Part shown: positions 1 to 23,054 of the stretch, piece by piece | Layout: the number at the start of each line of letters is the position of its first letter | How positions within the stretch are numbered: position 1 is the first letter of the stretch | Source of the DNA: a virus | DNA: 23,054 bases | Direction: 5' to 3' (one strand) | UHGV virus genome: UHGV-1326467 | Translations under genes and position numbers: made by a program | Notes under the pieces: model-generated | Databases searched by the model: none | The model's input: only the letters and a program-made list of their open reading frames with translations | What the model was told of the DNA's origin: nothing

Positions 1-320
1 CCGAAGCGGCGCAGAAAAAGCTGGATGAGACCACCCGCACGCTGTCGGCGCAGATTGCAGCGCTGCAAAAGCAGAACGCCCAGGATAAAAGCCAGCAGAA
101 TTCCGCGCTCGACGCGCTGAACAAAAAGAATGGCGAACTGACCGCCGCTGCCGAAGCGGCGCAGAAAAAGCTGGATGAGACCACCCGCACGCTGTCGGCG
201 CAGATCGCCGCGCTGCAAAAGCAGAACGCCCAGGGCGAAAGTCAGCAGAAATCCGCGCTCGACGCGCTGAGCAAAAAAAATGCTGAGCTGAGCGCCGCTG
301 CCGAAGCGGCGCAGAAAAAA
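1..320. repeat. 150-bp in-frame tandem repeat, 2 full copies (1-150, 151-300) plus a partial third, about 90 percent identical
   Basis: ccgaagcggcgcagaaaaagctggatgagaccacccgcacgctgtcggcgcag recurs at 1, 151 and 301; period 150 bp is a multiple of 3 and encodes a 50-aa unit (AAAEAAQKKLDETTRTLSAQIAALQKQNAQ...). Confidence 0.9.
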
Positions 321-983
321 TATACTGAGTCAGTTGCTGCTTTGAACAATCAAAATCAGAAATTACAGTCTGCCCTTGATAGCCAGGCCATAAAGGAAAG
401 TGAGTTAAAGCTTACTGATAAAAGCATTAAAAATGCCTACGCACTCGGCGTTTTCTATCTGACTCAGGCGCTATCGGATGTGAATAAAATGGCTGACAAT
501 GATGTGAAGCTGTCGCCTTCGGCGCTGGTTTCAGGCTTTAACGATGCTTACCATAAAAAGCTGAAAATCAAAGAAGGTGAAATAGAAACCATCGTTAACA
601 CCCTTAATGAGCAAATGTCATCTAAGTACGTTGATATTGAAAAAAGAATCATGGCCAAAATTAAAAATAAAAAATATGAGGTTTTGCCTAATGGTGTCTA
701 TTTCGTGATTGATAAACAAGGGAAGCAACCTTACAAGCAGAATGAGTCCTTATCCCTGAATATACTGGAGAAAAAGCTTGATGGTACCCCAATACTCAAT
801 ACGATGAATTCCAGGATGATATACGACAAACAAATCGATCCCCTGATGGCCAAAGTTTTATCTGCGGGCTTAAAAGGCGGCGCGGTCACGCTATATGGTC
901 AGGCTGGTTCGCTGTACAGCACGACGCCCGCTGACATAAATCCTGATACGTTAATCTCAATTACCTTTGAACTCATTCCCTGA
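3..983 (+). CDS. FkpA/Mip-like FKBP-type peptidyl-prolyl isomerase family protein with N-terminal coiled-coil repeats; 5' end outside window
   Basis: Frame is open from the window edge and continuous with the 342..983 ORF. FKBP_N-like segment NAYALGVFYLTQ and a degenerate FKBP-like C-terminal domain (KGGAVTLYGQAGS...TLISITFELIP) resemble FkpA from memory. Confidence 0.5.
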   Translation, partial: EAAQKKLDETTRTLSAQIAALQKQNAQDKSQQNSALDALNKKNGELTAAAEAAQKKLDETTRTLSAQIAALQKQNAQGESQQKSALDALSKKNAELSAAAEAAQKKYTESVAALNNQNQKLQSALDSQAIKESELKLTDKSIKNAYALGVFYLTQALSDVNKMADNDVKLSPSALVSGFNDAYHKKLKIKEGEIETIVNTLNEQMSSKYVDIEKRIMAKIKNKKYEVLPNGVYFVIDKQGKQPYKQNESLSLNILEKKLDGTPILNTMNSRMIYDKQIDPLMAKVLSAGLKGGAVTLYGQAGSLYSTTPADINPDTLISITFELIP

Positions 984-999
984 TCGTCGATAGCGGGCA

Positions 1000-1523
1000 C
1001 CGGCAGATTGGCGCATTCGCAGGGTGGCAGGCCGAATACGTAAGATTCATACCCGTAACCGATATAAGCCTGTAGCCTGAAAGCGCGCCGGTGAGGATCC
1101 CGGCGAAGACCCCCATCTTAAGCACCTGGCCGCCCAGCACCATGCTCTGGCCGGCTGCTTTCATCTGTTCCGGCGCCGCGAGCTGGCCCTGCAGCTGCAG
1201 TGTGATATTCATGGCGTTGATAAAGACGATAAACGTCACCAGGCAATGAGCGCCGCGTAGCCTTTATCGCGGGCGGCCAGGCCTACGGGGATCCCAATGG
1301 CGAAGATCAGCGCCAGGTTCACCAGTACCGATACCGCTGATTTAGCAATGAGCTGGCCGATATTCTGAATTAAAGGATGGCCGAGCAAGGGCAGATATTC
1401 CGCAAGGTTGCCGTCGCCCAACACGTTGCCAAAAGCGATAAACAGACCCACTATCGGCAAGATAAGTACCGGCCCACAGAGGGATTTTCCAAAGTTTTGT
1501 AGGGCGTTCACAGCTCGTTTCAT
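1000..1523 (-). pseudogene. PTS glucose-family EIIC gene fragment, frameshifted near 1239 and 3'-truncated
   Basis: N-terminus MKRAVNALQNFGKSLCGPVLILPIVGLFIAFG resembles PtsG-type EIIC; the homologous reading continues in a second frame (973..1239 ORF) and ends after about 170 codons, whereas intact EIIC(B) proteins are about 450-500 aa. ATG at 1523 has an upstream GAGAG Shine-Dalgarno. Confidence 0.6.
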
Positions 1524-1741
1524 GGTTATCTCTCTTATAGAACTGCGCACAGGGTGCGTCACAGGCATAAAACTAGCGGGATGAAGGGGCGGTAAGCTAT
1601 TTATCTTATTGTTTTAAAAGCAAATTACGCGGAAAGTAGCATGTGACCTTCCGCGGTGTGAACGAGGTAACAGCAGATTAATCAGAGAAATTTTTGTCGG
1701 GATAGAGGTATGTGAGTATGACAAGCTGAAAGTAGGGGGAA

Positions 1742-2218
1742 TTAATGAGCAGATTGTATGTTTAAAACAAAAATCTGCTCATCATCCTCCGTGCAGGAAC
1801 AGGAAAATCCGAGTTTGTTCAGTAAATTTATTGAGGGAAGATTATTTGCCACAACGCCGGCTTTTACGGCTAAAAAACCTTGCTGCTTACACCAGTCAAT
1901 GACCGCCATCGCAGTTTCAAGGGCGTAACCCTGACCTGCATACCGTGGGCTAACGGTGTAGCCAAGCCAGATGGTCTCGTTTTCTTGTTTTAAGTAGAGA
2001 TCGCCAATCAAAGTCCCGGTCGCGGTATCGATCGCCGCGAGCTGCATGCCCTGCGTAAGAGAAGCGTTTCCCAGCAACGCCTCGGCATAAGCTTCCTTTG
2101 TCAGGCCCTTAAACCCCTGGTACTGCATCCATTCGGCATCGTTGCGATATGCCATAAAAGGCTCGATATCATCGGCGTTAAACGGTCGTATCACGCAGCG
2201 TTTTGAGTAAATATTCAA
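1742..2218 (-). CDS. GNAT family N-acetyltransferase
   Basis: Protein ...RPFNADDIEPFMAYRNDAEWMQYQGF...TLIGDLYL...GYTVSPRYAGQGYALE... has typical GNAT (RimJ/RimL-like) motifs. The track ORF start at 2308 is probably too far upstream; TTG at 2218 with an AGGA 6 nt upstream is proposed but uncertain. Confidence 0.65.
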   Translation of the reverse strand: MNIYSKRCVIRPFNADDIEPFMAYRNDAEWMQYQGFKGLTKEAYAEALLGNASLTQGMQLAAIDTATGTLIGDLYLKQENETIWLGYTVSPRYAGQGYALETAMAVIDWCKQQGFLAVKAGVVANNLPSINLLNKLGFSCSCTEDDEQIFVLNIQSAH

Positions 2219-2844
2219 AATTGATCCTGTGAAAATGGGGCGTGTAACGTCTTTTTCGCCATCCTGCGACGTCAAGCCCGTGCAATGCCGATGAGTGCCA
2301 GAGAGCATAATCGAATCTCAACTCATGATTGTCTTTTATTTGCGTCAATAAATGCAATGTGAAGCCGTCCCTTTTCATCTGGAAACGGAAGGTAGACGAA
2401 TACAGGATTGAGAAGCAGGCCGCCACCAGGCTACTCATCAGGGGCGTATCAATGTGGTCTCCGGTCCGGAGCATGCTGAACCGCTGCAGTAACGAGTGTC
2501 GCGGCCACTTGTGGTGCGGAAACAGGCAGGATGAACAGCGGGGAAGCATGCAACCAGCGTTACTGTTAAGGATTTCGAAATAAAAGAGCGAATGTGGCGA
2601 ACGGCCAGAGCGTAAACCCGCTGGATTTGATGATTAGCACAAGGCCATCCTCATCAGGAAAACGTAGTGCGCTTTAATGAGAATGTCTGATTTTATCTCA
2701 TTGAATAAAAAGTGTTTTTTCTGGCGCACAGGCTTAGTTTTAGGTTCCACAAAAACACTAAAGCTTTATGAGGTGCCTGACAAGGTGCCTAAAAGGTTCA
2801 GATTTAATTAGTTGGCATCTGACTTCGCGGGACAAATTGAGGGC

Positions 2845-2880
2845 ACAAAAAAGCCCGCAGGGCTTGCGCCGTGCGGGCTC
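2845..2880 (-). terminator. rho-independent terminator of the native ssrA trailer
   Basis: Perfect 8-bp inverted repeat agcccgca / tgcgggct (2852-2859, 2872-2879) with a 12-nt loop, followed on the minus strand by TTTTT; lies about 45 nt downstream of the tmRNA CCA end. Confidence 0.5.
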
Positions 2881-2925
2881 TTAGGACTTCATCGGATGAC
2901 TCTGGTAATCACCGATGGAGAATTT

Positions 2926-2961
2926 TGGTGGAGCTGGCGGGAGTTGAACCCGCGCCCGAAA
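2926..2961 (-). other. ssrA: int-proximal prophage attachment site (attL in lambda convention): 36-nt copy of the ssrA (tmRNA) 3' end
   Basis: Minus strand reads tttcgggcgcgggttcaactcccgccagctccacca, matching the enterobacterial tmRNA 3' end (T-arm, acceptor, CCA) as recalled; similarity breaks upstream where the integrase gene begins, so no complete ssrA is present here. Confidence 0.6.
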
Positions 2962-3018
2962 CTTTATAACCTCATGATAAACAGTGATAAAAAAATGTAG
3001 CGTTTTGCTGCGGATCCT

Positions 3019-4209
3019 TTACGGCTCCTTTGAGGTTCCACCGCTGACCAGCTTGGGTCGTTTTTCAGTGTTGCCGTCATACTCCTTCAGATAGCGTCCA
3101 TAATGCCTGAACAACATTTCAGGCCCTTTGTGTCCCATCTGCGATGCGAGCCAGAACAGGTTAGCGCCTTGACTAATATGCCTGGTCGCGAACGTATGCC
3201 TGGTCTGGTATGGATTGCGGTACCTGATCCCGGCTTTGCGTAAAGTTGGCACCCAGGCTTTCTTTCTTATCGCATCGGCACCCGCCCATGGTTTTTCTGT
3301 CTTGGGATCCTCAAAGATCGTTGCATCTTTCATAAAGGTGAAAGGCTTCTGAGAAATCAGGGCATACAAGGCTTCTTCGGTTAACTCAACTTTACGTGTT
3401 CCAGCTTTAGTTTTCGTGCCCTTAATTACTCCCACTACGCTGGCATTTTGCACATGCGCTGTTTTGCCGATAAAGTCGATATCGCGCCAACGGAGGGCGC
3501 AGAGTTCAGAACTACGTAGCCCGGTTTCAATTGCAAAGCGGAATATGTTTTCCCACTGCTTGTTACCTGCGGCATGCAAAAGCGCTTCAACCTCGGCCGG
3601 TGAAAGCGGATCAACAATATAATCACTTTCATCCTCGGTTTTACTGCTCTGGTAGCGCGAGGCTGTCACCAGTGAAACTGGGTTAATCTGTAATACACCA
3701 TCAGTCACAGCTTCATCCAGTGCTGAGCGTAGGAATGAAAGTTGGTTCCTAATCGTTTTTAATGTCGTTTTCTGACTCTGGATCCATGTTTTTAAAGCAG
3801 CAGGTGTTAATTCACTGGCAGGAAAAACGTGAAGTGATGCCAAAGCATTTAAACATTTCTTATATCCGCCGATTGTTGAAGGAGATAATTTTCTCGTTTC
3901 ACAAATTACAAGATATTCATCGAGATAATTTTTTACCGTTTTTCCTGTTGAAGCATTACCAAATATTTTAAGTCGTGCCGAACGGGGAAAGTGTTCACCA
4001 TAATTGAATGTACCCCGCTCAATTTTATTGTGAATTTCGCCGAGTGTTCGCTCGGCGTATTTTATGTTTTTGCTATTAACTTCAAGGTTTGATAAAGGTT
4101 CCCGGCATTTCACCCCCTTATAGGTAAAGGTAATATTGATAGTTTCCCCAGTACTATGTTTCCTGATCGTTACGCCGCGCGGGAGTTTAGGCGATTTTGT
4201 CGAGCCCAT
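3019..4209 (-). CDS. int: phage integrase, tyrosine recombinase
   Basis: 396 aa; C-terminal catalytic motifs ...TRHTFATRHI... and ...LFRHYGRY (R, H-x-x-R, Y), N-terminal arm-binding region; sits next to the att site and overlaps xis. Confidence 0.9.
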   Translation of the reverse strand: MGSTKSPKLPRGVTIRKHSTGETINITFTYKGVKCREPLSNLEVNSKNIKYAERTLGEIHNKIERGTFNYGEHFPRSARLKIFGNASTGKTVKNYLDEYLVICETRKLSPSTIGGYKKCLNALASLHVFPASELTPAALKTWIQSQKTTLKTIRNQLSFLRSALDEAVTDGVLQINPVSLVTASRYQSSKTEDESDYIVDPLSPAEVEALLHAAGNKQWENIFRFAIETGLRSSELCALRWRDIDFIGKTAHVQNASVVGVIKGTKTKAGTRKVELTEEALYALISQKPFTFMKDATIFEDPKTEKPWAGADAIRKKAWVPTLRKAGIRYRNPYQTRHTFATRHISQGANLFWLASQMGHKGPEMLFRHYGRYLKEYDGNTEKRPKLVSGGTSKEP

Positions 4210-4388
4210 TTTGCAACCTCACTAAGATCTATCCATCTTTCCTTAACGCCTTCGACCTTTAGCACCTGTACTCCTTCACGCCATACGCCACGCTGGATGC
4301 GCTTATTTATGGCATCAGGGGTTTCGCCTGTCTCTTTGCAATAAGTTGAGATGGGAACACAATCGAGGCTCAGCATAGATTTCTCCAT
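4170..4388 (-). CDS. xis: excisionase-like protein
   Basis: 72-aa basic protein directly upstream of and overlapping int by 40 nt; the assignment rests mainly on size and position. Confidence 0.55.
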   Translation of the reverse strand: MEKSMLSLDCVPISTYCKETGETPDAINKRIQRGVWREGVQVLKVEGVKERWIDLSEVAKWARQNRLNSRAA

Positions 4389-4415
4389 TACCCCGGCTGC
4401 ACCCGGGGAAAATTA

Positions 4416-5294
4416 TTAATTAACTGCGCTTTTTGGCGCTGGTGGTGCGATCGCGCTCATAGCGGCGTGGACAACACAAGCAATATGCTCACGCAATTGT
4501 TGTGTACTGTGATATTCAATAGCTATATCACGCAGTTTATTGATTAGTTCACGGATTTGATGCTCTTTCAGCACTACTGGTAATGGCTGATAGGTGGTTA
4601 CATTAGCGAAAGCTGCTCTCAATCCGATCTTAATATCCTCCACATCGTCATCACCCAGGGGACCATCGGTTAGCGCATGATGGAATGCGTAAGCCATAGC
4701 ATCTGTTACTGGCCCTACCGCCGATGGTTGATCTTTAATGTGCAACCGCGGCTCACCGTCTTTCGGCTCAGGCCATTCGCGCTGTTTGTTCACCGCCAGT
4801 TTTTCGATCATCGCCTGGGTAATCTGCTCGTCTGTAATACCAGCCCGGCGCTGGGCATCCCACAGCAGGAATTGCATATCAGCCCACTCCGACAGGTCAT
4901 CTGGTTCCGCTGCGGCCTCCATAGCCTCTTTTGCCAGGTGCTTCAGTGGGCCAACCGGGCCGACATTACCGAACGTAGCCTGTGACCACTCGGCGTGCTC
5001 ACGGCGTACCTGCTCGCGGTCCGGCGCTGGCTGCGCGTGGCGATAGAGCGGGATATCCCCCGCCTCCTGGTTTTGTTTACCCCAAATCAGAGATGTTTCT
5101 CGGCCCATAGCAATATGATGAAGGTTTCGTTCATCTGTGAACACAACCGGCTCACCGTCCATTGCGTCCAGCGCCATGCGGGCCAGCTCTTCCGCTTCTT
5201 CTGCTGGCAGCATTACGTTGATTTCAGCTCCATAGGTTTCACGCCATGATTTAATTTTTTCCAGACGTTCTCTGTTTAACTGGTTATTGGTCAT
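4416..5294 (-). CDS. DUF550 (MazG-like dATP/dGTP pyrophosphohydrolase) domain protein with C-terminal extension
   Basis: Central segment ...HAEWSQATFGNVGPVGPLKHLAKEAMEAAAEPDDLSEWADMQFLLWDAQRRAGITDEQI... resembles phage DUF550 proteins. ATG at 5294 with AAGGAG 7 nt upstream is preferred over the track start at 5354. Confidence 0.55.
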   Translation of the reverse strand: MTNNQLNRERLEKIKSWRETYGAEINVMLPAEEAEELARMALDAMDGEPVVFTDERNLHHIAMGRETSLIWGKQNQEAGDIPLYRHAQPAPDREQVRREHAEWSQATFGNVGPVGPLKHLAKEAMEAAAEPDDLSEWADMQFLLWDAQRRAGITDEQITQAMIEKLAVNKQREWPEPKDGEPRLHIKDQPSAVGPVTDAMAYAFHHALTDGPLGDDDVEDIKIGLRAAFANVTTYQPLPVVLKEHQIRELINKLRDIAIEYHSTQQLREHIACVVHAAMSAIAPPAPKSAVN

Positions 5295-5305
5295 TGGTTG
5301 GCTCC

Positions 5306-6064
5306 TTACACTGCCAGTTGCAACTGCATGTCGAACCGGTCGCGCTGCTCGCAATATGTAAGCGAACCGGGGCTATTATGTGATTCAATGCGCTCTACCA
5401 TTAGGGCGGCGCGAGTCTCTTTCGATGCTGGCGCATAGGCACCAGACCAGGCTTTATCTATCCCGATATTGCGGGCCACATTTGTGGAATCGGCGCTCGC
5501 CAGCGGAAGCTTTGTGAAAATCAACGGGTTCAGCATGCGTAACCCATGAAGTTTCGTAATCGGCTGCCCGTACTCATCTACAACGTGACGAATCAGGTCT
5601 TTCATTCTGGCGACTGCGAGGTTTGGTCGCTTAACGTCGTAATCGCCACAACTTCCTATCGCCACCCGAGGCCACTCGTTGCACAACCTGATAAACCGCT
5701 CATCGCTTTCGTTCATGTGCCATACCGGAACGCCGATGAATTTCCCATGCGGCCAAGCAAGCAGTAACTCGTCATTTTCCCGCTCTCCTCCGTCGATAAC
5801 GTCAGGTATAATGGCGAAATCAAATCCGGGGTGATTCATCCAACGAGCCACAAACTCGTCGTAATCGCTCCAGTCGATTTTGTTTTTCCCAGCCTCCTTC
5901 CAGGCGGTAAATGCGCCATTGTCGAGAGCGAAGGACTGGCAATATTCAGATGCCAAGTTAATTTGCCCGGAATGCGCGAAACTGATGAAGGCATGGCGTC
6001 CTTTCCAGGCTTTCAGAGCGCACGTATCCGGTGTTATAGGCCCACCGTGATAGTGAATCATCAT
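5306..6064 (-). CDS. TGT-fold protein lacking the Zn subdomain; candidate DpdA-like DNA 7-deazaguanine transglycosylase
   Basis: 252 aa; motifs FALDNGAF (compare TGT LTDSGGFQ), AIIPDV, KLHGLRMLNP (compare YLMGVG) and DSTNVARNIG (compare DCVMPTRNARNG). No CxCxxC...H zinc motif. Start overlaps the stop of the upstream gene. Confidence 0.45.
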   Translation of the reverse strand: MMIHYHGGPITPDTCALKAWKGRHAFISFAHSGQINLASEYCQSFALDNGAFTAWKEAGKNKIDWSDYDEFVARWMNHPGFDFAIIPDVIDGGERENDELLLAWPHGKFIGVPVWHMNESDERFIRLCNEWPRVAIGSCGDYDVKRPNLAVARMKDLIRHVVDEYGQPITKLHGLRMLNPLIFTKLPLASADSTNVARNIGIDKAWSGAYAPASKETRAALMVERIESHNSPGSLTYCEQRDRFDMQLQLAV

Positions 6065-6711
6065 CCCTCCACCTTAATGCCGGAGTTATGGATTTCATGA
6101 ATCGCATTGTCATTGCCAGCGCACCAACCTTCGGCATAATCCCGGCTGAATCCGCTCATATGCATGACTTCGCCAACGGAACGCTTCGGCAGCTTCACGG
6201 AGCGGGACTCCAGCTCGGCGATGCGCTGGCGAAGAGCCGCAATCTCAATTTCTGCAGCATCGGCATAATGAACGTTTTCATGCTCCAGCGGCGGAAGGTC
6301 TGGAGTATTCACGCCAAACAGCGCCGCCAGTGCGCGATAGTTCAGCTCGCTGTGATAGCGGCCTTTGCAGCGAACCAGTTTTTCGGCTGCTGCACGGATA
6401 GGTTCAATATCGTCGATATGCGCTTTGAGCTTATCAGCGCGGAACCGCTCGTTATCAAAGCTGGTACGCCAGCTGTCACTCTCCTGCTGCACCTTCTCCA
6501 GCGCCTCTACCAGCGCGAGGATGTTTACCGGGTTGGCTTCTTTGTTGAATTCATTCAGATCAGTGATATCGATATCAATCTGTTCACCTTCGTGCTGAGA
6601 AATATCGATAATCTCGCCATATGGGTATGCTGCGAGTCGTTCATGTGCCCCAATGGCATTCTCTGCTGCCGCTTTCAGGCTCTGCGCCAGTTTGGTGATA
6701 TCAGTTGTCAT
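6061..6711 (-). CDS. Ead/Ea22-like phage early-region protein
   Basis: 216-aa acidic protein with coiled-coil segments (NILALVEALEKVQQESDSWR...); ATGA stop/start overlap with both neighbours. Family assignment is from memory and approximate. Confidence 0.45.
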   Translation of the reverse strand: MTTDITKLAQSLKAAAENAIGAHERLAAYPYGEIIDISQHEGEQIDIDITDLNEFNKEANPVNILALVEALEKVQQESDSWRTSFDNERFRADKLKAHIDDIEPIRAAAEKLVRCKGRYHSELNYRALAALFGVNTPDLPPLEHENVHYADAAEIEIAALRQRIAELESRSVKLPKRSVGEVMHMSGFSRDYAEGWCAGNDNAIHEIHNSGIKVEG

Positions 6712-7436
6712 GCTGCACGCTCCTGTTTAATCCCCATGCGCTGGCATGCGGTGCGGTAAATGGCAGCATCCTTCTCGATGCCAATGAAGTTACGCCCGGT
6801 CTGTTGGCAGGCGACGCCGGCGGTACCGCTACCCATAGTGAAGTCCAGCACCGTATCGCCTGGGTTGCTGTAGGTTTCAATCAGGTATTGCACCAGCCCC
6901 AGCGGCTTCTGTGTTGAATGAAGAGATTGCTTTTGCTTATCACTAGAGAATTTCTGCACGTCTCGCGGATAGCGGCTTGTTGAATCGTAAGTGACTTTTT
7001 TCAACGCCTCGCCATAGACATCAGTATTCGGCGTGCCTCTTGTTGCAGTTTTTCTGGCGTGCCCATGTGTCATCTGTGGGTTATAGGTCGGCTGACGGCG
7101 ATAAAACACCTCGATGTTTTCATGTGCACGAAGAGGTTGTTTTTTCGCATTCAGGAAACCCGTAGCATGTGGCTTCTCCCAAATCCACTCCGACCTCCAG
7201 TCCCGTAGATTGCTGTTGACCAGCACACTGGTGAAAGGCTGGGCAGAGAACAGCACAATAGCGGCGTTGGGCTTAGCGATACGGTATAGCTGGTCCCACA
7301 TCACCTGCAGATCGAGAACAGAATCCCAGCGGCACTGAGTGGTGCCGTAGGGAATATCGGCACATACCAGGTCAACGGTACCGCTGGCGATTTGCGGGAA
7401 GACGTCGAAGCAATCGGCGTTGTGAAGGCGGATCAT
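6708..7436 (-). CDS. DNA methyltransferase, N6_N4 (beta-class) family
   Basis: Motif IV-like DIPYG (ADIPYGTT) precedes HSTQKP...VLDFTMGSGTAGVACQQTGRNFIGIE (AdoMet-binding motif I), the beta-class order. Confidence 0.85.
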   Translation of the reverse strand: MIRLHNADCFDVFPQIASGTVDLVCADIPYGTTQCRWDSVLDLQVMWDQLYRIAKPNAAIVLFSAQPFTSVLVNSNLRDWRSEWIWEKPHATGFLNAKKQPLRAHENIEVFYRRQPTYNPQMTHGHARKTATRGTPNTDVYGEALKKVTYDSTSRYPRDVQKFSSDKQKQSLHSTQKPLGLVQYLIETYSNPGDTVLDFTMGSGTAGVACQQTGRNFIGIEKDAAIYRTACQRMGIKQERAA

Positions 7437-7558
7437 TTGGCCCCCTCTCGCAACTGCTTAAACGCTTTCGCCAGCGCCATAACCTTTGTCTCTTTGATCG
7501 ACGGCTCGCCCGCCGACTCCAGCGACTGAATGAGCTCGTTTACTGTTGAGATGTTCAT
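7433..7558 (-). CDS. small hypothetical protein (41 aa from the MNIS start)
   Basis: ATG at 7558 overlaps the upstream TGA and the stop overlaps the methyltransferase ATG, so it fits the translationally coupled chain; the track's GTG start at 7618 would overlap the upstream peptide out of frame. Confidence 0.35.
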   Translation of the reverse strand: MNISTVNELIQSLESAGEPSIKETKVMALAKAFKQLREGAK

Positions 7559-7689
7559 GCTGTCACCCATTCGATCATCATGCATATGCCCCAGGTCACA
7601 GCGACTACTGCAACCCACCCGACAACACTGGCCAGTGCAGCAAACCAGAGAAGGGCGCGCCGGCTGTAATTTTCAGGTTCAAAGTTCAT
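7555..7689 (-). CDS. small hydrophobic peptide (44 aa), predicted single transmembrane helix
   Basis: MNFEPENYSRRALLWFAALASVVGWVAVVAVTWGICMMIEWVTA; ATG overlaps the ParB-like stop (ATGA) and the TGA overlaps the next ATG. Below the 60-aa ORF track cutoff. Confidence 0.4.
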   Translation of the reverse strand: MNFEPENYSRRALLWFAALASVVGWVAVVAVTWGICMMIEWVTA

Positions 7690-8486
7690 AGCGCCTCCCC
7701 AAGCACCCAGCGCAGAGCCTCAGCATATTCGCCGCTGGCATCTTCGAGGGCTTTTGTAATTTCCTTGCGTGATCTGATACGCGGCTTTGCTTCACCGAGA
7801 ATCTTGCGCTGCCGACGGGCTTTTTCGTGGCCTTTGGTACCAGCTGTGGCCAGCTCGATTTCTGCCACTTTTGCCCGCTGTTCTTCTGGTGGGAGCGCAC
7901 CAAGCTGACGCGCCTGGGTAACGGTAACTGTGCCAGACTCCACCGCTTCCCGGACTGCTTGGGTAGCCTCGAGGAGGGAGAGCGTTGCACGAACGGTTTG
8001 AACGCTGCAGCCAAATAACACCGCAATATCGTCCTCATCGAGACCGCGGTCGAGCGCGTCTGACATTTTTTTAGCCCGGCCGAGCGGTGTATCAGGTCGG
8101 CGAATTTCATTTTCGCTGACCATGTATTTAGCCATCTGATTTGCTGAGCCGCGCTTAACGACCCCAGGAACAAGCAGTGGGTCTTTGCCTTCTTTCAGAA
8201 GGAGTTTATTTGCCTCCAGGGTATGTTTAACGCGCTGACGGCCTACAACCACGCAGGTGAGCCCTGTTTCAGGGTCTTTCCAGACGATAATCGGCTCCAG
8301 TACACCCAGCTCCTTGATGTTCAGAACCATCCCTTCGTCGATCGGCAGGTGGACCCGCTCATCGTAGAGAGGGTGGGTCTGATCGGTGACTAAATGCAGC
8401 TTTTCCGGTTCGAACGACAGGGCGTTGGTTTTGCCGCTGGCGCCGTACACGTCGATCGAGTTTTTAGCCATTGTTTTTAACCCCAT
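7686..8486 (-). CDS. ParB-like nuclease / partition domain protein with HTH
   Basis: N-terminal ParB/Srx-like segment (LGVLEPIIVWKDPETGLTCVVVGRQRVKH) followed by an HTH (VQTVRATLSLLEATQAVREAVESG). Confidence 0.7.
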   Translation of the reverse strand: MGLKTMAKNSIDVYGASGKTNALSFEPEKLHLVTDQTHPLYDERVHLPIDEGMVLNIKELGVLEPIIVWKDPETGLTCVVVGRQRVKHTLEANKLLLKEGKDPLLVPGVVKRGSANQMAKYMVSENEIRRPDTPLGRAKKMSDALDRGLDEDDIAVLFGCSVQTVRATLSLLEATQAVREAVESGTVTVTQARQLGALPPEEQRAKVAEIELATAGTKGHEKARRQRKILGEAKPRIRSRKEITKALEDASGEYAEALRWVLGEAL

Positions 8487-8664
8487 TCAGGACTGCCAAC
8501 ACGGCAGCCTGCGCTGTGTTTTGGTCCATTGCTTCGGTAAGGGCGATGAACGTTACATCCAGTCGTGAAGCAATATTGCGCATTAACTCTGCCGCTTCCG
8601 GTGGTAGATCTGGTGCCGCAGCGTAAGCTGCAGCGACCAGTTCTTTAACTTTCATATGTGGCAT
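8464..8664 (-). CDS. small hypothetical protein (66 aa)
   Basis: Start overlaps the stop of the upstream HD-domain gene (TAATG); sits within the coupled operon. Confidence 0.4.
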   Translation of the reverse strand: MPHMKVKELVAAAYAAAPDLPPEAAELMRNIASRLDVTFIALTEAMDQNTAQAAVLAVLNGVKNNG

Positions 8665-9191
8665 TAGCGCCGCTCCATCAGCTGGTGGAATCGGTTCATG
8701 AACATCCCATAGGCCTGACCTGGGCGAACCGGATTAATAACGAATTGATCCGTTGGAATAATGCCTTCGAGCATGGGCCAGACAGTACCGTCGTCGATCT
8801 CAAAGTCACGACGTTCGCTGGCCAACATCACTAGGTCGGCATATTTAACGGTCGGGTGCTGCTCAGCAGGTAGGCCGAATTTCTGACGTATTGCAGCATC
8901 AACCCGATCCTCAATGGCGCGGTAGTCCGGGAGCAGGCGTTTAAGCGGTGCTGGAATATCCTGCAAATAAGCCTCTGCGGCATCGTGCAGAAGTGCTTCA
9001 AGCGCAAACTCCTGTGGTACCAGGTGGCTGGTTAACACGCTGTGCTGACCAACGCTGTAGAACTCCGGAAGATGGCCAGCAAAGCGGCAAATATTCGAGA
9101 GCGCGTTAGCGATATCTTCGATCTCAATGGCATCCAGCTGGATATCCAGATAGTTAAAGTGCTTGCCTGTGAAGGTTTGAATAAAGCTCAT
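8664..9191 (-). CDS. yfdR: HD-domain phosphohydrolase, YfdR-like 5'-deoxynucleotidase
   Basis: HD motif (ALLHDAAEAY) and size (175 aa) match prophage CPS-53 YfdR as recalled; ATG at 9191 with GGAGA 7 nt upstream is preferred over the track start at 9221. Confidence 0.65.
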   Translation of the reverse strand: MSFIQTFTGKHFNYLDIQLDAIEIEDIANALSNICRFAGHLPEFYSVGQHSVLTSHLVPQEFALEALLHDAAEAYLQDIPAPLKRLLPDYRAIEDRVDAAIRQKFGLPAEQHPTVKYADLVMLASERRDFEIDDGTVWPMLEGIIPTDQFVINPVRPGQAYGMFMNRFHQLMERR

Positions 9192-9323
9192 CGTATTTCT
9201 CCATTTAATTGCGCTCTGCACAGCGCTGATTTTTGTGTGTAGGAATCCCTCGCCAGGTGGCGATTAATTGCAGGATTACGCTTTAATAAATCCCCGCAAC
9301 GACGGGGATTTAATGGAGAGCAA

Positions 9324-10151
9324 TCAGGCTTTGAAGTTGCCGATAAAGGTTTCTACCGGCTTGCCGTCGAACTTGCCAACCAGCAGATCGCGGAACTCAT
9401 TGGCGATCGCTTCTTCCTGGGCCTCCAGTTGGACAATACGCAGAACGAAAACCGGGTCGCTACTTTTCAGCAGACTGTTGCGCAGACTGAAACGACGTTC
9501 GCCCAGGCCTTCATAGGGTACACACTTAAACTCAAACGCGACCGGCATAACATCTTTACTGCTGGCTTCGATACTTTGCATCAGCGATTTTTTGCCGCTG
9601 AAATCACCGTCTTCATGATCGGCGGCATTAGTTTGCTGGATAGTGACACGGCGAACCGCCTGCGCCGCCTGTGCAATTTTCATTGTCTGTCCGTCAGCAT
9701 CGAACGCAGTGAGATAGTCGCTCCAGTCTTCGAGCCATTCGGCGATTTGCTTCTGATTAAGGTGATCGCCGTTGATCGCCAGTAACGCGCGGAAGGGCGC
9801 TGTCTTCTTAAGCTTGATAGAGGCGACGTTATCAGCGTGGCCTGGGTTATCCAGCGTACCGATGTTGAAGATAGAGCGAGCAAGCATGTTATCGGCATCA
9901 ATAAAGCAACGTGCTTTTTCTTCTTCCTGGGCATAACCAACAGAATAGCGAACGAAATCATCAATACTGGTTGTGTCCATGGCGCCACGGAAACGGAAGC
10001 GCTCATAAGAAAAACGCTCCAGGCTTTCAACGCTTGTATTTTGAGGTAACAGGGCGGTCGGGCAGGCCAGGCCGTGGATATCGTTCAGGTGATAACCGGA
10101 AAGCACCAGGTCTTTAACCTGCTGAAAAGTACCGCTGTCTAACTGAGACAT
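9324..10151 (-). CDS. yfdQ: YfdQ-like (DUF2303) phage protein
   Basis: 275 aa, same size and gene-order position (between yfdP and yfdR) as E. coli CPS-53 YfdQ; AAGGA Shine-Dalgarno. Confidence 0.55.
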   Translation of the reverse strand: MSQLDSGTFQQVKDLVLSGYHLNDIHGLACPTALLPQNTSVESLERFSYERFRFRGAMDTTSIDDFVRYSVGYAQEEEKARCFIDADNMLARSIFNIGTLDNPGHADNVASIKLKKTAPFRALLAINGDHLNQKQIAEWLEDWSDYLTAFDADGQTMKIAQAAQAVRRVTIQQTNAADHEDGDFSGKKSLMQSIEASSKDVMPVAFEFKCVPYEGLGERRFSLRNSLLKSSDPVFVLRIVQLEAQEEAIANEFRDLLVGKFDGKPVETFIGNFKA

Positions 10152-10207
10152 AAAAATTCCTTATTAACTGATTAGCGAAGTGGTATCAGTGAATTTGTGC
10201 GTGCGGA

Positions 10208-10579
10208 TCACTGAGCCGCTTTAAGCTTTCCGTCCACCGTGCCGGTGATACCGAAGAGTTGCCCTTGATCCTCCTGCAGGATGGTGAGCTTGCCGCCTTT
10301 ATTGACCCACATTGGTGTTTCGGTGGTGTCCTCTTCCGACGCTTTTCCGCGGGGAGTTGGGGTGCTGTAGTTCAGCTTGTGCTTAATCTTGACGCGCTTC
10401 TCTTCAACAGAGTTGCCCATACGCTCAAAATCAAAGGTCAGGACTACTTTGCCTTTGTTGCCGTTGTTCAGAACGCCGAGCGCGGTGGTATTCAGAGCCG
10501 CCGCAATCTTGTTCATGAATACGCCGGCGTCCAGTTCGCCCAGGAAATCGGGCACGACTGTCATGCGATCATTACTCAT
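10208..10579 (-). CDS. YfdP-like hypothetical protein
   Basis: 123 aa from the ATG at 10579 (GAGAGGG Shine-Dalgarno upstream); the track start at 10636 is a GTG without an SD. Confidence 0.5.
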   Translation of the reverse strand: MSNDRMTVVPDFLGELDAGVFMNKIAAALNTTALGVLNNGNKGKVVLTFDFERMGNSVEEKRVKIKHKLNYSTPTPRGKASEEDTTETPMWVNKGGKLTILQEDQGQLFGITGTVDGKLKAAQ

Positions 10580-10718
10580 GGTTTTACCCTCTCGAAAGGC
10601 GGCTGCCACCGCCGGGAATTTCTCCGTACACAACACAGAAGAGCACCTGCGGCTGCAAATCCGCCCGGGTGGATTGGGTAATGAGCCCGTCGCCCGGTGA
10701 TGCTCTTGTGTATTGTGT

Positions 10719-10788
10719 AAAAAGGGCGGTTATCCATCAGAACGTTATCCTCTTCCTCCTTTGGATAGTGGAAAACTGGATAACCGCC
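10719..10788 (-). terminator. candidate intrinsic terminator / attenuator in the pL transcript upstream of the early genes
   Basis: Perfect 11-bp inverted repeat ggcggttatcc / ggataaccgcc (10725-10735, 10778-10788) enclosing an inner 5-bp hairpin (tatcc / ggata) and an AGGAGG-rich loop, followed on the transcribed strand by CUUUUUA. Confidence 0.4.
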
Positions 10789-10789
10789 A

Positions 10790-11697
10790 AGACTACACAC
10801 AGCACAGTTAACTAGGTTGTGGCGGTGGTGCCTCCACCTGCCGGGTTAAGCCATAACCGGCGACGTACACTGCCCGGAAACGCATTCCATGAACGGGTTG
10901 GCTCGCCACGTGCGCATAGCCGCAATTACCACAACGAAGAGAGCACTGCCGGTGTCCGAATCGAACGGACCTTTTCCCTGCCCATCACCAGATATAGAAC
11001 TATCCTGGCGTCTGGAATCGAACCAGACTCTGTGCCTTGCTCGTCAATGCCCTCATCGTTGTGTCCCGGACTCTTCCCGGGCGTCACACCTTTTCGCCGC
11101 GCTGGTGGGGCGCACGTCGTGCCTGAAACACTTAGCTTGCACATTCCAGTTGTCCGGATAGCGCATGGAACTTCAAGGGAACCATCCGGGCTGCTAACGC
11201 TGCATGTGCCATACAACGGTCGTGAATATTGCCGTTCACAACTGGAAGCGCACTCCTTCAGTTACAAACCAGTCCCCACGACGTATGAAGATGGAATGCG
11301 CTTTCATGTTGTGTACGATTCATCTACCCCGGTCCGGCGGCGCCACCTCGCCGGGGCAGATGCAAAGGACCGTTACGCGATCATTCGGCTTGTTGGTCTG
11401 GCCGGAAGTATCAAGTCCCGACATCGCGGATTCTGCTTCTCCGCCCCGATTTCACCCCCGCTATTGTTTAGCGCGCAAACCGAGAAAACGCCTTCAACGC
11501 TGTCGGCTTTCGCCATGTTCGATCAGGTATCTTCGGGCGGGGCGCCGGCGACCAACCGGCACAACCCCTACAGTATTAATCCAGGTCTACTGGACCCCCG
11601 ACGCCGTGGGCTAAACGGCTGCTGTATGTCGGGTGAGTTTCTGTTGCTGGTGGTCAATCCAGCTCCGCAACCCCTCCCGAAGACACCTGTTTTTCAA
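10790..11697 (-). other. ORF-poor, strand-asymmetric leader segment; candidate structured noncoding RNA or decayed locus
   Basis: No minus-strand open frame longer than about 112 codons and none protein-like; plus strand is C-rich, giving spurious 90-305-codon opposite-strand ORFs with low-complexity translations. Two T-arm-like hairpins with UUCGAUU loops (plus 10954-10970, 11011-11027) and a long-range inverted repeat (10878-10890 vs 11291-11304). Confidence 0.3.
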
Positions 11698-11910
11698 TCA
11701 AAACTTCAAATTACGCACCAGAGGGGCAGCAGTTGAGCCGCCTGACATTTGTACCCTGATACGGTTTACTGATGGTTTGCTACGTTCTTCGCCCGTAAAG
11801 CTGTTGAATGTGCATAACCCTAGGACTAAACGAGGGACGCCGCGTAAAATTACAATTCCTCCAGCTTTTGGTAGCTTGCGGTACGCCTTGCGGCGTTGTG
11901 CTGAATTCAT
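11698..11910 (-). CDS. pL-proximal small basic protein, possible N-like antiterminator
   Basis: 70 aa; N-terminus MNSAQRRKAYRKLPK resembles an arginine-rich motif (lambda N begins MDAQTRRRERRAEK); GAGAGG Shine-Dalgarno 8 nt upstream; first ORF downstream of the predicted pL. Confidence 0.35.
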   Translation of the reverse strand: MNSAQRRKAYRKLPKAGGIVILRGVPRLVLGLCTFNSFTGEERSKPSVNRIRVQMSGGSTAAPLVRNLKF

Positions 11911-11945
11911 CCTGGTTGCCTCTCACCGTAAAGTAAGTTTGCTGA

Positions 11946-11996
11946 TGAATGTAATATTAGAAGTCTTACATTTTAAGTCAAGAGGAAAATGTAAGA
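11946..11996 (-). promoter_or_regulatory. pL promoter with overlapping operator palindrome (oL)
   Basis: Leftward -35 TTGACT (11981-11976), 17-nt spacer, -10 AATATT (11958-11953). Perfect inverted 10-mers CTTACATTTT (11965-11974) and AAAATGTAAG (11986-11995) straddle the -35; the same 10-mer recurs in oR. Confidence 0.55.
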
Positions 11997-12020
11997 AGGC
12001 TTACTTTTTGTGGCGGGGCA

Positions 12021-12044
12021 ATAAAAAACCCGCGGATGCGGGTT
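12021..12044 (-). terminator. rho-independent terminator of cI
   Basis: Stem aacccgc / gcgggtt with loop atcc followed by TTTTTT on the minus strand, 8 nt after the cI stop codon. Confidence 0.7.
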
Positions 12045-12051
12045 CGGGGGC

Positions 12052-12684
12052 TTAGAGATCGATGATTATTTGCTTAACTATACCGATCAGTTTTGTATCT
12101 TGGTTCACCTCTATAGGCTTAAACGACGGGTTTAGAGGTATGAGATAGGAAAATGGAGGGTCTATGGCGAGCTTTTTAATGGTCGCTTCACCACCAGTAA
12201 CGGTTTGGGCTATCACAATTTTGCCATTTGCCTCATCAACAAAACCGTATTCTGGCTCGACAATGACAACCGAACCATCAGGAATGCTAAGCTCTTGGCT
12301 CGAAGTCATCGAGTGACCTTTAACACGTAATGCAAAAGCTGATTCAGATAGCTTCTTTGTAGTTTTAACCAGTTCGTTAGCTGGATCGCCAATAACCTCG
12401 GTCCAGTTACCTGCCTGAACCCAAGATATAACAGGCACTTCTCTAACAGATATCAGGTTAATGTTGATACCGTTCTCGATATCGCCTGTACCGAAGATAA
12501 GCCATTCGGGAGAACATCTCAGGCACTGACATACCAATACAAGATTCTCGCCTGATAACTTTGTGGAATCATTTTCCCATTGTGTAACCGCAGACGCGCT
12601 GACGCCGGCCCACTCAGCAACATCACGTTGCGTAAGTTTTTTCTGCTTACGTCTAAATCTTAATCTGCTGCCAACGGTATCCAT
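12052..12684 (-). CDS. cI: CI-like repressor (HTH plus S24 LexA-like peptidase domain)
   Basis: N-terminal HTH (KLTQRDVAEWAGVSASAVTQWE) and C-terminal S24 domain with catalytic Ser (GHSM) and a downstream Lys; GGAGG Shine-Dalgarno; divergent from cro. Confidence 0.85.
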   Translation of the reverse strand: MDTVGSRLRFRRKQKKLTQRDVAEWAGVSASAVTQWENDSTKLSGENLVLVCQCLRCSPEWLIFGTGDIENGININLISVREVPVISWVQAGNWTEVIGDPANELVKTTKKLSESAFALRVKGHSMTSSQELSIPDGSVVIVEPEYGFVDEANGKIVIAQTVTGGEATIKKLAIDPPFSYLIPLNPSFKPIEVNQDTKLIGIVKQIIIDL

Positions 12685-12699
12685 AAAATCTCCTCCGGA

Positions 12700-12770
12700 T
12701 TACACGTTAGCAATCTTACATTTTATTGACGTAAGTATGCTGTCGATATAGCATGTAAGTATGCTAACTT
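12700..12770. promoter_or_regulatory. oR / pR / pRM immunity control region
   Basis: Rightward -35 TTGACG (12726-12731), 17-nt spacer, -10 TAGCAT (12749-12754). Operator half-sites CTTACATTTT (12715-12724), GTAAG (12731-12735) and ATGTAAG (12753-12759); direct repeat gtaagtatgc at 12731 and 12755. Confidence 0.55.
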
Positions 12771-12787
12771 TTTAGGGGAGGTAATCC

Positions 12788-12991
12788 ATGTTGAAAGCTA
12801 AAGTCGTCACGTTCTATGGCGGTATATCTAAAACCGCTACAGCTCTGGGAGTGACCCATAGTGCTGTATGCCAGTGGGGAGATGTTATCCCAGAAAAACA
12901 AGCGCTCTACATTGAGCGGCTCACAGATGGAAGGCTGAAGTACGACGCTTCCCTCTATCACAAGAATATCAATCCAACGACTCAGCAGTAA
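12788..12991 (+). CDS. cro: Cro-like repressor
   Basis: 67-aa HTH protein (ISKTATALGVTHSAVCQWG) transcribed divergently from cI; GGGGAGG Shine-Dalgarno. Confidence 0.7.
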   Translation: MLKAKVVTFYGGISKTATALGVTHSAVCQWGDVIPEKQALYIERLTDGRLKYDASLYHKNINPTTQQ

Positions 12992-13013
12992 CCACAGACG
13001 TAGGGGGTAAGCC

Positions 13014-13565
13014 GTGGGTATAGAACCTGAATGGAAAGTAGAGAAGCAACCGGCGTGGCTGGTGGCTGCGATTAAAAAAACTATCACCGAACTGGATGGG
13101 GGTTATGCAGAAGCTGCTGAATGGTTAGGCGTTACAGAAAACGCGCTCTTTAACCGCCTTCGCGCAGAAGGGGATCAGATATTCCCGCTCGGTTGGGCAA
13201 TGGTACTCCAACGTGCAGCGAGCACAAATCATATAGCTAATGCTATCGCACGCCACTCCAACGGCGTCTTTGTTCCGCTTGCTGAAGCAGAGGATGTGGA
13301 CAATGGCGACATTAATCAACGGCTTATGGAGTCGATTGAGTGGATTGGAAAACACTCCAGCTTCATTCGTAAAGCAACTGCTGATGGTGTTATTGATGCC
13401 GATGAAAAGGCTCAGATTGAGCAGAACAGCTATCAGGTGATGGCAAAGTTCCAGGAGCATGTAGCGCTTCTGTTTCGCGTTTTTTGTACTCCAGAAAAGA
13501 GTGACGCCCGCGAGTGTGCAGCTCCGGGCGTCGTGGCGAATAAATCTTTGTGTATGGAGAAATAA
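13014..13565 (+). CDS. CII-like regulatory protein (phage 186 CII / CP76-like)
   Basis: 183 aa; segment ALFNRLRAEGDQIFPLGWAMVLQRAASTNHIANAIA resembles the 186 CII HTH region from memory; position immediately after cro. Apparent GTG start. Confidence 0.45.
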   Translation: MGIEPEWKVEKQPAWLVAAIKKTITELDGGYAEAAEWLGVTENALFNRLRAEGDQIFPLGWAMVLQRAASTNHIANAIARHSNGVFVPLAEAEDVDNGDINQRLMESIEWIGKHSSFIRKATADGVIDADEKAQIEQNSYQVMAKFQEHVALLFRVFCTPEKSDARECAAPGVVANKSLCMEK

Positions 13566-13737
13566 TCCGCATGAGCAATTTAATCGTAAATCTTCAATTA
13601 CCGCAACTACGGATGTACCCGATCCCGGGCGTTTCGTCGTTTCGGTATGAGCGCATGGTATGCGGTAAATGGGTCAAGTGTAACCACAGTCGGGCACGCG
13701 GAGTTGTGGGGGTCTTTAACCGGAGGGCAAAAGCGTT

Positions 13738-13917
13738 ATGCGAGAAGTTAACCGGAAGTTCAAAGACCACTATGGCAATCCAGTCAGAGTTATCCGCTGG
13801 GAGCCTGAGACACGTCGCGTCATCTACCTGCGGGAAGGCTATTCCCACGAGTGCTTTAGCCCACTCGATCAGTTTCAACGCAAGTTCAGGGAAGTAGAGG
13901 GCAGCCATGAGCAGTAA
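13738..13917 (+). CDS. small hypothetical protein (59 aa), below the ORF track cutoff
   Basis: MREVNRKFKDHYGNPVRVIRWEPETRRVIYLREGYSHECFSPLDQFQRKFREVEGSHEQ; GGAGG upstream; 3' end overlaps the start of the replication gene by 11 nt. Confidence 0.4.
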   Translation: MREVNRKFKDHYGNPVRVIRWEPETRRVIYLREGYSHECFSPLDQFQRKFREVEGSHEQ

Positions 13918-14818
13918 ATTACACGGCCTCGTATGGGAAGCATGCGCTTTCAAAGGGCTGATAATCTCAGAAATAGCGGTCATGGCTCGCCTGGCAGATT
14001 TCAGTAATGACGAAGGTGTGTCATGGCCAGCGGTAACCACTATTCAGCGACAGATCGGCGCCAAGAGCGAGAATACTGTCCGCAGCGCTATCAAAAAGCT
14101 TCAGGCTAAAGGCTGGCTGAAGAAGCAGGAACGGCGCGTGGGCGGAAAGAATAATTCGAACGTTTATAAACTCAATGTTGACATGCTGGAACGTGCAGCA
14201 GCTGAAGCAAAAATTTTCTACGCAACGCCACGTGAACAATCAAAATTTGATGCCTCAGAATTTGAGGGTTCAAAATTTGAGGGGTCAAATTCTGATGCCT
14301 CAAATAATGGGTCTGTACCCCCTCAAATATTGCGGGAGGACCCCTCAATGGTTGAAGGCGATCCGTCATTAGATCCGTCATTAGATCCGTCATCTAAAAA
14401 ACCTTCTTGTCGGGCTCCTGCGGAACCCGACGATAAGCCGGATCCTGAAGTTGTTATTACCGATAACGCGATCGAAGTTCTGGCACACCTGAATCTGGTC
14501 AGCGGTTCCCGTTACCAGAAATCTAAGACCTCGCTGGAGAACATTCGCGCCCGCCTCCGCGAAGGTCATACCGTTAGCGACTTGAAACTGGTAATTGACG
14601 TCAAGCATGAGCACTGGCATGGCAACGACGAGCAATACCAGTACATGCGACCCGAGACACTTTTCGGCCCTAAAAAATTCGAGGGATATCTGCAAAGCGC
14701 TATCCGTTGGGATGCTAAAGGCCGCCCGCCAAGGGAGTCGTGGGACAAAACCAGACCGCGGGATGTTAATTCAATTAGTCCAGTACAAACCACGATTCCA
14801 CGGGGGTTCCGGGGATGA
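13907..14818 (+). CDS. replication initiation protein, O-like replisome organiser
   Basis: N-terminal winged-helix-like domain and a C-terminal segment (LENIRARLREGHTVSDLKLVIDVKHEHW...) recalled as the conserved phage replication C-terminus; iteron-like repeats lie within the coding linker as in lambda O. Confidence 0.65.
   Translation: MSSKLHGLVWEACAFKGLIISEIAVMARLADFSNDEGVSWPAVTTIQRQIGAKSENTVRSAIKKLQAKGWLKKQERRVGGKNNSNVYKLNVDMLERAAAEAKIFYATPREQSKFDASEFEGSKFEGSNSDASNNGSVPPQILREDPSMVEGDPSLDPSLDPSSKKPSCRAPAEPDDKPDPEVVITDNAIEVLAHLNLVSGSRYQKSKTSLENIRARLREGHTVSDLKLVIDVKHEHWHGNDEQYQYMRPETLFGPKKFEGYLQSAIRWDAKGRPPRESWDKTRPRDVNSISPVQTTIPRGFRG
14236..14395. repeat. candidate replication origin: iteron-like repeats inside the O-like gene
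   Basis: Repeated tgatgcctca (x2), tcaaaatttgaggg variants and inverted atttgaggg / ccctcaaat, followed by three tandem 12-mers gatccgtcatta (14360-14393) encoding DPSLDPSLDPS. Confidence 0.5.
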
Positions 14819-15273
14819 ACATAGCCAAGTCGATCTTTGAATTTATTGAGAAGAATCCCGGCAAAATGCTGCGCGATATCACTGCGGCATTTCCTGGAAC
14901 CAAACCGGTAACAGTGAAGAGCGCTGTTCATCGCCTTTACTACGACGGGGAACTTGCCAGCGTTGAAGTTACTGGTGGGTTTATCTACTTCGTAGCGGGA
15001 TCCATCGATATTGAAGAGTACCTGCCTGGTGGGCTTTCGGGGGAGATTCTTGCCCTTGAAGCGACAGCCAAAAAGCTGGAAGAGAAACGCTATTACCGCC
15101 GTGCGGCGACGGTATGGCAGCAACTTTGTGACAGCAACTGTACGGCTAAAGCAAGAGAGCGATACCTGCGTCTTAAGAATGCTTCTGTTCGAAACGCCAG
15201 AAACATGAATGATTCCGCCGGGTCATGCTATCTGGCCGGAAATTACTGCGGAGGTGACTTGTGCTCCGATTGA
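14815..15273 (+). CDS. PerC-family transcriptional regulator-like protein
   Basis: C-terminal AKKLEEKRYYRRAATVWQQL matches the PerC signature (LE.K..YRRAA..W) as recalled; ATGA overlap with the O-like stop. Confidence 0.5.
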   Translation: MNIAKSIFEFIEKNPGKMLRDITAAFPGTKPVTVKSAVHRLYYDGELASVEVTGGFIYFVAGSIDIEEYLPGGLSGEILALEATAKKLEEKRYYRRAATVWQQLCDSNCTAKARERYLRLKNASVRNARNMNDSAGSCYLAGNYCGGDLCSD

Positions 15274-15451
15274 AGAGGATTTTGATAAGTCTCCGGCGCC
15301 TTGTGCGTTTGCATCACTGGCGTTACTGGTGGCAGCACGACGTTATTTTTCGCAGAAAATATGCACTCCTCAGAAATGACCTTTTCAGCTTTGATCGCCG
15401 TTACTGGTTACTGAGAGCACTTGTTAATGCTGATCAGCGCAGGGGAAAACT

Positions 15452-16405
15452 ATGAGTCAGGAAGTACAAGAAGCTATGACCGCAGAAGAGCAAAATTTAA
15501 CAAAAAGCGTCAGCCCTTATTGCCTGGCACTTGAGGAACAGCGCCAGCGAAGTTCGCATTATTTGAAAGAAGTCGGGGATCAATGGCGTACCCCTGATCT
15601 GCTGTTCTGGGGCGTTAACGCTTTGTTTGGCCCGCTGGTGCTGGACCTGTTTGCAGACGACAGCAATACAAAATGCCCGGCATGGTATACCGCTGAAGAT
15701 AATGCGCTGACGCAGGACTGGTCTGGTCGTCTGGTAGAACTCGGAGGAGCGGCCTTTGCTAATCCGCCGTACAGCCGCTCGCAGTACCATGAAAAACAAG
15801 CCATCACTGGCATGACTCATATTATGAACTATACCGCCGAGCAGCGTGAAAAGGGTGGTCGTTACATTTACCTCGTGAAGTCAGCAACAAGTGAAACATG
15901 GTGGCCGGAATATGCCGATCACATCATGTTTATTCGTGGTCGTATTGGATTCGATCTCCCAACGTGGTTTGTGCCGGCCGACGAAAAGCAGAAGCCCACC
16001 AGCGCCTTCTTTGCTGGCGCTATCGTGATATTTGATAAGACATGGTGTGGGGAGCGCTTTAGCTATATCGATCGTATAGAGCTTGAGGCGAAAGGGCGCG
16101 CAAGTATGGCTTTGGCTGAGTTTGCTGCGGGAAAATTCCTGTCACCAGCTTCGCCAGTTCAGTCTCCTGAAGTGATCATCCCCGATGCTGTTGCATCACT
16201 AGCTGAGGCTGAATCCCGGATCTGGCCACTGGAAGTTGGTCTCGTCTTTGAACAGTTACAAGGCGCAGAGGATCTGGAATTCTCACAGCAGAACAAGCTG
16301 AAGGCCCACATTAACCAGTTGTGGCTGGAGCGGGTGCCCACCAGCGAAATCATTACCGTTGCTGGTGGTCTTGTCGGCAGCATGAGGGGGACCGCTCATG
16401 CGTGA
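15452..16405 (+). CDS. phage Dam-family DNA N6-adenine methyltransferase with C-terminal extension
   Basis: WRTPDLLFWGVNALFGPLVLDLFADDSN...AFANPPYS: NPPY catalytic motif and the typical phage Dam N-terminus, plus about 120 extra C-terminal residues. Confidence 0.8.
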   Translation: MSQEVQEAMTAEEQNLTKSVSPYCLALEEQRQRSSHYLKEVGDQWRTPDLLFWGVNALFGPLVLDLFADDSNTKCPAWYTAEDNALTQDWSGRLVELGGAAFANPPYSRSQYHEKQAITGMTHIMNYTAEQREKGGRYIYLVKSATSETWWPEYADHIMFIRGRIGFDLPTWFVPADEKQKPTSAFFAGAIVIFDKTWCGERFSYIDRIELEAKGRASMALAEFAAGKFLSPASPVQSPEVIIPDAVASLAEAESRIWPLEVGLVFEQLQGAEDLEFSQQNKLKAHINQLWLERVPTSEIITVAGGLVGSMRGTAHA

Positions 16406-18248
16406 GCTCATCGTAGACAACTTTGCGGGCGGTGGCGGTGCATCAACTGGGATAGAAATGGCGATCGGTCGTAGCGTTGATATTGCGATAAACCATGACG
16501 AAAACGCAGTGGCCATGCACCGAACTAACCATCCTGAGACGCTTCATTATTGTGAAAACGTTTTTGATGTTGACCCCTTGGCTGCGACAGGCGGGAAAGC
16601 TGTTGGGTTTGCGTGGTTTAGTCCGGATTGCACCCACTATTCAAAGGCCCGCGGCAGCAAGCCCGTCAAACGTGAGATCCGTGGTTTGGCCTGGGTATCT
16701 GTTCGCTGGGGATTGGATGTACGTCCTCGCGTGATGGCTCTTGAAAATGTTGAAGAATTTAAAACGTGGGGCCCGCTACTCTCTTGTGAGATGCGTCCTG
16801 ATCCTGAGCGTTCGGGTGAAACCTTCCAAGCATTTGTTGGAATGCTTTCTACTGGTATACCTGAGGATCATCCGGCGCTGTTCGAATGTTGCGAATTTCT
16901 CGGGATATCGCCGGATAGCAAACAAGCCAAACGGCTGATTGCTGGCCTCGGGTATAAGGTCGAATATCGCGAGCTTCGTGCCAGTGATTATGGTGCACCG
17001 ACGATCCGCAAGCGATTCTTCATGTTGATGCGTTGCGACGATAAACCCATTGTCTGGCCTGAGGCTTCGCATGGTGATCCTAAATCGGCCTCAGTGCTGA
17101 CAGGTAAACTGGCGCCATGGCGGACAGCAGCTGAATGCATCGACTGGTCCATTCCTGCACCATCGATATTTGACCGCAAAAAGCCGCTTGCAGTTAACAC
17201 GTTGAAGCGTATAGCTCGGGGTATCCAGAGATTTGTGGTCGATAGCGATAACCCATTCATCGTGAAATGCAACCATACCACGACACGCGGTAAATATGAT
17301 TGTTTCCGTGGACAGGAGTTGTATTCGCCAATACAGACAATCACCAAAACTCATGGTTACGCGTTGGCGGTACCTACTCTGGCACCGTTTATGGCTGGAA
17401 ATGGTGGTAGCCAGTACCAAGCTAAACCGCGCCCACTCAACAAACCAGTTCATACCATCCTAAAGCAATCCCGAGCATGCGTAGTTGCCCCGGTTATCGC
17501 CCGCCAGTTCGGTGCCAGCATTGGCCATCGGGCAGATGAGCCTAGCGCCACGATTACCGCTGGGGGTGGGGGAAAGTCTCAGTTAGTCACGGCCACGCTT
17601 ATTCAGATGGGGTATGGCGAACGGGTGGGGCAATCACCGCGGGTTCTAAATCTTGGTAAACCGTTGGGTACTGTTACAGCTGGGGGCAATAAGTTTGCCG
17701 TAACAACTGCGTTCCTGGCAAAACACTATGGCGGGAACTACACCGGTCCGGGCGTTGGGCTTGATGAGCCAGCTCACTCAGTGACTACAGTCGATCATCA
17801 CGCTCTTGTGACATCGCACCTGGTAAAACTGCGCGGTACCTGCCGTGATGGTCAGCGCACCGATGAACCGATGCCGACAATCACCGCAGGAGGTCAGCAT
17901 GTGGGAGAGATTAGCGCGCTGCTGGCGGCTAATGATTACGATGAGCGCCGTGCGGATCAAGTCAAAGAGTTCCTAAATTCGTTTGGCGTCAGCGAACTGG
18001 TGACGATTAAGGGCATTGTTTACCGGATTGTTGACATCGGAATGCGAATGCTACAGCCACATGAACTTTACCGCGCTCAGGGATTCCCGGACTGGTACAT
18101 CATCGACCGGGACTACCGCGGCGTGAAGTATTCGAAGGAAAAGCAAGTTGCGCGCTGCGGAAACGCCGTGCCGCCGCCGTTTGCTGAGGCGCTGGTTAGG
18201 GCCAATCTGCCGGAAATGTGCGTTAACAAACAGGAGCGAGCAGCATGA
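16398..18248 (+). CDS. DNA cytosine-5 methyltransferase, 616 aa, with a long repeated variable region
   Basis: Motif I FAGGGGAS, motif IV-like FSPDCTHYSKA, motif VI LENVEEF, motif X CGNAVPPPF. Four repeated modules between them, each containing a [ST][IV]T[AT][GV]-type core (TITAGGGG, GTVTAGGN, HSVTTVDH, PTITAGGQ). Confidence 0.85.
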   Translation: MRELIVDNFAGGGGASTGIEMAIGRSVDIAINHDENAVAMHRTNHPETLHYCENVFDVDPLAATGGKAVGFAWFSPDCTHYSKARGSKPVKREIRGLAWVSVRWGLDVRPRVMALENVEEFKTWGPLLSCEMRPDPERSGETFQAFVGMLSTGIPEDHPALFECCEFLGISPDSKQAKRLIAGLGYKVEYRELRASDYGAPTIRKRFFMLMRCDDKPIVWPEASHGDPKSASVLTGKLAPWRTAAECIDWSIPAPSIFDRKKPLAVNTLKRIARGIQRFVVDSDNPFIVKCNHTTTRGKYDCFRGQELYSPIQTITKTHGYALAVPTLAPFMAGNGGSQYQAKPRPLNKPVHTILKQSRACVVAPVIARQFGASIGHRADEPSATITAGGGGKSQLVTATLIQMGYGERVGQSPRVLNLGKPLGTVTAGGNKFAVTTAFLAKHYGGNYTGPGVGLDEPAHSVTTVDHHALVTSHLVKLRGTCRDGQRTDEPMPTITAGGQHVGEISALLAANDYDERRADQVKEFLNSFGVSELVTIKGIVYRIVDIGMRMLQPHELYRAQGFPDWYIIDRDYRGVKYSKEKQVARCGNAVPPPFAEALVRANLPEMCVNKQERAA

Positions 18249-18718
18249 TGAGGTTAACTCTCAGGCAGCAGGAGGTTCTGAACCTCCTGATCGAGTACCA
18301 ACGTAAGCATGGTTTCCCTCCTACCACTTACGAACTGACCGGCATGTTGGGGTGCCGGTCCCCCAATGCCGCAGCAACGCACCTCAAGGCGCTGGAGAGA
18401 AAAGGGGCCATCAAGATTACCCGCGGAGTTTCTCGCGGTATCAGTATCACCCCTTCGCTGTTGGCCAGAGAAATATCGGTCAATCTCAATAGCATCGTAA
18501 AAGTGAAACTTACTGCCGAAGCTCTAAGTTACATGAGAAGCCAGCACGAAGAGAATCGTATTCGGAAGCCGTGGTTATTTGGAGAGTTTGTTCCGCCAGC
18601 GACAGATGATGAGGGTTTTTCTAAGATGACTCTGTGGAGTCTCATGTCTGACCTGGGGCAACTCTGCTATTGCGGTGGCGACGTACCTTTCGAGCTAAAA
18701 ATGGTTCTGGAGGATTAA
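18245..18718 (+). CDS. LexA N-terminal DNA-binding domain protein lacking the S24 peptidase domain
   Basis: LRQQEVLNLLIEYQRKHGFPPTTYELTGMLGCRSPNAAATHLKALERKGAIKITRGVSRGI closely parallels the E. coli LexA DNA-binding domain as recalled; the about 80-aa C-terminus has no Ser/Lys peptidase motifs. ATGA overlap with the C5-methyltransferase stop. Confidence 0.75.
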   Translation: MMRLTLRQQEVLNLLIEYQRKHGFPPTTYELTGMLGCRSPNAAATHLKALERKGAIKITRGVSRGISITPSLLAREISVNLNSIVKVKLTAEALSYMRSQHEENRIRKPWLFGEFVPPATDDEGFSKMTLWSLMSDLGQLCYCGGDVPFELKMVLED

Positions 18719-19116
18719 TGAAATTTATTCTTCCATTCCCACCCAGCGTGAACACCTACTGGCGGTCCCCAAATAAGGGGCCCGCAAAAGGTAAACACCT
18801 TGTCAGTGCAGCCGGCCGTAAATTCAAACATGCAGTACGTTCAGCGATCATTGAGCAACTGCGTGCAATACCAAAACCATCTACCGCGCCAGCAGCTGTA
18901 GAAATTATTCTCTATCCGCCAGACTATCGCCGGCGTGACCTGGACAATTATAACAAGGCACTTCTTGATGCTTTGACTTATGCCGGTATCTGGGAGGACG
19001 ACAACCAGGTTAAGCGTATGGCTATTGAATGGGGTGAAATCGTCAAAGGAGGCAGGGTAGAAATCACCATAGTCTGCTATCAAAAAGTGGTGGATACATG
19101 TACAGCTGTGGGTTGA
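18718..19116 (+). CDS. rusA: RusA Holliday-junction resolvase
   Basis: MKFILPFPPSVNTYWR...DLDNYNKALLDALTYAGIWEDDNQV, the RusA signature; GGAGGA Shine-Dalgarno; start overlaps the upstream stop. Confidence 0.85.
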   Translation: MKFILPFPPSVNTYWRSPNKGPAKGKHLVSAAGRKFKHAVRSAIIEQLRAIPKPSTAPAAVEIILYPPDYRRRDLDNYNKALLDALTYAGIWEDDNQVKRMAIEWGEIVKGGRVEITIVCYQKVVDTCTAVG

Positions 19117-19204
19117 AAGTTCGCCGATATGGCAGTAATGTCAAAGAGTGCAAACGAAACGGGCGTGCAGGCCCTTCGTCACATAAAAATGTATGGAGAA
19201 AGCT

Positions 19205-20035
19205 ATGACTAACCACGTCATGGGTGCTGCTGCATCCAATAATCTCAATTTTTTTGTTATTGATGGTATTTCTGTTCGTCGTGATGTCCTTGGTCGTTAT
19301 TGCCTAAACGATCTCCATCGTGCTTCCGGCTCCCTTGACCGCCATAAGCCTGCATTCTGGCTCCGTAACGAACAAACTGCGCAATTGATAGGCGAGTTGC
19401 AAAATAGCAACTCGGATATTTCAGAACCTGTAAGTGTCATCCGCGGCGGAAATGAGCAAGGTACCTATGTTTGCCGTGAGTTGGTGTATGCCTACGCGAT
19501 GTGGATCAGCGCTGTTTTTAATCTGAAGGTCATCAGAACGTTTGACGCGCTCCACACTGCTGGGGCTGCAACCGTCAATACCGATCGCATTCAAGCCGGC
19601 ATAATCCTCCTGGAATCTGCAGCCAAAATGCTCAATCTCTCTAATTCGTCAAAGCTCGGGGCATATCAGAAGCTTCAGCAGGTAGCAGGGCTGCCTGATT
19701 TAATGCCTTCATATGCCATTGATGCACCAGCTGGCGCGCAGGATGGTTCCAGCAGACCAACGCTGTCTCTTAGCGCTTTGCTTAAAGCTAACAACATCAG
19801 AATGACCGCGAACCAGGCTTATCACCTTATGGCTGGTCACGGCATAGTCGAGCAGAAGGAGCGCCGCAGCCGAACGGGTATCAATGGCGTGAAAAGATTC
19901 TGGTCTGTTACGGCAAAAGGTTGTCTGTACGGTAAAAACATCACCAGCCCGGCAAATCCACGTGAGACGCAACCGCACTTCTTCGAATCGAAATTTCCTG
20001 AGCTTTTAAAGCTCATTGGCGTTGTCACGCAGTAA
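19205..20035 (+). CDS. KilA-N domain protein (anti-repressor-like)
   Basis: N-terminal KilA-N-like domain (FFVIDGISVRRDVLGRYCLNDLHRA...FWLRNEQTAQLIGEL...VYAYAMWIS); C-terminal domain unassigned. Confidence 0.6.
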   Translation: MTNHVMGAAASNNLNFFVIDGISVRRDVLGRYCLNDLHRASGSLDRHKPAFWLRNEQTAQLIGELQNSNSDISEPVSVIRGGNEQGTYVCRELVYAYAMWISAVFNLKVIRTFDALHTAGAATVNTDRIQAGIILLESAAKMLNLSNSSKLGAYQKLQQVAGLPDLMPSYAIDAPAGAQDGSSRPTLSLSALLKANNIRMTANQAYHLMAGHGIVEQKERRSRTGINGVKRFWSVTAKGCLYGKNITSPANPRETQPHFFESKFPELLKLIGVVTQ

Positions 20036-20038
20036 GGG

Positions 20039-20569
20039 GTGAACATGAGAATGACTCCCCCACACCTGCAACCAGTGCTTTCCAGGGTAAAGCGTTTTGT
20101 AGAGAGGCAACCAGAAGGCGCAACGCTAACCCACCTGACGCACAAAGTGGCGGCATACAGTGGGCTCAATCGCAAAGACAAAGAGACCCTGATCGAAATA
20201 ATCCGGGAAAGCGGGATGCTCTGCGTGATAGATGATGGAAGGTCTACTACCTTGCACCACCCGAAATATGGTCACAAATCTGTGGCGCCTGTAATGACAC
20301 CTCCTCAGCCGACGATGGAATGCAAAATGAATAAACAGCTCGAAGTAACTCCGGAAGCATTACGTAAACAGGCCGACGCCTTGATCAAAGCGGCAGAGGA
20401 AGCGGAGAAAAAAGCAGGGGATCGTGCAGAAATTAAGAAACAGCTCGATCCCTTGAAGTTGGAAATTCTCCAGGCATATGGAATGGCCAGCAGGAAGTTT
20501 GACGAGTTCGTAGATGCTATGGCTGAAGTTGGTAAAGCCGTGCAGAAGCTTAAAGATCTGACTGTTTAG
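20039..20569 (+). CDS. hypothetical protein (176 aa) with coiled-coil C-terminal half
   Basis: Uninterrupted ORF in the nin-like gene array; no recognisable motif. Confidence 0.45.
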   Translation: MNMRMTPPHLQPVLSRVKRFVERQPEGATLTHLTHKVAAYSGLNRKDKETLIEIIRESGMLCVIDDGRSTTLHHPKYGHKSVAPVMTPPQPTMECKMNKQLEVTPEALRKQADALIKAAEEAEKKAGDRAEIKKQLDPLKLEILQAYGMASRKFDEFVDAMAEVGKAVQKLKDLTV

Positions 20570-20577
20570 GGGGGATT

Positions 20578-21633
20578 GTGCGAGCATTGCTTACTCCGGA
20601 AATTGTGCCGCGCCTGGGCGTTGTTCTTTTCAAACCAGGCCGCGAATTGATGTCTCTCTTTACCGGCGGCCGTGTCCTGATAGAGCGTCAGCCAGAGAAA
20701 ATGAAAACACTGCCAACTGGGCGGATCGCCGATGCACGTCAGCCGCTTGCCGAAATGGACATTCTGCGTTTTTTCATGAGGGATGAGAGGGTTATTAACG
20801 CAGCTGGTGGAATAAACGCTCTTGAGGCTTGGCTTCTACGACATGTCAGAGAGTGCCAGTACCCGCATTCCCACTATCACCACCATGAATTAGTGACTAT
20901 GCGGCATCCGCCTGGCGCCATGGTTGTCTGCTGGCATTGTGATAATGAATTACGTGAGCAGACCACCGAAATGTTGTCAGAGCTGGCTTATCAGAATCTG
21001 GTTCAGTGGGTGATTGAAAGGGTGCTGATCAGCCTTGGATACAATAAGGAGCGCGAATTATCGATGGCGGAGCTCTGCTGGTGGGCTGTGAAATCCGGCA
21101 TTGCTGACGCAATAACCGAGACGATGGCGCAACAGGCCTTAAGACTGCCTGAGGAACCTTTCCTGTCCGTTTATAAGGATAGCGATATTGTCCCGTCATT
21201 TGCTGCAGGTGAAATCCTTCAGGATCTTGTTGAGGGCATAGACCTGGCGGACGTCAGAGTACTCATTGAGCAACCTCAGATTGAAAGTAAACCCATTCTG
21301 AGGCTTAGTGTCGATCCGAACAGCCCCGAATCATTTATGCGCCGCCCAAAGCGCCGGCGCTGGACCTGCGAAGTTTACACACGTTGGGTTAAAACTCAGC
21401 CATGTGAATGCTGTAGGCAACCATCAGACGATCCACACCATATAATAGGGAATGGTCTGGGGGGAACTGGCACCAAGGCCCATGATCTCTTCGTGATACC
21501 ACTGTGCAGAGTGCATCACGATGAATTACACGCCAATACATCAGAGTTCGAAAAGAAATATGGCACTCAGTTAGAGCTGTGGGCTCGTTTTCTGGATCGG
21601 GTAATGGGTATCGGCGTCATTGTAAAAGCTTGA
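20578..21633 (+). CDS. DUF968 (YdfU-like) protein with HNH-like Cys/His motif
   Basis: C-terminal CECCRQPSDDPHHIIGNG...LCRVHHDELH cluster; typical position between rusA and Q in lambdoid prophages. Apparent GTG start, so the start is uncertain. Confidence 0.55.
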   Translation: MRALLTPEIVPRLGVVLFKPGRELMSLFTGGRVLIERQPEKMKTLPTGRIADARQPLAEMDILRFFMRDERVINAAGGINALEAWLLRHVRECQYPHSHYHHHELVTMRHPPGAMVVCWHCDNELREQTTEMLSELAYQNLVQWVIERVLISLGYNKERELSMAELCWWAVKSGIADAITETMAQQALRLPEEPFLSVYKDSDIVPSFAAGEILQDLVEGIDLADVRVLIEQPQIESKPILRLSVDPNSPESFMRRPKRRRWTCEVYTRWVKTQPCECCRQPSDDPHHIIGNGLGGTGTKAHDLFVIPLCRVHHDELHANTSEFEKKYGTQLELWARFLDRVMGIGVIVKA

Positions 21634-21651
21634 GTGTATGGAGTACTGAGC

Positions 21652-22482
21652 ATGAATATTGAATCAATTCCCAAATTTTTCGCGCCCAAAGGAATGCATA
21701 TTTCCGATAGCGGTCGTGCAACCGCCAGCGAGCAACTCACTGTGACAGATGTAATGGCCGCACTGGGGATGACACAGGCAGAGGCAGGAATAGGCCTGTC
21801 AATGTTTTTGGGTAAAGCTGGAATCAGCGAACACGACAGAAAGGCATCCGTCAGTTGGTTGGCTGAATATGCAAAATCAAAAGCGCCTCGATCGATAAGA
21901 AAAGCAGCAGGGAAGAAGTTCCCGCTGTGTATGCTGATAATAGCTCGGTTCGCTTATAACGACTATGCCTCGTCTGCAGCTGACAGCGTAGATTGCAGGA
22001 AGTGTTCTGGTTCAGGCTTCATAAAAAAAACCTCAATGGTGGAAAAAAGCCACTACAAAATGAGATTACCGCAATGGGCAAAAGACCTCGGGCAGTCACC
22101 TTCGGATTTTGAAGTAAAACGTCAGGTGGAAGAGATTGACCATGTTCTCTGCTTCAAATGCGGCGGCACCGGGAAAATCAGCAAGCGATGCCAGTGTGGC
22201 GGTACGGGAAAAACCCTGGACCGTAAAGAGTCAGATCTGCAGGGAGTGCCTGTCTACAAAGTATGTAAACGTTGTGAAGGCCGCGGTTATAGTCGTCCTA
22301 AGTCTTCAAATGCTTACAGAGGTATGCTCTCTGAGCTGCCTGGTCTGCCAGAACGTACCTGGCGATACAGCTGGAAACCTTTCTATGAAAGTCTGGTTAC
22401 AAAATGCTTTGAGGAAGAGAGTTATACCGACTCACAACTTAAACGTGTGACAAAGGTGTCTGATTTGATAAATATCGCATAA
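21652..22482 (+). CDS. Q-like late antitermination protein
   Basis: Cys-rich zinc-binding motifs (CRKCSGSG, CFKCGGTG, CQCGGTG, CKRCEGRG) and position immediately upstream of the late promoter and terminator; ATG at 21652 with GGAG upstream is preferred over the GTG at 21634. Confidence 0.6.
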   Translation: MNIESIPKFFAPKGMHISDSGRATASEQLTVTDVMAALGMTQAEAGIGLSMFLGKAGISEHDRKASVSWLAEYAKSKAPRSIRKAAGKKFPLCMLIIARFAYNDYASSAADSVDCRKCSGSGFIKKTSMVEKSHYKMRLPQWAKDLGQSPSDFEVKRQVEEIDHVLCFKCGGTGKISKRCQCGGTGKTLDRKESDLQGVPVYKVCKRCEGRGYSRPKSSNAYRGMLSELPGLPERTWRYSWKPFYESLVTKCFEEESYTDSQLKRVTKVSDLINIA

Positions 22483-22496
22483 TTTAGCGACACGTT

Positions 22497-22540
22497 ACTT
22501 GCAAAGTTGCCGCTTTTGTGTAATTTTATCTATAACGATG
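22497..22540 (+). promoter_or_regulatory. candidate late promoter pR' (Q utilisation region)
   Basis: -35 TTGCAA (22499-22504) with -10 TAATTT (22521-22526), or alternatively TTGCCG with TATAAC (22531-22536); lies 15-60 nt after the Q stop and about 50 nt before a strong terminator. Confidence 0.4.
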
Positions 22541-22565
22541 GGCTTTGTATGTTCAACGTTGATTA

Positions 22566-22590
22566 ACCCGCCAGCGAGCGGGTTTTTTTA
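22566..22590 (+). terminator. rho-independent terminator tR' of the short late leader transcript
   Basis: Stem acccgc / gcgggt (6 bp), 6-nt loop, followed by TTTTTTT. Confidence 0.7.
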
Positions 22591-22692
22591 TGGGCTAAAA
22601 TCGATAAAATCTTCTTCTCTTTCAATTAGTTCTTGCTGGATACCGTCACCAGAGTTATCTGTATGTCACACCACTTATTTGAGGTAAAAGAC

Positions 22693-22884
22693 ATGCTAAA
22701 TCAGCAAGATATGACGGAAACAGCCAAGGCTGTTTTTGATGAGTTAAGTGACAAACCGGCTACGGCTGGGGAGATTGCTCAGAATACTCACCTGAGCCGC
22801 GAACGCTGCCAGCTCATACTTACGCAGCTGGTAATGGCGGGGTTATCTGATTATCAGTTCGGATGTTATAAGCGCCTCCAGTAA
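22693..22884 (+). CDS. small winged-helix regulator, PapI/FaeA-like
   Basis: 63 aa from the ATG at 22693 (GAGGT Shine-Dalgarno); ...ATAGEIAQNTHLSRERCQLILTQLVMAGL... parallels the PapI core ([29 protein letters not shown]) from memory. Confidence 0.4.
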   Translation: MLNQQDMTETAKAVFDELSDKPATAGEIAQNTHLSRERCQLILTQLVMAGLSDYQFGCYKRLQ

Positions 22885-23054
22885 TGGGGGCTTTTGCTGT
22901 GAAAATGGGCGGCTGGTGGGTGTTGTAGCACCCGACCAGCCATCAGCTCATGCTTTCAGGTCACAAGCTAACCACGGCCCACTGCTTTAGCGCAAAAGCA
23001 AAGTGAGCCTATCAGAGTTACGCTTACTGATCTATGAAAAATACTGTAAAAATA

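Follow-up and report, generated by a model that had tools for sequence, protein, structure and literature searches.

The 23,054-nucleotide stretch of DNA analyzed here (UHGV virus genome UHGV-1326467; hereafter the window) carries at positions 973-1673, on the minus strand, what is very probably a non-functional relic of a PTS Glc-family EIICB gene that records two unrelated mutations; from comparisons with intact and decayed copies we put the probability of this reading at about 0.9. The truncation of the gene and its frameshift are separate events of different age, and neither is linked to the prophage in the window. The feature is an ordinary pseudogene of a kind that is already known, and decayed genes and integrase fossils beside tRNA and tmRNA genes are routine. 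A sequence-only reading of this DNA had described a decayed PTS EIIC gene in the host flank. That observation stands and so does its interpretation, once refined: two events were involved, the prophage did not cause them, and the flank is probably itself the fossil of an island.

The retained PTS DNA amounts to 601 bp (1073-1673, minus strand) and consists of a leader of ~150 bp followed by the first ~150 of the 516 codons of the gene. We placed the coding remnant (approximately codons 1-150 of 516) at 1073-1523 on the minus strand using Pfam and NCBIfam matches, blastn and alignments to intact orthologs, and the 5' leader/promoter region that the PTS gene has kept at 1524-1673 on the same strand using blastn, alignment and a hairpin scan. 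In the list of open reading frames (ORFs) the gene appears as two pieces. The first begins with an ATG at 1523 (minus strand) and runs for 95 codons to a TGA at 1238-1236; the second, at 1239-973 (minus strand), resumes the same protein for 88 codons in the -1 register. Piece 1 matches Pfam PTS_EIIC (PF02378) at profile positions 2-80 of 319 (E = 7e-8) and NCBIfam TIGR02002 at positions 2-93 of 502 (E = 4e-18), and piece 2 matches TIGR02002 and TIGR02004 at positions 97-148. The two pieces match successive stretches of the models and so belong, one after the other, to a single Glc-family EIIC N-terminus. These matches and the ORF list agree with the earlier description of a PtsG-like N-terminus that is intact for about 95 codons and then continues in another frame. 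The total of about 170 codons given there does not hold: we count 183, and PTS-derived sequence accounts for only the first ~150 of these, the final 30 being unrelated to it. The stub shares 82% amino-acid identity with its Leclercia ortholog over residues 3-164. When 1073-1673 was compared with intact operons by blastn, DNA identity was 87.5% to locus L087 and 78-79% to the Leclercia and Enterobacter loci. The GC content of the stub, ~0.5-0.62, is not foreign-looking.

The window copy has the EIIC homology expected of a functional EIICB. A complete EIIC membrane domain (~319 profile positions; ~350-400 amino acids) is absent, with ~150 of 516 codons present; the stub keeps ~29% of the coding sequence and ~4 of the ~10 EIIC transmembrane segments. 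The EIIB phosphotransfer domain (PF00367), which intact orthologs possess, is missing from the window. Nor is there an uninterrupted frame under purifying selection, given a 1-nt deletion and a dN/dS of ~1. The hallmarks of a pseudogene are present instead, namely partial homology, disabling lesions, relaxed selection and independent disabling alleles in the population.

Intact orthologs are EIICB proteins of 516 amino acids; by direct translation, most of ~60 in-frame loci give 514 residues from residue 3. They carry both PF02378 and PF00367, and genes for a GH4 glycosidase and then an RpiR-type regulator lie downstream. These two partners suggest a transporter of the phospho-alpha-glucoside type rather than one for glucose. 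The intact orthologs match E. coli PtsG over their full length (PDB 8qsr, 9hnp; E = 4e-76) and the Bacillus cereus MalT EIIC (5iws, 6bvg) at E = 1e-49, and they reach none of the NCBIfam equivalog cutoffs, with a top score of 430 bits against 592 for TIGR02002. The first 150 codons of the stub align with the N-terminal EIIC region of PtsG, MalX and MalT. Unlike those proteins, the window copy amounts to ~29% of the protein, has no EIIB, is frameshifted and ends in a nonsense tail. The idea that no intact ortholog exists came from a protein search that returned fragments of at most 318 amino acids, and it is ruled out by the 516-aa orthologs found in many genera. Among the best 120 matches to the repaired L087 protein, none was a full-length copy named Klebsiella; there is no sign within these 120 protein matches that K. 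oxytoca has kept an intact copy.

The closest full-length PTS copy, with 87.5% DNA identity to the stub, lies at 10046-11589 in the JGI metagenome contigs L087-L089. In three samples this copy has a 1-nt deletion at approximately codon 160, and the K. oxytoca breakpoint is only six codons away; other genes in these assemblies are split as well, so the deletion may or may not be natural. Split PTS genes in L090 and L091, and partly those in L087-L089, were not counted as natural pseudogenes; many neighboring genes in these assemblies are split too.

The leader of the stub contains a palindrome (1628-1655, minus strand) with the consensus GGTTACATGTAACC, followed by TTTGTTTTTAAAACAA, that is conserved 5' of intact PTS genes across genera. 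When compared at aligned positions in L009, L014, L034 and L058, it is slightly degenerate in the stub. In the PTS operon, the palindrome probably serves as an operator or as a terminator. A search of 900-3000 for sigma-70-like promoters found none.

The truncation has a sharp edge. In all three blastn comparisons (L087, Leclercia and Enterobacter), homology to intact genes begins exactly at 1073. At the protein level it ends after ...GILTGALSGY, where intact genes go on with LYNKYSGVQF... and the window instead reads RLISVTGMNL... for 30 codons. Past 1073 the frame continues over these 30 codons, which are unrelated to PTS genes, and enters the 3' flank of a convergent coiled-coil/FKBP_N gene, and the resulting non-PTS tail of the stub ORF (973-1072, minus strand; 30 codons plus stop) is unmatched in intact operons. 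Within it, 973-983 is the overlap of the stub ORF with the last 11 bases of the convergent gene, and 984 to ~1021-1040 is the native 3' flank of that gene, with homology to the sister-species loci L104 and L106 up to ~1021. The remaining ~30-50 bp, from ~1022/1040 to 1072, form the junction stretch. The PTS gene had been said to abut directly the 3' end of the convergent gene, there called FkpA-like. The PTS DNA in fact stops 90 bp from the stop codon of that gene, and it is the read-through ORF, with its stop at 973-975, that overlaps it.

The same truncated stub is present in 23 of the 23 K. oxytoca loci examined. Its 183-aa form (P0002) is listed in 685 collection blocks, and many other stub variants of 183, 179 or 198 amino acids, all named K. 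oxytoca, differ only in the called start. The gene is thus truncated, as originally proposed, with homology ending at 1073 after ~150 of 516 codons, and the earlier suggestion of a deletion or insertion at the locus is borne out as a deletion-type truncation with its blastn breakpoint at 1073. An intact ortholog of equally short length would have spoken against truncation; the 183-aa ORFs are the same truncated stub, and the intact protein has 516 amino acids. In the sequence of events that we propose, an old deletion took everything past approximately codon 150, about 360 codons that encode EIIB in its entirety and the greater part of EIIC. Judging from the intact operons, the downstream genes for a GH4 6-phospho-glucosidase and an RpiR regulator were lost with it. 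The stump was joined to DNA ~40-90 bp 3' of the convergent coiled-coil/FKBP_N gene, producing a 183-codon ORF with a 30-codon nonsense tail.

Positions 1-2961 of the window are 98.4% identical to island-free K. oxytoca loci, in which the gene order is smpB, ssrA, GNAT, PTS stub, a 638-aa coiled-coil/FKBP_N gene, a 134-aa gene and LysR. Identity to one such locus, L001, stops at 2961, within the last 36 nt of ssrA. These 36 nt (2926-2961, minus strand) were left by prophage integration as an att copy; they are an exact tmRNA 3' end and give a partial match to the Rfam tmRNA model (E = 2e-12). The ssrA terminator hairpin was located at 2851-2865 by a terminator scan. Rfam returned nothing in the window at the gathering threshold and only the ssrA fragment and noise at an E-value threshold, and ARAGORN found no tmRNA or tRNA in the window; the intact ssrA lies outside it, as does the far end of the prophage. 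Genomic islands favor ssrA and tRNA genes, and their integration leaves fragments of the tmRNA gene (PMC4131195). In the 23 K. oxytoca loci, either nothing or one of at least nine different elements occupies ssrA before the same flank begins. The occupants include HamA-helicase islands, double-recombinase islands, three prophage types, an IS66 element, a MobA/AlpA element, an ars/H-NS island and a CbtA/CbeA-RadC island; the site is empty in L001, L005 and L097. These data confirm that the decayed flank adjoins ssrA and that mobile elements have used this site repeatedly, both of which had been read from the sequence. The synteny comparison with prophage-free genomes that had been proposed as a check finds the same truncated stub at island-free loci.

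Two genes border the stub. On the ssrA side, between the stub and an integrase fossil, is a GNAT acetyltransferase gene (1742-2308, minus strand; Pfam Acetyltransf_3, E = 5.6e-19) that every K. oxytoca locus examined contains. An A-run at 2252-2256 (minus strand) differs in length by 1 nt between strains and thereby shifts the called start of this gene, giving products of 231 versus 188 or 158 amino acids. In the 188-aa call the Pfam domain begins only at residue 37, which makes a true start further downstream probable. On the other side is the 3' part of the convergent coiled-coil gene (3-983, plus strand), which has an FKBP_N-like domain (Pfam FKBP_N) and encodes 638 amino acids in full, as seen in L001. 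Window positions 1-319 of this gene consist of 150-bp (50-aa) tandem repeats, with 2.1 copies in the window and 92% matches, and other K. oxytoca strains carry alleles of 588 amino acids with one repeat fewer. The coiled-coil gene is 80-85% identical in sister species, where neighboring core DNA is ~91% identical and the LysR and arginase proteins are 99% identical. Its identity is below that of the core DNA, so the gene evolves quickly.

The second lesion is a single missing base. At 1244-1245 (minus strand) the window has lost one G of a GG dinucleotide, or one C of CC when read on the plus strand; either position of the dinucleotide could be the missing one. The minus strand of the window reads ATTGCCTGG, and six unshifted K. 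oxytoca loci with the 183-aa product P0002 read ATTGGCCTGG; the same site is also given as CTCATTGCCTGG in the window versus CTCATTGGCCTGG in the others, a loss of one base. This deletion is the sole indel in the gene region relative to the six loci, and it accounts for the frameshift noted originally. The frameshift leads to a premature TGA after codon 95 (1236-1238, minus strand), and the product in the ORF list is identical to P0057. The deletion is common to L093 and L097. We retrieved eight P0057 contexts: L097 has an empty ssrA, L093 carries the same prophage as the window, L094 and L100 carry two other prophages, and L095, L096/L098 and L099 carry other kinds of element. P0057 thus accompanies an empty ssrA as well as at least five different elements inserted there (L093-L100), and the deletion is therefore inherited and either older than or independent of the prophage in the window. 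These data establish the frameshift as a real, polymorphic, inherited allele that is not a product of this prophage. As the younger of the two events, the loss of one G from GG at codon 95/96 placed a TGA after codon 95 in the lineage that includes this strain.

The stub is broken in other ways in other strains. Besides the 95-aa allele, there are at least two independent frame-breaking alleles: a 158-aa allele that has lost one G from a G5 run near codon 138 (for example P0065, on 107 contigs) and a 104-aa allele whose frame shifts near codon 85. A further candidate, P0064, with a frame-break at 86 codons, was dropped as a K. oxytoca stub allele when it grouped by sequence with the L087-type copy. 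We compared substitutions over codons 1-150 using Nei-Gojobori counts with frameshifts repaired. The window and L102 differ by 3 synonymous and 11 nonsynonymous changes (dN/dS 1.29), and L001 and L102 differ by 2 and 11 (dN/dS 1.95). Within K. oxytoca, the dN/dS of the stub is ~1 (range 0.7 to 1.95), calculated from small counts of 13-14 differences; among intact orthologs it is 0.02-0.09. The four flanking genes show 18 synonymous and 5 nonsynonymous changes between L001 and L102 (Fisher P = 4e-4 versus the stub), and Leclercia and Enterobacter differ by 57 synonymous and 7 nonsynonymous changes (Fisher P = 3e-7 versus the stub). The stub evolves neutrally and is decaying. Between the stub and L087, which have diverged to a dS of ~0.52, dN/dS is 0.07, a low value which indicates that most of that divergence arose while the gene was under selection. 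We infer that the truncation is therefore recent relative to the split of these two copies.

Two alternatives would deny that the window holds a dead, frameshifted gene. If the frameshift were a sequencing or assembly error, the strain would truly carry an open 183-codon stub. The lesion is indeed a single-base indel, and some assemblies in the collections are error-prone, with many of their genes split (L090, L091 and L087-L089). However, the missing base sits in a GG dinucleotide with no long homopolymer, and exactly this 95-aa product has been deposited in NCBI, ENA and Logan on 133 contigs and is listed in 240 collection blocks, with the eight distinct contexts described above. Moreover, P0059, a sister allele whose background differs slightly, shares the deletion and is present on 139 contigs. 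An error is accordingly all but refuted, and the least probable of the readings we considered, and the concern that the frameshift might be a sequencing error, raised when it was first noted, does not apply. It is also very improbable that the stub ORF (183 or 95 amino acids) or its promoter has been co-opted, whether as a small membrane protein or as antisense into the coiled-coil gene. Three features of the DNA would suit such a role: the leader with its conserved palindrome is retained, the 183-codon frame is still open in most strains, and the stub ORF runs into the 3' end of the convergent gene. Set against them are the dN/dS of ~1 and at least three independent frame-breaking alleles that lie at different positions and are common in the species. 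The remnant also has only ~4 of ~10 EIIC transmembrane segments and no EIIB, and no sigma-70 consensus was found in the region. A more specific proposal, in which the stub would be an inner-membrane peptide or an antisense or read-through modulator of the coiled-coil/FKBP_N gene and the frameshift alleles would be functional variants, we consider less credible still.

The origin of the stub can be read in two ways. It may be what is left in situ of an ancestral chromosomal PTS operon whose place was always 3' of ssrA, in which case the flank would be true host DNA and the truncation would reflect a local deletion or the arrival of the coiled-coil gene module. Consistent with this, every K. oxytoca locus seen has the same arrangement of GNAT, PTS stub, coiled-coil gene and LysR, the block is not bounded by an att repeat, and the GC content is unremarkable. 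Nevertheless, this origin seems unlikely when the positions of intact copies are considered. In 80 other Enterobacteriaceae species the intact gene sits at a different conserved locus, between yfhM/pbpC and sseB/pepB/isc in 77-78 of the 80, and its surroundings out to 10 kb contain no tmRNA, SmpB, GNAT or coiled-coil gene. L087, the closest copy (87.5%), occupies a third position. Furthermore, two sister-species loci keep LysR, the 134-aa gene and the coiled-coil gene without GNAT or the PTS stub, a comparison that consists of two contigs, one of which ends inside an integrase remnant. In L104 (core ~91% identical), homology to the window ends at ~1021, 40 bp past the coiled-coil stop codon. 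In L106, an IntA-like remnant extends to approximately codon 66; only ~200 bp separate it from the coiled-coil gene, and this interval holds neither GNAT nor a PTS stub. The window itself has an integrase fossil on the ssrA side of the block, covering the first ~45-50 codons of a P4/IntA-like integrase (2585-2735, minus strand) and recognized by DNA identity to an E. coli integrase and by tblastn, which matched residues 27-45. The fossil and its intergenic region are 83-84% identical in DNA to the 5' end of an ssrA-adjacent integrase of E. coli. The fossil is also present in island-free K. oxytoca strains, with small indels between strains.

We therefore lean towards the stub and the GNAT gene being leftover cargo of an older P4-type island at ssrA, and the "host flank" that holds the stub is probably itself the fossil of such an island. 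The block at ~1022-2925 has an integrase remnant beside the target gene and is absent from relatives that keep the flanking core genes (two genomes). A distal direct repeat of the ssrA 3' end (att) was not detected, with one copy in the window when up to 3 mismatches were allowed, and no intact island carrying an integrase, GNAT and the PTS operon was found. Block 973-2600 had no plasmid match and, in E. coli, only a weak GNAT match. In the proposed history, ssrA would once have held a P4-type island that deletions trimmed differently in each species. The leftovers in K. oxytoca would be the integrase remnant, ~400 bp of unassigned sequence, the GNAT gene, and the PTS leader with its 150 codons, and the break at 1072/1073 would be one junction of these deletions. 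The arrangement resembles the E. coli CP4-57-type elements, which have IntA beside ssrA, in several respects: a fragment of the ssrA 3' end lies at the junction in the window, an IntA-like remnant lies directly 3' of ssrA, and the occupants vary by strain. It differs in that the older element in the window is reduced to ~50 integrase codons plus at most GNAT and the PTS stub, with no distal att repeat left in the window.

The stub is of little importance in itself and opens no new question, and it bears on three practical matters. Database entries named "PTS transporter subunit EIIC" (WP_156529635.1, KLY37280.1 and SAQ56099.1) are identical or near-identical to the products in the window. These names imply a transporter, whereas the evidence here is of a truncated, neutrally evolving relic; stubs so named are dead fragments. 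For strain typing, the four alleles (183, 158, 104 and 95 amino acids) are handy neutral lineage markers beside an active integration site. For the history of the locus, the stub and the integrase fossil show that ssrA has been reused in K. oxytoca and that old islands have been trimmed by deletion.

The present occupant of ssrA in the window is a lambdoid prophage that runs to the window end and includes integrase, excisionase, CI/Cro/CII, O-like, RusA and Q genes. Its integrase gene lies at 3019-4209 on the minus strand (Pfam Arm-DNA-bind_2 and Phage_integrase; PHROG annotations). As expected of an ssrA prophage, there is a displaced ssrA 3' fragment with an adjacent integrase, and the site is empty in related strains. 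The prophage matches Klebsiella phage Kp4866-6 with 68% coverage and 92% identity. Two ORFs on the plus strand, at 10819-11736 (305 amino acids) and 11633-12055 (140 amino acids), lie between the early-left operon and the CI-like repressor gene and have no match in Pfam, PHROGs or PADLOC. This spot is typical of morons or of superinfection-exclusion and defence genes. At 4416-6064 (minus strand), a dATP/dGTP pyrophosphohydrolase-like gene (PF04447) lies beside a DpdA-like gene that matches phrog_887 ("queuine tRNA-ribosyltransferase") at E = 5e-100, and the prophage has three DNA methyltransferase genes, at 6708-7436, 15452-16405 and 16398-18248. Together, the predicted products of the pyrophosphohydrolase-like, DpdA-like and methyltransferase genes suggest that the prophage encodes DNA-modification functions.

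Follow-up and report, generated by a model that had tools for sequence, protein, structure and literature searches.

The stretch of DNA analysed (hereafter the window; UHGV virus genome UHGV-1326467, 23,054 nt) contains, in the early-left (PL) operon of a lambdoid prophage, an uninterrupted minus-strand ORF at 5306..6064, which is a real ORF and encodes a DpdA-like protein of the TGT superfamily (Table 1). The first ATG (6064) gives a product of 252 aa and the second (6061-6059) one of 251 aa. The second ATG is the start in the homologues (251 aa, 'MIHYHGG') and lies 4 nt past the Shine-Dalgarno sequence AAGGTGGAGGG; residue numbers below follow the 251-aa numbering. The TGA of the upstream ORF (6063-6061) overlaps both candidate ATGs (ATGATG), which indicates that translation of the DpdA-like gene is coupled to that of the upstream ORF. 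On the other side, the Shine-Dalgarno sequence of the pyrophosphohydrolase gene (TAAGGAG) overlaps the stop codon of the DpdA-like gene, and a TTG-start ORF for the pyrophosphohydrolase at 4416-5354 was rejected as over-extended. The same Ead/Ea22-like and EaA genes flank the DpdA gene of Salmonella ST313 phage BTP1, and an Ead/Ea22-like gene also adjoins the homologue at a further locus (L046). The prophage carries three DNA methyltransferases, and no tRNA genes were found in the window.

Table 1. Features of the DpdA-like gene and of its operon in the window.
Feature	Coordinates	Strand	Details
EaA-like dATP/dGTP pyrophosphohydrolase (PF04447), downstream, co-transcribed	4416..5294	-	true start ATG 5294-5292
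DpdA-family (TGT-superfamily) gene	5306..6061	-	251 aa, stop TAA at 5308-5306
DSTNVARNIG motif	5462..5491	-	D191 (5489-5491)
KLHGLRMLNP motif	5525..5554	-	H172 (5546-5548), invariant
G136-S137, aligned with CAjan pocket residues Gly153-Gly154	5651..5656	-	hhalign register
H115, aligned with CAjan pocket residue His132	5717..5719	-	hhalign register; H in 71/72
IIPDVIDGG motif, beta-strand end	5786..5812	-	D87 (5801-5803), D90 (5792-5794)
FALDNGAF motif	5909..5932	-	D47 (5921-5923)
Shine-Dalgarno AAGGTGGAGGG of DpdA-like gene	6065..6075	-	read directly from sequence
Ead/Ea22-like gene (PF13935), upstream, co-transcribed	6061..6711	-	
N6/N4 DNA methyltransferase (PF01555), same operon	6708..7436	-	647 nt upstream of DpdA-like gene
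ParB-like protein (ParB HTH domain, PHROG 1033), same operon	7686..8486	-	

The PL leader also contains an unannotated structured RNA (10930-11063, minus strand) with strong covariation and two hairpins resembling a tRNA T-arm, for which no Rfam match was obtained at E<=1. It was not called as a tRNA or tmRNA by ARAGORN with default settings, and identity with the Pas sRNAs was rejected because those sit in the late region. A 305-aa ORF at 10819-11736 was considered as a BstA-like defence gene and discarded, as it does not resemble BstA of BTP1 and looks non-coding by composition.

Profile searches, which could have placed the protein in an unrelated fold, instead matched it to PHROG 887 'queuine tRNA-ribosyltransferase' (E 4.6e-100) and to the genetically validated DpdA of phage CAjan. 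With hhalign, the family profile aligned over 154-160 columns (98.8%) with CAjan DpdA itself and with the family of CAjan DpdA (E 9e-17 and 6e-17, respectively), and pairwise BLASTP of the DpdA-like protein against CAjan DpdA gave E 1e-5. The protein has a TGT-like (beta/alpha)8 barrel. Neither the protein nor any of 72 relatives had a match in Pfam, NCBIfam or PADLOC, and PF01702 in particular was not matched at E<=10 by the protein or at E<=1 by the relatives. Since the validated CAjan DpdA is likewise missed by Pfam, the blank is uninformative and does not count against the DpdA assignment. Sequence searches of the PDB with the single protein and with three profiles returned spurious matches or none, and look-up of the exact protein sequence returned no record. 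Against E. coli Tgt as a single sequence, hhalign gave a non-significant 1.7%, and the CAjan family was likewise not significant; LDSGAF on TDSGGF was the sole stretch aligned. Foldseek against the PDB ranked generic TIM barrels at the top and TGT 34th, and so does not discriminate. As there is no direct profile match to canonical TGT or bacterial DpdA, the link to them is transitive through CAjan DpdA, and structural. On these sequence comparisons, the reading of the protein as a DpdA-like TGT relative in the first-pass annotation stands as a family assignment.

That annotation had also recognised three segments resembling TGT motifs, FALDNGAF, KLHGLRMLNP and DSTNVARNIG, in the TGT order. All three are present in that order (residues 44-51, 170-179 and 191-200) and, in an alignment of 72 members with 31-93% identity, they hold the only invariant columns (D47, H172, D191 and S192), so the resemblance is not due to chance. 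The roles of the aligned residues are taken from PMC7544227 (CAjan DpdA) and PMC10164549 (bacterial DpdA). Both catalytic aspartates align with those of CAjan DpdA and are invariant: in the hhalign register, D47 stands at the position of the general acid/base Asp (D63 in CAjan, D95 in bacterial DpdA) and D191 at that of the catalytic nucleophile (D206 and D256, respectively). Of the residues that stack on the base, the aromatic one (F67 in CAjan, F99 in bacterial DpdA) is matched by F51, which is F or Y in 70 of 72 members, and the hydrophobic one (F189 in CAjan, L236 in bacterial DpdA) by L174; N48 is aligned with CAjan S64. By analogy with H226/D248 of Cap10, H172 is likely the hydrogen-bond partner of the nucleophile. 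For the base-recognition Asp, hhalign pairs D90 with CAjan D105; D90 is variable (D in 38 and G in 20 of 62 members), whereas D87 is kept in 71 of the 72, and thus D87 appears from the alignment to be the likelier candidate. All nine published active-site positions of CAjan DpdA fall on identical or conservative residues in the DpdA-like protein.

The protein had been described as too short for the zinc-binding subdomain, and this was borne out. Only 60 residues follow D191, the five Cys are scattered, and no CxCxxC...H cluster was found; across the family the median is one Cys within the last 70 residues. With no Cys cluster, the protein has neither the zinc site nor the Ins8 insertion. In bacterial DpdA (S. 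Montevideo, PDB 7UI4; 413 aa), by contrast, Ins1-3 are present and a 128-residue Ins8 is pinned by a CxCx2Cx22H zinc site, and Ins8 and the zinc site contribute to that enzyme the surface that binds DNA as well as Phe265, which is essential; Ins1-3 are also missing from the DpdA-like protein. Compared with bacterial TGT and archaeal ArcTGT (PF01702), it lacks the zinc site, the tRNA-binding insertions and the C-terminal domains. DpdA1 of CAjan and phage 9g resembles it in having no zinc site, no Pfam TGT match and a similar pI (6.05 versus 6.26), but CAjan DpdA is only about 23% identical and, at 306 aa, has a longer C-terminal region. The genetic setting also differs: CAjan is a virulent phage with dpdA in a folE-queD-queC-queE-yhhQ cluster, while the present gene belongs to a temperate phage and has no pathway around it. 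The absence of queC, queD, queE and folE from the window, stated in the first-pass annotation, was upheld: tblastn searches with the corresponding proteins of CAjan gave no E value better than 0.06, and Pfam and PHROGs annotation of the window, in which ORFs of at least 90 aa were scanned, revealed none of these genes.

The closest known counterparts are the 'DpdA-only' phages of gamma-Proteobacteria (group 3 of Hutinet et al., 2019, PMC6884629), which include BTP1, SPN3UB (YP_007011024), SfI (gp34, YP_009147480) and HK106; BTP1_023 (SIU02687) is catalogued as DpdA in Supplementary Data 1 of that survey. Over the full length, the protein is 91.7% identical to BTP1 SIU02687, about 91% to SPN3UB and 71% to SfI. 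These singleton DpdAs are equally long (~251 aa), are likewise solo and also sit in the PL 'ea' region of lambdoid or P22-like temperate phages. Relative to the BTP1-type singletons nothing substantial differs; the gene here lies in a different prophage, where genes for a methyltransferase and a ParB-like protein are found upstream. Because the BTP1 orthologue was catalogued in 2019, the gene in the window is not a discovery. The same survey found solo phages to be the biggest group with phage DpdA homologues (76 phages), placed the singleton DpdAs of gamma-Proteobacteria phages in a similarity-network cluster of their own and warned of functional divergence (Hutinet et al., 2019, PMC6884629).

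Homologues of the protein are numerous (6,569 matches, 1,634 clusters at 50% identity) and widespread in Enterobacterales prophages, including BTP1 and Shigella phage SfI, and the ORF is intact in many genera at 66-93% identity. The best matches come from Salmonella (93% protein identity) and Dryocola (91%), whereas E. coli genomes are matched only piecewise. No preQ0 biosynthesis genes (folE, queC/D/E) were found within 10 kb on either side in 37 related genomic loci. Links to the pathway were seen in distant relatives only: one protein (P0261) is an in-frame fusion of QueD with a DpdA-like domain, and a gene for a putative preQ0 transporter of the YhhQ/VUT type overlaps the homologue in phage Phleasolo and lies 422 nt upstream of it at another locus (L038). 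A further protein (P0240) fuses Dam to a DpdA-like domain. Immediate neighbours are highly varied, with methyltransferases frequent: of 42 loci, 13 have a DNA methyltransferase gene within 3 kb, which falls into one or other of five classes and often abuts the homologue, and five have an EaA-like pyrophosphohydrolase gene (PF04447) within the same distance. Bacterial DpdA requires the ParB-like ATPase DpdB, and the ParB-like gene here belongs to the operon without adjoining the DpdA-like gene. A role for its product as an obligate DpdB-like partner was rejected as a general rule, since a ParB-like gene was found within 3 kb in only five of the 42 loci and is absent from the BTP1, SfI and E. 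coli loci. In the Dpd system, DpdA is also accompanied by DpdC and the DpdD-K restriction genes; PADLOC detected no Dpd components in the window, its DpdA model being one that misses this family.

Taken together, the protein belongs to the phage DpdA branch of the TGT superfamily as a minimal form without zinc, and it probably inserts a host-derived 7-deazaguanine into phage DNA. On prophage induction or infection, the gene would be transcribed with the other accessory genes of the PL operon, and the enzyme would flip a guanine out of double-stranded phage DNA. D47 would then deprotonate N9 of the arriving 7-deazaguanine base, resolving the intermediate, in a base pocket predicted to comprise D87, H115, G136/S137, F51 and L174. 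Because the phage has no folE, queD, queE or queC, the base would have to come from the host, presumably from its queuosine pathway, with preQ0 most likely and preQ1 possible. A complete pathway is generally encoded by the bacteria that DpdA-only phages infect, and DpdA of phage 9g, when expressed alone in E. coli, draws on the host pool to place dPreQ0 in plasmid DNA (790 per 10^6 nt). We infer that the product would be a dPreQ0-type modification at low level or restricted to a motif. CAjan replaces about 32% of its G and loses all dPreQ0 on deletion of dpdA. Only two solo-DpdA phages have been measured: Salmonella phage 7-11 has 0.02% dADG (50 per 10^6 nt) and Orion is unmodified. The SE131 relative of phage 7-11 has a protein about 34% identical to the one studied here. 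Together with the three DNA methyltransferases of the prophage, such a modification may blunt host restriction.

It is unlikely, though worth weighing, that the protein is instead a functionally diverged base-exchange or excision enzyme acting on DNA, which would insert another base (preQ1, CDG, ADG or something else) or merely excise one, perhaps with neighbouring modification genes. The separate clustering of singleton DpdAs from pathway-linked ones would fit this, as would the promiscuity of DpdA2 for preQ0, preQ1 and CDG, the finding of dADG rather than dPreQ0 in phage 7-11, the widely varying neighbours with their frequent methyltransferases, and the pocket changes of N48 for CAjan S64 and L174 for F189. 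However, the pocket residues reading the Watson-Crick edge are kept, both the fusion with QueD and the YhhQ genes nearby connect the family with the preQ0 pathway in particular, and a pure glycosylase would have no need of the invariant general-base Asp. An action on RNA is improbable. As a phage tRNA-guanine transglycosylase, the protein would alter the queuosine or preQ1 content of tRNAs, whether of host or phage, and so tune translation, in keeping with its database name, 'queuine tRNA-ribosyltransferase', and with an active site common to TGT. But such names are inherited and not tested, the zinc-pinned Ins8 and the other insertions by which TGT grips the anticodon stem-loop are missing, the validated relative CAjan DpdA modifies DNA, and the window has no tRNA; the Dam fusion and the adjacency of DNA methyltransferases also favour DNA.

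We consider it very improbable that the gene is an inactive relic, or encodes a non-catalytic DNA-binding passenger of the variable 'ea' region. Its place in a non-essential, mosaic accessory region and the little or no modification in the solo-DpdA phages measured would agree with this, but the ORF is intact at 66-93% identity across many genera and among 6,569 homologues, and the invariance of the catalytic residues over 31-93% identity argues for selection for catalysis. It is scarcely credible that the protein, like Cap10, handles a nucleobase-protein conjugate rather than nucleic acid. Cap10 (type IV CBASS, PDB 9NTN) acts with Cap9 and a CD-NTase on protein-linked deazaguanine, whereas no Cap9/QueC-like gene, CD-NTase or effector was found in the window or in the sampled loci, PADLOC called no CBASS component, and the gene lies in a phage lytic operon.

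Beyond the favoured insertion of a host-derived base, it is conceivable, though we regard it as doubtful, that the solo DpdAs without zinc in temperate phages of enterobacteria form a functionally separate branch, marking only a few specific sites with a base taken from the queuosine pool of the host, be it preQ0, preQ1 or another intermediate. Variable partners, such as the abutting methyltransferases or ParB-like NTPases serving as DpdB analogues, might take part, and the marks might defeat a particular defence or control packaging or replication and not provide bulk anti-restriction.

The DpdA family is already catalogued, and the gene in the window adds another allele to it and no new principle. 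Its worth is as one further well-defined, readily testable example, in which the residue map (D47, D87, H172 and D191) provides ready targets for mutagenesis. Were solo DpdAs active, low-level 7-deazaguanine marks made from host tRNA-modification precursors would occur in many temperate phages that infect bacteria of clinical importance, with consequences for restriction, CRISPR, deazaguanine-sensing defences (Dag glycosylases, type IV restriction) and nanopore basecalling.

Independent lines of evidence, including profile-profile comparison and the active site, agree on a DpdA/TGT fold for the DpdA-like protein. With a family alignment of 72 diverse sequences (31-93% identity), hhalign joined the family to CAjan DpdA, a phage enzyme whose deletion abolished dPreQ0 (98.8% probability, E = 9e-17; E = 6e-17 over about 155 columns against a 16-member CAjan-family alignment), in agreement with the DpdA-like assignment of the first-pass annotation. 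The three TGT-like motifs cited there were found in the order proposed, at residues 44-51, 170-179 and 191-200 (251-aa numbering), and the catalytic aspartates that it had marked for checking are present. In CAjan DpdA, the nucleophile is Asp206, the general base is Asp63, and the pocket consists of Ser64, Phe67, Asp105, His132, Gly153, Gly154 and Phe189 (Kot et al., 2020; PMC7544227). In the hhalign register, the two aspartates correspond to D191 and D47, and the pocket residues to N48, F51, D90, H115, G136, S137 and L174, respectively. D47, H172, D191 and S192 are invariant (each 72/72), followed by H115 (71/72), G136 (70/72) and L174 (68/72). Since the D90 column is variable (D 38/62 and G 20/62 in the close family) and 71/72 sequences keep D87, where the same strand ends, we think that the true counterpart of Asp156 in TGT and of Asp130 in bacterial DpdA is probably D87, with the local register at D90 shifted by one turn.

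The spacing of D47 and F51 is the same D-x3-aromatic spacing as that of D95/F99 in bacterial DpdA (PMC10164549), and H172, 19 residues N-terminal to D191, resembles the catalytic pair H226/D248 of Cap10. The protein itself had no match among Pfam, NCBIfam, PADLOC or PDB sequences, and was assigned in PHROGs to phrog_887, 'queuine tRNA-ribosyltransferase' (E = 4.6e-100). PDB profile searches with the family were empty, the PADLOC DpdA model matched CAjan weakly and none of the family, and hhalign against E. coli Tgt gave 1.7%, with no direct profile link to canonical TGT or bacterial DpdA. The protein has the barrel fold and an intact TGT-type catalytic constellation of the phage DpdA branch, and its membership of the phage DpdA family is very probable.

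Bacterial DpdA and TGTs share a structural zinc site (CxCx2Cx22H), which in bacterial DpdA anchors onto the barrel the large insertion Ins8, the source of the essential Phe265 and of some of the DNA-binding surface. The absence of a zinc subdomain, also noticed in the first pass, was confirmed: only 60 residues lie C-terminal to the nucleophile, and the five cysteines are scattered, with no conserved Cys cluster. CAjan DpdA likewise lacks such a cluster; the lack of zinc is therefore common to phage DpdAs and not special to this protein, which it fails to separate from active phage enzymes.

Homologues are 251 aa long and begin with MIHYHGG, which corresponds to the second ATG (6061-6059). The Shine-Dalgarno AAGGTGGAGGG lies 4 nt 5' of this ATG, which shares bases with the TGA stop of the Ead/Ea22-like ORF before it (ATGATG). 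Because the downstream gene has its own ATG, with a Shine-Dalgarno overlapping the DpdA-like TAA stop, the TTG ORF at 4416-5354 is over-extended. The gene is packed tightly within its operon, and the operon context shows that it is co-transcribed with the PL accessory genes. The window holds the early half of a lambdoid prophage integrated beside host genes (FKBP-type, PTS EIIC fragment and GNAT).

Features of the prophage early region, in window positions
Feature	Position	Strand	Remark
Integrase and excisionase		minus	
PF04447 dATP/dGTP pyrophosphohydrolase (EaA-like)	4416-5294	minus	directly downstream of DpdA-like gene
Start ATG of downstream gene	5294-5292	minus	Shine-Dalgarno overlaps TAA stop of DpdA-like gene
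DpdA-like ORF	5306-6064	minus	uninterrupted; 252 aa counted from first ATG
Ead/Ea22-like gene		minus	precedes DpdA-like gene
N6/N4 DNA methyltransferase (PF01555)	6708-7436	minus	
ParB-like protein	7686-8486	minus	
HD-domain deoxyribonucleoside 5'-monophosphate phosphatase (YfdR-like)	8664-9221	minus	
DUF2303 (YfdQ-like) and YfdP-like ORF		minus	
First PL-operon ORF	10636		
ORF-free PL leader	10637-12051		
Structured RNA core, about 135 nt	10930-11063	minus	conserved core 10926-11076; common to leaders
T-arm-like hairpin GUCCG-UUCGAUU-CGGAC	10954-10970	minus	perfect tRNA T-arm consensus
T-arm-like hairpin GUCUGG-UUCGAUU-CCAGAC	11011-11027	minus	perfect tRNA T-arm consensus
Leader module	11042-11324	minus	matches Klebsiella phage 1 LV-2017 and E. 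coli MLI106K4
Leader module	11314-11520	minus	matches phiNP
Leader module	11524-11690	minus	matches ST64B
PL-like promoter	11981-11954		
Repressor terminator	12045-12026		
Long leader, then CI-like repressor			beyond minus-strand gene series
CII-like gene, replication O-like gene		plus	
Dam-type methyltransferase (PF05869)	15452-16405	plus	
C5-cytosine methyltransferase (PF00145), 616 aa	16398-18248	plus	domain interrupted by large insertion
157-aa protein with LexA DNA-binding domain (PF01726)	18245-18718	plus	nin-like region
RusA, regulator, HNH endonuclease, Q		plus	

With three DNA methyltransferases, one each of the N6/N4, Dam-type and C5 classes, in addition to the DpdA-like gene, the prophage bears an unusually heavy load of DNA-modification genes. 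The LexA-domain gene lies directly 3' of the C5 methyltransferase gene, with a 4-nt overlap. Nucleotide-pool enzymes (the PF04447 pyrophosphohydrolase and the YfdR-like phosphatase) stand on both sides of the modification genes, and it may not be by chance that a dGTP-hydrolysing enzyme is next to a guanine-exchanging one. The window yielded no tRNA gene and, as the first pass had also reported, no folE, queC, queD or queE; the DpdA is a solo one.

About 1.3 kb between the PL-like promoter and the first PL-operon ORF has elevated GC and no credible ORF. Rfam gave no match at E<=1, either to this stretch or to the structured RNA within it. Two plus-strand ORFs there (10819-11736, 305 aa; 11633-12055, 140 aa) were rejected as genes: both are Pro/Ser/Arg-rich, match nothing in Pfam or PHROGs and do not resemble BstA of BTP1, which has the same place beside the repressor. 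Both frames are almost certainly non-coding and lie over a structured leader of the opposite strand. Matches to pieces of the leader occur in 132 phage records and in 2,592/5,426 complete E. coli genomes; of the matches listed, nearly all fall where no feature is annotated. The repressor-gap-yfdP/sb37-yfdQ layout also occurs in Stx2a_1447, ST64B, phiNP and a Klebsiella phage. Positions 11042-11690 (minus strand) are a mosaic of three consecutive modules of about 170-280 nt, each matching a different phage, where the module sits at the same place just downstream of PL; the folding z-score of the module at 11042-11324 is only -1.5.

The leaders share a core with conserved single strands UGACGAGCAAGGCA and AUGGGCAGGGAAAAG. 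Perfect T-arm hairpins numbered 4 in six leaders, against 0.06 in shuffles, and a pattern scan of viral contigs detected 83 homologous copies. From 22 non-redundant copies, RNAalifold predicted a fold closed by a stem of 20 bp, in which a hypervariable hairpin lies between two T-arm-like hairpins, with compensatory changes in 13/35 pairs and 97.3% paired cells (36-50% for slid partners); 0/500 shuffles reached the observed value on any of five measures. The G-U pairs point to the minus strand as the one transcribed. ARAGORN with default settings identified neither a tRNA nor a tmRNA, and the RNA does not belong to the Pas sRNAs. This strongly covarying element is apparently a structured RNA not yet described, which might serve as a signal for processing, act in antitermination or mimic a tRNA. 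Because it also occurs in phages without the DpdA-like gene, no link between the two was seen.

By tblastn, identity to the DpdA-like protein was 91.7% in Salmonella phage BTP1 and about 91% in SPN3UB; the values for Shigella phage SfI (71%), a set of Vibrio phages (62%), Pseudomonas phage Epa33 (45%), T1-like coliphages (about 41%) and 7-11-like Salmonella phages (about 34%) were lower. A large protein database contained 6,569 homologues, nearly all labelled 'hypothetical protein', and an exhaustive HMM search yielded 1,634 clusters (50% identity), of which 588 fell below 1e-10; most are 230-270 aa long. Among the loci examined, the gene always lies in early operons of lambdoid or P22-like prophages, with highly variable direct neighbours (Gam-RecT-YqaJ-DUF1317-DpdA-...-Xis-Int in E. 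coli and SfI; eaE, Ead/Ea22-like, DpdA-like, EaA in BTP1). The +/-10 kb around the gene contained no FolE, QueD, QueE or QueC homologue in any of 37 genomic loci, which come from Enterobacterales, Aeromonas and a few MAGs.

DNA modification is a recurrent theme of these surroundings. In 13/42 loci, the nearest 3 kb include a methyltransferase, which belongs to one of five classes; four MT-A70-type genes are at -4 to +9 nt from the family gene, and a C5 methylase is 14 nt from the homologue in Epa33. The PF04447 pyrophosphohydrolase is within 3 kb in 5/42 loci, and is paired with the DpdA-like gene in BTP1 too. Two fusions were detected: QueD (PTPS) in frame with a DpdA-like domain (P0261; locus L175, 2840-3847) on a 24-kb phage-like metagenomic contig, and a Dam-type (D12) methyltransferase with a DpdA-like domain lacking about the first 38 barrel residues (P0240). 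In Escherichia phage Phleasolo, a T1-like virulent coliphage without que genes, a VUT/YhhQ putative preQ0 transporter gene overlaps the start of the homologue (locus L006, 4528-5831), and in an Amaricoccus MAG (L038) a YhhQ/VUT-type one lies 422 nt upstream, pointing to a possible second solo strategy, in which the base is first imported and then inserted. The fusions, together with the methyltransferase and YhhQ neighbours, connect the family both with the 7-deazaguanine pathway and with DNA as its substrate.

ParB-like genes were found upstream of the DpdA-like gene in 5/42 loci (e.g. L008, 2664-4004; also L016, L024 and L027). The one in Pantoea phage AH07 overlaps the homologue by 4 nt, and another adjoins it in Arthrobacter phage Sonali. 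Because bacterial DpdA requires the ParB-like ATPase DpdB (PMC10164549), a DpdB-like helper role is conceivable by analogy, but the two are by no means always associated, and phage methyltransferases have ParB-like genes with them too.

With moderate confidence we infer that, during lytic growth, the solo enzyme would exchange guanine in phage DNA for a host-derived 7-deazaguanine base. D191 would act as nucleophile and D47 as acid/base in a double displacement, and the resulting sparse or motif-specific modification would add to the three prophage methyltransferases against restriction. Such a mode is feasible, since in E. coli 9g DpdA by itself put 790 dPreQ0 per 10^6 nt into plasmid DNA, and the full queuosine pathway is generally present in hosts of DpdA-only phages. 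The main reservations are that singleton DpdAs of gamma-Proteobacteria phages form a separate similarity-network cluster (Hutinet et al., 2019; PMC6884629) and that the two solo-DpdA phages measured showed a near absence of modification.

A diverged base-exchange or excision activity is a less expected reading, which we regard as unlikely. Action on tRNA is quite improbable, as the protein lacks tRNA-binding elements and its gene surroundings concern DNA modification. The invariant catalytic residues make an inactive relic very improbable, and a Cap10-like role on a protein conjugate is hardly credible, its partner genes being absent.

In their Supplementary Data 1, Hutinet et al. (2019; PMC6884629) list 76 phages with 'DpdA but no G+ or preQ0 biosynthesis protein', including BTP1 (SIU02687), SPN3UB (YP_007011024), SfI (YP_009147480) and HK106, and a literature search for later papers testing these proteins found none. 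The gene is a further copy of a sub-family already catalogued and uncharacterised. It is no better a test case than the copy in BTP1, and the interest lies in what solo DpdAs do.

Follow-up and report, generated by a model that had tools for sequence, protein, structure and literature searches.

Gene Content of the Locus

The window, that is, the whole 23,054-nucleotide stretch of viral DNA that was analysed, represents the immunity and early region of a lambdoid prophage. The features next to the segment under study (10790-11697) were the following, all positions being those of the window:

12788-12991, plus strand: cro, with a cII-like gene likewise directed rightward
12052-12684, minus strand: LexA-family cI-like repressor gene
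12045-12026: cI terminator, downstream of the cI-like repressor gene
11954-11981, minus strand: pL promoter of the sigma-70 type (TTGACT, 16-nt spacer, TAATAT) with operator-like palindromes, past the cI terminator
11698-11910, minus strand: 70-aa ORF with an Arg-rich N-terminus, the first leftward from pL

Leftward from pL, the 70-aa ORF is followed by the segment, a yfdP-family gene (ATG at 10579), yfdQ, a 5'-nucleotidase gene, ParB-like genes and methyltransferase genes. Within a lambdoid prophage of the CPS-53/mEp460/ST64B type, the segment forms the non-coding leader of the early-left (pL) operon, which is repressed by cI. The label "N-like", which a first-pass annotation had given to the 70-aa ORF, could not be supported, as searches of PHROG and Pfam with this ORF were empty and tblastn returned only weak similarity to hypothetical proteins of Pseudomonas phages.

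The same annotation had found no credible ORF on the transcribed (minus) strand of the segment and had dismissed the long plus-strand ORFs as artefacts of a C-rich composition, and both statements held. The longest minus-strand ORFs within 10790-11697 encode 96, 47, 37 and 35 aa, and no Pfam or PHROG match was obtained for any segment ORF tested, whether on the minus strand or the 305-aa ORF on the plus strand. The latter (10819-11736) is split into pieces of no more than 124 aa in relatives of 93% identity (L052 and L075). The GC skew of the plus strand was −0.03 to −0.14 over 10800-11700, so that the RNA made from the minus strand is G-rich. Given the lack of family matches and of conservation of the 305-aa ORF, coding on either strand was rejected; PGAP annotation likewise placed no pseudogene at the segment in hundreds of genomes. 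In cultured phages, spurious antisense ORFs have been annotated over the region.

Searches for Rfam families and tRNA genes, in line with the checks proposed at the first pass, gave no accepted match in the segment. ARAGORN found no tRNA gene there at default settings and, when relaxed, made only low-scoring, odd calls (a 4-base anticodon; an "intron" of 589 nt), on which grounds a tRNA or tmRNA gene was rejected. A search of the whole window against Rfam 15 gave no match at the gathering threshold; the best sub-threshold match had an E value above 1, and the sole match at E ≤10 was a weak, DicF-like one on the terminator hairpin described below.

A Mosaic of Exchangeable RNA Modules

When the segment was compared by BLAST with the loci fetched for this analysis, sharp breakpoints in similarity were seen at about 10730, 10790, 10930-10950, 11042-11063, 11314, 11520, 11545 and 11688. 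On the minus strand it consists of folded RNA modules that can be exchanged and together make up a mosaic. Tandem or direct repetition of a single unit was rejected, since self-BLAST yielded inverted repeats only. The earlier comparison of this position with the rexAB moron hotspot is loosely apt, the leader being a hotspot for the swapping of RNA modules. Two modules lie nearest the 70-aa ORF:

11523-11697, minus strand: module M1, strongly folded (z = −5.06), with a closing helix 11689-11671 / 11542-11524; a separate mosaic block
11315-11522, minus strand: module M2, an insert in only some relatives, with no significant fold (z = −0.79)

In 107 phage records, unannotated DNA matched pieces of the segment at 70-99% identity, and 1129 of the 5426 complete E. 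coli genomes contained parts of the region. At least 120 loci were recovered from IMG/VR in each of two pattern scans, and a scan of one genome per species was positive in Citrobacter, Klebsiella, Kosakonia, Phytobacter, Buttiauxella, Pseudocitrobacter, Superficieibacter, Pseudescherichia and Erwinia dacicola. As a rule, a prophage carries a single copy. Where the prophage is lambdoid, the match without exception occupies the space separating the cI-like repressor gene from genes of the yfdP type; in the Salmonella Uetakeviruses SPN1S and SPN9TCW its neighbours are the terminase gene and the portal gene, and it lies on the opposite strand, abutting tRNA-Arg.

A Conserved Core with Candidate Pseudoknots

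A conserved core among the modules was resolved into the following elements:

11063-11224, minus strand: conserved core of about 160 nt, supported by covariation and a covariance model match of 131.8 bits
11218-11198, minus strand: helix P1, loop GCACAU
11144-11139, minus strand: AUGUGC, candidate partner of the P1 loop (PK1)
within the core, minus strand: variable hairpins P2 and P3
11113-11099, minus strand: helix P4, loop CACC
11090-11087, minus strand: GGUG, candidate partner of the P4 loop (PK2)
11081-11065, minus strand: hairpin P5

An alignment of 37 diverse homologues (pairwise identity below 94%) contained helices P1, P2, P4 and P5 together with a three-pair helix that closes the variable hairpin P3. 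Over these helices 97.2% of the cells can pair, compared with 30-45% in slid controls; compensatory changes were seen at 16 pairs, and none of 500 shuffles reached the observed values. The many G-U pairs are compatible with the minus strand only. The joining nucleotides are invariant, the whole forming a compact multi-helix junction with two candidate pseudoknots. PK1 (GCACAU/AUGUGC) is invariant in the alignment and stands as a candidate pairing, with which rare variants of the P1 loop agree better than with an extended hairpin. In PK2, CACC/GGUG is replaced by AACC/GGUU in 11 of 69 cores, a change from C-G to A-U that also occurs in two divergent versions.

The covariance model built from this alignment found one full-length copy per locus, with the window scoring 131.8 bits over the full model, and also matched Stx2a phages, mEp460 and the Salmonella Uetakeviruses. 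It gave nothing in HK022, HK639, LLS or L003, and no second copy in the pR operon within the fetched flanks. As helices P1, P2, P4 and P5 and the adjoining stem H2 (see below) are kept by compensatory substitutions, it is proposed that the core together with P5-H2 constitutes a new RNA family. Rfam 15 has no entry for this RNA and, within the literature that could be searched, it is undescribed, only its downstream neighbour having been reported. An apparently uncatalogued structured RNA is thus added, from a region of which roughly one in five complete E. coli genomes carries parts. Also considered, and rejected, was an ops/RfaH-like element in GGGUAGCC, as the motif varies and the window carries GGACAACU at that place.

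H Stems and a tRNA-Like Insert

The modules are separated by homologous stems of about 22 bp (CACAAC...GUUGUG), here termed H stems. Those of the leader and the insert carried by H2 are listed below:

11237-11313, minus strand: H1, a hairpin of the H type (CACAAC...GUUGUG), 5' arm 11313-11293, 3' arm 11256-11237
10930-11063, minus strand: H2, an imperfect 22-bp stem around a variable insert, 5' arm 11063-11042, 3' arm 10951-10930
10952-11041, minus strand: insert B, a tRNA-like four-way junction with H2
11028-11010, minus strand: T-loop hairpin T1, 6-bp stem
11008-10988, minus strand: middle hairpin of insert B
10970-10954, minus strand: T-loop hairpin T2, 5-bp stem
10628-10718, minus strand: H4, an H-type stem between the terminator and the yfdP-like ribosome-binding site, arms 10718-10699 / 10647-10628

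Hairpin P5, with a loop of the GAAGAG type, is directly followed by H2, which has a fixed pattern of mismatches and is maintained by compensatory change over about 60 variants. Its tip carries at least 20 unrelated inserts of roughly 25-120 nt, which differ between phages. In the window this tip is insert B. The 23-kb window has exactly two occurrences of GTTCGATTC (0.19 expected), at 11023-11015 and 10966-10958, each on the minus strand. The two T-loop hairpins reported at the first pass are present, with stems of 6 and 5 bp; the spacing of 68 nt given for them was not confirmed, the distance being 57 nt from loop start to loop start and 39 nt between the hairpins.

In an alignment of H2 with insert B (39 variants), 94.1% of cells pair, compared with 37-53% when slid, and 16 pairs show compensatory change, of which H2 accounts for 7, the middle hairpin for 5 and T1 for 4. 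None lies in T2, its 3' arm having been fixed by the search pattern used. Both 7-nt T loops retain the UUCRANY consensus in the 39 aligned variants. In about 20 of the loci tested, insert B with P5-H2 follows other upstream modules and the standard core is missing. The suggestion that the transcribed strand forms a folded RNA is thus supported by covariation in the core, in H2, in the first T-loop hairpin and in the middle hairpin. Insert B is under selection and is not a relic. As it is one of many interchangeable tips of H2, it is unlikely to be essential to the function of the core; its conservation and tRNA-like geometry suggest that it either stands alone as a tertiary module or mimics tRNA towards elbow-binding proteins. 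It might also act as a tRNA-like decoy, a role named at the first pass.

These data also bear on whether the segment is decaying sequence made up of relic tRNA genes, att fragments or a frameshifted protein gene, as had been offered among the first-pass readings. The T-arm-like hairpins, the low-scoring pseudo-tRNAs obtained with relaxed ARAGORN and the resemblance of T1 to the T-arm of the phage tRNA-Arg found in related loci would all fit such an origin. It is, however, largely refuted and has only a minute chance of being correct: identity of 70-97% is kept across genera with compensatory base changes, the T-loop module persists with such changes in at least 55 sequence variants, and the protein family, pseudogene and default ARAGORN searches described above were empty, the plus-strand ORF being unconserved.

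Nearly as improbable is the reading that the hairpins act as DNA, for example in the manner of integron attC, as recombination sites folded from a single strand, or as inverted repeats of the MITE type, which would account for the cassette-like mosaicism. Mosaic breakpoints do coincide with H-stem arms, and each H stem is an inverted repeat, imperfect and with conserved mismatches, around a hypervariable centre. Ordinary homologous recombination, however, also predicts breakpoints at conserved sequence, no recombinase is associated with the element, and there is usually a single copy per prophage. Moreover, the numerous compensatory G-U pairs suit the transcribed strand only, and the element has a promoter upstream, a terminator downstream and, at a homologous locus, an RNA that was detected experimentally.

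The H stems also probably explain a long-range inverted repeat that had been taken at the first pass to suggest a folded domain. The repeat itself is present in the window, its arms (10864-10890 and 11291-11317; 27 nt, 78% complementary) lying 400 nt apart:

10864-10890, minus strand: distal arm of the long-range repeat, an orphan H-type 3' arm, unsupported by covariation

A conserved domain-closing helix was not upheld. The 5' arm of the repeat also serves as the 5' arm of the local hairpin H1, which recurs in many loci and provides it with a conserved local partner. The sequence of the distal arm differs between loci (AUGGAAUGCG, AAUGAAUGCG, UUUGAGUACG), the 5' arm showing no substitution that would compensate, and the distal arm is also found in loci from which that 5' arm is missing. 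To judge from these sequences, the long-range complementarity most likely reflects shared ancestry of H-type arms rather than conserved closure of a domain.

The Terminator-Proximal RNA and sRNA-17

Downstream of H2, the leader ends in a module with the following features:

10716-10936, minus strand: terminator-proximal RNA, positional counterpart of sRNA-17, with a terminator at its end
10936-10928 and 10823-10815, minus strand: "alt-H", in which 5' CGUUGUGGU can pair with GCCACAACC
10716-10803, minus strand: DicF-like intrinsic terminator module, with flank GCUGUGUGUAGUCUU, stem 10788-10777 / 10736-10725 and then CUUUUUACA

A motif search placed the terminator design, consisting of the flank GCUGUGUGUAGUCUU, a covarying GGCGG...CCGCC stem and a U-tract, after the RNA and ahead of the first gene in at least 72 of 139 distinct loci. 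The base of H2, GUUGUGG(N), has an alternative potential partner, a downstream (N)CCACAAC, in about half of the loci, and the bases flanking this alternative match better than in shuffles, of which 12 in 2000 were as good. The two pairings of the H2 base, within H2 or with the downstream CCACAAC, are mutually exclusive.

That a leader of this kind gives rise to a stable RNA, as the first-pass proposal of a structured RNA implies, is supported by Northern blot and RACE in a homologous leader, that of the mEp460-like prophage of E. coli K1 RS218, from which the 193-nt sRNA-17 was described as having "no homolog in Rfam" (Front Microbiol 2020, PMC7719688). sRNA-17 and the terminator-proximal module of the window belong to the same type of locus, namely the leader between a cI-like repressor and yfdP in an mEp460-like prophage, and 10936-10716 of the window has the same 5' GUUGUGG, internal CCACAAC and terminator design. 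They differ in that the body of the window module is homologous to that of LLS and L003 and only loosely alignable with sRNA-17, and in that RS218 and mEp460 have another H2 insert in place of the T-loop insert.

In the published work the 250 bp upstream of sRNA-17 were treated as a promoter with an ArcA site, the conserved structure going unrecognised (PMC7719688). When the published primers were placed on mEp460, the "full length" pair was found to run from CGTTGTGGTGAATGCG, which is the last 8 nt of the 3' arm of H2, to the leader terminator. The primers for the "promoter" fragment lie just upstream of P1 and inside the 3' arm of H2, so that this fragment comprises the core and H2, and the qRT-PCR amplicon runs from the core to near the terminator, which places the start of the transcript upstream of the core. 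The mapped 5' end of sRNA-17 falls inside the 3' arm of H2, coincident with the conserved alternative pairing; the RACE used did not tell primary and processed ends apart (PMC7719688). A virulence-associated sRNA can thus be reread as the terminated or processed tail of a phage leader, and its supposed promoter as folded RNA.

In RS218, yfdP is silent while the stable 193-nt RNA is made, and deletion of sequence between H2 and the terminator was accompanied by an increase in yfdP from 0.49 to 47 reads (about 96-fold) and in yfdR from 0 to 8.5 (PMC7719688). As yfdP and yfdR lie immediately downstream of the deletion, this suggests an effect in cis on read-through; the derepression could also be an artefact of the cassette or scar.

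Arrangement of the Leader in Other Phages

The distance from a promoter with operators to the start of the core is about 30-60 nt in mEp460, the Stx2a_1447 phage and many IMG/VR contigs; in the window, the core lies about 720 nt from the pL start, with other modules between. Locus L031 has an HK022-like OL/PL, and there the core takes the position that putL has in HK022. In SPN9TCW the order is a presumed promoter (not detected by a consensus scan), core, H2 with insert B, tRNA-Arg and two terminators, the second of which ends 15 nt before the next start codon, leaving no room for a promoter after it. In both SPN9TCW and L036, the 3' arm of an H stem runs right up to the 5' end of tRNA-Arg(UCU). 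Phage LLS lacks the core and has H1, a downstream module of the window type, two terminators and H4; locus L003 has the same leader design and terminators, again without a core. A requirement for the core in every leader of this design was rejected on the basis of these two, which share the design and show that the core is not universally required.

Possible Control of Read-Through and Fate of the Leader RNA

The data show a conserved multi-domain RNA on the strand transcribed from pL, a terminator before the first gene and, at a homologous locus, a stable RNA ending there. The best explanation, put forward tentatively and at a little less than an even chance, is a pL leader of modular RNA in which core/P5-H2 decides read-through of the leader terminator and an sRNA-17-like RNA arises on stopping. 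RNA polymerase starting from pL would make the core/P5-H2 structure, which would then influence, in cis, either the elongating complex or the way in which the downstream leader folds, such that transcription either stops at the leader terminator, releasing an sRNA-17-like RNA, or continues into yfdP/yfdQ/yfdR and beyond. Core/P5-H2 would in this manner do the job of N/nut or put in other lambdoid phages, with the H stems as putative processing sites and the T-loop insert as a structural or tRNA-mimicking accessory rather than the catalytic heart.

The strongest argument for such control in cis is the order of promoter, RNA, one or two terminators and genes, found in several independent contexts with no N-type gene between; among the ORFs tested, none had an N-like match in PHROG or Pfam. 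Also in its favour are the rise of yfdP in the RS218 deletion strain, with the reservation about a cassette or scar made above, and the alternative pairing of the H2 base. For phage LLS, specialists have likewise noted the absence of N, suggesting an RNA mechanism and guessing at a put-like RNA (PMC12315714). Against control in cis stand the lack of homology between the core and put, the core-less leaders of LLS and L003, the occurrence of insert B with P5-H2 in the absence of the standard core and, in the window, the distance of the core from the pL start. The accumulation of sRNA-17 in lysogens that carry the core indicates that read-through is not constitutive, and termination is evidently efficient in RS218 lysogens.

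A second reading, less likely but with a substantial minority chance, is that the leader serves mainly as a polycistronic precursor of stable RNAs that act in trans. Its H stems would be cleaved, for example by RNase III, with RNase P acting where a tRNA follows, to yield a core RNA of about 160-250 nt, the tRNA-like insert, an sRNA of the sRNA-17/DicF type and, in leaders that have it, tRNA-Arg. The products might act on host proteins or mRNAs, for instance as decoys for factors that bind or cleave tRNA, or as Hfq-dependent regulators. The independent recombination of the modules, also in unrelated phage contexts, would suit such a precursor, as would the H-stem 3' arms abutting tRNA-Arg(UCU) in SPN9TCW and L036, the DicF-like terminator module, the UUCRANY consensus kept over T-loop variants, and conserved loops and pseudoknots resembling those of RNAs that bind proteins or ligands. 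The 5' end of sRNA-17 within the H2 3' arm, which can re-pair with the downstream CCACAAC, points the same way, with the reservation that the RACE does not separate primary from processed ends. Both the processing enzyme and the trans target are hypothetical, however, and a precursor leaves unexplained why terminators stand directly before protein genes with no space for a promoter. Control of read-through in cis and production of trans-acting RNAs are mutually compatible.

More speculative, and unlikely as it stands, is a reading in which the scaffold of core, P5 and 22-bp H2 is an RNA-display platform of the phage for hypervariable, horizontally exchanged inserts (at least 20 types, including the double-T-loop tRNA mimic). 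Released by H-stem cleavage early in infection, the inserts would serve as decoys or regulators against host factors such as tRNA-targeting defences, and the leader would amount to an array of "RNA moron" cassettes with processing stems between them.

It is improbable, finally, that the core is a riboswitch-like aptamer that senses a ligand or factor and so tunes early-left expression to host physiology. The compact multi-helix junction with its invariant joining nucleotides and two candidate pseudoknots, its position in a 5' leader upstream of a terminator and the mutually exclusive pairings of the H2 base are features that a riboswitch might have. Core and terminator, however, are non-overlapping and 150-500 nt apart, the genes that follow are not always the same, nothing hints at a ligand, and the core is optional in otherwise identical leaders.

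Relationship to Known RNA Elements

Core/P5-H2 is of a known kind, a structured phage leader RNA and possible antiterminator, and lies outside any known family. A parallel to its proposed function would be put, which brings about read-through by binding the zinc-binding domain of the RNA polymerase beta' subunit. The put RNAs of HK022 and HK639 are likewise structured and encoded in cis just downstream of pL in N-less lambdoid phages, with terminators after them, and in L031, with its HK022-type operators, the core stands at the putL position. The core also shares the promoter-proximal place in the pL operon of a phage that has no N, with terminators further on; in the window, extra modules separate it from pL. 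In contrast to put, of about 70 nt and two stems, the core has about 160 nt, five helices and candidate pseudoknots, shows no sequence or covariance-model similarity, and occurs as a single copy with none at pR within the flanks; an antitermination role is inferred for it. Membership of the put family was rejected, since the core model was empty in HK022 and around the annotated putL of HK639 even with filters off, and BLAST gave similarity in the operators only. For the many N-less lambdoid prophages of E. coli, Klebsiella, Citrobacter and Salmonella, Stx2a-converting phages included, the segment provides a covariation-supported candidate for the means of passing early-left terminators.

DicF of the Qin prophage (RF00039) is comparable to the terminator module as an sRNA-like 3' module in an operon of the early-left type, with a Rho-independent terminator that downstream genes must read through, and the two have UUGGCGGU...CAGUUU...CCGCCCUUUUU in common. 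The window scored 16.5 bits, compared with a gathering score of 48 (E = 1.8; 10724-10801, minus strand), and differs in its 5' "seed" sequence and in a 28-nt insertion in the hairpin; the common motif and the position suggest distant relatedness only.

P4 CI RNA and the c4 RNAs of P1/P7 are cut from the leader of an early operon, have tRNA-like processing features and control premature termination. The present element differs from these in giving no match to the Rfam C4 family at E ≤10, in that this analysis found no complementary target sites, and in that the prophages carrying it also have a cI/Cro switch. The AgvB/AsxR anti-sRNAs and the Pas sRNAs were rejected as counterparts because they are encoded elsewhere in prophages, at the PR' moron site or in the structural operon. 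ROOL and GOLLD are large, ornate, prophage-borne RNAs that often adjoin tRNA genes, and in some phages tRNA-Arg abuts the element described here; it differs from them in having no Rfam match, in its occurrence in Enterobacteriaceae, in its location in a regulated operon leader and in being modular with exchangeable inserts.

Insert B, for its part, resembles tRNAs and tRNA-like RNAs (the tRNA-like domain of tmRNA and the bacterial Y RNA YrlA) in its two hairpins with 5-6-bp stems and 7-nt UUCRANY loops, in a four-way junction closed by a long stem and in conserved GG-containing linkers that could mimic D-loop contacts. It differs from them in having two T-arms in one junction and no anticodon arm, acceptor end or CCA, and in being negative in ARAGORN and Rfam. 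If the inserts are functional, the tRNA-like module would represent a new kind of phage tRNA mimic.

Exchange of leader modules

The leaders of phage LLS (L265 3478-3870, minus strand) and L003 were found to share the design of the window, with the H-type stem H1 (CACAAC...GUUGUG), a downstream module of the window type and the post-terminator stem H4, and to lack the conserved pseudoknotted core, which shows that the modules can be exchanged independently of one another. The LLS leader contains two terminators. Divergent or minimal cores were seen at L155 and L192, and these retain only the P4 hairpin with its candidate pseudoknot PK2 (AACC...GGUU), the UGAC motif, the P5 hairpin and the stem H2 that follows the core, which suggests that the most widely conserved unit is the core's 3' half. 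The further features considered are as follows.

Features flanking the core
Window 11698-11910, minus: 70-aa ORF next to pL
Window 11523-11697, minus: separate mosaic block
Window 11222-11239, minus: GUGAACGGCAAUAUUCAC, a small hairpin in the H1-core interval
Window 10716-10803, minus: terminator, a conserved module made up of GCUGUGUGUAGUCUU, a GGCGG...CCGCC stem and a U-tract
Window 10628-10718, minus: H4, a further H-type stem of 20 bp
L129, L135, L144, L220, L225 and others: conserved 5' hairpin, CCACCGAGCCUGAUGUGG then UGAAAAGACAGG
L001 2822-2900, minus; L036 8520-8670, plus: tRNA-Arg(UCU) adjoining an H-type stem

Among 139 related loci, at least 72 show a covarying terminator stem, and a module of this type is also carried by the Uetakevirus SPN9TCW. 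It resembles the 3' half of DicF, the Qin prophage sRNA, although the Rfam match was weak (E = 1.8). H4 begins two bases past the U-tract, ends about 35 nt ahead of the yfdP-like RBS and shows covariation between the window and the mEp460/Stx2a version.

Upstream elements

The mosaic block is predicted to fold far more strongly than shuffled sequence (z = -5.06) and to be closed by a 19-bp helix (11689-11671/11542-11524). The conserved 5' hairpin lies 5' of the core in some loci and directly 5' of H2(B), the version of H2 with T-loop insert B, in others; a relative of it opens the LLS leader, and it may constitute an extra functional module close to the transcript start. The 70-aa ORF had been labelled N-like in the first-pass annotation; PHROG and Pfam searches with it returned no match. 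Given its 37-41% identity to hypothetical proteins from two Pseudomonas phages, the ORF probably represents a genuine small gene. No boxB-like hairpin was present between pL and this ORF.

Neighbouring and overlapping features

In some phages, the first base of tRNA-Arg(UCU), present in 8 of 124 loci, directly follows an H-type stem at its GUUGUG end, so that the 3' side of this stem would be set by RNase P cleavage. One tRNA-Asp was also called, on the opposite strand.

Stem II of putL, the HK022 antiterminator RNA, has the 10-mer GAACGGCAAU in common with the small hairpin GUGAACGGCAAUAUUCAC, and putL also contains AGCGCGGCG of the core. The two are ordered differently in putL and the window, and these matches may be due to chance.

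Two GenBank 'hypothetical proteins' of mEp460, mEp460_036 and mEp460_037 (L262 2823-3376), run antisense over the core, H2 and the region of sRNA-17, a published E. coli K1 RNA, and are most likely spurious ORFs.

Follow-up and report, generated by a model that had tools for sequence, protein, structure and literature searches.

Overprinted genes, coding in different frames over the same DNA, are known from phages, a case in point being the out-of-frame overlapping lambda pair Rz/Rz1, in which Rz1 lies inside Rz. At the position corresponding to the locus described here, the MG1655 reference carries ymfM (b1148), annotated as "cell division inhibitor YmfM" in one long reading frame only. Ansari et al. 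placed the whole annotated e14 ymfM ORF in pBAD24 and equated it with SfiC (bioRxiv 10.1101/2020.11.19.390815). YmfM/SfiC blocks formation of the FtsZ ring and causes filamentation on expression, an activity demonstrated with the complete e14 fragment only (bioRxiv 10.1101/2020.11.19.390815). The clones of two library studies, Burke et al. 2013 and Mediati et al. 2018, likewise cover the ymfM region in full. The second frame at this position encodes a member of the DUF4222 family, of which the sole experimentally studied protein is RgdR (ECs1581) from the EHEC O157:H7 prophage CP-933C / OI-51 (PMC3378721; PMC10877973). RgdR, a prophage regulator of 99 aa, is an activator of LEE1/T3SS and a repressor of motility, and its binding to DNA is non-specific (PMC3378721; PMC10877973); an RGD tripeptide near its N-terminus is important for activity (PMC3378721). 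We analysed a related locus in a window of 23,054 nt, a stretch of DNA from the virus genome UHGV-1326467.

The DUF4222 gene and the overlapping long ORF

The locus belongs to a lambdoid early-right operon of a Klebsiella-type prophage, with genes in the order cro-like, CII/YmfL-like, YmfM-like, DUF4222 and O-like replication gene. The nearest DNA relative is Klebsiella phage Kp4866-6, with 94% identity across 1.9 kb. The sole promoter-like site of the region (positions 12726–12754) lies ahead of the P22-Cro-like gene (12788–12991). In the interval from ymfL to O neither a promoter nor a terminator was convincing, and the cro-like to O-like genes are probably carried on a single transcript from a PR-like promoter. 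The CII-like gene, encoding a YmfL-family regulator, occupies 13014–13565 on the + strand, matches Pfam Phage_CP76 (E=3.4e-9) and ends with a TAA at 13563–13565; PGAP names its homologues "YmfL family putative regulatory protein". The O-like replication initiator gene (13907–14818, + strand) matches Pfam Phg_2220_C (E=3e-23) and HTH_36, and it starts inside the end of the DUF4222 ORF. Iteron-like repeats are present within this gene at 14240–14304 and 14360–14393. PADLOC returned no defence-system match for the locus and NCBIfam no specific model. A gene on the opposite strand, represented by a 148-aa antisense ORF at 13594–14040, was considered and rejected; this strand is open in 36 of 102 relatives in one frame and in 0 of 102 in each of the other two.

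The initial annotation had described a 59-aa ORF of good coding character between the CII-like and replication genes, preceded by GGAGG and overlapping the replication gene by 11 nt, and our analysis bears out this description throughout. In the ORF listing the + strand frame runs from ATG 13738 to TAA 13915–13917, so that its gene (13738–13917) shares 13907–13917 with the O-like gene. A Shine-Dalgarno sequence, GGAGGG, is read on the same strand at 13722–13727, 10 nt 5' of the ATG. The 59-aa protein matches Pfam DUF4222 (PF13973) with 62.4 bits and E=2.9e-17, covering profile positions 4–53 of 53, where the gathering score of the family is 27 bits, and it matches phrog_1343 with E=3.2e-31. 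More than 100 protein clusters at 70–98% identity carry the NCBI name "DUF4222 domain-containing protein", and the homologous 59-aa ORF is annotated by PGAP in E. coli genomes, including K-12 derivatives. The family itself is small: 1.8 billion representatives contain 42 clusters of it at 50% identity.

Conservation around this ORF is that of a genuine gene. Across 56 unique sequences the start codon is ATG in 51, GTG in three and TTG in two, and a purine-rich Shine-Dalgarno sequence stands 7–12 nt 5' of the start in all relatives. Alignments with close and distant members, of which typical single-domain examples span ~58–78 aa, defined a conserved core comprising G13, V16-x-V18, R27-V-I-Y/F, G-Y-x-H-E-C, P42, F46 and F50, all of which are found in the 59-aa protein. 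The synonymous/nonsynonymous pattern in unique homologous loci gives a pN/pS of 0.12–0.13 for the DUF4222 frame versus 2.3–3.0 in the other two frames; in the overlap with the long ORF it likewise favours the 59-aa frame (0.12 versus 2.3–2.5). The HMM score, the small single-domain size with an intact core and the purifying selection together place the protein in DUF4222. On this comparative evidence, the 59-aa ORF is a genuine protein-coding DUF4222 gene under strong purifying selection. It is also a gene already known, being a member of a catalogued family routinely called by the NCBI pipeline, and by itself it is ordinary.

The AlphaFold model of the DUF4222 protein (pLDDT 82) contains five strands and a short helix arranged as a small beta-barrel, and the fold is accordingly predicted to be a small SH3/KOW-like beta-barrel. 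A Foldseek search with this model returned only generic KOW, Tudor, SH3 and KorB-C barrels (TM 0.55–0.7), none with E<=0.001. As read from the model, these matches indicate a small binding module and nothing further. Judging from family membership only, the most likely role of the product is that of a small cofactor, binding or regulatory, resembling RgdR.

The MG1655 reference, which annotates ymfM alone, in effect treats the long ORF as the only gene and the 59-aa ORF as spurious. Phage annotators have followed the same course: in phages Flotzy, LLS and vB_EcoM-720R4 only the long frame is annotated, as YmfM or as a hypothetical protein. We give this reading next to no credence. It is refuted by the pN/pS of 0.12 in the DUF4222 frame of an overlap where the long frame is unconstrained, by the Pfam and PHROG families that exist for the 59-aa protein, and by standalone DUF4222 genes without any overlapping ORF, including the experimentally studied rgdR.

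The opposite choice had been made in the initial annotation, which rejected an overlapping 115-aa ORF in another frame as having a less protein-like translation. That ORF (13550–13897) is present as described, but its rejection does not stand: it is a ymfM homologue whose N-terminal 55 codons are coding and whose overlapping half is kept stop-free. The GTG at 13550 shares its frame with a conserved ATG at 13571, from which the YmfM-like gene (13571–13897, + strand, 108 aa) runs to a TAG at 13895–13897. A GGAGA Shine-Dalgarno sequence, read on the + strand at 13556–13560, precedes this ATG, and GGAGA followed by ATG is kept in 73 of the 73 relatives inspected; the ATG lies 3–5 nt after the ymfL stop in relatives and 5 nt past it in the window. 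The long ORF matches phrog_1170, the YmfM family, with E=1.5e-13 over residues 8–108. Its synteny, ymfL followed by the long ORF and then the replication gene, is identical in e14, Flotzy, LLS and 720R4. The phrog_1170 match, we observe, owes much to the C-terminal part that the DUF4222 frame imposes.

The first 55 codons of the long ORF (13571–13737, + strand), hereafter the N-module, lie outside the overlap. Their pN/pS is 0.46 in their own frame versus 1.19 and 1.00 in the others, a pattern indicating that the N-module is under purifying selection. The AlphaFold model of the long ORF shows three strands and a long helix at residues 11–60 with pLDDT 86–93. A fold search with the N-module found nothing meaningful, and phrog_20047 gave a weak match. 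Elsewhere in phages the N-module occurs as a standalone protein of 58–69 aa, and among the relatives (74 unique loci) we identified at least three unrelated-looking sequence types of N-module. Taking family match, synteny and model together, the long ORF at 13571–13897 is a genuine YmfM homologue, the N-terminal 55 residues of which are modelled as a conserved small fold.

The remainder of the long ORF, which we call the tail, is of a different character. Its pN/pS in the overlap (2.3–2.5) is near the 2.7–3.0 of the non-coding control frame, so the amino-acid sequence of the tail is essentially unconstrained; synonymous sites of DUF4222 are near saturation (pS 0.66). AlphaFold assigns residues 65–108 a pLDDT below 50, and the tail is predicted to be disordered. 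Compared with stop-free resampling, it is richer in small polar residues (0.50 versus 0.40), poorer in hydrophobic residues (0.20 versus 0.28) and nearer to neutral charge, each of these shifts amounting to just 1–1.6 SD. The initial annotation was right, then, that this translation looks less protein-like, in that the tail is unconserved and predicted to be disordered, but the frame is not spurious on that account: the two ORFs coexist rather than compete. Annotation traditions clash at this position, the MG1655 reference and most phage annotators calling ymfM only and PGAP calling DUF4222 only, and the comparative evidence supports both genes.

Stop avoidance in the +1 frame of DUF4222

Over its final ~53 codons the long ORF runs in the +1 frame of DUF4222. 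This makes a 160-nt stretch (13738–13897, + strand) that encodes DUF4222 in one frame and the C-terminus (~53 residues) of the YmfM-like protein in the other. The TAG that closes the long ORF lies 9 nt 5' of the ATG of the replication gene and in the frame of that gene. A stop-free run of 53 codons might be a by-product of the DUF4222 sequence and its codon usage, with only DUF4222 and the short N-module being functional. A pN/pS in the long frame near that of the control frame, the predicted disorder of the tail and the standalone 58–69-aa N-modules that work elsewhere are all in keeping with such a by-product.

The distribution of open frames speaks against it. In 74 unique loci, obtained in a first scan of viral contigs, the +1 frame has no stop between the upstream ATG and a point exactly 160 nt into DUF4222, and the third frame is always closed; later single-protein scans of viral contigs enlarged the set to 144. 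Among unique window-type sequences the +1 frame was open in 56 of 56 and then in 144 of 144, and the +2 frame in 0 of 144. When the synonymous codons of each DUF4222 sequence were resampled with local codon usage, the expected openness of the +1 frame was 0.08–0.12, and the background openness was 0.063 in 2225 windows of 52 codons taken from ordinary genes of the same loci. The TAG of the long ORF occupies an identical position in 56 of the 56 unique sequences of the first set. This stop arises from a rare NTA codon (TTA, ATA or GTA) at DUF4222 codon 53, where the residue is L, I or V.

Codon choice within DUF4222 follows the same pattern. Synonymous codons that would give TAA, TAG or TGA in the +1 frame are absent: codon 4 is GTT, CTT or CTC only, and codons 18 and 28 are GTT or GTC only, at a gene whose ordinary four-fold sites use all four bases. 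At other positions the permitted codon depends on its neighbour, which provides an internal control within the same alignment columns. GTG is used for V16 in 10 of 25 sequences whose next codon begins with C and in 0 of 31 whose next codon begins with A; ATA for I19 in 21 of 36 and 0 of 20, respectively; and CTG for L31 in 28 of 48 and 0 of 8. This coupling between adjacent codons is difficult to reconcile with a by-product of codon usage.

Raw counts of this kind overstate independence because the sequences are related, and the conservative versions of the selection test were tree-based and per-clade. Steps were counted on a tree built by neighbour joining from 124 unique sequences. At the always-dangerous codons 4, 18 and 28 we counted 0, 0 and 0 purine/pyrimidine steps, with 5, 8 and 3 T/C steps; nine control four-fold sites had a mean of 7.1 purine/pyrimidine parsimony steps (range 3–12). 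The zero counts at the dangerous sites, set against this mean, again oppose the by-product reading.

The per-clade comparison extends to loci of different organisation. In subclade 1b (P0108-like), the +1 frame is open in 26 of 26 sequences (expected 0.067) and the usual stop is absent. Downstream of DUF4222 these loci carry isrK and C4 antisense RNA genes (Rfam) and a Rha/antirepressor gene, and no protein gene begins at the DUF4222 end; no tRNA was found in the odd open stretch of the clade-1b loci. In clade 2 (P0118-like), where DUF4222 is ~50% identical, the +1 ORF is wholly nested, 55–58 aa long and hydrophobic at its N-terminus, and the frame is open in 18 of 18 sequences (expected 0.022). 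Here the third frame carries the N-module as an ORF of its own, whose stop overlaps the ATG of the nested ORF. Clade 3 has the same kind of junction, the N-module stop and nested ATG combining as ATGA, TGATG or TAATG in clades 2 and 3. The clade 3 nested ORF is open in one locus and cut to 33 aa in one near-clonal lineage, which shows that full length is not indispensable everywhere and is a further point for the by-product reading. The N-module and the tail ORF are thus linked, some clades having the two fused and others having them as separate ORFs.

DUF4222 genes with no N-module reading into them serve as negative controls. Their alternative frames show ordinary behaviour: they are closed in rgdR and in L289, and in L288, the sibling of L289, the +1 frame is open. 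As these comparisons of sequence indicate, an open +1 frame is not intrinsic to encoding a DUF4222 protein. The complete openness of the three groups (144/144, 26/26 and 18/18, against 0.02–0.12 expected) at synonymous sites near saturation, and the closed frames of DUF4222 genes that lack an N-module reading in, lead us to consider the by-product explanation improbable. We consider it likely that both ORFs are real genes and that the frame of the overlap is maintained by selection, which also holds its stop at 9 nt before the replication ATG. A signature of selection, as befits a dual-coding pair, is present in both frames: in DUF4222 as pN/pS, and in the long frame as stop avoidance, codon coupling, the tree-based counts and recurrence in three clades.

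Predicted translation of the overlap

Both frames carry a conserved Shine-Dalgarno sequence and start codon, which predicts translation of either. Ribosomes starting at 13571 would pass the DUF4222 start and continue to the far side of the DUF4222 gene; others would initiate at 13738 in the other frame, and both groups would end at the start of the replication gene. Our literature search found no ribosome-profiling or proteomic data for the locus. Frame-specific tryptic peptides include TTMAIQSELSAGSLR for the tail and VIYLR and FKDHYGNPVR for DUF4222.

A different arrangement, in which a programmed -1 ribosomal frameshift fuses the N-module to DUF4222, is suggested by the DUF4222 frame being -1 relative to the long ORF, by a possible slip site, A_AAA_G, at 13729–13733 just past the GGAGG, and by a few database proteins that are N-module-DUF4222 fusions (P0097, P0072 and P0143). 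Each of these fusion "proteins", however, is a variant from a single contig that arose by deletion or frameshift. A TAA at 13717–13719 closes the DUF4222 frame upstream, leaving an 18-nt stretch for slippage, and many close relatives have a TAA in the DUF4222 frame 9 nt 5' of the ATG, at the would-be slip site itself (GGGCTAAAGCG). The A_AAA_G of the window is replaced in close relatives by CTAAAG, containing the in-frame TAA, and no slippery motif is conserved. DUF4222 moreover has its own conserved Shine-Dalgarno sequence and start codon. With neither a conserved slip site nor an open overlap window, frameshifting is excluded as a conserved mechanism, and we hold it to be extremely improbable at this locus.

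We tentatively favour the view, which we would call nearly an even proposition, that the open frame is kept for uninterrupted translation up to the replication gene. The main ribosome flux from YmfL and the N-module would have to run unbroken to the replication gene, which would ensure translational coupling and protection from polarity, and the tail would be a tolerated polar, disordered appendage. Such continuous translation agrees with the unconstrained sequence of the tail, with the fixed position of the stop and with stop-start junctions that are tight throughout the operon. Two points weaken it: ribosomes in the DUF4222 frame would also end at the start of the replication gene, and clade 1b keeps the frame open without a protein gene starting there. 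We also considered RNA structure that would sequester the starts and so underlie coupling; none of significance is present (z = -0.26, +1.15 and +0.19).

The tail may instead be a functional polypeptide, fused to the N-module here and separate as a nested protein in clade 2, that contributes to the division-inhibitor activity of YmfM/SfiC. We regard this as possible if somewhat improbable. Its roles could include stability or partner binding, and this reading differs from that of uninterrupted translation only in why the frame is open. The fusion and fission of N-module and tail, with an ATG overlapping the N-module stop, agree with a functional polypeptide, as do the 55–58 aa that the nested ORF keeps in 18 of 18 sequences and the shift in composition, measured against stop-free resampling, towards neutral charge and small polar residues. 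Ribosomes in the DUF4222 frame, too, would already reach the replication gene, so that a second frame may be unnecessary for coupling by itself. These points are offset by the predicted disorder, by standalone N-modules without any tail, and by the lack of sequence conservation. The tail is polar in clade 1a and hydrophobic or TM-like in clade 2, with no physicochemical property common to the clades. As conservation does not go beyond what DUF4222 imposes and no property is shared, a function at the peptide level is doubtful.

Comparison with e14 ymfM, RgdR and Rz/Rz1

The long ORF belongs to the YmfM/SfiC family (phrog_1170) by sequence match and position, and division inhibition by the window ORF is putative, by analogy with e14. 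The e14 ymfM occupies the same place between ymfL and the replication gene, and both are assigned to phrog_1170. The architecture is also the same: behind the N-module comes a tail read in the +1 frame of DUF4222, and this tail stops 9 nt before the replication ATG. The two differ in the type of N-module ("LPQLR..FRYER..CNHSRA" in the window and "RRSQL..PVPGG..FAEWAVGDFN" in e14) and in the start codon of the DUF4222 ORF, which is TTG in e14 and ATG in the window.

This shared arrangement bears on the assignment of SfiC to "YmfM", which rests on clones containing both frames. All of the fragments used by Ansari et al., Burke et al. and Mediati et al. carry the DUF4222 ORF with its own Shine-Dalgarno sequence, so none of them tells which frame inhibits division. 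We raise the possibility, which we rate as rather unlikely, that the ymfM locus of e14-like prophages, that of the window included, is a conserved dual-coding unit in which the SOS-associated division inhibitor SfiC, now attributed to the 112-aa YmfM frame, may depend on the embedded DUF4222 or on both products, the +1 frame being open for translation-level reasons and not for its peptide. Our literature search found no paper that mentions the overlap or maps translation at ymfM, and the conserved arrangement of two frames at ymfM seems not to have been reported. The locus provides a clean natural case of a frame that is conserved as open and a peptide that is not, which bears on the recognition of overlapping genes and on translational coupling.

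We located rgdR in the Sakai genome. RgdR and the window protein have the DUF4222 domain in common (82 and 62 bits, respectively) and are 41% identical over a 49-residue core; both are small, basic and prophage-encoded. The rgdR gene overlaps a downstream primase gene, as the DUF4222 gene of the window overlaps the downstream O-like replication gene. However, RgdR has 99 residues, with an RGD-bearing N-terminal extension and a 31-aa basic C-terminal tail, and the window protein, at 59 aa, has neither: it ends 5 residues past the aligned core, where RgdR continues for 31, and the RGD tripeptide is absent throughout. The rgdR gene also differs in setting, lying in a P4-like element with no N-module before it, and each of its alternative frames is interrupted by five or six stops. 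Because the RGD extension and basic tail are missing, the window protein is a member of the DUF4222 family and not an RgdR orthologue, and the LEE1/T3SS and motility phenotypes of RgdR cannot be assumed for it.

Here, as in lambda Rz/Rz1, two coding frames of one strand share a stretch of lambdoid phage DNA, and the likeness is closest in clade 2, where the +1 ORF is wholly nested as Rz1 is in Rz. In the clade of the window, by contrast, the +1 frame extends the upstream gene at its C-terminal end and does not form a separate nested gene. The locus further departs from Rz/Rz1 in that all amino-acid conservation resides in one frame, the other being kept only as an open frame.

Annotation of the overlapping frames

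The DUF4222 gene of the window (13738-13917, plus strand; 59 codons) overlaps a 108-codon YmfM-like ORF (13571-13897, plus strand), whose first 55 codons form an N-module and whose tail lies in the +1 frame of DUF4222. At the ymfM locus, public annotations are in conflict: the E. coli MG1655 reference record carries solely ymfM, that is, the long frame (L086:2823-3161), whereas PGAP-annotated genomes carry solely the DUF4222 ORF (L005:1749-1928 and L004:1739-1918). In six database "proteins" (P0097, P0072, P0143, P0107, P0130 and P0131), one chain combines part of the N-module or the tail with part of DUF4222; these entries stem from deletion or frameshift variants, each confined to a single contig, or from sequencing errors in this overlap.

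Within the shared segment, the leucine at DUF4222 codon 43 (window 13864-13866) is encoded exclusively by CTC (31 of 56 unique sequences) or CTT (25 of 56). A CTG codon at this position would give TGG (Trp) in the long frame and create no +1 stop, and the restriction to CTC and CTT is unexplained by avoidance of +1 stops.

The +1 frame in other DUF4222 lineages

In clade 2, the P0118-like lineage, the +1 ORF is nested within DUF4222 (L250:1184-1375; loci L247-L266) and starts with a hydrophobic stretch resembling a transmembrane segment. Its maximum 19-residue Kyte-Doolittle mean reaches 2.0-2.7; the equivalent tail in the clade of the window is polar, with a mean of 0.76. In the P0108-like subclade (1b), DUF4222 is followed in order by isrK (RF01394), the C4 antisense RNA (RF01695) and a Rha/antirepressor gene. 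The two RNA genes occupy L124:1403-1479 and 1504-1591 and are also present in L132 and L109; together with the Rha/antirepressor gene they constitute an immI-like module. In this subclade, the +1 frame of DUF4222 is stop-free for approximately 950 nt across both RNA genes, in several allelic types, and this extended frame is in frame with Rha.

Junctions with replication genes and repeats in the O-like gene

DUF4222 genes lie directly 5' of replication genes, to which they are translationally linked, in lambdoid and P4-like elements alike. For example, rgdR of E. coli O157:H7 Sakai (ECs_1581; L290:23305-23604) overlaps the start of the DNA primase gene. This position before replication genes hints that DUF4222 functions in connection with replication or with expression of the early operon. 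In the window, the YmfM-like ORF and the O-like replication gene (13907-14818) share one reading frame and are separated by just a TAG and three codons (13895-13909), so that stop read-through or stop loss would fuse both. The ORF 3' of the replication gene (14815-15273) overlaps it by 4 nt, and its only Pfam matches are weak ones, to PerC and a DsrD-like winged helix, each under its cut-off.

The O-like gene itself contains two iteron-like arrays, one at 14240-14304 with 4.3 copies of a 15-nt TCAAAATTTGAGGCC-like unit and the other at 14360-14393 with 2.8 copies of GATCCGTCATTA, accompanied by several inverted repeats. This arrangement resembles an origin of the lambda type that lies within the gene for the initiator.

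Follow-up and report, generated by a model that had tools for sequence, protein, structure and literature searches.

A prophage gene pair encoding a Dam-family methyltransferase and a C5-cytosine methyltransferase with six tandem modules in its variable region

Results

We analyzed a 23,054-nucleotide stretch of viral DNA (UHGV virus genome UHGV-1326467; the window), in which a first-pass annotation made from the sequence alone had described two tandem methyltransferase genes with overlapping stop and start codons. Both genes are present, matching PF05869/TIGR01712 and PF00145 respectively (Table 1), and their reading frames overlap by 8 nt (ATGCGTGA). Of 80 related loci, 76 have a junction of this kind (-8, -4 or +2 nt). 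The element that hosts the pair is a lambdoid temperate prophage of the Klebsiella/Raoultella type, and the two genes belong to its rightward early operon, where they are transcribed with replication and nin-type genes; no strong terminator was found between the pR-like promoter and position 22565. The start of the next gene, which encodes a LexA-type protein and in 17 of the 80 related loci directly follows the C5 gene, overlaps the C5 stop codon by 4 nt (ATGA) in one transcription unit. The annotation had also listed at least four candidate DNA-modification activities and no cognate restriction endonuclease. We likewise count the Dam-family and C5 enzymes, a PF01555 methyltransferase and a TGT/DpdA-like protein, and no PADLOC restriction model matched the unassigned ORFs of the window, which covers only 23 kb of the element. 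Complete E. coli genomes gave no match to the region.

Table 1. Features of the methyltransferase locus and of related genes in the window
Feature	Position	Strand	Basis or occurrence
TGT/DpdA-like protein	5306-6064		phrog_887, E 5e-100
Early-operon methyltransferase	6708-7436		PF01555
pR-like promoter, upstream of the two methyltransferase genes	12726-12754		
Dam-family N6-adenine methyltransferase with C-terminal three-helix domain, 317 aa	15452..16405	+	ORF list, PF05869, TIGR01712, phrog_111
Dam catalytic domain, residues 35-216	15554..16099	+	Pfam match coordinates
Dam motif DLFAD	15644-15658	+	motif position
Dam motif NPPY, residues 104-107	15761-15772	+	motif position
Low-complexity linker from Dam domain to small domain, residues 217-254	16100..16213	+	AF2, alignment
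Small three-helix domain (SD), residues ~255-317, W-P-x-E-V ... I-N-x-x-W-L-E	16214..16402	+	locus comparison, AF2, phrog_16025
Translational-coupling junction: RBS GAGGGGGA (16384-16391), C5 ATG (16398), Dam TGA (16403-16405)	16384..16405	+	
C5-cytosine DNA methyltransferase, 616 aa	16398..18248	+	PF00145, phrog_116/23072, AF2/Foldseek
N-terminal catalytic motifs	16422..17015	+	motif positions, conservation
Motif I FAGGGGAS, residues 9-16	16422-16445	+	
Motif IV SPDC, residues 75-78, catalytic Cys78	16620-16631	+	
Motif VI ENV, residues 116-118	16743-16751	+	
Motif VIII TIRKR, residues 202-206	17001-17015	+	
Module 1, residues 287-325, FIVKCNHTTTRGKYDCFRGQELYSPIQTITKTHGYALAV	17256..17372	+	
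Module 2, residues 326-363, ...NKPVHTILKQSRACVV	17373..17486	+	type in 2/150 representatives
Module 3, residues 364-398, APVIARQFGASIGHRADEPSATITAGGGGKSQLVT, type G	17487..17591	+	30/150 representatives, 52% identity
Module 4, residues 399-436, ATLIQMGYGERVGQSPRVLNLGKPLGTVTAGGNKFAVT, type C	17592..17705	+	59/150 representatives, 58% identity
Module 5, residues 437-472, TAFLAKHYGGNYTGPGVGLDEPAHSVTTVDHHALVT, type B	17706..17813	+	68/150 representatives
Module 6, residues 473-507, SHLVKLRGTCRDGQRTDEPMPTITAGGQHVGEISA, type E	17814..17918	+	near-constant
Helical segment, residues 508-535	17919..18002	+	AF2 helix 516-528, high pLDDT
C-terminal catalytic motifs IX and X	18045..18179	+	aligned to 3g7u and DNMT1
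Motif IX RMLQPHELYRAQGFP, residues 550-564	18045-18089	+	
Motif X GNAVPPP, residues 588-594	18159-18179	+	
Downstream gene, 157-aa protein with LexA-type winged-helix DNA-binding domain	18245..18718	+	PF01726 E 8e-20

The first protein matches PF05869 over residues 35-216 (E 2e-42; 145 bits, cut-off 28.1), the NCBIfam model TIGR01712 phage_N6A_met (183 bits, cut-off 97.05) and phrog_111 over residues 7-317. These profile matches, the DLFAD and NPPY motifs and the early-region location are common to this protein and the phage Dam family (Dam-type enzymes of phage T1, HP1 and VT-2/933W), and by analogy with family members its target is probably GATC. In the window protein, unlike that family, the catalytic domain is followed by a linker (~40 residues) and by a domain of 63 residues and three helices (SD). 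The linker sequence is not conserved in the alignment, and in the AF2 model of residues 235-317 the first ~18 positions have a pLDDT below 50. SD is predicted by AF2 to form three helices (core pLDDT ~90) and matches phrog_16025, with no match in Pfam. Fragments made up most of the matches to SD in a word-indexed protein search.

The first-pass annotation had assigned this extra C-terminal region to the Dam enzyme. The region is real (residues ~255-317), but locus comparison ties it to the C5 gene. In 77 of 80 related loci the C5 gene is directly preceded by SD, and Dam is present in only 32 of these. It often occurs as a stand-alone ORF of 80-120 aa and is also fused with other methyltransferases, including a DPPH-type enzyme unrelated to Dam. 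None of 271 C5 homologs contains SD; fusions to the C5 enzyme were seen only in a more distant clade, as an N-terminal domain in 11 of 70 distant loci, and an iterated SD profile left this count unchanged. Because SD goes undetected in the other 59 distant loci, it is no universal requirement of the C5 family. SD is a separable domain that is tied genetically to the C5 gene and not to Dam. We infer that it is a partner or subunit of the C5 enzyme and interacts with it physically, and in the window phage it may also tether Dam to the C5 enzyme.

The second protein matches PF00145 in three stretches (E 2e-20; 73.7 bits, cut-off 22) and is 97% identical to full-length 616-aa Raoultella/Klebsiella proteins. 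It has one intact core, with motifs I, IV, VI, VIII, IX and X in canonical order; S75, P76 and C78 do not vary across 149 homologs, and E116, N117 and V118 hardly do. AF2 models the catalytic core with pLDDT above 90, and a Foldseek search with this model found DNMT1/MET1, 3g7u, M.HhaI and M.HaeIII at E 1e-9 to 1e-12. The best PDB sequence match is also 3g7u, the prophage CP-933R enzyme (E 3e-9). The catalytic fold and motifs are common to the window enzyme and the monospecific M.HhaI, M.HaeIII and 3g7u (Foldseek E 1e-9 to 1e-11; target-normalised TM-score 0.55-0.66). However, the monospecific enzymes are 327-376 aa long, whereas the window enzyme has 616 aa, with ~220 residues of tandem modules. 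Homologs longer than 880 aa were considered as phage P1 Dmt-type Dam-C5 fusions, and this was ruled out; they instead carry inteins (Hint plus LAGLIDADG) inserted near the catalytic motif.

Within the variable region, where four repeated modules had been annotated, self-alignment and profiles give six: contiguous homologous modules of ~36 aa fill residues 287-507, between motifs VIII and IX. The annotation had named self-alignment as the check on whether its modules are homologous to each other, and the modules are indeed related. The best off-diagonal Smith-Waterman score within residues 286-520 is 96, against 30.4 +/- 4.7 (maximum 47) in 100 shuffles (z ~14), and in leave-one-out profiles every module outscores at least 299 of 300 shuffles, modules 1 and 2 being the weakest matches to the common profile. 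A BLASTP self-comparison returned the identity match alone, with no off-diagonal repeats, and the module region holds no DNA-level tandem repeat, just chance-like matches of 13-18 nt. The repeats are old and detectable at the protein level only. Their scaffold consists of a hydrophobic strand, a Gly, P-x-x-T-[IV]-[TL] and a second hydrophobic strand ending in h-h-V; beside it each module has two type-specific stretches, and column entropy sets scaffold positions (P19, T22, G9, G13, V32) apart from type-specific columns (6-8, 11, 21, 26-29). The module profile had no significant match among all PDB sequences, including methyltransferases and recognition domains.

AF2 places module 6 alone with moderate confidence (pLDDT 75-84). 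Modules 1-5 are left unplaced (pLDDT 31-57, with a poor alignment in this region), so the prediction does not show how six modules would each reach the active site. A short strand is predicted at each module junction (residues 327-330, 360-363, 400-403, 433-436 and 469-477). The helical segment that follows module 6 occupies the site at which most family members have a terminal module ('KYYG...TTKDRFGLV', type A), which is last in 79 of its 80 occurrences and absent from the window enzyme.

Comparison of relatives indicates that the modules come and go as units. Among close homologs (73-97% identity), whole modules are gained or lost at exact module boundaries with the neighboring modules unchanged. 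For instance, module 4 is optional and is precisely missing from P0043, P0068, P0091 and Klebsiella phage Kp4866-6; DNA similarity to Kp4866-6 ends at 17375, the junction of modules 1 and 2, where that phage has an extra module. Nine module types occur among the close relatives, in 7 colinear architectures plus an eighth in Kp4866-6. Module 1 is found in all 121 close homologs, and only 2 of 150 diverged representatives have its type.

The wider C5 family comprises 8171 representatives at E<=1e-3, and the best 150 of these have 1-12 modules per protein. When modules are clustered by average linkage on profile-aligned columns (single linkage chains all of them into one cluster), duplicates of the same type within one protein are strongly depleted (0-6 observed versus 20-80 expected, outside all 500 permutations), which could also come from vertical inheritance of an old array with losses. 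Module order is mostly kept and partly shuffled, with 540 of 595 ordered co-occurrences in the majority order and 55 in the minority order. Across the family, the types of modules 3-6 are 52-58% identical, compared with 60% for the catalytic core. Type E (module 6) sits in the last or next-to-last position; both module 6 and type A are near-constant, so that their role may be structural instead of setting specificity, and some modules could be inactive pseudo-domains.

Discussion

Based on this analysis, we infer with moderate confidence that the gene pair is an anti-restriction cassette by which a lambdoid phage protects its own DNA, and that the C5 enzyme is multispecific by virtue of six miniature recognition domains. 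Given cotranscription from the rightward early promoter, we expect the enzymes to work on phage DNA as it replicates, once induction or infection has taken place, and the cassette to be largely silent in the lysogen. Each module would be a miniature target-recognition domain (TRD), brought up to the only active site either one after another or through different conformations of the protein. The Bacillus-phage enzymes M.SPRI, M.Rho11sI and M.H2I each methylate several unrelated sequences, and the window C5 enzyme would do the same. As modules are gained, lost and reshuffled between phages, the set of restriction systems evaded would be retuned.

The resemblance to multi-TRD phage enzymes, already suggested in the first-pass annotation, holds for architecture (a single core, tandem modules, module indels) and does not extend to significant sequence homology with the Bacillus-phage domains. 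M.SPRI, M.Phi3TI, M.Rho11sI, M.H2I and M.SPBetaI are likewise phage-encoded orphans with a single core, and they have in common with the window enzyme the succession of motifs I-VIII, a variable region of contiguous 35-45-aa units and motifs IX-X. The SPR, rho11s and H2 sequences compared here have units of 35-43 aa (P/S-x-T-[LIV]-[TSN] ... h-h-[AV]-V) that can be aligned in register with the modules, and related Bacillus phages, like the relatives of the window enzyme, vary in the units that they carry. However, the module HMM found nothing significant in SPR, rho11s and H2 (best score -0.4), and hhalign of the module against a Bacillus-phage profile was in register but at a probability of 3% (P 0.005). 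A tblastn search of the phage collection with the first 172 residues of M.SPRI yielded no record at 60%-90% identity. The window enzyme also differs from the Bacillus-phage enzymes in coming from a proteobacterial lambdoid prophage, in having six modules (up to twelve in its family) as opposed to the three to four that we delimited by eye in SPR/rho11s, and in its three-helix partner domain and Dam coupling, neither of which was seen in the Bacillus records compared. In Bacillus temperate phages, several TRDs in one polypeptide protect against many restriction-modification systems (PMC12707154; PMC8936443).

Three other readings of the module array have to be weighed. The six modules may together build one composite TRD, a beta-sheet or solenoid, with a single and possibly long or degenerate specificity, in which case module number would alter the one site or the affinity for it and add no independent sites. 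The common scaffold, the largely kept order (540 of 595), the presence of two modules, not one, in minimal family members, and the junction strands, which on the AF2 prediction could pair into one sheet, are all compatible with such a domain. Yet proteins that are otherwise 73-97% identical differ by insertion or deletion of whole modules while the neighboring modules stay unchanged, about 9% of co-occurrences are reordered, and a range of 1-12 modules is hard to fit with a cooperative domain that docks on a fixed core. Moreover, each module has its own T-[ILV] core, an element that is single-copy in the monospecific M.HhaI. We regard a composite domain as unlikely.

It is also conceivable, though improbable in our view, that the array had a multispecific origin and that only one or two modules (for example module 6) are now active, the rest having decayed to pseudo-domains or spacers; inactive recognition domains have reportedly been seen in some Bacillus-phage enzymes. 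The near-constancy of types E and A, with the others optional, the weak profile matches of modules 1 and 2 and the moderate-confidence placement by AF2 of module 6 alone next to the core would agree with such decay. The types of modules 3-5, however, are conserved like the catalytic core (52-58% versus 60%) and their type-specific positions have low entropy, which argues for purifying selection.

Finally, non-specific DNA-binding repeats that raise processivity, or make a short-motif or near-non-specific C5 enzyme less specific, would suit the predicted flexibility of modules 1-5, but they are a very improbable explanation, since neither the avoidance of duplicated types nor the retention of type-specific residues in distant relatives would be expected of them and basic residues are not particularly frequent in the modules. 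An enzyme analogous in purpose is M.EcoGII, a non-specific adenine methyltransferase of E. coli prophages. The breadth of the M.EcoGII type comes from one relaxed surface acting on adenine, whereas that of the window enzyme would come from putative discrete cassettes acting on cytosine-C5. M.EcoGII and its functional analogue Mu Mom resemble the window pair in being carried by prophages without a restriction partner; as for the window pair, silence in the lysogen is presumed for them, and they protect exported DNA broadly (PMC12707154).

Returning to the multispecific reading, we put forward, more tentatively, a generalization to the whole C5 family of proteobacterial phages, which consists of thousands of clusters at 50% identity and for whose members we found no biochemical or methylome evidence in the literature. 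Specificity in this family may be built combinatorially from 1-12 autonomous cassettes (mini-TRDs) of ~35 residues drawn from a shared library, so that the window enzyme would recognize about six motifs and module content would record the restriction systems that a phage lineage has met. A subset of the family would work with the three-helix partner, whether free, Dam-fused or C5-fused. SD, for which no fold relative is known, is a separate lead in its own right, as a conserved accessory to a C5 methyltransferase.

If each cassette does confer one specificity, the multi-TRD principle would extend beyond the handful of Bacillus phages studied in the 1980s-1990s to thousands of prophages in Klebsiella, Raoultella, Escherichia, Citrobacter, Pseudomonas, Vibrio, Aeromonas and other genera. 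The mini-TRDs would be among the smallest self-contained units of DNA sequence recognition known. Being very short and exchangeable while the catalytic scaffold stays constant, they would amount to a natural library of recognition cassettes. Predictions of C5-methyltransferase specificity are still poor, owing to the under-sampling of 5mC in methylomes; such a library would help both to decode that specificity and to engineer targeted methylation. The wider reach of the multi-TRD principle would also matter for the passage of temperate phages, and of the resistance or virulence genes that they move, across restriction barriers in clinically important Enterobacteriaceae.

A coupled pair of methyltransferase genes in a lambdoid prophage

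The two tandem methyltransferase ORFs reported in the first-pass annotation are both present in our ORF list exactly as described. The 317-aa product matches the Pfam Dam family (PF05869, E 2e-42, residues 35-216), scores above the cut-off of the NCBIfam equivalog TIGR01712 and contains the motifs DLFAD and NPPY. The 616-aa product matches PF00145 over three separate stretches and has the full set of C5 catalytic motifs, which are conserved across 149 homologs. AlphaFold2 (AF2) models its catalytic core at pLDDT >90, and Foldseek searches with this model recover DNMT1/MET1, the prophage enzyme 3g7u, M.HhaI and M.HaeIII. The overlap of stop and start noted earlier for the two genes measures 8 nt, and the end of the Dam gene includes a strong ribosome-binding site for the C5 gene. 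As had also been claimed, a restriction partner is absent from the window, where no restriction-enzyme model found a match.

The window corresponds to the left half of a lambdoid prophage that is integrated in its host genome. Host-type genes lie directly before the integrase gene, and the attachment site should therefore be near 2550-3019. The rightward operon encodes, in order, a CII-like protein, an O-like replication initiator, a PerC-like protein, the two methyltransferases, a LexA-DBD protein, RusA, KilA-N, DUF968/HNH and antiterminator Q. A sigma-70-like promoter lies immediately right of the repressor gene, and on the + strand a strong terminator-like site is found only after Q. Based on this order and these signals, both methyltransferase genes belong to the delayed-early “nin-like” part of the operon. 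The closest proteins are from Raoultella ornithinolytica and Klebsiella (97% identity), and complete E. coli genomes contain no match to the region.

The LexA-type winged-helix DNA-binding protein (157 aa, no S24 peptidase domain) starts in a 4-nt overlap (ATGA) with the C5 stop codon; in 17 of 80 related loci, a protein of this kind is encoded directly after the C5 gene. Possible roles are regulation of the methylation cassette or a response to SOS signals. Elsewhere in the window, the leftward early operon holds further candidates for nucleotide or DNA modification. Its TGT/DpdA-like protein has no match to Pfam TGT, and no preQ0 synthesis genes are visible within the window. Between this operon and the repressor gene are two ORFs in overlapping frames, with a terminator-like site on the opposite strand and without a match in Pfam or PADLOC, at a location typical for a lysogen-expressed moron or defence gene.

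Features of the prophage window and of its two methyltransferases
Feature	Position	Strand	Remark
Host genes	left end of window		
FKBP_N-domain protein	342-983		host-type
PTS EIIC fragment	1236-1568		host-type
GNAT acetyltransferase	1742-2308		host-type
Integrase	3019-4209	-	
PF04447 dATP/dGTP pyrophosphohydrolase-like protein	4416-5354	-	leftward early operon (4416-9221)
TGT/DpdA-like protein	5306-6064	-	leftward early operon; phrog_887, E 5e-100
PF01555 N6/N4 methyltransferase	6708-7436	-	leftward early operon; adjoins ParB-like protein
ParB-like protein	7686-8486	-	leftward early operon
YfbR-like dNMP phosphatase	8664-9221	-	leftward early operon
DUF2303 protein			leftward early operon
ORF, 305 aa	10819-11736	+	
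ORF, 140 aa	11633-12055	+	
Terminator-like site	12045-12026	-	
CI-type repressor	12052-12684	-	
Sigma-70-like promoter	12726-12754		
Dam protein, 317 aa	15452-16405	+	rightward operon
C5 enzyme, 616 aa	16398-18248	+	rightward operon
C5 module 1	residues 287-325		
C5 module 2	residues 326-363		
C5 module 3	residues 364-398		
C5 module 4	residues 399-436		
C5 module 5	residues 437-472		
C5 module 6	residues 473-507		
LexA-DBD protein, 157 aa	18245-18718		rightward operon
Terminator-like site	22565	+	after Q

Six homologous modules in the C5 enzyme

The long variable region between motifs VIII and IX had been described as containing four related modules. The repeats are indeed homologous, and we count six of them. 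They are consecutive, 35-39 residues long, with boundaries at 17256, 17373, 17487, 17592, 17706, 17814 and 17919 in the window, and follow one pattern: a hydrophobic stretch, a Gly-containing loop, (D/N)(E/K)P-x-x-T-[IV]-[TL], 5-8 residues, and a hydrophobic stretch with a final V. In the self-alignment, the best off-diagonal local score is 96 as compared to 30.4 +/- 4.7 (maximum 47) for 100 shuffles. Using leave-one-out profiles of the other five modules, each module outscores at least 299 of 300 of its own shuffles, with modules 1 and 2 giving the weakest matches. A search for repeats at the DNA level in this region found none; the duplications are therefore old and diverged.

Whole modules come and go among close relatives. 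In 121 homologs with 73-97% identity to the C5 enzyme, we find nine module types, three of them (A, B and C in the lettering of this set) absent from the window protein, in seven colinear architectures. The window type, 1-2-3-4-5-6, is found in 75 homologs, followed by 1-A-2-3-4-5-B-6 (17), 1-2-3-4-5-C-6 (16), 1-A-2-3-4-5-6 (6), 1-A-2-3-4-5-C-6 (4), 1-2-3-5-B-6 (2) and 1-A-2-3-5-6 (1). These whole-module differences account for the length classes of the homologs (576, 612-620, 650-660 and 692-695 aa). An eighth architecture, 1-A-2-3-5-B-6, occurs in Klebsiella phage Kp4866-6, whose nucleotide similarity to the window ends at 17375, where module 1 meets module 2.

A large family with non-redundant, partly shuffled modules

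An exhaustive search over 1.84 billion cluster representatives found 8171 relatives of the C5 enzyme at E<=1e-3 and 2522 at E<=1e-30. We analyzed modules family-wide in the best 150 of the 8171 (42-79% identical to the window protein), where an iterated module profile detects 1-12 modules per protein, 5-8 being the commonest numbers; the smallest complete family members have two. The 969 modules were typed by average-linkage clustering, with a separate lettering in which window modules 3, 4, 5 and 6 are types G, C, B and E. The same type is almost never used twice in one protein: at four clustering thresholds we observed 0, 1, 3 and 6 duplicates where 20, 35, 59 and 80 were expected, below all 500 permutations at every threshold. 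Type A (..KYYG..TTKDRFGLV) is the final module in 79 of 80 cases and type E is final or next to final, while the other types swap relative order in 55 of 595 ordered co-occurrences. The window, for instance, has G-C-B-E, as against C-B-G-E-A in P0123 and B-C-.-L-E-A in P0132.

Each of the types to which window modules 3-6 belong is found again in 30-68 of the 150 representatives, with 52-58% identity; the catalytic core has 60% in the same comparisons. By column entropy, P19, T22, G9, G13 and V32 form a universal scaffold, and two patches (columns 6-8 plus 11, and columns 21 plus 26-29) are conserved within a type and variable between types.

Among the 114 phage records with homologs of the C5 enzyme are Klebsiella, Escherichia (Flotzy, Eeyore), Citrobacter phiNP, Pectobacterium ZF40, Aeromonas, Pseudomonas and Vibrio phages, and the homologs are annotated only as generic methylases. 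In Flotzy and Eeyore, a gene at the methyltransferase locus carries the label PAPS reductase. Among the PHROG families matched by the Dam, C5 and LexA-DBD genes, phrog_33262 is named “phosphoadenosine phosphosulfate reductase”, yet its C-terminal 213 positions are a Dam domain, and phrog_29443 links the C5 N-terminus with the LexA-DBD protein. Both families seem to be chimeras by which wrong names can spread. In Bacillus phage phi105, a stretch with no annotated gene (KY197768.1, 29224-30543) matches the C5 enzyme by tblastn in two pieces at 50.7% identity. C5 homologs longer than ~880 aa (P0127, P0173, P0203, P0229, P0240, P0252 and P0269) contain inteins, with Hint, intein-splicing and LAGLIDADG domains, inserted ~10 residues past the catalytic SPDC motif.

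Comparison with Bacillus-phage enzymes and structural models

According to reviews, the multispecific C5 enzymes of Bacillus phages carry several tandem recognition domains for several targets; for this strategy the reviews name only Bacillus phages (PMC12707154; PMC8936443). Our literature searches turned up no description of a multi-module C5 enzyme from a Gram-negative phage. In the actual M.SPRI, M.Rho11sI and M.H2I genes, the variable regions can be divided into 35-43-residue units that follow the same grammar as the window modules (for example, ...GLSPTITTNKGEGLKIAV, ...AVSHTLSASDWRGLNRNQKQNAVV and ...GEPAFTVNTIDRHGVAV). Aligned to these enzymes, the family module profile is in register, at scores that are not significant (HMM <= -0.4; hhalign P 0.005, probability 3%), and it matched no recognition domain in the PDB. 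In the AF2 model, module 6 adjoins motif IX with moderate confidence (pLDDT 75-84) and modules 1-5 have pLDDT values of 31-57; each module junction is marked by a short strand. The low values for modules 1-5 would fit flexibly linked units and may equally come from poor alignment across module indels.

A small, probable partner domain encoded upstream of the C5 gene

The least expected result of our analysis is the C-terminal region of Dam. This extra region is present as previously noted, but it is not tied to Dam, whose catalytic domain is found in only 32 of 80 upstream ORFs. Instead, in 77 of 80 related viral loci (L004-L083), the C-terminal ~65 residues of the window Dam protein have a counterpart in the ORF that ends at the C5 start codon. 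We term this separable domain SD; in the window it takes up the final ~63 residues of Dam (16214-16402). SD is a stand-alone ORF of 80-120 aa in 37 loci, is the C-terminus of an unrelated ~170-aa “MCCGSRMFW...DPPH” methyltransferase in 10, ends Dam as in the window in 16, and follows Dam plus a ~150-aa insert in 16. The junction with the C5 gene is -8 nt in 30 loci, -4 nt in 30, +2 nt in 16 and of other spacing in 4. In-frame fusions of SD to the C5 N-terminus occur in a distant clade, in 11 of 70 loci (L106, L117-L119, L125, L127, L129, L134, L146, L150 and L151); SD was not detected in the other 59. For instance, the fusion in L118 (2704-5037) has SD at residues 17-69 (E 8e-12), followed by motif I. 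AF2 predicts three helices (core pLDDT ~90) behind a disordered linker; for SD there is neither a Pfam family nor a relative by fold. Given the genetic linkage and the natural fusions, we argue that SD probably functions together with the C5 enzyme.

A proposed phage self-methylation cassette

Five observations suggest that the array is a set of separate target-recognition domains: the modules follow a grammar in common with proven Bacillus enzymes, relatives differ by indels of whole modules, module order is partly shuffled, types are not duplicated, and the modules are conserved much like the core and have type-specific patches. We hold this reading, from sequence comparison, to be somewhat better than an even bet. 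The main rival, that the modules jointly build a single composite recognition domain, we consider rather unlikely, and activity in some modules only is a still less probable alternative. A role of the modules as repeats that bind DNA without specificity is very improbable.

The principle of several recognition domains per C5 core is already known. REBASE aside, what appear to be undescribed in the searchable literature are the C5 family described here and how large it is, its very short cassettes with up to twelve per protein, the non-redundant and partly shuffled module sets, and the putative dedicated partner domain. The best-supported reading of the gene pair is a phage self-methylation cassette without a restriction partner in the window. 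It would combine an adenine methyltransferase with a cytosine methyltransferase bearing an array of mini recognition domains, and both enzymes would be made jointly from translationally coupled genes in lytic development.

Follow-up and report, generated by a model that had tools for sequence, protein, structure and literature searches.

The segment at positions 22497-22592 of the viral genome UHGV-1326467, which we analysed within the whole available stretch of 23,054 nucleotides (hereafter, the window), is very probably a lambda-type late-gene switch of a lambdoid prophage, judging from its sequence. The original prediction had described a pR'-tR' arrangement here, with a late promoter and a strong terminator placed directly after a Q-like antiterminator gene, and this arrangement is borne out by the homology of the protein, by the DNA alignment with lambda PR', by the purifying selection acting on the segment and by the order of the downstream genes. 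The steps by which the switch would work (the start site, the position of the pause, the binding of Q to the promoter spacer and the read-through) are predicted ones.

The window covers the left and central portions of an unannotated, lambdoid, Klebsiella-type prophage. Besides the integrase and repressor genes (Table 1), it carries genes for a cII-like activator, an O-like replication protein and two DNA methyltransferases, and the Q gene is preceded by RusA, KilA-N and DUF968/HNH genes. No tRNA or tmRNA was found in the window. The unannotated Klebsiella phage Kp4866-6 matches the region 21600-23054 at 98.9% identity. On the plus strand, the stop codon of the Q gene (TAA, 22480-22482) is followed by 16 nt, the -35 hexamer (which starts 17 bases downstream of the gene end), the spacer, the -10 hexamer, the pause element and the terminator. 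This sequence reads TTTAGCGACACGTTAC-TTGCAA-AGTTGCCGCTTTTGTG-TAATTT-TATCTAT-AACGATGGG, after which it continues as CTTTGTATGTTCAACGTTGATT-AACCCGC-CAGCGA-GCGGGTT-TTTTT.

Table 1. Features of the window and of the predicted late-gene switch (window numbering; conservation is column conservation among 60 distinct sequences).
Feature	Position	Strand	Conservation	Remarks
Integrase gene	3019-4209	minus		
cI-like repressor gene	12052-12684	minus		
Q antiterminator gene	21652-22482	plus		276 aa; lambda-Q family, PF03589
Conserved stretch, Q stop codon to -35	22483-22498	plus		16 nt; mean conservation 84% in 60 distinct relatives
-35 hexamer (PR' equivalent, predicted)	22499-22504	plus	100%	TTGCAA; invariant in 81/81 clade loci
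Spacer, putative Q-binding element	22505-22520	plus	95%	AGTTGCCGCTTTTGTG; 16 bp
-10 hexamer (predicted)	22521-22526	plus	90%	TAATTT; aligns with lambda TAAATT
-35-like element position	22526-22531	plus		degenerate TTATCT (3/6)
-10-to-pause interval			76%	
Predicted start (A22534) and pause element AACGAT, then GGG	22534-22542	plus	97% (AACGAT), 99% (GGG)	9-mer AACGATGGG, equal to lambda PR' +1 to +9
Predicted pause-site motif (TNYG)	22548-22551	plus		TATG, +15 to +18
Leader, +10 to +27			88%	
Linker			63%	
Intrinsic terminator (tR' equivalent, predicted)	22565-22589	plus	91-94% (arms), 70% (loop)	stem AACCCGC/GCGGGTT, loop CAGCGA, seven T
12 nt past the terminator			40%	
First gene after the terminator	22693-22884	plus		63-aa winged-helix-like protein; phrog_331 (function unknown), E 2.5e-32
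Conserved structured RNA leader before the methylase	22904-23034	plus		hairpins 22911-22941, 22943-22971 and 22976-23009
N6/N4 DNA methyltransferase gene, start	23035-23054	plus		cut by the window end

Results

The antiterminator belongs to the lambda Q family

The start codon of the Q gene (ATG) was placed by alignment to residue 1 of lambda Q. The protein matches PF03589, which is the Pfam family of Q-lambda (Q21 and Q82 being classified in PF06530 and PF06323, respectively; PMC9388147), with E 9.3e-45 and 151 bits (cut-off 26.7), and it matches phrog_127 with E 6e-95, while neither the Q21 nor the Q82 family was matched in Pfam at E <= 0.01. A sequence search of the PDB returned only Q-lambda chains (7ubm, 4mo1 and 7ubj, with a best E of 4.8e-43), in which residues 1-122 align with lambda residues 1-125, and residues 179-268 with lambda residues 117-207. 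The eight top PDB matches found by Foldseek for the AlphaFold model of the protein (pLDDT 84, with 45 homologues as input) are likewise all Q-lambda, and the best of them, 7ubn_Q (TMt 0.76, E 1e-13), is the NusA-engaged chain of the loading complex. On the strength of these sequence and model comparisons, the gene product is a genuine lambda-Q homologue, and more than the Q-like antiterminator that had been proposed.

Residues 1-60 align without gaps with Q-lambda 1-60 (G39 included), and K8, P12, K13, S18, D19, D33, A36 and G39 are kept in the 45 homologues, which places in the protein the N-terminal segment of about 60 residues that would refold into the nozzle of the exit channel. Four of the cysteines appear to build the same zinc ribbon as in lambda (C180/C182 corresponding to lambda C118/C121, and C205/C208 to lambda C144/C147), and the tip of the arm (SDLQG) aligns with lambda TELWG; the lambda-like ribbon and the tip for contact with sigma region 4 are retained in the alignment. 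The zinc-ribbon "arm" additionally contains about 56 extra residues (a module at about residues 112-178), which in the AlphaFold model form two more Cys knuckles (C115/C118 and C167/C170) and a long beta-hairpin with strands at 123-135 and 154-166. All eight cysteines are invariant in the 45 homologues. This doubled-arm subfamily is found in Klebsiella, Salmonella, E. coli, Citrobacter and Yersinia, as well as in Serratia, Pantoea, Photorhabdus, Xenorhabdus and Morganella, and the doubled arm is common to the Q proteins of SfV, Ayreon and the Stx2c phages.

A predicted, weak-consensus promoter with a lambda-like pause element

The two hexamers after the Q gene align with those of lambda PR' and are conserved in the related loci, although as a predicted promoter they match the consensus at 7/12 positions only (4/6 in the -35 and 3/6 in the -10), and a generic promoter scan scored the site below its threshold, so that it is absent from the resulting list. 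For the composite TTGCAA-N16/17-TAWWTT, the window has one occurrence where 0.05 would be expected, and the homology and the conservation make this promoter more than a chance match, despite its weak consensus. For the sigma70-like promoter claimed earlier, still a predicted one, the alignment with lambda PR' and the invariant TTGCAA speak, and the consensus does not.

In lambda, the Q-binding element (QBE) sits between the -35 and the -10 (PMC4914094), and it is contacted by the arm of Q as well as by the helix-turn-helix (HTH) of its body (PMC9388147). The equivalent spacer of the window is the best-conserved part of the segment outside the hexamers, and from one Q clade to another it varies along with the first residues of the long C-terminal helix of the protein, a helix that corresponds to the second HTH helix in the AlphaFold model. 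Lambda and Yersinia have in common both the helix start TQPTWSR and the spacer sequence TATTGAATA (with full spacers TATTGAATAAAATTGGG and TATTGAATAGAATGGAC, respectively). The clade of the window combines ERTWRY with AGTTGCCG(C/T)TTTTGTG, Photorhabdus combines ERTWRR with a spacer that contains TTGTCCGC, and the SfV type combines DYQWYK with TTTTCAAAAAATATGGA. Since the spacer sequence tracks the HTH helix, the assignment of 22505-22520 as the Q-binding element gains support of a correlative kind, from which we infer the binding itself.

Downstream of the -10 lies what we regard as the most diagnostic part of the cassette, a pause element that the original prediction did not mention. In lambda, AACGAT is the sigma-dependent pause element where Q loads (PMC9388147, PMC4914094), and it corresponds to +1 to +6 of the PR' transcript, because with this numbering lambda perfectly matches the PR' pause consensus T+14 N Y+16 G+17 (PMC9191641). 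The 9-mer AACGATGGG with which the lambda PR' transcript begins is the same one that is present in the window, where it occurs once (0.15 occurrences expected). It is separated from the -10 by 7 bp (TATCTAT), and, counted between their first bases, the -35 and AACGAT are 35 bp apart, both here and in lambda. By analogy with lambda, transcription would start at A22534, a position that fits because it is a purine after a T, 7 bp past the -10. In the lambda loading complex, sigma region 4 uses a -35-like element beside the pause element, which aids the loading of Q (PMC9388147). At the equivalent position, TTGACA or TTGACG is present in 43/81 relatives and absent from the window's own clade. This site is treated here as a modulating, and not a defining, feature of the cassette.

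The non-coding segment is under purifying selection

The comparison set consisted of 80 IMG/VR loci, whose Q proteins are 74-100% identical to that of the window, and the motif TTGCA[AT]-N-A..AT.GG follows the Q gene in all of them (80/80). In the loci with 74-79% protein identity, fourfold-degenerate sites in the Q gene are essentially saturated, at 17-43% identity, whereas the 81 non-coding nucleotides after the Q stop keep 72-90% identity. Three loci are excepted from this last range (L066, L074 and L082), in which the stop was mis-called and the motif is nevertheless present. At the level of the individual elements (Table 1), the spacer has 16 bp in 76/81 loci and 17 bp in the other five, and the most frequent forms of the -10 are TAAATT (40 loci), TAATTT (17) and TATATT (14). 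AACGAT is found in 71 of the 81 loci, and its ten variants all retain A2 and T6; positions 2 (A) and 6 (T) are those that matter most in a -10 element. The motif TNYG is also present at +15 to +18 in 71/81 loci. Based on these alignments, the promoter, the spacer, the pause element and the terminator are under purifying selection, with the flanking and synonymous sites left free to vary.

The terminator and its leader RNA

The stem of the terminator (22565-22584) has 7 bp, five of which are G-C pairs, and a 6-nt loop, with the T7 run at 22583-22589 and a hairpin dG of -10.6 kcal/mol. It is one of two hairpins in 20 kb with an unbroken run of at least three T leading into a T-rich tail. A proximal intrinsic terminator is kept in 80/83 loci, with T runs ending at +53 to +78 (mode +56), and several loci have alternative stems at the same position, such as CCTCGC/GCGGGG or CCTCACC/GGTGGGG. 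Given that MAFFT misplaces these variant terminators, a terminator search locus by locus was used instead of covariation, which gives little independent support here because the stem is too conserved. The strong intrinsic terminator of the original prediction is confirmed in these respects, and its statement that promoter and terminator are about 50 nt apart is a fair one, with 38 nt from the -10 to the stem, 31 nt from A22534 to the stem and 56 nt from the start to the end of the T run. Homology between loci ends right after the T run, which therefore marks a recombination boundary, followed by variable cargo.

The predicted terminated leader RNA would have about 56 nt (from A22534 to the end of the T run), and the fold of a 59-nt leader has an energy of -18.8 kcal/mol (z = -2.56). 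A hairpin at its 5' end (AACG/CGUU plus UGGGC/GUUCA), seemingly conserved in lambda too, was considered and dropped; it is not claimed here because the changes in it are one-sided and 21/62 sequences break one of its pairs. Rfam 15 gave no match in the window at the gathering thresholds. The best sub-threshold match (Trp_leader, 25.2 bits, E 0.0086, at 22502-22591, with a gathering score of 41) was rejected as terminator-driven, as was a sub-threshold match to isrK.

Downstream genes and the early/late boundary

The first gene after the terminator encodes a 63-residue protein with Pfam matches to DprA_WH, TrmB and HTH_20, all of them below the curated cut-offs. It has 310 homologues in Enterobacterales prophages, relatives of it carry the automatic names "TrmB family regulator" or "hypothetical", and it is homologous to SfV orf47. 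The original prediction had pointed out that the next gene is a small regulator rather than a holin. The absence of a holin is correct and has its parallel in SfV, Ayreon and the Stx2c phages, where a non-holin small gene and a methylase occupy this position (the Stx2c phages adding stx2c), while the term regulator is an annotation-level guess, in view of the Pfam matches below threshold. A non-holin first gene is part of a common cargo module and normal at this position. The palindromic DNA sequence GCTTTAGCGC(A/T)AAAGC is a conceivable binding target of the 63-residue protein.

As the window stops at 23054, our knowledge of the late genes comes only from the near-identical phage Kp4866-6. 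There, the full methylase gene (locus L001, 10435-11514) matches PF01555 with E 2e-40, and the order is small winged-helix gene, methylase, HNH, TerB-like gene, holin, endolysin, small terminase and large terminase, all on the same strand, with the holin 3.4 kb past the terminator and the holin, endolysin and terminase genes together at 3.4-7 kb downstream. Since this phage has its lysis and terminase genes further downstream on the same strand, the proposal that the segment marks the boundary between the regulatory and the late regions is right.

A conserved structured leader before the methylase

Past the terminator, a trio is conserved, formed by the 63-residue winged-helix gene, a leader of about 130 nt and the N6/N4 methyltransferase gene. 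Over the 158-161 nucleotides that align with SfV and Stx2c phages, the block 22885-23034 keeps about 93% identity, the leader being far better conserved than either of the two genes; the methylase gene itself is 70-72% identical to those of SfV/Stx2c (fourfold-degenerate sites, 39-48%), and the small gene 77% identical (fourfold-degenerate sites, 33%), with a Stx2c homologue of 55% identity at the protein level. In viral contigs, the methylase leader is present in at least 120 copies, with 68 distinct variants. Besides its three hairpins (Table 1), it may form an alternative long-range helix that spans 22959-23032, in which 22959-22969 pairs with 23021-23032, up to the AUG at 23035. Both the hairpins and the alternative helix are backed by compensatory changes; whichever of the two alternative structures is scored, its covariation score and its count of double changes are higher than in 500/500 shuffles and in all slid controls. 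The pair 67-93, for example, is C-G in 17 sequences, A-U in 13, U-G in three and U-A in two. The segment AAGC[U/G]A (at about 22965-22971) has two possible partners, one upstream of it and one formed by the bases that abut the methylase AUG, and compensatory changes maintain both pairings.

No Shine-Dalgarno sequence was found before the methylase AUG, and 22904-23034 had no match in Rfam at either gathering or permissive thresholds. A small open reading frame in the leader (MGGWWVL) was considered and rejected as coding, because an indel in the SfV-type copies breaks its frame. Judging from the sequence comparisons, the region 22904-23034 has the look of a so far undescribed cis-regulatory RNA, which may serve as a translational switch for the methylase. 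M.EcoGII, from a related prophage methylase family, is reported to be silent in lysogens and harmful when expressed (PMC5778455), and in the Com-mom system of phage Mu a small protein opens a leader hairpin, upon which the DNA-modification gene is translated (PMC6483171). It is conceivable, and we put it forward tentatively as a possibility with the odds against it, that the RNA gates the translation of a potentially harmful late-operon methylase and that the 63-residue protein could be its effector, in the manner of Com; this Com-like role is a speculation by analogy. If confirmed, the methylase leader would be a new cis-regulatory RNA, present in many enterobacterial prophages.

Discussion

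Proposed mechanism and alternative readings

Read as a lambda-type switch, the segment would work as follows. The host sigma-70 RNA polymerase would initiate at about A22534 from TTGCAA-16 bp-TAATTT. Sigma region 2 would next re-bind the -10-like AACGAT(GGG) at the very start of the transcribed sequence, and a pause would ensue near the TATG at +15 to +18, when the RNA has grown to about 16-18 nt. If Q is missing, the polymerase would be expected to escape, to stop at the hairpin and its U7, and to free the leader RNA of about 56 nt. Once accumulated, Q would bind the conserved spacer between the -35 and the -10 and engage the paused complex, with its N-terminal 60 residues (together with NusA) probably forming a nozzle on the RNA exit channel. 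The Q-modified polymerase would then ignore the terminator of the window and later ones, reading through the winged-helix gene, the methylase and further cargo until it reaches the lysis and head genes. The points that speak against such a switch are the 7/12 promoter, the degenerate -35-like TTATCT and the extra zinc module in Q, which may affect the geometry of the complex.

Compatible with the switch is the idea that in lysogens the terminated leader of about 56 nt would also have a function in trans as a small RNA, like StxS in Stx phages. The lambda PR' promoter fires constitutively, lysogens accumulate its terminated transcript, and StxS and IsrK provide precedents (PMC7547250). The leader of the window, with its 5' hairpin, A/U-rich linker and U7 terminator, has the typical shape of an Hfq-dependent small RNA, and the conservation of 88% from +10 to +27 goes beyond the known needs of the pause. 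Set against this, there are no Rfam families above threshold, the 5' hairpin shows no compensatory changes (besides the broken pair described above), and the conservation from +7 to +18 is already accounted for by the GGG and the pause-site motif. What speaks for this additional role is, in the end, the shape of the RNA and the conservation from +19 to +27, and we regard it as unlikely, with some chance left to it.

In a second alternative, the promoter would allow the small gene and the methylase to be expressed at a low level in the lysogen, independently of Q, as a "moron" cassette, with the terminator as a leaky attenuator. The strong U7 terminator that stands between the promoter and these genes, and that is kept in 80/83 loci, is difficult to reconcile with such a role, as is the published report that the related prophage methylase M.EcoGII is silent in lysogens and harmful when expressed (PMC5778455), and the pause element would be given no role at all. 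It is true that the cargo past the terminator varies, with accessory genes among it (the methylase, TerB and, in relatives, stx2c), and that some leak through a terminator is normal; even so, we consider this explanation very improbable.

The hairpin might also be nothing other than the terminator at the end of the early-right operon, with no promoter following the Q gene and with the late genes read from upstream, a notion to which the short distance of 83 nt between the Q stop and the terminator and the weak consensus match of the promoter lend themselves. Such an explanation leaves unaccounted for the invariant TTGCAA, the conserved spacer and the -10, together with a 9-mer which is identical to that of lambda, lies at the lambda distance and has been selected while the synonymous sites saturate, and we give it hardly any credence. 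Finally, a leader-peptide transcription attenuator, as the Trp_leader match would suggest, can be dismissed, since that match is well below its gathering score and terminator-driven, the adjacent gene is Q and not a biosynthetic operon, and the leader contains no start codon, so that no leader peptide can be read.

Implications

The late-gene switch is a cassette already known in kind, of which the window holds an ordinary, well-preserved and unannotated copy. For annotation, its value is that it fixes the boundary between early and late genes, the likely late start (at about 22534) and a predicted Q-dependent terminator. In more general terms, AACGAT(GGG) and the distance of 35 bp from the -35 to the pause element are kept across the large doubled-zinc-arm Q subfamily, the "-35-like" site for sigma region 4 appears dispensable in some clades, and the pairing between spacer and HTH (both of which the Yersinia Q shares with lambda) offers natural specificity swaps. 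The same type of cassette drives stx2c in the Stx2c phages, and the leader and the terminator are therefore relevant to the control of the toxin.

Comparison with known cassettes

One of the closest known cassettes is that of phage lambda, with a Q protein of the same family, homologous in its N-terminal nozzle segment, HTH body and zinc ribbon, and with the same order of Q gene, promoter, pause element at +1 to +6 and terminator. Lambda reads TTGACT-N17-TAAATT-TGACTC-AACGATGGG, and when it is aligned with the window the -10 and the 9-mer fall in register; a TNYG near +15 is present in both, that of the window being 1 nt further downstream. The two cassettes differ in the length of the leader (about 56 nt in the window and 194 nt in lambda), in the spacer (16 bp in the window and 17 bp in lambda, with unrelated QBE sequences), in the gap from the -10 to the pause element (7 bp and 6 bp, respectively), in the -35-like element beside the pause element (degenerate TTATCT in the window, TTGACT in lambda) and in the protein itself, which has 276 residues and four Cys knuckles in the window, and 207 residues and two knuckles in lambda.

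Among the more distant Q homologues (42-47% identity range), that of Yersinia (47%) is followed by TTGTGT-TATTGAATAGAATGGAC-TAATCT-GACTCT-AACGATGGG and then by a terminator, and that of Photorhabdus (42%) by the -10-like AATAGT, GGGG and then a CCCGCC/GCGGG-T5 terminator; Pantoea and Atlantibacter have the same layout. StxS, to which the leader of the window has no sequence relation, is a short RNA that starts at the constitutive late promoter of Stx phages and ends at tR', with a PR'-tR' interval of 258 nt and an RNase E cut to 74 nt (PMC7547250).

SfV, Ayreon and the Stx2c phages share with the window the long-arm, lambda-family Q, the AACGATGGGCTTTGTATGT leader and a CCCGCC...GCGGG-T7 terminator; in them, too, a small winged-helix gene, the conserved leader block and an N6/N4 methylase come ahead of the holin. 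Their Q proteins are only 37% identical to that of the window and their leader is about 10 nt longer, with a promoter that reads TTGCAT-N17-TAAGAT-N6-AACGATGGGCTTTGTATGT (spacer TTTTCAAAAAATATGGA) and terminators that were annotated by the depositors. Beyond the lambda family, the cassettes of Q21 (PF06530) and Q82 (PF06323), whose proteins belong to unrelated families, follow the same regulatory logic, with a Q gene, a PR', a sigma-dependent pause at 16-25 nt, a terminator and then the late genes (PMC4914094, PMC9388147).

A structured non-coding block ahead of the methylase gene

The block immediately upstream of the methylase gene (22885-23034) is far better conserved than its two neighboring genes (~93% identity, as compared with 72-77%), and it holds three hairpins together with an alternative helix, all of them supported by covariation (see table). 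The alternative helix and the hairpin fold are mutually exclusive. A search of this block against Rfam returned no match, and no Shine-Dalgarno sequence was found ahead of the methylase start codon (23035). The block is a candidate for a new cis-regulatory RNA or translational switch.

The methylase is one of three DNA methyltransferase genes in the prophage (15452-16405, 16398-18248 and 23035 onward), two of which are adjacent in the early-right region, with the third lying behind the late terminator.

Terminator and predicted RNA structures in the prophage
Feature	Position	Strand	Remarks
Strong terminator, GAACCCGC...GCGGGTTT then TTTATT	12026-12045	minus	directly 3' of the cI-like repressor gene
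Methylase leader, first hairpin	22911-22941		covariation support
Methylase leader, second hairpin	22943-22971		covariation support
Methylase leader, third hairpin	22976-23009		covariation support
Methylase leader, alternative helix	22959-22969 with 23021-23032		covariation support; reaches the methylase start codon

Terminators and the late-operon start

In loci L004-L083, fetched from relatives, homology stops within a few bases of the T run of tR', the terminator of the Q cassette (window 22590 onward), and the cargo found beyond this T run differs from locus to locus; several of them also carry a second terminator, 30-170 nt beyond the first. The late operon begins with a recombination hot spot.

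Two further hairpins were noted in the window itself. The first, at 22874-22891 (GCCTCC...GGGGGC, then TTTT), is terminator-like and lies inside the presumed late transcript, where it overlaps with the stop codon of the gene for the small winged-helix-like product. The second is the terminator next to the cI-like repressor gene, whose stem is closely similar in sequence to that of the tR' hairpin.

The Q arm and the Stx2c phages

Residues ~112-210 of Q (gene at 21652-22482) form an "arm" which is doubled relative to that of lambda Q. It contains four Cys knuckles (one of them CxC), a number enough for two predicted zinc sites, and a long β-hairpin is predicted in it by modeling. These doubled-arm features are invariant in a Q subfamily that spans the Enterobacterales and includes the Q proteins of SfV and of the Stx2c phages.

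In the Stx2c-converting phages, of which PV98-693 (L085, 4950-8900) is an example, the cassette is of the SfV type; downstream of it come, in this order, a 141-aa ORF, the small winged-helix gene, the conserved leader, the methylase and stx2cAB. Expression of stx2c would therefore be gated by a Q, a pause element and a terminator of the kind found in the window.

Promoter-proximal sites and Q specificity

The stretch that separates the Q stop codon from the -35 (16 nt, 22483-22498, TTTAGCGACACGTTAC) shows 84% conservation across the clade, and might be an UP-like element or a portion of the Q site. The spacer sequence (22505-22520) varies between Q clades jointly with the first residues of the second HTH helix (Q residues ~231-240). 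A Yersinia Q (L086, 2340-2400), only 47% identical to that of the window, combines TQPTWSR with a TATTGAATA spacer, both of which are common to lambda.

Beside the pause element, a -35-like hexamer (22526-22531) reads TTGACA or TTGACG in 43 of the 81 relatives. The window's clade and the 87%-identity clade carry a degenerate form of it, TTATCT or TTAATC. In lambda, the -35-like hexamer adjoining the pause element is used by sigma region 4.
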